Source: Gemmatimonadota bacterium | GTDB lineage: Bacteria > Gemmatimonadota > Gemmatimonadetes > Palauibacterales > Palauibacteraceae | DNA length: 26,509 bases | Reading direction: 5' to 3' | NCBI GenBank assembly: GCA_039588275.1 | Contig: JBDHAC010000040.1 | Location: 1-26,509, forward strand | Shown: piece by piece, positions 1 through 26,509 of the stretch | How the letters are laid out: the number at the start of each line of letters is the position of its first letter | Position numbering within the stretch: the stretch's first letter is position 1 | The notes under the pieces: generated by a model | Seen by the model: the letters and a program-made list of their open reading frames with translations, nothing else | Database searches by the model: none | Told to the model about the DNA's origin: nothing | Made by a program: the position numbers and the translations under genes

Positions 1-177
1 GTGTTGAGCGCCGGGAGACTGGGGGTGCGACACGACCTCTCTCCGGCCGCCGGGGTCGTTCTCGCCGCCGCCCGCCAGTGCGAGGGTCGCGTGTGGACGC
101 TCGAAGAGGAGTTGAGGGCCGTGGAAGGGGTGCAGTATCGACCGCGCACGGGCCCCCGCAAATGGGGAGGCGAGTAG
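1..177 (+). CDS. C-terminal part of PIN-domain (VapC-like) protein, 5' truncated by window
   Basis: Frame 1 is open from base 1 to TAG 175-177: VLSAGRLGVRHDLSPAAGVVLAAARQCEGRVWTLEEELRAVEGVQYRPR... It resembles the VapC C-terminal pattern (AAxLxxxHxLxxADSxIxAxAxxxxAxLWTQDxDFxxxxGVxY), recognised by eye. Not in the ORF track. Confidence 0.55.
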   Translation: MLSAGRLGVRHDLSPAAGVVLAAARQCEGRVWTLEEELRAVEGVQYRPRTGPRKWGGE

Positions 178-178
178 T

Positions 179-682
179 TTAGGTCGCTCCGCTCCTGAGT
201 CGCTCCGCCTCGGCCACGTACTGCTCGAGCGTGATTCGCCCCTCCAAGTAACGGCGCTGCAATCGCCGCCAGGCGTGTGTCCCCATCGCTTCGGCCGACG
301 CGCTCCCCGCCACGCCCCGCAGGGCACTCGCGAGCTTCTCTCTAGCGCCCGGTCCGCGATCTGACCGAGAGGTCGCCAGGCTTCCCGCGGGTGGAGCGAC
401 GCCGGCCGGCGCCGGTAGCCCGACAGACCGCTGCGTCGCGATGCGGTGGTACAGGCGCGGGTGTGCGACGGCGACGATGTCTTCCACGAGGCTGCGAACG
501 TCTTGCCGGCAGCACGACCACATGCCGGGTAGCGCGGCACGCACGCGTCGGGCGACGATCCCAACCTGATCTACCCACCCGCGCAGCACCCGCGCGGCGC
601 GCTCGCGGCTCCACTCCCAACCCTCCCCACGTTTCCCAGCCAACCCGACCAGCAGCACGAACAACAGGAAGGCTTCGAACAT
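179..682 (-). CDS. Hypothetical membrane-anchored protein with C-terminal SHOCT-like motif
   Basis: ATG 4 nt downstream of the PadR stop; hydrophobic N-terminus (FLLFVLLVGLAG); C-terminal LQRRYLEGRITLEQY matches SHOCT-type LxxRyaxGeIxxEEY. Confidence 0.6.
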   Translation of the reverse strand: MFEAFLLFVLLVGLAGKRGEGWEWSRERAARVLRGWVDQVGIVARRVRAALPGMWSCCRQDVRSLVEDIVAVAHPRLYHRIATQRSVGLPAPAGVAPPAGSLATSRSDRGPGAREKLASALRGVAGSASAEAMGTHAWRRLQRRYLEGRITLEQYVAEAERLRSGAT

Positions 683-686
683 GGTG

Positions 687-1268
687 CTAGCCCTCGCTCG
701 TTGCCGGCTCGCCCGATTTGGGCCAGGCCTGTTCGATCTCCCGCGCGGCCCTGTCGAGGATCTCTTTCAGGGCTTCGATCTTCCCCTCGTCACGGTTCTC
801 GCCCACGGCGCGATCGAAGCTGACCTGAGCCAGGCGGATGAACGAACGAGTGAGATCGCGCATTTCGGTGCCGGTGAACCGCTCGCCCAGGTTCACGAAG
901 CGATCGAAGATGTCGTCGTGTCGGGCGGTGTGCTTCTCGAGGAACGCGAGCCCCTCTTGGGTGATCCGGTAGGTCTTCTTTCCATCCGCTTCCTCCGATG
1001 CCACGAAGCCCTGGTCTTCGAGCATCTGGAGGGTGGGGTAGACCGACCCCGGGCTGGGGGAGTATACGCCACCCGACTCCTCTTCCAGGCGGCGGATGAT
1101 CTCGTATCCGTGCATGGGCTGCCCGCGCAGCAGTCCGAGGATGACATACTTCAGATCGCCCTTCCGGACGACGCGGCGCTTGGGGCCCAACGGTCGCCCG
1201 AACGCGAAAACGCCTGGTCCGCAGCAGTTGGCCCAGGCGCCGAATCCAAAATCACGACCCGTCAGCAT
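687..1268 (-). CDS. PadR-family transcriptional regulator
   Basis: GDLKYVILGLL..PMHGYEIIRRLEE..YSPSPGSVYPTLQMLED..KKTYRIT winged-helix signature. Start moved to ATG 1268 (MLTGRDFG), with AGGAG SD upstream. Confidence 0.93.
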   Translation of the reverse strand: MLTGRDFGFGAWANCCGPGVFAFGRPLGPKRRVVRKGDLKYVILGLLRGQPMHGYEIIRRLEEESGGVYSPSPGSVYPTLQMLEDQGFVASEEADGKKTYRITQEGLAFLEKHTARHDDIFDRFVNLGERFTGTEMRDLTRSFIRLAQVSFDRAVGENRDEGKIEALKEILDRAAREIEQAWPKSGEPATSEG

Positions 1269-1355
1269 CGCGCTTTCGCTCCTGACTTGATCCCGGTTTG
1301 AGACGTGTGAACGGTCATCGGTGCGTCGAGTGGCTCCGACGTATCGCGACCTGTC

Positions 1356-1393
1356 ACGATATATCGTATACGTATCAATACCGATATATCGGT
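1356..1393. promoter_or_regulatory. Two perfect palindromic operators (ACGATATATCGT 1356-1367; ACCGATATATCGGT 1380-1393), probable PadR autoregulatory sites
   Basis: Both palindromes are read directly in an AT-rich patch upstream of padR and share the core CGATATATCG; a degenerate third copy CGACGTATCG lies at 1337-1346. Confidence 0.8.
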
Positions 1394-1403
1394 TCACTGT
1401 CAA
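1375..1403 (-). promoter_or_regulatory. Sigma70-type promoter for padR
   Basis: Minus strand TTGACA (1403-1398), 17-nt spacer, then TATTGA(T); one palindrome fills the spacer. Confidence 0.6.
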
Positions 1404-1421
1404 GATCGCGGCACGTCTCGA

Positions 1422-1448
1422 GAAAGGGCCCTCCGTTATGGGCCTTTC
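1422..1448 (-). terminator. Probable intrinsic terminator after VOC gene
   Basis: Inverted repeat GAAAGG(G)CCC..GGGCCTTTC immediately after the stop at 1453; the U-tract is short. Confidence 0.5.
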
Positions 1449-1452
1449 GGTG

Positions 1453-2229
1453 CTATGTGGCGGGCGGCTCCCAGAGCTCGACCCGGTGGCCCTCGGGGTC
1501 CAGGATCCACCCGAAGCGACCGTAGTCGTACTCCTCGAGACGAGGGTCCACCTCCACATCGGCGGCCCGCAGACGGGCGAGAAGATCGTCGAGGCCGCGC
1601 ACCCGCAGGTTGATCATGAACGGCTTGTCGCTCGGATCGAAGTAATCCGTGTCGGCGGGAAACGGCTCCCAAGCCGTGAACGCCGGGGCACCGTCCGGCT
1701 CGCGCCAGCCGAAGCCGACGTACCCATCCGGGCCCGGGGTCACGCCCAGCCGCTCCGCGTACCACGCCTTGATCGAGCCGGGGTCTCCGGTCTTGAAGAA
1801 GATGCCGCCCAATCCGATCACCGGTCCCGACTGCCGAGTGCGCCCCGGAAGATCGCCCGCCGGCTCCCACAGCTCGACCCGATGTCCCTCGGGGTCCATG
1901 ACCCAGGCGAAACGTCCGTCCTCGCTCTCGAAGATCTCGTCGTGCACCGCCTCGCCGGCCCCGCGCAGCGACTCGACGAGCGGGTCGAGCCCGACGACGC
2001 GGTAGTTGATCATGAACGGTTTGTCGCTCGGATCGAAGTAGTCGGTGTCGTCCGGAAACGGACCCCAAACGGTGAGGGCGCGCTCTCCGGGTCGGTCGTC
2101 GTCGAATCCCTCGAACCAGACGCCCCCCCCGTCATCGGACGCCATCCCCAGGTGGTCCCGATACCATGCGCGCAAAGCATCCGGCGCCGCCGACTTGAAG
2201 AAGATCCCGCCGATCCCCGTAACCGCCAT
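1453..2229 (-). CDS. VOC/glyoxalase-family protein, two tandem domains
   Basis: Two repeats each with GIGG(I)FFK..W Y..LG, DTDYFDPSDKPFMIN and GRF.W..DPEGHRVELWEP; start overlaps the SDR stop. Confidence 0.9.
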   Translation of the reverse strand: MAVTGIGGIFFKSAAPDALRAWYRDHLGMASDDGGGVWFEGFDDDRPGERALTVWGPFPDDTDYFDPSDKPFMINYRVVGLDPLVESLRGAGEAVHDEIFESEDGRFAWVMDPEGHRVELWEPAGDLPGRTRQSGPVIGLGGIFFKTGDPGSIKAWYAERLGVTPGPDGYVGFGWREPDGAPAFTAWEPFPADTDYFDPSDKPFMINLRVRGLDDLLARLRAADVEVDPRLEEYDYGRFGWILDPEGHRVELWEPPAT

Positions 2230-3005
2230 CAGATCTCCTCGCGGTGCACGACGTACACATTCCGCTGTGCCGTCGGGAGGAGCAGCACGTCGGCGACGTT
2301 GACGTGCTCGGGCGCGTTCACGACGAAGTGCACCACCTCCGCTACGTCTGCGGCGCTCAACGGCTGGAATCCGCTATACACGGACTCCGCCTTTTCCTCG
2401 TCTCCGTGGAAGCGCACCGAAGCGAATTCCGTATGCACGAAGCCGGGATCGACGCTCGAGACGCGTAGCGGAGTCCCGGCCACGTCCAGGTTCATGCCTT
2501 CCGAGAGGGCTCGGACGGCGAACTTCGAGGCGTTGTACACGTTGCCCTTCGGGTAGACCTGGTGGCCCGCCGTGCTGCCGATGTTCACGACGTGCCCGAT
2601 ACCTCTCTCGATCATGGCAGGTAGCAGGGCGCGGGTGACGAACAGGAGGCCCTTGACGTTCGTGTCGATCATACGATCCCAGTCCTCGAGATCGCCTTCC
2701 TGTACCGTCGCGAGCCCGGCCGCGAGCCCCGCGTTGTTGAGGAGGATGTCCGGAACCCACCCGTCCTCGAGGAGCGCCGCAGCCTCGGCGGCGACGGCAT
2801 CGCGGTCCCGCACATCCACTTCCGCGACCCTGACCTCGATCCCGTGCGACGAGGAAAGCTCCAGGGCCAAGGCGTCCAATCGCGGACCGCGACGGGCCCA
2901 TAAAGCGAGGTCCGCTCCTGCCTCGCCAAGCCGTCGGGCGCAGGCGGCTCCGATCCCGGAGCTCGCTCCGGTGATGAGGACCCGCTTCCCGGTCAGCCGA
3001 TTCAT
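2229..3005 (-). CDS. SDR family NAD(P)-dependent oxidoreductase (YdfG-like 3-hydroxy acid dehydrogenase)
   Basis: TGASSGIG, NNAGLA.G, MIDTNVKG, YNASK catalytic YxxxK, TEFASVRFHGD and HVNV motifs typical of the YdfG clade. Confidence 0.9.
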   Translation of the reverse strand: MNRLTGKRVLITGASSGIGAACARRLGEAGADLALWARRGPRLDALALELSSSHGIEVRVAEVDVRDRDAVAAEAAALLEDGWVPDILLNNAGLAAGLATVQEGDLEDWDRMIDTNVKGLLFVTRALLPAMIERGIGHVVNIGSTAGHQVYPKGNVYNASKFAVRALSEGMNLDVAGTPLRVSSVDPGFVHTEFASVRFHGDEEKAESVYSGFQPLSAADVAEVVHFVVNAPEHVNVADVLLLPTAQRNVYVVHREEI

Positions 3006-4762
3006 GATGTCGCCTCTCGCTCGAACACCAGCTCGCCCTCGACGAAGGTGAGGTCCACGCGGACGTTTTCAATATCGGCCGGATCGACCGCGAGAACGTC
3101 GTCCGAGAGCACGACCAGATCCGCGTAGAATCCCGGCGCGATCGTCCCGAGCTCCGACTCGAGGTAACTGGCGTATGCGTTCGCGCTCGTGTACGCGGTC
3201 ACGGCCTCCTCGACGGAGATCTTCTGTCTCGGTACCCACCCCTCCGGGTTACGGCCATCGATCGTGCGGCGTGTGACGGCCGCATAGATGCCCAGGAGGG
3301 GGTCGAGGGGCGCGACGGTCCAATCGCTCCCGAAGGTGAGCGGAGCTCCCGAGTCCAACAGATCCCGAAAGGCATACGTGAGGTCGATTCGCTCGGGGCC
3401 GATGCGATTGATGGCCCAGCGTCCATCGTCGATGGCATGGTACGGTTGCATCGACGGAATAACCCCCCCCGCCGCGAACCGCTCGATGGCATCGGGTCGC
3501 AGGTGCTGTGCGTGCTCGACTCGGAAGCGTCGATCGCGAGGCCCGTTCACGCTTTCGGCGTCCGCGAACGCATCCAACAGCCAATCGTTCGCTCGCGTCC
3601 CGATCGCGTGCACGATCACGTGCAACCCGGCGGCATCGGCCGCCGTGATGTCGCGCCGCAGCTCGGTCGTGTCCGTGACCATCAACCCACGCTCGCCGGG
3701 CGCGTCCTCGTACGGTTCGTAAAACCAGGCCGTCGTCGAACCGAGCGACCCATCCACATACGCCTTCAGACCGCCCCAGAATAACCGGTGATCTCCGCGT
3801 CCTTCCGCCGCGACCAGATCGCGCATGCGCTCCCAGGTGGCGAGCGGCACGACCGCGTATACCCGCAACGGGAGAGAGCCCCGGGCACGCGCGCGGCGGT
3901 AGGTCTCGAGCCCCTCCCAGGTCCCCATGTCGGTGATTAGCGTCACGCCGCGCTCCACCGCGTGTCGCGCTGCGGCGTCGAGCGCGCGGTCGAGCTCGTC
4001 CTCGGACCGCGGTGGCATACGGTCGAAGGCGAAAGCCTGCGCCGCATCCTTCAAGACGCCGGTCGCGCGCCCGCGGGCGTCTCGGACGATCGTCCCGCCG
4101 TCCGGATCCGGAGTGGACGCGCTGATCCCGGCGAGCTCCAGAGCCCGAGAGTTGGCGAGACCCATGTGCCCATCGAGTCGCTGGACGAAGACAGGAGTCT
4201 CGGCGGTGAGCGAGTCTATCCAGTCGCGGTGCGGCAAGGCTCCGCCCCACAGCTCGTGGTCCCACTGGCCCCCGGTCACCCACCGTCCCGGGTGATCGGA
4301 GGCGAACCGTCCGATTCGGCTGGCGAACTCATCGGGTGTGTCAGCGTCGCGCAGTTGCACCCCGCTGAGCTCGAAACCGCCATCGAGGAAATGAGTATGG
4401 TTGTCGATGAGTCCCGGGATCACGCGACGCCCGTTCAGGGCCACGTGTCGCGTTTGGGATCCGATCCACTCCCCGATCCGAGCATCCGATCCGACGGCCG
4501 CGATGCGCCCGCCACGCACCGCGATCGCAGTCGGCTCGTCGCCTTCACTCGGATCGGACGTCCACACGCGTCCACCCGTGAGGACGAGATCGGCCGGTGG
4601 GTCCAGCTCATTGGTCGGCGACATTCCGGAGTCCTCCTCCCGGTCTCCGCACCCGGCAGAGAGCCACGCGGTCGTCGTGATCGCGATCATGGCGGCGCGG
4701 ATGATGGGCCTTCCGGTCACCTGGAGCCGCCCGTCGCGGCCTCGCGTCGGCGTCACGATCAC
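3002..4762 (-). CDS. Amidohydrolase_3 / YtcJ-like metal-dependent hydrolase, probable lipoprotein
   Basis: PGLIDNHTH, DGSLGS, HAIG, RVEHAQ, GSDW motifs; lipobox LSAGC; GTG start overlaps the upstream TGA (true start may be a downstream Met). Confidence 0.9.
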   Translation of the reverse strand: MIVTPTRGRDGRLQVTGRPIIRAAMIAITTTAWLSAGCGDREEDSGMSPTNELDPPADLVLTGGRVWTSDPSEGDEPTAIAVRGGRIAAVGSDARIGEWIGSQTRHVALNGRRVIPGLIDNHTHFLDGGFELSGVQLRDADTPDEFASRIGRFASDHPGRWVTGGQWDHELWGGALPHRDWIDSLTAETPVFVQRLDGHMGLANSRALELAGISASTPDPDGGTIVRDARGRATGVLKDAAQAFAFDRMPPRSEDELDRALDAAARHAVERGVTLITDMGTWEGLETYRRARARGSLPLRVYAVVPLATWERMRDLVAAEGRGDHRLFWGGLKAYVDGSLGSTTAWFYEPYEDAPGERGLMVTDTTELRRDITAADAAGLHVIVHAIGTRANDWLLDAFADAESVNGPRDRRFRVEHAQHLRPDAIERFAAGGVIPSMQPYHAIDDGRWAINRIGPERIDLTYAFRDLLDSGAPLTFGSDWTVAPLDPLLGIYAAVTRRTIDGRNPEGWVPRQKISVEEAVTAYTSANAYASYLESELGTIAPGFYADLVVLSDDVLAVDPADIENVRVDLTFVEGELVFEREATS

Positions 4763-6963
4763 CTCCGTGATCCGGCATCGGAATCCGTAGCCGCTGTCGC
4801 CTCACCCGTCAGCATCCGATCGAAGAAGTCAGCCGTCGCGCGGTATGCCGCGAGCCAATTCCGGTGGAGCAGAAAGCTGTGGACCTCGTCGGGGAACACG
4901 AGCTGCTCGACGTGCACGCTCCGTCGCTCCAGCGCTTCAATGAGATCCACCGACTCCGAGAACGGAACGTTGCGGTCGTCGTCGCCGTGAATGAGCAGCA
5001 CGGGTGATCGCCAGCCTTCGATCGCGGCCATGGGAGAGGATTCGAACGCGAGGCGCGCCACCTCCGCCCGCTTCTCGGCTTGATAGGAAGGGACGAAGTT
5101 CCGGATCACGACGTTCCAGTCGTGGACGCCGTGCAGATCGACGCCGGCGGCGAACAAGTCGGAATCCCGTGCGAGTCCGAGCGCCGTCAGATACCCGCCG
5201 TACGAGCCGCCCCACAAGCCGATCCGCTCCGGATCCACGTCCGTCCGTTGAGCCAGATACCGGCCGGCGGCCACCACGTCGCGGTATTCGCTCGCGCCGC
5301 GTGCTCCGTAGTCGAGCGCTTCGCGAAACTCCATGCCGTACCCGATGCCGCTTCGGTAGTTGACCGAGAGCACGATGTAGCCCCGGCTCGCCAGGTACTG
5401 GTTCATCGCGTAGGCGTTGTGGTAGTAGCCCCGATAATGCCACCCGAGGAGCATCTGGCGTCGCGAGCCGCCATGGAAGAAGAGCACGGCGGGGCGGCGA
5501 TCACCGGACTGCAGATCCATAGGCGTGAACAGCTGCCCGTGGATCTCCAGTCCATCCTCGGCGACGAACGTCACCGCATCGGGGGTAACGAGCTGTCCTA
5601 CGGGAAAGTCCGCCGGAATCTCCGGATCCAGTCGGAGCCGTCGCCCGTCGGCCCGCAGAATCTCCGCGTGCGCGGGAGTCCGCGCATCCGAGGCCAGAAA
5701 CGCGACAGCTCCTCCGTCGGCGGCCGCTGCCGGGGACCACTCGATCCCGGGACCCTGTGTCAGTGGTTCCGGCGCACCGCTCGCCACATCGATGGACCAC
5801 AGATGTCTCCGATCGATGTCCGCCTCGTTGGACGAGTAGATGAGTCGCTCTCGGTCCCGCGTCAGCGTGACGTGCTCGACTTCGAAGGCGCCTGGGGTGA
5901 GAAGGCTCGGCTCGCCGCCGTCGGCGGCGACGGTGTACAGGTGTGTCCATCCGTCGCGCTCCCAGGGGAACACGATCTGATCTCCCGCCGTCCACCACAG
6001 CTGGTCCGCCGCCTCCACCCGGCGAAACGCGCTGCCGCGCCCCGCCGAGGCGCTCCACACCTCGGATCCGATTCCGCTCGTCACGTCCACCATCCGTATG
6101 GACCAGGGGAGGGCCGAGCGCCTCGGCGCGAACGGTACCCGGTCGCGCTCGTTGAGGATGCGGAGGAAGGCGAGGCGGCCCCCGTCCGGTGACCAGGTCG
6201 GCGAGCCGTCACGGCCGAGGGCCGGGTCCAGATACCGAACGCTGCCATCGTCGACCGAGAACAGGCCGATGAAGCTGTGATCGCCCCGACTGCTCACAAA
6301 GGCCAGGTGGGTACCATCCGGAGACCAGCGCAACGAACCGGCGGTGCCGCGAGTCCGAAGCAGTTGCCGCGCCTCGACCGCCTGAGCCTCCTCACCCTCA
6401 CCCGCATCCGCCCCGGCTTCCCTCGAGATCTCGTCCAGGCCGATGGCCCAGATCTGGCCGCGACGCAGAAAGACCAGACGAGATCCATCCGGTGACGGAG
6501 TGGGTGAAGAGCCAGCCGCGACGCGGCGTGGCTGGCCAGCCTCCGGGCCGTCGATATCCACGATCCAGATGACCCGCTCCGCTCCCTGCGCATCGCTAGT
6601 CGGGTTGGGAATCTCGCCACCCCGGTTGGGCGCGCCTCCGCGGACGAACAACAGCTGTCGGTCGTCCGCGGTAAATCGCAGGCTCGAGAGCTCTTGACCG
6701 TCGTCCTCCATGTACGAGGTGAGCTGCTGACTCGCGTACTCGGCTGGACGCGCGATCCAGATGTTCCGCACACCGCGTTCGTTCGAGACCCACGCGAATC
6801 CCCCGCTTCGGTGATCGGCCACGAGGCCCGACGGGAACGGCGCTCCCATGATCCGCTCGATGGAGTACGGCTCCTGCGCGGCGAGACCCCGCACGGGACC
6901 CAAAGCCGTGCAGATGAGCGTGAATGAGGCGAATCGTCTTCCGAGGTGCCCGGCGCAGTTCAT
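4759..6963 (-). CDS. Secreted S9 (prolyl oligopeptidase/acylaminoacyl peptidase family) serine peptidase
   Basis: Signal peptide, WSPDG propeller repeats, triad GGSYGG / HGDDDRNV / DEVH. Start set at ATG 6963 (MNCAGH) with GAAGGAG SD. Confidence 0.92.
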   Translation of the reverse strand: MNCAGHLGRRFASFTLICTALGPVRGLAAQEPYSIERIMGAPFPSGLVADHRSGGFAWVSNERGVRNIWIARPAEYASQQLTSYMEDDGQELSSLRFTADDRQLLFVRGGAPNRGGEIPNPTSDAQGAERVIWIVDIDGPEAGQPRRVAAGSSPTPSPDGSRLVFLRRGQIWAIGLDEISREAGADAGEGEEAQAVEARQLLRTRGTAGSLRWSPDGTHLAFVSSRGDHSFIGLFSVDDGSVRYLDPALGRDGSPTWSPDGGRLAFLRILNERDRVPFAPRRSALPWSIRMVDVTSGIGSEVWSASAGRGSAFRRVEAADQLWWTAGDQIVFPWERDGWTHLYTVAADGGEPSLLTPGAFEVEHVTLTRDRERLIYSSNEADIDRRHLWSIDVASGAPEPLTQGPGIEWSPAAAADGGAVAFLASDARTPAHAEILRADGRRLRLDPEIPADFPVGQLVTPDAVTFVAEDGLEIHGQLFTPMDLQSGDRRPAVLFFHGGSRRQMLLGWHYRGYYHNAYAMNQYLASRGYIVLSVNYRSGIGYGMEFREALDYGARGASEYRDVVAAGRYLAQRTDVDPERIGLWGGSYGGYLTALGLARDSDLFAAGVDLHGVHDWNVVIRNFVPSYQAEKRAEVARLAFESSPMAAIEGWRSPVLLIHGDDDRNVPFSESVDLIEALERRSVHVEQLVFPDEVHSFLLHRNWLAAYRATADFFDRMLTGEATAATDSDAGSRR

Positions 6964-7120
6964 GCTCGCTCCTTCCCTCTGGTGCCGCGGTGCTCGCGAG
7001 AAATCCGAAAAAAAGGTAGGTGGACCGGTCGGCCCCTGACCAGTCGTACCGGGGTCGGCAGGTCGATCAACGTCACGGAGCATTCGGGCCGGCCGGTGGC
7101 AGACCGCGGGAGAGCTCCTG

Positions 7121-7969
7121 CTAGTGGCGGCGCAGGAAATAGAAGCAGCGGTGGCTGGCTGGCGCCCGGTGGAAGCTCTGCACCATGTAGCCTTTCTCGA
7201 GGTAGTGCAGGAAGGCACGGCGCGTGGCCTCACGCCAGCGCCGTGCGTCGGCCGGCGACCTCATGGCAAGCTCACTCGCGTCGAACGGAATCTCGATCAA
7301 TACCGAGTTCGTGCCAGGAAGCTCGGGCGGGCCGGCCAGCCTCTCGGTCGGGTCGGGAGGACTGACCACCGGAGCCTCGGCCGCAGCTTCGCTCGTCTGG
7401 GTCAGCTCGCCCTCGATCGCCCACAGGGTTCTCTGGCTCCTCAGCTCCCATTGGACGATCAGGCGGTCGGTATCTCCCATGGAATGCAGGGGGCTGCCCG
7501 TCTCTCGGCCGTACATGTTGGGCACGTACCCGGCGATGTCGACGCCGAGCCGGTTCAGGTTCAGATAAGCGTTGCGCGCGATTAGGGGGTCGAAGGTCCA
7601 GAAGACTCGGTCTATCCCCTTCTTGAGCAGCTCTTCCCTCTGATAGAGCTTCAGCCGGCGGCCCAGCCCGCTGCCCTGCGCATCCGGGTGCACCGCGAGC
7701 ATGTGAGACCAGTGCACCGGCACCTCGTCGCGCGTCCCCTGGAGGCTGAAGACAAAGCCGACGAGTCGCTCCCTCTCGGTGAAGGCTCCGGCGACGAGCC
7801 CGCCCACCTTCTGCGTCACGAACAGCAACGAGCCCGGAACGAACTCCGAGAACGTGTCGCCCCAGGTGATGCGCTGTAGGTGCACGCAGGCGTCGAATTC
7901 CGCCAGGCGCTCCAGGTGCCTGAGGGTGAAGGGTCCCTCTTCCACGGGGGTTTTCGGTCGGTTCCTCAT
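7121..7969 (-). CDS. GNAT-family N-acyltransferase (NSAR-associated, putative D-amino acid N-succinyltransferase)
   Basis: HWSHMLAVHP..QGSGLGRRLK, WTFDPL..RNAYLNL..LG, Y..NMYG and TDRL..W motifs of the GNAT type found beside NSAR/OSBS genes. Confidence 0.85.
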   Translation of the reverse strand: MRNRPKTPVEEGPFTLRHLERLAEFDACVHLQRITWGDTFSEFVPGSLLFVTQKVGGLVAGAFTERERLVGFVFSLQGTRDEVPVHWSHMLAVHPDAQGSGLGRRLKLYQREELLKKGIDRVFWTFDPLIARNAYLNLNRLGVDIAGYVPNMYGRETGSPLHSMGDTDRLIVQWELRSQRTLWAIEGELTQTSEAAAEAPVVSPPDPTERLAGPPELPGTNSVLIEIPFDASELAMRSPADARRWREATRRAFLHYLEKGYMVQSFHRAPASHRCFYFLRRH

Positions 7970-7992
7970 ACCCTCGACTCAGTGGTGCCGGG

Positions 7993-9129
7993 TCATGGGT
8001 CCCCGGCGAGCTCCTCGGTTCGCACGGTGAGGTCTTCGATCCTGTCCGCGTCCACGTCGACGCCGAGCCCCGGGGCGTCGAACGGGACCTCCACCAGCCC
8101 GTCGTCGGTCATGGTCCATTCCGGTTTGACGATGTCACGCTCCCAGTAACGCCCGCTCGGCGAAAGATCACCCGGGAGTCTGAAGTTGCGGAGCGATGCG
8201 AGCGCGACGTTGTACGCGCGGCCCACACCGCTTTCGAGCATGCCGCCACACCACACAGGCATCCCGTGCGCCTCCGCCATGTCATGGATGGCTCGGGCCG
8301 CCACGAAGCCGCCGACCCGTCCGGGCTTCACGTTGATGATCCGGCCGCTGCCGAGGGTGATCATGTCCTCTGCGCTGGCGACATCCACGATGGACTCATC
8401 GAGGCAGATCGGTGTCTCCAATCGTGACTGAAGCTCGGCGTGTCGAACCAGATCACCCGTCGCGAGCGGCTGTTCGATCATCATGAGCTCGAAGCGATCG
8501 AGTCGACGGAGATCCTCGGCGTCCGCGAGCGAGTAGGCCGCGTTCGCATCGACTGCGAGCCCCGCTACAGGACCCAGGGCCTCGCGAACGGCGGCCACGT
8601 AATCGTGATCCGCTCCGGGCCGGATCTTGAGCTTTACCTTGCGGTACCCGGCATCGATGGCCGCCGACGCCTTCGCCGCCAGGGCCTCGGGTGAATCCTG
8701 GATCCCCAGAGAGATACCGACCGGCACCCGGCGCTGGCTTCCTCCTAGCCGCGCGGCCAACGGCACCTGGTCCATCTCGGCCGCCATGCACCAGAACCCC
8801 ATCTCCACGGTGGCCCTCGCCATCGGGTGGCCGCGGGCCGCGTCCGCCAGCCGCCGCGACACGTCTTCGGGCTTCGCGAACGCGCGCGCGAGGACCTTCG
8901 GGCCGAACCATTCCCGGATCGCGAGCCATGCGGTGTCGATGGTCTCGGGGGAGTAGTTGGGACGCTCGCCGGCCACGCATTCCGCCCACGTGACGAGTCC
9001 GTCCGGGTGGTGAAGCTCCAGGAGCAAGATCCGGCGCTGGTCCACCCAGCCCGAGGAGATCTCGAACCGCTCCCGCAGCGGGAGCCGAATCTCTCGGAGG
9101 ACGAATCGGTCGACCCGCAAGTTGCTCAT
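7993..9129 (-). CDS. menC: o-succinylbenzoate synthase / N-succinylamino acid racemase (enolase superfamily)
   Basis: KVKLKI (KxK), VDAN, IEQP, LDES, INVKPGRVGG, WCGGMLESG, PGDLS..RYW motifs of the NSAR/OSBS subfamily. Confidence 0.9.
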   Translation of the reverse strand: MSNLRVDRFVLREIRLPLRERFEISSGWVDQRRILLLELHHPDGLVTWAECVAGERPNYSPETIDTAWLAIREWFGPKVLARAFAKPEDVSRRLADAARGHPMARATVEMGFWCMAAEMDQVPLAARLGGSQRRVPVGISLGIQDSPEALAAKASAAIDAGYRKVKLKIRPGADHDYVAAVREALGPVAGLAVDANAAYSLADAEDLRRLDRFELMMIEQPLATGDLVRHAELQSRLETPICLDESIVDVASAEDMITLGSGRIINVKPGRVGGFVAARAIHDMAEAHGMPVWCGGMLESGVGRAYNVALASLRNFRLPGDLSPSGRYWERDIVKPEWTMTDDGLVEVPFDAPGLGVDVDADRIEDLTVRTEELAGDP

Positions 9130-10526
9130 CGCCAGTCGATGTGCGCGAGATCATCGGCCGTGAAGACCTCGCCTTGGAGCGCGGTCAGCTCGGCCCGGCC
9201 CAGGTAGCGACCACGAAGGATGACGGCGTCGATGGCGCTCAGGTTCGAAACGTCGGCGAGCGGATCGGCGGCGAGGAGGACGAGGTCGGCCAGGAAGCCG
9301 GGCTCGACCGTTCCCAGCTCATCGGACAGGCCCAGAAACTCGGCGGGATGGCGCGTGGCGCCCATCAGGGCCTCGTGAGGCGTCATCCCGACGGCCCGCA
9401 CGAACAGCCCCAGCTCCTCGTGCAGGCTGGAGCCCGGGTAGATGTTGATGACCGCCGCGTCGGATCCTGCCAGAATGCGGACTCCGGCGCGATGCATCTC
9501 GCGCAGGGTCGTCACCCAGCCTTGATAGATCACGGGCCAGTCGACACCCGAGTCCGCACGGCGCTCGGCAGCCTGCTCCCGCCAGTCCGCGATCAGGAAG
9601 CGAGATGCATAGGGCCGCCGGTCGTCGAGAAGTCCGAGGCTGTCTCGAACGATCGCGTCGAGCGTATCGGCCGACAAGAGTATCGAAGCCTCGAAGTTCA
9701 CCAGGGTCGGCACCACGGCCACGTCGCGGGCCACGAGCTCCGAGTAGAAAGCCGCGCGCTCGTGGGCCGATACGCTTCCCAAAGGTGGATAGAGGAAATG
9801 CTCGATGCTTCGGTGACCGGTCTCGATCAGCTCATCGGGAGGGAGGCCGAACGTGTGTCCGGCAACGCGCAGATCATGCGCGCGCGCCGCAGCCACGATC
9901 GCTCGGTACGTGTCGAGGGAGGCCAGCGTCCGCACCTTGATGAAATCGACTCCCAGCGCCGCCAGCGAGTCCACTACCACACGAGCTCGGTCGGGATCGC
10001 CGACCGCGATCCGCGTGCGCCCGACCGGCTCGACCACCTCCGCGTCCAGCATGCGCTCTACGTTCTCGGGTGTCTCGAGGTAGGGCCCGGCCAGCACCAT
10101 CCGTGGACCCAGACGGTCTCCCCGCCCGATGGCTTCCCGCCAGTCGAGTAGCTCTTCGAGCTCCCCCCCCATGTCACGCACCGAGGTGACCCCGTTCGTC
10201 ACGAACAGGATCAGGGCCGAGGCGCGCGTCTTGGACAGGTGGACGTGCATGTCCCACAGCCCGGGAATGATGTACTTGCCCGAGCCGTCGATCACACGCC
10301 CGCCGGCGGGACACTCGATCGTCTCGGACGGCCCCACCGCGGCGATGCGGTCTCCGCGTATTAGCACCGTCATGTCCGGACGCGGGGTCGTGTCGGTCCC
10401 GTCGATGAGGGTCACGTTTCGGATGATCAGGGCATCATCGACGGTCGATGCCGGGCCGCAGCCAAGCGCGAGCATCGCCGCGATCCCGATCGACCCGAAC
10501 GATCGAACCTGTGGGACGTCAAGCAT
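9126..10526 (-). CDS. Amidohydrolase family protein, probable lipoprotein
   Basis: PGLWDMHVH, GVTSVRDMG, FIKV, AGH, SIEH, AGSD motifs; lipobox LALGC; stop overlaps the menC ATG; start at ATG 10526 is tentative. Confidence 0.88.
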   Translation of the reverse strand: MLDVPQVRSFGSIGIAAMLALGCGPASTVDDALIIRNVTLIDGTDTTPRPDMTVLIRGDRIAAVGPSETIECPAGGRVIDGSGKYIIPGLWDMHVHLSKTRASALILFVTNGVTSVRDMGGELEELLDWREAIGRGDRLGPRMVLAGPYLETPENVERMLDAEVVEPVGRTRIAVGDPDRARVVVDSLAALGVDFIKVRTLASLDTYRAIVAAARAHDLRVAGHTFGLPPDELIETGHRSIEHFLYPPLGSVSAHERAAFYSELVARDVAVVPTLVNFEASILLSADTLDAIVRDSLGLLDDRRPYASRFLIADWREQAAERRADSGVDWPVIYQGWVTTLREMHRAGVRILAGSDAAVINIYPGSSLHEELGLFVRAVGMTPHEALMGATRHPAEFLGLSDELGTVEPGFLADLVLLAADPLADVSNLSAIDAVILRGRYLGRAELTALQGEVFTADDLAHIDWR

Positions 10527-10809
10527 AAGAGGTCTGGTCAAGCACGGGTGTGTGGCATCGCCGAGCGTCCGCAGGCTCACCGGTCGCCAACCTGCACAGG
10601 CCACCAGCTGAAGAGACTCCGGCAGCTACCATCTCGCTGGACCCAACATAACGGCTCGAGTCGGGCCCGGTCGACTAACACCGGTCCATGCCCGCGCATC
10701 GAAGGGAAGGAGGGCTCGAACGGCCGAGGGCGTCACGAATCGGTAAGCTCGAGCGTCTATACTTTGGCTGCCCTCCGGGGTGATTCTCGGACCAGACAGG
10801 GAAGAGGCG

Positions 10810-11250
10810 ATGACGAGGCTCGTTCTCCCCCGCTCCTCACGCGCGCACTGGCGGGCGCGACGACGGGTCCCGTGGATCATCGGGCTCGTGTTGGGGGTCG
10901 CCATATGGCTCGCGGCGTGCTCGCCATCGATTCTCGGCACGGATCCCAATACGGGCTTCGACATCCTCGTTACGCGGGGCCCGATCCAGCCCGTCGCCAG
11001 GGAGGGGGAGGACAACTCGGCCCCTGTGGAGGATGCCCTGGTGCTCATCCGGCGCACGGACGCCTCGGGTGACACTCGCGTTCGGACGGACGCAGCCGGG
11101 AACGTGATCGCGTTGCTCGTGCCGGGCGACTATCAGGTCGAGGTGCGAGAGTGTCCGGGCGCGATGTCACTCCCTGCCCCCACTGCTGCTTCTGTCACAC
11201 CCGGTGAGCTGACGGCGCTCGCGTTCTCCTGCGACACCGGTATCCGCTAG
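10810..11250 (+). CDS. Putative lipoprotein with carboxypeptidase-regulatory-like (prealbumin-like) beta domain
   Basis: GAAGAGG SD before ATG 10810; Arg-rich N-region, hydrophobic stretch, LAAC lipobox; TDAAG..LVPGDYQV motif; C-terminal CDTGIR. Confidence 0.65.
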   Translation: MTRLVLPRSSRAHWRARRRVPWIIGLVLGVAIWLAACSPSILGTDPNTGFDILVTRGPIQPVAREGEDNSAPVEDALVLIRRTDASGDTRVRTDAAGNVIALLVPGDYQVEVRECPGAMSLPAPTAASVTPGELTALAFSCDTGIR

Positions 11251-11268
11251 CCGGGCGCTCCACGGGAT

Positions 11269-11297
11269 TTCCCACAGAATCGAGTGGCCCCTATATT
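11269..11297 (+). promoter_or_regulatory. Sigma70-type promoter for metH operon
   Basis: TTCCCA (11269-11274), 17 nt, TATATT (11292-11297), just upstream of the riboswitch. Confidence 0.5.
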
Positions 11298-11327
11298 GCA
11301 CGGCCGAGTACAACATGACAGCCGATC

Positions 11328-11383
11328 GTACGTGGTGATTTGAGGCAGATTGCAGCCACGCTAAAAAAGTCGCTAAAGAGCCC
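11328..11383 (+). ncRNA. SAM-II (SAM_alpha-type) riboswitch aptamer
   Basis: CGTGG-TGATTTG-AGGCAGA-TTGCAG-CCACG-CTAAAAAAGTC-GCTAAAG-AGCC: P1 CGTGG/CCACG plus conserved TGATTT, TTGC, A-rich linker and GCTAAA; directly upstream of metH. Confidence 0.9.
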
Positions 11384-11417
11384 GCCCCGGCGCGACTAGC
11401 GGCGGGGCTTCTTTGTT
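11384..11417 (+). terminator. Intrinsic terminator forming the riboswitch expression platform
   Basis: GCCCCG-G-CGC [GACTA] GCG-G-CGGGGC followed by TTCTTTGTT, between the aptamer and the GGAGG SD (11418-11422). Confidence 0.75.
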
Positions 11418-11426
11418 GGAGGGTAT

Positions 11427-14400
11427 GTGAGGCAAGATCGCGACAGCCGGGCAGAGGTGCTTCGGGCGGCGTGCGAGGACCGCATCCTCGTGCTCGATGG
11501 TGCGATGGGGACCATGATCCAGCGCTTCCGCCTCGAAGAGAGCGACTACCGGGGTGAGCGGTTCGCGAACCACCCCACGCCGCTGCAGGGGAACCACGAC
11601 CTCCTGTCGCTCACGCGACCGGATGCGATCGCGGACATCCACCGTGCGTATCTGGATGCGGGCGCGGACATCATCGAGACGAACACGTTCAACGCGCAGG
11701 CGATCTCACAAGCCGATTACGGCACGGAAGCCGCCGTAGCCGACATGAACCGGGAAGCCGCCAGGATCGCACGGGCCGCAGCGGACGAGTTCTGGGCCCT
11801 CGACCCGACGCGACCGCGCTTTGTCGCCGGCAGTCTCGGTCCGACCAACCGAACGGCATCGCTCTCGCCCGACGTGGAGAACCCGAGCTTTCGGGCGGTG
11901 ACGTTCGACGAACTGGCAGGCGCATATCGGGAGCAAGCCGAAGCGCTGATCGCCGGCGGCGTGGATCTCCTCCTCGTGGAGACAGTGTTCGACACGCTGA
12001 ACTGCAAGGCGGCCCTGTTCGCGCTCCTGGATCTGGTCGAAACGCTCGATGTCGAGGTCCCGCTCTGGGTGTCGGGGACGATCACCGATCGCAGCGGGCG
12101 CACCCTGTCCGGGCAGACGACAGAGGCGTTCTGGTGTTCGATTCGGCACGCGAATCTGTTCAGTGTAGGCCTGAATTGCGCACTCGGGGCTAGCGACCTG
12201 CGCCCCTACGTGGAGGAGCTCTCTCGCCTTGCGGACACTCGAGTGAGCTGTCACCCGAATGCAGGTTTGCCCAACGAGTTCGGCGAGTACGACGAGAGTC
12301 CCGAGGCGATGGCGGCGGTGCTTGGCGGGTTCGCAGACGATGGACTCGTCAACGTCGTCGGGGGCTGCTGCGGGACAACGCCCGATCACACACGGGCCCT
12401 CGCCGACCGGGTGCGTGGCCTGGCACCCCGGGCTCCGGCCCGGCCGTCGAGACTCCCGCGCCTGAGCGGGCTCGAGCCACTCGTCATACGTCCGGACAGC
12501 CTGTTCTTGAACATCGGGGAACGCACGAACGTAACGGGCTCGGCACGCTTCGCCCGGCTCATCCAGGAGGACCGCTTCGAGGACGCGATCGACGTCGCGC
12601 GTGACCAGGTGCTGAACGGCGCGCAGATGATCGACATCAACATGGACGAAGGGCTTCTCGATTCGGTCGAGGCGATGACGCGTTTCCTCAACCTGATCGC
12701 GGCCGAGCCGGACATCGCCCGCGTCCCTGTGGTTGTCGACTCGTCGCGCTGGGAGGTGATCGAGGCGGGTCTGAAGTGCCTGCAAGGGAAGGGGGTGGTG
12801 AACTCGATCAGCCTGAAGGAGGGCGAGGATCTCTTCCTGGAGCAGGCACGGCTCGTCCGGCGGTACGGGGCCGCCGTGATCGTGATGGCGTTCGACGAGG
12901 AGGGGCAGGCCGACACCGAGGACCGCAAGGTGGAGATCTGCGAGCGCGCGTTCACGCTCCTCACCGAAGACGTCGGCTTTCCGCCCGAAGACATCATCTT
13001 CGATCCGAACATATTCGCGGTCGCGACGGGCATCGAATCCCACAACGAATACGGGCGGGCGTTTCTAGGGGCCACGCGGCGCATTAAGGAGACGCTCACG
13101 GGCGCCCTGGTGAGTGGCGGGGTGAGCAACTTCTCGTTCGCGTTCCGCGGCAACAACGCGGTGCGGGAAGCGATGCACTCGGCCTTCCTGTACCACGCGA
13201 TTCAAGCCGGCCTCGACATGGGCATCGTCAACGCGGGCCGCCTTCCCGTATACGACGATATCCCCGGCGAGCTTCTCGAGGCCGTGGAGGATGTCCTCTT
13301 CAACCGCCGCGCGGACGCCACGGAGCGTCTGACCGAGATTGCCGGCCGTGTGAGCGGTCAGACAGAGCGCTCGGGACCCGATCTCGCCTGGCGGGATCTG
13401 GGGGTGGAGGAGCGCCTGAAGCATGCGCTCGTCGAAGGGATCGTCGACTTCATCGAAGAAGACACCGAAGAGGCGCGTCTGATGTACGAGCGCCCGCTGA
13501 GCGTAATCGAAGGTCCCCTCATGGGTGGCATGCAGCGGGTGGGCGACCTGTTCGGAAGCGGGAAGATGTTCCTCCCGCAGGTGGTGAAGAGCGCCCGAGT
13601 CATGAAGAAGGCGGTGGAATACCTCGTCCCGTTCCTCGAAGCGGAGCGCGCGGCGGGTGGCGACGGAGGCGCGAGCGCCCGCTCGAAAGGGAAGATCCTG
13701 CTCGCTACCGTGAAAGGCGATGTGCACGACATCGGGAAGAACATCGTGGGAGTGGTTCTCGGCTGCAACGACTACGAGGTGATCGATCTCGGCGTGATGG
13801 TTCCGGCCGACCGCATCCTGGAGACCGCTCGCGAGCAGGGGGCCGACATCATCGGACTGAGCGGGCTCATCACCCCCTCGCTGGACGAGATGGTGCACGT
13901 GGCCGGGGAGATGGAGCGTCAGGAGCTCGAGACTCCGCTGCTGATCGGGGGCGCGACCACGTCTCGGAAGCACACGGCCGTGCGGATCGATGAGAAGTAC
14001 AGGGGACCGATCGTGCACGTGCTCGATGCGTCACGGTGCGTGGGCGTCGTGTCCAGCCTGCTCAATCCAGAGCGTCGCGAGTCCTTCGCGCGCGGGGTCG
14101 CCGAGGAGTACGAGCGGGTGCGAGTCGAGTTCGCCGAGCGCGAGGGCGGACGACGGCTGGTGTCGCTCGAGGAGGCGCGCGCCAATCGCTGGACGTGCGA
14201 TTGGGACTCATATACGCCCCCGCGACCCCCGAAGCCCGGGATCGAAGTCTACGGGAGCTACTCCATCGAGGAGCTGATCGGCTTCATCGACTGGACTCCC
14301 TTCTTTCAGGCTTGGGAGCTGCGGGGCCGGTATCCGGCGATCCTGGAGGACCCTGTCGTGGGGGAGTCGGCGCGCGGGCTGTTCGATGACGCCAGGGCGC

Positions 14401-15161
14401 TGCTCGAGCGCATCGTGGAAGAGCGGCTGCTCACGGCGCGGGCCGTGGTCGGGCTGTTTCCCGCCGCATCGAGCGGTGACGACGTGATCCTGTTCGAGGG
14501 GTCGGATCGGACGCGAACCGGGGCCATCGCTCACCACCTGCGTCAGCAGATGGAGCGGCGGGACGACCGTCGCAACGTCTGTCTGGCGGACTTCGTGGCG
14601 CCCGTGGATCGGCACGCGGAGGACTGGATCGGCGCGTTCGCCGTGACCGCCGGCCTGGGTCTGGAGGAGCTGTGCGCGGCCTTCGAGGCGGACCACGACG
14701 ACTACCGAAGCATCCTCTCGAAGGCGCTGGCAGACAGGCTGGCCGAGGCCCTCGCGGAACGCTTGCACCAGCGGGTTCGGGCCGAGCTGTGGGGGTACGC
14801 GCCGGGCGAGTCGCTCGACATCGAGGCCCTGATCGCCGAGGCCTACGACGGGATCCGACCGGCGCCCGGTTACCCGGCGTGTCCGGATCACACGCAGAAG
14901 CGCCTGCTCTTCGACCTGCTGGGTGTGCCGCAGGCCATCGGGGTCGAGTTGACCGAGAGCTATGCCATGTGGCCGGCCGCATCGGTGAGCGGTTGGTACT
15001 TCTCGCACCCGGACTCGTTCTACTTCGGGGTCGGAAGAATCGATCGTGACCAGGTCGCGGACTACGCGTCGCGCGCCGGGATGCCGCTTCCGGAAGTCGA
15101 GCGTTGGCTCTCGCCCAGTCTGGCGTACACGCCCGAACCCGAGCCCGTGGGCGCCCCGTGA
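11427..15161 (+). CDS. metH: Cobalamin-dependent methionine synthase (full four-module enzyme)
   Basis: [10 protein letters not shown], Zn ligands GLNC and GGCCG, pterin domain [10 protein letters not shown], cap [14 protein letters not shown]12 motif DVHDIGKN, reactivation domain [10 protein letters not shown]. Confidence 0.98.
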
Positions 15162-16999
15162 GCGAGCGATTGCGGGAGCTGATCGAAGACGGACGCGTCC
15201 ACCTCATGGACGGGGCCATGGGAACCGTGCTGTACACCCGGGGCGTGTTCGTGAACGTGTGCTACGATGAGCTGAACCTCACCCGGCCGGACGTCGTGCT
15301 CGGCGTTCATTCGGACTACGTGCGGGCCGGCGCGGAGGTGATCGAGACCAACACGTTCGGCGCGAATCCGGTGAAGCTGTCCGCCTTCAATCTCGACGAG
15401 CAGACCGAAGAGGTGAACGAGGCGGCGGCCGGTCTCGCGCGGCGCGCGGCCGGCGACCGGGCCTGCGTGCTGGGGGCGATCGGTCCGCTCGGGATCCGCA
15501 TCGAGCCCTGGGGGCCGACCTCGATCGACGAGGCGGTCGACTTCTTCAGTCGGCAAGCGACGGGACTCGCCGAGGGCGGAGTAGACGGGTTCGTGCTCGA
15601 GACGTTCAGCGACATCGAAGAGCTGCACGCCGCGCTGTCAGGCGCGCGCGCGGTCACGGATCTGCCGGTGTTCGCTCAGATGTCCTTTGGGGAGGCAGGG
15701 GAGACGGCGTACGGGGCTACCGTCGAAGCCGTCGCTGAAGCGGCGGAGCAATGGGGCGTGGAGGTCTTCGGTCTCAACTGTTCGCTGGGGCCGTCGGCGG
15801 CGCTGGAGACCGTGGAGCGGATGTTGGCCGTTACATCCCTCCCCATCTCCGCCCTGCCGAACGCAGGACTCCCCCGCGATGTCGGCGATCGCAAGATCTA
15901 CCTCGCGAGCCCCGAGTACATGGCCCGATACGCACGCCGCATGGCGGAGGCCGGAGCCAGGTTCATCGGCGGGTGTTGTGGGACGACACCCGAGCATACC
16001 CGGCATATGGCCGAGTTGTTGGGTGCGCAGCGGAATCGAACGCCGCGGGTGCGGGTCGAGGCGGTTCACGACGTGCCCGATCCGAATCGGCTCGAGCCTG
16101 TCTCGCTACAGGATCGCTCCGCGCTCGGGCGCAAGCTCGCCGCAGGAGAGTTCGTGCACACGGTTGAGCTGACGCCGACGCGCGGGTGGGAGCCGCGGGA
16201 GTTGATCGCGCGCACTCGGCATCTTCGGGACGCCGGTGTCGACGCGGTGAATATCGTCGATCCGCCGGCGGCAAGCAGCCGGATCGGCTCGTTGCCGGCA
16301 GCGATCATCATCGAGCGCGAAGTCGGCGTCGAGGCGGTCGTACACTACACGTGTCGCGACCGCAACATGCTGGGCATGGTGACCGACTTGCTTGGTGCAG
16401 CGGGCGCGGGGGTCAGGAACCTCCTCCTGGTGACCGGTGATCCCCCCCGCAGCGGGCCGTACGACACAACGGGAGTCTACGACATCGACAGCATCGGACT
16501 GACAAACGTGGTACACCAGCTCAATCGCGGACGGGATCCGGGCGGCTCCGCGATCGGTGCACCCACCTCGTTCGTCATCGGGGTGGCGCTGAACCAGACC
16601 GCGATGGACCAGGAGGACGAGCTGCGTCGCTTCGCGTGGAAGGTCGAGGCCGGCGCCGACTTCGCGATCACCCAACCGGTATTCGATCCCGATCGCTTTC
16701 TGGAAGCGCTCGCACCGGTCCGTGAGTACGGCATACCGGTGTTGGCGGGCATCTGGCCCCTGCTGTCTCTCCGAAACGCGGAGTTCCTAGCCAACGAAGT
16801 ACCGGGGTTGGAGGTGCCGGAGTGGGTCGTCGACCGCATGCGCGATGCCGAAGAGGAAGGACGCGAAACCGCGGAGCGCGAAGGCGTGATACTGGCGCGA
16901 GAGATGCTCGCGGCCGTACGGGACTCCGTTCAAGGCGTGATGATCAGTGCGCCCCGAAATCGCGTCGAGCGCGCACTGGCGGTGCTGGGCGACGGCTAG
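15158..16999 (+). CDS. yitJ: Bifunctional homocysteine S-methyltransferase / methylenetetrahydrofolate reductase (YitJ-like)
   Basis: GTG start overlaps the metH TGA; N-domain DGAMGT, GLNC, PNAG, GGCCGTT; C-domain [34 protein letters not shown]. Confidence 0.93.
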
Positions 17000-17068
17000 T
17001 CTTTGGACCGCGCCGAAAGCTCGTGCGCGTGACTCGCCCTGTTTCCGCTGGACCTGCTACAGGTGCTG

Positions 17069-17941
17069 TTACAGGAGCGCGTCGACCGCCTCCGCGATTC
17101 GACCGTATCGCTGCGCGGCGCGCCGCCCTCCGAGGTTACACACGTAGATCTTGTCGACCCCCATCCGGCGTAGCGCCACGACGGTCCGGGCGCAGATCTC
17201 CTCTGCGGTGTCGCCCGATGCAAACTCGCGCGAGATCAGCTCGGCCGGGACGGGGAAGAAACGGCCCAGGCGTTCGAGCATCGCGGGTCGCGCGCTCCTG
17301 TAGAAGAACACGCCGAAGACCCCGGGCGTCGTGAGCCCGCGACGGCCCGTCTCCTCCAGCCAGCTCTCCACGAACCTGGCGTCGTGGTGCGACACGATCT
17401 GGGTGAGGTAGTAATCGGCCTCGAACCGCTCGTCGAGCAGATAATCGACCTGTTGAACCTGATCACGATGAAGGTTCGCCCACCCTCCCAGACCGAGGTG
17501 GGGGAGTCGCTCCCGGAGAAGCTGTCTCAGCTCGAAGGCGTGCGGAACGCAACGGGACACGCCGCCCGTCTCATCGCCACCCACGACCGTCAATGCCTGA
17601 ACCCCCCGAGCGCTCGCTCTGGAGGCATACATGAGACAGTACTCGAGCGGGTGCTTGCAGGTGAGAAACGGCACGATCGTGGCAGGATCGATCTGTCCGG
17701 CGAGGTTCGCGGTCAGGTGTTGGAGGTTCTCTTCCTCGGTCTCGCCGACCGCGTTGTCCGTCACGAACACGAACGTCTCCTCGGCCGCGAGGCGTCGGAA
17801 AGCATGAAACAGGTCGATCCATGTCTCGATGCTGTCGCCGCGCGTCAGGTCGGCGCGAGGCGGACGGAGCTCGACCGCCGCCAGGGGCCGCTCCTCTCGC
17901 AGACGATCGAGCAGTCGAACCGATCGCTGGGGAGACGTCAA
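17069..17941 (-). CDS. Divergent MTHFR (MetF)-fold protein
   Basis: VELRPPR, VTDN, PFLTCK, VGGD, LTQ motifs in MTHFR order; TTG start overlaps the nnrE stop (TTGA). Confidence 0.7.
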   Translation of the reverse strand: MTSPQRSVRLLDRLREERPLAAVELRPPRADLTRGDSIETWIDLFHAFRRLAAEETFVFVTDNAVGETEEENLQHLTANLAGQIDPATIVPFLTCKHPLEYCLMYASRASARGVQALTVVGGDETGGVSRCVPHAFELRQLLRERLPHLGLGGWANLHRDQVQQVDYLLDERFEADYYLTQIVSHHDARFVESWLEETGRRGLTTPGVFGVFFYRSARPAMLERLGRFFPVPAELISREFASGDTAEEICARTVVALRRMGVDKIYVCNLGGRRAAQRYGRIAEAVDALL

Positions 17942-18657
17942 ACGCGGATCACCTCTTCTCGCGCGAATATCGGTCCGACGTCGTACGCGAGACCGTGACC
18001 GGCGAACAACTCGGGCGGCACGCTGATGTCTCCCAGGTAGAGCTCCCCCACGTACTCGGCGGCCTCGGGGGAGCGCAGACCCACCTTGGGCATCGCGAGC
18101 GTGAGGGTCGCCGTGGCGCGCATCGTGGGCTCGAGCGCGGCTCCCGTGGTCACGTCCAGACCCGAAGGTGCGTCCAGACTGAGGATGGGAGATCCGTACT
18201 CGTTGCCGAGGCGGATCAGGCGTGCCGCGTCATCGCGTGGAGGTCCCGACAGCCCATACCCGATGATCGCGTCAACCACCAGGTCGACCTCCGAGAGAAC
18301 GGTCGGCCCGTGCATGTCCGTGATCGGGATCCCGAGCCGACTCACGATGTCGAGCTGGTGTTCCGGGACACCGATGAACTCCTCCTCGGGCTTCGCGGTG
18401 ATGACTCGGACGCTGGCCCCCCAACCGTGCAGTCTGCGTGCACACACGAGACCGCCGCCTCCGTTGTTGCCCGTCCCGCACAGGACGAGCACGCTGCGGC
18501 CGATCACGTTGCCACCCAGGAAACGCGACCGGGCGAGACTGCCGAGAACTCGACCGGCGTTCTCCATCATTTGGATGAGCTCGATCCTGAAGTCCTCGAT
18601 CATCGCGCGATCGACTTCGCGCATCTCGCCGGCCGTGAGGTAGGGTATGTCATGCAC
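17938..18657 (-). CDS. nnrE: NAD(P)H-hydrate epimerase, stand-alone YjeF-N domain
   Basis: MREVDR, MMENAG, CGTGNNGGGG, VDAIIGYG, SLDAPSG, TLTLAMPK.GL, DISVP; GAGGAG SD before the GTG. Confidence 0.92.
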   Translation of the reverse strand: MHDIPYLTAGEMREVDRAMIEDFRIELIQMMENAGRVLGSLARSRFLGGNVIGRSVLVLCGTGNNGGGGLVCARRLHGWGASVRVITAKPEEEFIGVPEHQLDIVSRLGIPITDMHGPTVLSEVDLVVDAIIGYGLSGPPRDDAARLIRLGNEYGSPILSLDAPSGLDVTTGAALEPTMRATATLTLAMPKVGLRSPEAAEYVGELYLGDISVPPELFAGHGLAYDVGPIFAREEVIRV

Positions 18658-18769
18658 GGCGCACGCTCCTCGCAGGGGTGCTGATCGATCTGCAACCTGT
18701 CGCGCGGGACGCCCGAAGAGAAGATTGGGTCGGGCGTGTCACCCGAGGCCTCAACGGAAGGAGGGGCGG

Positions 18770-19330
18770 TTGGCGTCGCAACCGGATGCCCGGCATGCCG
18801 TCGAGGAGATGATCCGTATCCTCTCCCGCACCCCGGGCACGATCCGGGCTCTCCTCGAGGATCTCCCCGAAGACCTGCTGCATGCGGACGAGGGCGAGGG
18901 CACGTTCAGCCCGTTCTCCGTGCTCGGTCACCTGATCGAGGGAGAGACGAAGGACTGGATCCCCCGCGCGCGCATCATCCTGTCCGAGGGGTCGTGGCGC
19001 CCATTCGAGCCCTTCGACCGATTCGCGCACGTGGATCGCACCGTCGGCCGGAGCCTGACCGATCTCCTGGAGGAGTTCGAGCGGCTGAGGACGGCCAACC
19101 TGGCCAGCCTGCAGGAGCTGCTGGAGGGGGGTGCTGAGCTGGATGCGGTCGGCATGCACCCCGAATTGGGAGAAGTGACGTTCGCCGAGCTGCTCGCGAC
19201 GTGGGTTGTCCATGACCTGAATCACCTGGCTCAGATCGCTCGCGTCGTCGCGCGGCAGTTCGAGGACGATGTCGGACCCTGGAAGGCGTACCTTCCCATT
19301 CTCACACCTCGCGAGCCGCCTCCCGCGTAG
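18770..19330 (+). CDS. DinB/YfiT-family protein (metal-dependent thiol transferase-like)
   Basis: LSRTP..L..LL, VLGHL..GE..DWIPR, HPELG.VT, WVVHDLNHLAQI His triad; TTG 18770 with GGAAGGAGG SD. Confidence 0.88.
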   Translation: MASQPDARHAVEEMIRILSRTPGTIRALLEDLPEDLLHADEGEGTFSPFSVLGHLIEGETKDWIPRARIILSEGSWRPFEPFDRFAHVDRTVGRSLTDLLEEFERLRTANLASLQELLEGGAELDAVGMHPELGEVTFAELLATWVVHDLNHLAQIARVVARQFEDDVGPWKAYLPILTPREPPPA

Positions 19331-19346
19331 CCCGGTCCGCCCGCGC

Positions 19347-20465
19347 TCAGCCAGCGGCGAGGCCCCGCTCCTCACGCGCCTGCGCGACCGCGCCGGCCAG
19401 CGACTTCTCGTACGGCGGTCGGTGTATACCCTGCTCCGTGACGATGCCGGCGATCATCCCGGCCGGCGTGACGTCGAACGCCGGGCTCCACACTGCGGCG
19501 TCTTCCGGTGCCGTGAGCGTGCCAAAGCCTCGTCGGACCTCGTCCGCGCTTCGGTGCTCGATCGGGATCTGTCCACCGGTGGCCGTGTCGAGGTCGACGG
19601 TCGAGGTGGGCGCGAGCACGTAGAATGGAACTCCGTGGTGCTGGGCGAGGACCGCGAGTCCGTACGTGCCCACTTTGTTCGCTACGTCCCCGTTCGCCAC
19701 GATGCGATCCGAGCCCACGAACACGATATCCGGTGGCCTCTGAGCGAAAAGCGCACCGGCCATGTTGTCGGAGATGACGGTGACCTCCACACCCGCTTGC
19801 GAGAGCTCCCATGCGGTCAGTCGGCTTCCCTGCAAAAGGGGGCGGGTCTCGTCCGCGAACACGTGCACGCGCAAGCCGCGCTCGGTGGCCACGTACACGG
19901 GGGCGAGAGCCGTTCCGATCCCACCCGTGGCCAGGGCTCCCGCGTTACAGTGGGTGATCACGCTCGCCCCGTCAGGGAGCAGCGAAGCGGCATGCTCCCC
20001 GATCCGGCGGCACATCCGCCGGTCCTCTTCGAGAATCGCACTCGCTTCGAGGGCGAGACGCTCGGCCAGCGCTTCCGCCGTCTCGTCGGGTCGTGGCGGG
20101 AAGGCCGCCCGCATGCGGTCGATCGCCCACTGCAGGTTCACGGCGGTGGGGCGGGCGTCAGCGAGGCGGTCTGCCCAGGAGGTCAACCGGTTCAGCAAAT
20201 GCTCGCTCATGAGGTCCGCGTTCCTCGCCTCGCGGCGCGCGAGGGCCGCGAGGCCCATCGCAGCCGTGATACCGATGAGGGGAGCGCCGCGCACGCGGAG
20301 ACTCTGAATCGCTTCCTCTATATCGTCGAGCGCGCGAAGCTCGAGCTCCACGCGCTCGCCCGGGAGCCGGGTCTGGTCGAGGATCACGAGTCCAGCGCCA
20401 TCCTCGGTCCAGCGGATCGTCTCGGGGATCGCCAGGCGGTCGTTCATGCGCCCCAAGCTATGCAC
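19347..20465 (-). CDS. mtnA: S-methyl-5-thioribose-1-phosphate isomerase
   Basis: LDQTRLP, VRGAPLIG, RPTAVNL, THCNAGALAT, DETRPLLQGSRLTAWEL, NGDVANKVGTY, PAFDVTP. GTG 20465 has a GGAGG SD; alternative ATG at 20447. Confidence 0.96.
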   Translation of the reverse strand: MHSLGRMNDRLAIPETIRWTEDGAGLVILDQTRLPGERVELELRALDDIEEAIQSLRVRGAPLIGITAAMGLAALARREARNADLMSEHLLNRLTSWADRLADARPTAVNLQWAIDRMRAAFPPRPDETAEALAERLALEASAILEEDRRMCRRIGEHAASLLPDGASVITHCNAGALATGGIGTALAPVYVATERGLRVHVFADETRPLLQGSRLTAWELSQAGVEVTVISDNMAGALFAQRPPDIVFVGSDRIVANGDVANKVGTYGLAVLAQHHGVPFYVLAPTSTVDLDTATGGQIPIEHRSADEVRRGFGTLTAPEDAAVWSPAFDVTPAGMIAGIVTEQGIHRPPYEKSLAGAVAQAREERGLAAG

Positions 20466-20564
20466 GGCTGCCTCCCCCGTCAGCCTCGGGGGGCGGCCGC
20501 ACCGCTGGTCCGGCGCCCACCCACGGCCGTAACTTTCTCACATACCACTGCAAGGAGCGACACG

Positions 20565-21041
20565 ATGACCACTAGACAGGCAATGCTAGTCCTAGTCGGC
20601 GCGCTCCTGGCGAGCGGGTGCGGCCCCAGCGCTGAGGAGGAGGCCGCACGCCAGGCAGAGGACTTGCGCATGGCTCGCGCCGACTCGGTCGCGACCGCGG
20701 AAGCCATGTACGACTCCGCGGTCTTCGACACCATCCAGTGGGCGAGCCAGGACACTCTTCTCGCGCGCGGCGCGCTGGTGTGGCGGGTCAGCTGCCAGAA
20801 ATGCCACGGAATGGAAGGCCGCGGTGACGGTGCGCTCGCCGTAGAGCATACGCTCGACATGCCGGACCTGTTGGTGGATGACTGGCAGTACGCGGGCGAT
20901 GTTACGGCTATTCGGCATCGGGTCTACGTCGGGCATGAATCCGAGATGCCGGCGTGGGGTTTGTACGGGCTGTCCTACCGGGATGTCGATGCCGTAGCCA
21001 AGCACATCGAAGCGGTGATCCGCGCCCCATCGACGGATTGA
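20565..21041 (+). CDS. Monoheme cytochrome c lipoprotein
   Basis: AAGGAG SD, ATG 20565, lipobox LASGC, heme motif CQKCH, distal MPAW axial Met; it is the C-terminal part of track ORF 19269..21041. Confidence 0.88.
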   Translation: MTTRQAMLVLVGALLASGCGPSAEEEAARQAEDLRMARADSVATAEAMYDSAVFDTIQWASQDTLLARGALVWRVSCQKCHGMEGRGDGALAVEHTLDMPDLLVDDWQYAGDVTAIRHRVYVGHESEMPAWGLYGLSYRDVDAVAKHIEAVIRAPSTD

Positions 21042-21051
21042 AGAGGGCCAC

Positions 21052-21208
21052 ATCCACACCGCGCATCTGAAGCTGGCGGACGCGCTCGCGCGCCTCAGCG
21101 AGAGCGAGCGGTCCGCCTCGCTTTACCGCTGTAGTCGAGCATCATTTCGAGGAATTCACCGACGACCTCGCGGTCCGGGTCCTGTTCTTCGGACCCGAAG
21201 CCGGCGAG
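21052..21208 (+). pseudogene. Decayed cupin-domain gene (internal deletion plus frameshift)
   Basis: One frame reads (I)HTAHLKLADALARLSESERSASLYR; another reads VVEHHFEEFTDDLAVRVLFFGPEAGE, like the cupin C-terminus GVEHRFEDFTDDLAVWVxFYGPEGGE. The central metal-binding part is missing, and ATC sits where ATG is expected after GAAGAGGG. Confidence 0.6.
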
Positions 21209-21261
21209 GTCTCCACCGGCGGGTTCCGTCTGACAAACACGGGTAGACGCAGGAGGAGCTC

Positions 21262-23343
21262 ATGCGGCTGTTGAACGTGCTGTGGGCCGGTCTGGCGGTG
21301 CTTATCGGTGCACCGCTGGTGGGGCAGGATGCAGCGAGCGCGGGTGAACGAGACGATGGGCACTTTCAGCCTGCGGACGTCTTCCAGCTCGAGTTCGCCG
21401 GGGACCCGCAGATCTCACCGGACGGATCGCAGATCGTGTACGTGCGCTCCTCGAACGACATCATGTCCGACCGAACCCGGGGAGAGATCTGGATCCTGAA
21501 CTTCGACGGCAGCGAACATCGCCCGCTGATCACGGGCCCCGCCAATTACTCGGCTCCACGCTGGTCGCCTGACGGCTCGCAGTTACTGTACGTGTCGACG
21601 GACCGGAACGAGAGGCGGCAGCTCTTCCTCCGGTGGATGGATACGGGTGAGACCGCGAAGCTCACCAACCTCCAGCGGTCGCCGGGCGGACTGAGCTGGT
21701 CTCCCGATGGGAGCCGGATCGCATTCAGCATGTTCATGCCGATGTCGCCCGAGCCGTTCGCCACTTTGCCCCGCAAGCCCGAGGGCGCGGACTGGGCCCC
21801 GCCGGCCACGACGTACGAACGGCTCATCTATCGGCGCGATGGGCAGGGATTCCTTCGACAGGGGCAGCAGCATCTGTTCGTGATCCCCGTGGAGGGCGGG
21901 ACGCCCCGCCAGCTGACCCACGGCCCCTACAATCACGGAGGCACCCCGTCCTGGACACCCGATGGTCAATACCTCCTCATCTCGGCTAACCGCCGCGAAA
22001 ACTGGGAATACCAGACCGGAAACAGGGAGGTGTACGAGGTGGCCGTTTCGGACGGGTCGGTCCGTCCTCTGACGGACCGCCTTGGGCCGGACAACAGCCC
22101 GATCGTGTCACCCGATGGGTCGCTGATCGCGTACACCGGGTTTGACGACCGTTATCAGGGGTTCCAGATCACCGAGCTGTACGTGATGAATCGGGACGGT
22201 AGTGGGGCACGCTCGCTGACAGATGGGCTCGACCGGAGTGTCGGTCAGGCCAGGTGGTCCGCGGACGGGAGAGGTCTCTTCTTCCAGTATTCCACCGAAG
22301 GAAACAGCAAGGTCGCATACGTGACGCTCGACGGGAGCGTTCGCGAGCTCGCGACCGATCTTGGCGGGCTGTCGATCGGTCGGCCGTACTCCGGTGGGTC
22401 CTACTCCGTCGCGCGCAACGGTCGCTTCGCGTTCACCCACTCCAGACCCGATCACCCGTCGGACGTGGCCGTCGGGGGCCCGGGGCAGGAAACGCGGCGC
22501 CTCACGGCTCTGAACGAGGACCTGTTCGGGCACAAGGAGCTCGGCCAGGTGGAGGAGATCTGGTACGAGTCATCGTACGATGGCCGGCGAATCCAGGGGT
22601 GGATCGTCAAGCCGCCGGGCTTCGACCCGAATCGAAAGTACCCACTCATCCTGGAGATCCACGGCGGACCGTTCGCCAACTACGGTGACCGCTTTTCGGC
22701 GGAGATCCAGCTATACGCCGCCGCGGGTTACGTCGTTCTGTACACGAACCCACGCGGCAGCACGAGTTACGGAGAGGAATTCGGGAACCTGATCCACCAC
22801 GCGTACCCCGGGGACGACTTCCACGACCTCATGTCGGGGGTGGACGCGGTGATCGAGCAGGGGTTCGTGGACGAGGACCAGCTGTTCGTGACGGGGGGAA
22901 GCGGCGGGGGTGTTCTGTCCAGCTGGATCGTCGGACATACGGACCGGTTCGCCGGCGCCGCCGTCCAGAAGCCGGTGATCAACTGGTACAGCTGGGTGCT
23001 GACCGCGGACATGGGTGGCAGGGCGGCGGAGTACTGGTTCCCTTCGCTCCCGTGGGAGGACCCGGATCATTACCTGAGTCGCTCGCCCATCCAGTTCGTC
23101 GGGAACGTGAAGACCCCCACCATGCTAATCACGGGCGAGGTGGACTGGCGAACGCCCATGTCCGAGTCGGAGCAATTCTACCAGGCCCTCAAGATCCGCG
23201 AGATCGATGCGGCGCTGGTTCGGATCCCGGAGGCATCACACGGTATCGCGGCGCGCCCCAGCCATCTGATCTCCAAGGTGGCGCACATACTGGCCTGGTT
23301 CGAGCGCTACCGGACGAAGGACGAGGTCGCGGCTCAGGAGTAG
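21262..23343 (+). CDS. Secreted S9 family peptidase (acylaminoacyl/dipeptidyl peptidase-like)
   Basis: AGGAGG SD, signal peptide, WSPDG repeats, IHGGP, NPRGSTSYG, triad GGSGGG / GEVDWRTP / ASHGI. Confidence 0.95.
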   Translation: MRLLNVLWAGLAVLIGAPLVGQDAASAGERDDGHFQPADVFQLEFAGDPQISPDGSQIVYVRSSNDIMSDRTRGEIWILNFDGSEHRPLITGPANYSAPRWSPDGSQLLYVSTDRNERRQLFLRWMDTGETAKLTNLQRSPGGLSWSPDGSRIAFSMFMPMSPEPFATLPRKPEGADWAPPATTYERLIYRRDGQGFLRQGQQHLFVIPVEGGTPRQLTHGPYNHGGTPSWTPDGQYLLISANRRENWEYQTGNREVYEVAVSDGSVRPLTDRLGPDNSPIVSPDGSLIAYTGFDDRYQGFQITELYVMNRDGSGARSLTDGLDRSVGQARWSADGRGLFFQYSTEGNSKVAYVTLDGSVRELATDLGGLSIGRPYSGGSYSVARNGRFAFTHSRPDHPSDVAVGGPGQETRRLTALNEDLFGHKELGQVEEIWYESSYDGRRIQGWIVKPPGFDPNRKYPLILEIHGGPFANYGDRFSAEIQLYAAAGYVVLYTNPRGSTSYGEEFGNLIHHAYPGDDFHDLMSGVDAVIEQGFVDEDQLFVTGGSGGGVLSSWIVGHTDRFAGAAVQKPVINWYSWVLTADMGGRAAEYWFPSLPWEDPDHYLSRSPIQFVGNVKTPTMLITGEVDWRTPMSESEQFYQALKIREIDAALVRIPEASHGIAARPSHLISKVAHILAWFERYRTKDEVAAQE

Positions 23344-23392
23344 CGTTGCCGCAGAGCGCCGGAATGGGGCTCCAGCTCGTGGCCGGGGGGGA

Positions 23393-23411
23393 AGCCGATC
23401 TGAGATCGGCT
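23393..23411. terminator. Hairpin between convergent genes
   Basis: AGCCGATC-TGA-GATCGGCT perfect 8-bp stem between convergent stops; no clear U-tract. Confidence 0.35.
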
Positions 23412-23414
23412 CCG

Positions 23415-24044
23415 TCAGCCGGCTGGTCCGAGGCTGGCGACCAGGAGCACGCCGAACGTGAACCGGGTTCCGTCCTCGGTGTCGCTTACCCGCGTCATCA
23501 ATTCGACGGACCATCCGACGGGTGCAGCGGACGCGAGCGAGTACCCCCACGTCAGCCCCGCCGCGTAGCCGCCCTCCGTGGCTCGCTCCGCCCCGGCGCA
23601 GGTGTCCGCGATGGGGTCGCAATCCCTCCCGACCTCCAGGTCGTGGATGCCGAGACCCAGCCCTGGACGCAGGAACGTCCGCTCCGATGTCGTGATCTGA
23701 GCCGATAGGAGAAGGTGAGTCGTCCGAAACACTTCCGTGTCGAAGTCGCCGCTGAAGTTGGCCGGGTCCGGATCGCCATCGATGAGCCTCGCGATGTCGC
23801 CTTCGAGCACCGCCGCCACGGTGCGGCTCAGATCCACGCCGAGACGCGCGGAGCCGGTGAGACCGGCCACGGTCCCTTCGCGGGCAGTCACTCCTCCAGC
23901 ACCGAGACCGGCTCCGACCCACAGTGTGCCGCTCGGAGTCTCCTGGGCGTCGAGGGGGGATGCGGTGAGGGCCGCGAAGAGCCAGACGGCAGCCGCCGGG
24001 AGTGCCCGGTCGGCGCTTGTCCGAGCCCTCCTGTCGGTCTTCAT
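23415..24044 (-). CDS. Exported hypothetical protein, possible outer-membrane beta-barrel
   Basis: AGGAG SD, ATG 24044 (MKTDRR), signal peptide ending LDA-Q, alternating Gly/hydrophobic strands (WVGAGLGAG, FLRPGLGLG, YAAGLTWGY, FTFGV). Confidence 0.65.
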   Translation of the reverse strand: MKTDRRARTSADRALPAAAVWLFAALTASPLDAQETPSGTLWVGAGLGAGGVTAREGTVAGLTGSARLGVDLSRTVAAVLEGDIARLIDGDPDPANFSGDFDTEVFRTTHLLLSAQITTSERTFLRPGLGLGIHDLEVGRDCDPIADTCAGAERATEGGYAAGLTWGYSLASAAPVGWSVELMTRVSDTEDGTRFTFGVLLVASLGPAG

Positions 24045-24051
24045 GTCGCTC

Positions 24052-24255
24052 CTACGAACCGTCCGAAGATGAGGTGCCTCGTCTGAGCGAGATGCCCGCG
24101 ACGAACAGCACGGCCGCGGCCAGTAGGAGAATCCGGATCGAATCCCTCGCGTTCCCGGCACCCTCGATGAGGTCCCAGACCGCGAGGCCGATGGCCACGA
24201 GCGCCAGCGCCGCGGCGGCGATGGAGACGTACTTGACGACGGGTCTTCCGTTCAT
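24052..24255 (-). CDS. Small two-TM membrane protein (67 aa)
   Basis: MNGRPVVKYVSIAAAALALVAIGLAVW..IRILLLAAAVLFVAGISL; fills the gap tightly between the flanking genes (4 and 7 nt). Confidence 0.65.
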   Translation of the reverse strand: MNGRPVVKYVSIAAAALALVAIGLAVWDLIEGAGNARDSIRILLLAAAVLFVAGISLRRGTSSSDGS

Positions 24256-24259
24256 GGGT

Positions 24260-25417
24260 TCAACACAGGCTGCGTCGCACACGGCTGCCGATACCGGTCA
24301 GTCGGTCTAGCGGCTCGTTGCTGAACACGAGCCGAATCAAGCGGTCCGCGTCTCGCTTACCCCAGTAGCTCATCGGAGTGGCTGCGATCCTCCCCCGGTC
24401 CAGGAGACGGGTGGAGGCGGATCCGGCGTCGTGACCCAGAGCGCCCGTATCCAGCAGCATCGACCAACCACCGGCCGCCGGCATCAGCGGGAGATCTGCC
24501 AACTCCTGGACGACTAGATCCCGTCTTCGCTGCCACTCGCGCACCGCGTCCCGCACATCGTCCGCCTCGTCGGGTGCGGACAGTACGGCTGCGGCAGCCG
24601 GCTGAGCGATCCCGACCGGTGTCACGACGTTGTAGATCCCGGCGCGGGCGACGCCGGCGATCACCTCGGTCGGCCCCACGACCCAGCCGACGCGCCACCC
24701 GATCATCCGATACTCCTTCGATACGGATCCGATCGTGATCGTCCGCCCGGCCATCCCGGGGAGACTCGCGGGGTGGAGATACGGTCGGCCGTCGAACAGG
24801 ATTCGCTCCATCGCCGCGTTGTACAGCAGCCAGGCGTCTCTCTCACGGCAGGTCTGCGCGATCGCCGACCATTCTTCGGGCGAAAGCACGGCACCCGAGG
24901 GCATGGAGGGGTTCATGATGAACAGGGCCCTGGTGCGATCCGACGTCAGCCGAGCCAGCTCGTCGAGATCCAGACGCCATTCGGGCCCGTCACGCACCAA
25001 AGGCACGAGCCGCGGATGCGCACCGACCAGCCGTACACGCTGGATCATGCCCGCGTAGGTCGGGTCGGTCAGTATCACCTCGTCGCCCCGGTCGGTCGTG
25101 GCCAGCAACGCGTTCAGCATCCCTTCGGTGCCGCCGGCGGTGATCACGCACTGCGCGTCCGGGTCGTACGGGACTCCCGCCAGCCGGCCCACGTGCCGTG
25201 CCGCCGCGACGCGGAGCTCGACGCGTCCCGTGAAGGGCAGGTAGCTGTTCGCATCGTCGTCGCCGACGGCGGCACGCGTAACGTCCAGCGCCACCTTCGG
25301 AGGAGCGATATCGGTGTCGAGGTTCTCGAGCCGCAGCACCTCGGGACCCTCGCCTGCTGCTGCGGCCACCTCGTCGATCGAGAACCCCGGGATGTGCCGC
25401 AGGCGTTCGACGGTCAC
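24260..25417 (-). CDS. PLP-dependent aminotransferase class I/II
   Basis: ITAGGTEG, DPTY, NPSMPSG, GSVSKEYRMIGWRVGW (PLP Lys), IRLVFS. Confidence 0.92.
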   Translation of the reverse strand: MTVERLRHIPGFSIDEVAAAAGEGPEVLRLENLDTDIAPPKVALDVTRAAVGDDDANSYLPFTGRVELRVAAARHVGRLAGVPYDPDAQCVITAGGTEGMLNALLATTDRGDEVILTDPTYAGMIQRVRLVGAHPRLVPLVRDGPEWRLDLDELARLTSDRTRALFIMNPSMPSGAVLSPEEWSAIAQTCRERDAWLLYNAAMERILFDGRPYLHPASLPGMAGRTITIGSVSKEYRMIGWRVGWVVGPTEVIAGVARAGIYNVVTPVGIAQPAAAAVLSAPDEADDVRDAVREWQRRRDLVVQELADLPLMPAAGGWSMLLDTGALGHDAGSASTRLLDRGRIAATPMSYWGKRDADRLIRLVFSNEPLDRLTGIGSRVRRSLC

Positions 25418-25432
25418 GGGATCTCTCCGAAG

Positions 25433-26509
25433 TCAGGCGTAGGTCGGGTAGACCGGATCGTACATGAGCGAGCGAACATGGGCCTCGAGGTCATCTGGAA
25501 GCGGGATGCGGGCATGCCCCTGCTCGAGCGCGACTCGCACGACCGCCCGGGCCACGTGGACGGACACCTCTCGAATCCGGTCCAACTCGGGGTAGACGCA
25601 CCCCGTCTCCAGATCCGCCTCGGTCACTTGCCCCGCCAGCGCGCGTGCGGCCGCGAGGAACATCTCATCCGTTGCACGCCCCGACTCGCAGGCGATCAGA
25701 CCGAGCCCGACACCAGGGAAGATATACGCGTTGTTCCCCTGCCCGGGGACGAACCGGCGGCCCGCGTGATCAACAGGCGTGAACGGACTGCCGCTCGCGA
25801 AGATCGCTCGGCCGTTCGTCCACGCGTACGCCTGTTCGGCCGTGCACTCCGACTTGGAGGTCGGGTTCGAGAGTGCGAACAGGATCGGGCGCCCGTTGAT
25901 GCCGGCCATGGCCTCCACCGCTTGGCGCGTGAACATGCCCGGCTTTCCCGCGACCCCGATCAGGGCCGCCGGACGGATACGCTCGATAGCCTCCGTCAGA
26001 TCCGCCGTTCCCGGCTGCGGTTGAGCGTAGCGTCGCTTCCCGGCCGAGATGTTGTCCCGTCCCTCCACGACCAGGCCCTTCGAGTCCAGCAGCCAGCAAC
26101 GCGACCTGGCCTTCTCGATGGACATGCCCTCATCGACGAGAGCGGCCACGATCGTGTCGGCGATGCCGAGACCCGCCTGGCCGGCCCCGACGAAGAGATA
26201 CGGTCGGTCGCCGAGGCGCTCCCCGGTGACCCTCAGGGCCGACAACAGTCCGGCGAGAGCCACCGCGCCAGTCCCCTGGATGTCGTCGTCGAACAGACAG
26301 GCCCGGTCACGGTACCTGGTGAGGAGCCGGAACGCGTTCCGGTTGCCGAAGTCCTCCAGCTGGATCACGGTACGCGGGAAGCGATCGAGGACCTCGGTCA
26401 CGAACTCCTCGATCAACTCCTCGTAGGATTGATCCCTGAGTCGCCTCTGCCTGAGACCCAGGTAGAGTGGATCGTCCAACAAGGACTCGTTGTCGGTGCC
26501 TACATCTAT
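25433..26509 (-). CDS. NAD(P)-dependent malic enzyme, 5' truncated by window
   Basis: DVGTDN..LLDDPLYLG, QLEDF, FDDDIQGTG, GAGQAG, LSNPT, GQGNNAYIFPG; frame is open to the window end. Confidence 0.95.
   Translation of the reverse strand: MDVGTDNESLLDDPLYLGLRQRRLRDQSYEELIEEFVTEVLDRFPRTVIQLEDFGNRNAFRLLTRYRDRACLFDDDIQGTGAVALAGLLSALRVTGERLGDRPYLFVGAGQAGLGIADTIVAALVDEGMSIEKARSRCWLLDSKGLVVEGRDNISAGKRRYAQPQPGTADLTEAIERIRPAALIGVAGKPGMFTRQAVEAMAGINGRPILFALSNPTSKSECTAEQAYAWTNGRAIFASGSPFTPVDHAGRRFVPGQGNNAYIFPGVGLGLIACESGRATDEMFLAAARALAGQVTEADLETGCVYPELDRIREVSVHVARAVVRVALEQGHARIPLPDDLEAHVRSLMYDPVYPTYA

Follow-up and report, generated by a model that had tools for sequence, protein, structure and literature searches.

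Does the SAM-II-like element upstream of metH in the window (the whole 26,509-nt stretch of DNA analysed) control transcription through a terminator, and if so, which strand would pass the state of the aptamer on to that terminator? The original prediction was a close SAM-II consensus followed by a terminator and a competing anti-terminator pairing. The Rfam covariance-model check bore out the first part: cmscan of the whole window matched SAM_alpha (RF00521) at 11322-11397 on the forward strand with 52.4 bits (gathering score 36, E 2.8e-9), and this match covered the full model (1-79) and was the sole above-gathering match in the whole window. The 4.1-Mb genome had only this one SAM_alpha match, none of the 14 control genomes had any, and this genome (85.8% complete) yielded no SAM-I match. 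The SAM-II long loop model (RF01726) was rejected with 28.6 bits against a gathering score of 44, and the locus was filed under RF00521. The predicted features lay at, or a few bases from, the positions foreseen, and the coordinates are collected in Table 1.

Table 1 Features of the metH leader and its downstream genes in the window
Feature	Position	Strand	Basis
Promoter-like site TTCCCA-17 nt-TATATT (inferred)	11269..11297	+	9/12 matches
Rfam SAM_alpha match; functional aptamer about 11331-11378	11322..11397	+	cmscan
P1 hairpin: CGUGGU (11331-36) with GCCACG (11355-60)	11331..11360	+	cmscan structure line
P2 3' strand (sensing strand) GUCGCUAAAG	11369..11378	+	consensus alignment
Proposed anti-terminator: GUCGCUA (11369-75)/UAGCGGC (11397-403) and GCC (11380-82)/GGC (11389-91)	11369..11403	+	folds, RNAalifold
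Terminator hairpin: 6 bp, G11390.G11402 mismatch, 3 bp, loop GACUA	11384..11408	+	folding
U-tract UUCUUUGUU, 7 U of 9, interrupted	11409..11417	+	sequence; same place in relatives
Shine-Dalgarno (SD) GGAGG 11418-22; metH GTG start 11427-29	11418..11429	+	sequence, ORF list
metH, cobalamin-dependent methionine synthase, 1244 aa	11427..15161	+	Pfam domains
yitJ-like gene, homocysteine S-methyltransferase + MTHFR fusion	15104..16999	+	domain search

The conserved SAM-II core was present and aligned with the consensus, namely GAUUU in L1, UUGC in the loop and GCUAAAR in the 3' strand. The P1 loop contains the GAUUU of L1 and the P2 5' strand AUUGCA, and the loop reads AUUGC where the Rfam consensus has CUUGC. 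All 6 pairs of P1 form in 24/24 relatives. In the P2 pseudoknot, which the Rfam SAM_alpha model leaves unscored, the window has the pairs U11351-A11375, U11350-A11376, G11352-C11373 and C11353-G11372, and the next position, A11354.C11371, is unpaired; over 77 distinct aptamers this third P2 pair was G-C in 32, A-U in 8, G-U in 4, U-A in 1, A.C in 20 and other in 12. According to the portions of text cited here, the metX SAM-II crystal structure (2QWY; PMC3303485, PMC10907184) is an H-type pseudoknot whose 3' strand reads ...GC-U-AAA(R), as in the window, and the unpaired U of that strand reads the adenine of SAM (PMC3303485). Mapped onto the window numbering, the SAM-contacting unpaired U and A-run would have their counterparts at 11374 and 11375-78, and by analogy with the solved metX structure SAM binding would keep the sensing strand GUCGCUAAAG in the pseudoknot/triplex. 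The element in the metH/yitJ-like leader is, by its sequence, a SAM-II (Rfam SAM_alpha) riboswitch aptamer, and it is predicted to bind SAM.

The leader lies upstream of, and on the same strand as, the methionine-synthesis genes metH and yitJ-like, which were the anticipated targets. MetH has S-methyl_trans, Pterin_bind, B12-binding_2, B12-binding and Met_synt_B12 domains, all five far over their cut-offs, and the YitJ-like fusion follows; the TTG start of the latter as listed overlaps metH by 58 nt, so its true start may be further downstream. Upstream of the aptamer, 1 promoter-like site was found against a mean of 0.1 over 50 shuffles, and its -10-like part is kept, as judged by eye, in the same-genus loci L002 and L003. 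The SD was where it had been placed, but it starts 40 nt past the last aptamer base (G11378), not about 35 nt.

Between the aptamer and the SD, the predicted GCCCCG..CGGGGC terminator with its U-tract was present, and a homologous hairpin is conserved in relatives. The hairpin starts just 6 nt past the aptamer and runs GCCCCG (11384-89), G, CGC (11391-93), GACUA, GCG (11399-401), G and CGGGGC (11403-08). The hairpin region 11379-11417 folded alone gave -21.8 kcal/mol (z -2.08, 8/200 shuffles as good), which means that its energy by itself is only modestly unusual, and the whole leader 11322-11430 folded no better than shuffles (z -0.56, 55/200 as good). An automated terminator scan of 11000-11700, which required an uninterrupted stem and a loop of 3-8, returned 0 sites because the stem has the G.G mismatch and the 'loop' of the outer stem is longer than 8; we read this as a limit of the scan definition, not as absence of a terminator. 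The hairpin and U-tract were found in 80 of the 86 regex-found leaders of the phylum sample, and after deduplication a terminator-like hairpin with a U-tract lay within 45 nt in 68/85 leaders against 3/407 control points (positions inside downstream DNA), or within 150 nt in 79/85 against 14/407. Terminator stem sequences vary widely among the leaders; in the relatives the upper stem was 92-93% paired with no both-side changes, and only this upper stem was counted, the lower stem shifting its register between rows of the MAFFT alignment. The hairpin and U-tract thus likely act as an intrinsic terminator, and transcriptional OFF control of metH/yitJ-like is well supported by comparison, since so many leaders and so few control points have the terminator within 45 nt.

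The idea that the 3' tail of the aptamer does the switching was also supported, by prefix folds, a shuffle test on 66 distinct leaders and RNAalifold. Kinetics were approximated by prefix folds only, that is, by folding the growing transcript. With the tail free, AGUCGC:GCGACU (-14.7 kcal/mol including P1) formed once 11395-401 was out, GUCGCUA:UAGCGGC took over at 11402-05, and the terminator did not appear until 11406; when the tail was blocked, it nucleated directly. The loop of the proposed anti-terminator houses the lower left arm of the terminator. The window tail duplex had -11.3 kcal/mol, and 1 of 300 shuffled tails was as good. In nascent RNA of the 66 leaders, tail pairing stabilised by -7.1 kcal/mol on average (shuffled tails: -2.7 kcal/mol), with a gain of -5 kcal/mol or better in 47/66, and the real tail was unmatched by any of 10 shuffles in 39/66. 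The gain in the window was -8.9 kcal/mol and none of its 10 shuffles matched it. The paired tail bases averaged 6.0 for real and 3.6 for shuffled tails, which means that shuffled tails also pair appreciably.

When 24 metH leaders were given to RNAalifold with no structure supplied, it returned P1 and exactly both anti-terminator helices. One base of the right arm (alignment column 85) finds a pairing partner in the tail in 24/24 leaders (U-A 14, U-G 7, C-G 3) and never pairs with its partner in the terminator (G.A 13, G.G 10, C.A 1). Other relatives reach the same tail pairing through other sequences: L108 by a 10-bp helix, L150 and L162 by a different flank, and L118 and L120 by a tail complement that sits in the left arm. 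With 7 + 3 bp, the helix of the window falls short of the 10 bp seen in some relatives. In the anti-terminator columns one pair changes both sides, in 3/24 relatives, and 30/500 column shuffles reached the observed score, so significant covariation is not claimed. The aligned leaders are also related to one another, and the aptamer by itself would keep the tail conserved. Five proteobacterial genomes yielded six SAM-II leaders, and the best tail duplexes, for five leaders only, were -6.8 to -12.2 kcal/mol, a set too small to speak for the wiring in that group. By computation, then, an alternative helix that is mutually exclusive with the terminator uses the strand that is sequestered in the ligand-bound aptamer. 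These models make the aptamer 3' strand the likely switching element, and the helix of 11369-75/11397-403 with 11380-82/11389-91 appears a better anti-terminator candidate than the pairing first proposed.

The same folds bear on whether the aptamer steers the hairpin at all. It could be a constitutive attenuator or an sRNA-generating terminator, with SAM acting on mRNA or leader stability or through promoter-proximal effects. This has been discussed for Sinorhizobium meliloti metA, for which the part of Scheuer 2022 (PMC9373788) cited here describes a terminator after the SAM-II element, no predictable riboswitch-driven antiterminator and a SAM-dependent stabilisation of leader RNAs. The window terminator is indeed thermodynamically dominant (-35.3 kcal/mol against -25.8 for the anti-terminator in enforced folds), and tail pairing is slight in 19/66 leaders, which means that not all of them share the design. 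However, the tail-terminator complement is enriched over shuffles and was recovered by RNAalifold, the terminator begins very close to the aptamer, and the column 85 base, which in every leader pairs with the tail and in none inside the terminator, is hard to square with a constitutive terminator. We therefore regard an unsteered terminator as rather unlikely.

The original prediction had the aptamer steer the hairpin by another pairing, in which without SAM AAAGAGCCCGCC (11375-86) would pair with GGCGGGGCUUCUUU (11401-14), occupy the right arm of the terminator and the U-tract, and block termination. The complementarity is real: it comprises 12 pairs (one G-U) with two bulges and adds about -12 kcal/mol to P1 alone, and in the 24 relatives 76% of cells pair and two pairs change both sides. 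Column 50:96 of this helix reads A-U in 17, G-C in 3 and G-U in 3, and the genus to which the window belongs has the G of AAAG opposite the C of UUCUUU there. But the three G-C cases are one genus, and pairing of an A-rich tail with a U-tract follows from composition, as slid controls pair 46-57% of cells (P1 included). The minimum-energy fold with the terminator enforced stacks UAAAGAG (11374-80) on UUCUUUG (11409-15) beneath the intact terminator, so the A-tract:U-tract half coexists with the terminator and extends it instead of competing with it. As for the GC half, it is the same GC-rich arm in a register shifted by one; its 3' boundary does not move, and the hairpin would still abut the U-tract. 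In addition, this pairing falls 9.8 kcal/mol short of the terminator (-19.4 vs -29.2 kcal/mol including P1) and was never seen in the prefix folds. In intrinsic termination, moreover, the decision falls while the U-tract still sits within the polymerase as part of the RNA:DNA hybrid, which speaks against a pairing that has to capture it. An anti-terminator role is thus unsupported, the folding models indicate that this pairing is probably not the switching one, and we consider blocking of termination by it very unlikely.

Least probable is translational control, in which SAM-dependent folding would hide the SD as in the metX model: the best-studied SAM-II uses RBS occlusion in the accounts cited (PMC3303485, PMC10907184), and in the minimum-energy fold of the full leader GCCC (11380-83) pairs with GGGU (11421-24) adjoining the SD, but this 4-bp pairing is in the centroid only as part of an outer stem and is not conserved, the metX RBS lies within P2 and is occluded directly whereas the SD here is downstream of the aptamer, outside the pseudoknot and hairpin and with the terminator between, and in relatives the U-tract trails the hairpin whatever the distance to the start codon.

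We are fairly confident that a SAM-II aptamer and a terminator are combined in this metH/yitJ-like leader and that bound SAM switches transcription off through a kinetic switch. With SAM bound, the sensing strand (11369-78) would be locked into the P2 pseudoknot/triplex, the terminator (11384-11408) would nucleate as it emerges, and RNA polymerase would release at the U-tract (11409-17). Without SAM, the free strand would pair first with GCGACU (11392-97) as the top of the terminator emerges and next with UAGCGGC (11397-403), aided by GCC (11380-82)/GGC (11389-91). This alternative hairpin would hold the upper right arm with the lower left arm looped out, and terminator formation would be held back until the polymerase had cleared the U-tract and gone on into metH and the yitJ-like gene. 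Since the terminator is by a wide margin the more stable structure, the choice would have to be kinetic, that is, co-transcriptional. A comparable use of a small H-type pseudoknot is the transcriptional preQ1-I riboswitch (Bacillus subtilis queC), in which an A-rich 3' tail docks as P2 with ligand and otherwise joins an anti-terminator. It differs from SAM-II in ligand and family.

The wiring of SAM-II to a terminator is not new, and the design is ordinary. The original prediction took SAM-II as usually hiding the SD, a background that is not supported: in the passages cited, Corbino 2005 (PMC1273637) and Barrick & Breaker 2007 already name terminators as the commonest SAM-II platform, and metX is just the best-studied case. 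In the Agrobacterium tumefaciens metA leader as described there (Corbino 2005), a SAM-II of the same family with the same kind of target (methionine/SAM synthesis) is followed by a putative intrinsic terminator, placed between its P2 and the ORF, and the arrangement is interpreted as a genetic OFF switch; the present leader differs in its host, probably Gemmatimonadota and not Proteobacteria, in its target metH + yitJ-like and in the loop AUUGC. A terminator is likewise predicted to form on SAM binding in S. meliloti metZ, where the cited part of Scheuer 2022 (PMC9373788) reports a predicted Rho-independent terminator that gives the RZ sRNA and a detected terminated leader RNA of about 100 nt; metZ thus has in vivo data, whereas the window leader is known from sequence alone, a look for RNA-seq runs over 11200-12200 having turned up none. 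A precedent for the switching step is the leader element of beta-proteobacterial metX/metZ, for which a 'terminator-antiterminator mechanism' was put forward (Leyn 2014, PMC4239095, text in part) and which was later named canonical SAM-II (McCown 2017, PMC5473149, likewise in part). In that element, too, a terminator hairpin that is not conserved, and then poly-U, come after a pseudoknotted SAM-II type, and an anti-terminator was speculated to form via one terminator arm; the explicit speculation concerned GC-rich regions 3 and 4, whereas the candidate here is the P2 3' strand, which would pair with the terminator's loop and its upper right arm.

The locus leaves knowledge of the SAM-II class unchanged, and its use for annotation is that the control of metH and yitJ-like in this genome can be attributed to a known riboswitch. 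SAM-II biophysics has centred on one translational example, and the many natural terminator-coupled variants are ready-made constructs with which one can ask how a small pseudoknot steers a far more stable terminator co-transcriptionally.

The lineage was expected to be one where SAM-II is little described, and this agreed with the literature: among related riboswitch papers, judged by titles and abstract openings, no paper on SAM-II in Gemmatimonadota was found, and the name 'Gemmatimonadetes' was absent from the McCown 2017 text as cited, its distribution figure aside and with the Rfam species lists outside the search. Of 4 loci labelled Gemmatimonadota, SAM_alpha was present, within the DNA fetched, only in L024 and L042; L019, which has the closest MetH (70%), and L080 had none within the DNA fetched. 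In the wider sample, SAM-II, whose Rfam name still says 'alpha-proteobacteria', was above cut-off in 101/151 genomes of the host phylum, often in 2-5 copies, which means that it is common in another phylum. We lean slightly towards a joint reading in which SAM-II is the main SAM sensor of this mostly uncultured phylum and the metH/yitJ leaders share one wiring, with the sensing strand GYCGCUAAAR itself and the conserved GCC behind it invading the terminator loop and upper right arm and one right-arm base kept mismatched for pairing with the sensing strand. If true, this shared wiring would be the first sequence-level, directly testable diagram for a transcriptional SAM-II, a point left unspecified or speculative in the parts of the literature examined. 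A scan of 82 downstream ORFs from the phylum sample showed a homocysteine S-methyltransferase domain in 60 and MTHFR alone in 3.

The metH leader of the window contains a genuine SAM-II riboswitch. Scanning the entire window with Rfam gave a single match over the curated cut-off, SAM_alpha (RF00521) at 11322-11397 on the forward strand, which scored 52.4 bits against a cut-off of 36 (E 2.8e-9) and spanned the whole model, so the identity assigned in the original prediction was confirmed. The only other related match at a permissive threshold, RF01726 (SAM-II long loop), reached 28.6 bits and was below its cut-off of 44. The outermost P2b position (window 11348 and 11378; columns 20 and 50 of our MAFFT alignment of 24 metH leaders) covaried, being U with A in 18/24 leaders and G with G in 6/24; the six G/G leaders came from two separate genera and agree with the Rfam consensus. 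Among 77 distinct aptamers, this position was U/A in 38, G/G in 13, G/A in 14 and A/G in 8.

Features of the metH leader in forward-strand coordinates of the window
Feature	Position	Strand	Description
Promoter-like site	11269-97	+	
P1 stem	11331-36 with 11355-60	+	
P1 loop		+	contains GAUUU and AUUGCA
Aptamer 3' strand	11369-78	+	GUCGCUAAAG
Terminator hairpin	11384-11408	+	six pairs, G11390.G11402 mismatch, three pairs, loop GACUA
U-tract	11409-17	+	UUCUUUGUU
SD	11418-22	+	GGAGG
GTG start	11427	+	begins 1244-aa ORF

Pfam analysis showed that the ORF beginning at the GTG is MetH, with five out of five domains, and that ORF 15104-16999 is a fusion of homocysteine S-methyltransferase and MTHFR, that is, YitJ-like. 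The genes after the yitJ-like ORF sit on the opposite strand, so the transcription unit consists of two genes. As listed (TTG at 15104), the yitJ-like ORF shares 58 nt (15104-15161) with the end of metH, and its true start is probably further downstream because the Pfam domain begins at residue 34; close coupling of the two genes is possible. Elsewhere in the window, a 590-aa ORF (19269-21041, forward strand) had a C-terminal Cytochrome_CBB3 domain as its sole Pfam match (E 1.1e-7), and Pfam gave nothing for its first ~500 residues.

The terminator hairpin has a folding energy of -21.8 kcal/mol (z -2.08), which 8 of 200 shuffles equalled. The terminator scan around the leader returned zero sites, the whole-leader fold was not better than shuffles, and the folds of the window alone prove little. 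For the comparison across the phylum, 40 further hits were retrieved, and 86 leaders were picked from the phylum sample by matching the aptamer core with a regular expression (4 loci had no match to it). The finder required a hairpin (minimum 5 pairs, -9 kcal/mol or better) followed by a U-rich window, and this combination was found in 80/86 leaders. After duplicates were removed, a terminator-like hairpin lay within 45 nt of the aptamer in 68/85 leaders and within 150 nt in 79/85, versus 3/407 and 14/407 for control start points inside downstream DNA, which supports the predicted terminator after the aptamer. Structure and U-tract persisted though the stem sequences varied widely between leaders. 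Judged from sequence, the locus is most likely a transcriptional OFF switch of metH and the yitJ-like gene.

Pfam scanning of 82 downstream ORFs (loci L001, L003, L016 and L144 were left out) identified MetH (S-methyl_trans plus Pterin_bind) in 35, YitJ-like proteins in 14, homocysteine S-methyltransferase fragments truncated by the locus end in 11, MTHFR alone in 3 and other families in 9, and 10 had no Pfam hit. By the leader and ORF counts, therefore, an aptamer plus terminator before methionine-cycle genes is the rule in the phylum. Some targets were unusual. At L129 (G156:C265) and L132 (G125:C9), SAM_alpha (52.2 and 49.1 bits), each with a terminator, lay directly upstream of panB, the methylene-THF-using pantothenate gene for ketopantoate hydroxymethyltransferase (Pfam 328 and 335 bits), which is unusual as a SAM-II target. 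At L105 (G155:C138), SAM_alpha (56.9 bits) plus a terminator preceded a stand-alone response-regulator receiver gene. Further unusual targets were a GHMP kinase (L124), an aspartokinase-type AA_kinase (L166), a PALP enzyme (L167), alpha/beta hydrolases (L135, L160) and an aminotransferase (L164).

For the SAM-free state, pairing of the sensing strand (the 3' strand of pseudoknot P2, or tail) with the top of the terminator is, on computational evidence, better supported than the anti-terminator of the original prediction. GUCGCUA (11369-75) and UAGCGGC (11397-403) form a duplex of -11.3 kcal/mol, and 1 of 300 shuffled tails was as good. Prefix folds were used as a mimic of the emerging transcript with the sensing strand free or blocked. 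In the free case, AGUCGC paired with GCGACU (11368-73 with 11392-97) once 11395-401 had emerged and GUCGCUA with UAGCGGC once 11402-05 had emerged, and the terminator did not form before 11406; in the blocked case, the state that SAM binding would impose, the terminator nucleated immediately. The terminator is ~9.5 kcal/mol more stable than the sensing-strand alternative, so this switching model depends on kinetics, which the prefix folds can only approximate.

We analyzed the same pairing in 66 distinct leaders whose terminator lay no more than 45 nt away, each with ten shuffled tails. Tail pairing made the nascent RNA 7.1 kcal/mol more stable on average, versus 2.7 for shuffled tails; the gain was at least 5 kcal/mol in 47 leaders, the real tail was unequalled by any of its ten shuffles in 39, and 19 had little tail pairing. 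L108 and L114 had ten contiguous pairs between tail and terminator, GCUAAAACGC paired with GCGUUUUGGC in L150, L162 and L163, and L118 and L120 carried the tail complement in the left arm. From the MAFFT alignment alone, the RNAalifold consensus of the 24 metH leaders was P1 plus columns 42-46:81-85 and 52-54:64-66, in the window 11370-74 with 11398-402 and 11380-82 with 11389-91. Column 85 (11402), in the right arm, was tail-paired in 24/24 (U-A 14, U-G 7, C-G 3) and never Watson-Crick with its terminator partner (G.A 13, G.G 10, C.A 1), an asymmetry that argues for selection. Covariation was weak: one pair changed on both sides, and the score was reached by 30 of 500 shuffles. The leaders are kin, and the tail is conserved because the aptamer needs it.

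The original prediction instead had 11375-86 pairing with 11401-14 as anti-terminator, a wiring that we consider very improbable. It can be drawn with 12 pairs (-19.4 kcal/mol including P1), but the terminator is stronger (-29.2 kcal/mol), and with the terminator enforced and the rest free, the best fold (-35.3) placed UAAAGAG (11374-80) on UUCUUUG (11409-15) under the intact terminator; unconstrained prefix folds gave the same stack once 11415 was out. This stack coexists with the intact terminator, so the A-tract:U-tract half of the helix is compatible with it, and the remainder of the helix is the GC-rich arm after a register slip, with the same end base. Across the 24 metH leaders 76% of the helix cells pair, but 46-57% still pair in slid controls (P1 included), and the one attractive both-side change, column 50:96 (G-C for A-U), comes from three sequences of one genus. 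Of the proposed OFF switch, the SAM-II aptamer, a conserved terminator-like hairpin and the 3' strand as the probable switching element are supported; the specific anti-terminator pairing is not.

The SAM-II class and its terminator wiring are already known. Corbino et al. 2005 (PMC1273637) and Barrick & Breaker 2007 give terminators as the commonest SAM-II platform, and the platform mechanisms are stated with that comparison to be without experimental proof. The original prediction took SD occlusion as the usual SAM-II mechanism, which mirrors the best-studied single example, metX (PMC3303485, PMC10907184), and not the comparative picture. Scheuer et al. 2022 (PMC9373788) report a predicted terminator platform and a detected terminated leader for S. 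meliloti metZ, and Leyn et al. 2014 (PMC4239095) offered, as speculation, a terminator-antiterminator mechanism for an element of beta-proteobacteria that McCown et al. 2017 (PMC5473149) treat as canonical SAM-II. Our search of literature text found no paper on SAM-II in Gemmatimonadota, in line with the suggestion of a lineage little described for this class. Mildly new are the host phylum and the comparative support for which strands switch.

The window's genome (4.1 Mb, 103 contigs) is 85.8% complete; it has one SAM_alpha match, and SAM-I was not found in it. The best named relatives of the N-terminal part of MetH were Gemmatimonadota-labelled MAGs (70, 65, 63 and 63% identity), and in a FastTree tree of 81 rows the window's MetH was sister to one such MAG with local support 96; by this placement the host phylum is probably Gemmatimonadota. 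Also in favour of this phylum, SAM_alpha was present at 2/4 Gemmatimonadota-labelled loci (45 and 42.6 bits). At L019, the named MAG with the closest MetH (70% identity), the 1500 nt before metH gave no SAM_alpha match at gathering score, nor was the aptamer core seen there by eye, and therefore metH control differs among close MetH relatives. Of 41 relatives (G000 included), 18 had SAM_alpha at E <= 0.001 and 8 had it over the cut-off. The even sample of the phylum had a match in 107/151 genomes, over the cut-off in 101/151 and often in several copies; two families were almost saturated (65/71, 31/31) and others near-empty (1/16, 0/13). L008-L018 come from f2, a sister family within the same order, and tail-to-terminator pairing was not evident at these loci. 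Their aptamers scored low (27-37 bits, mostly below the Rfam cut-off) and preceded a yitJ-like gene, not metH, and their platform was long, with an extra GC-rich hairpin and then a terminator 65-102 nt past the aptamer.
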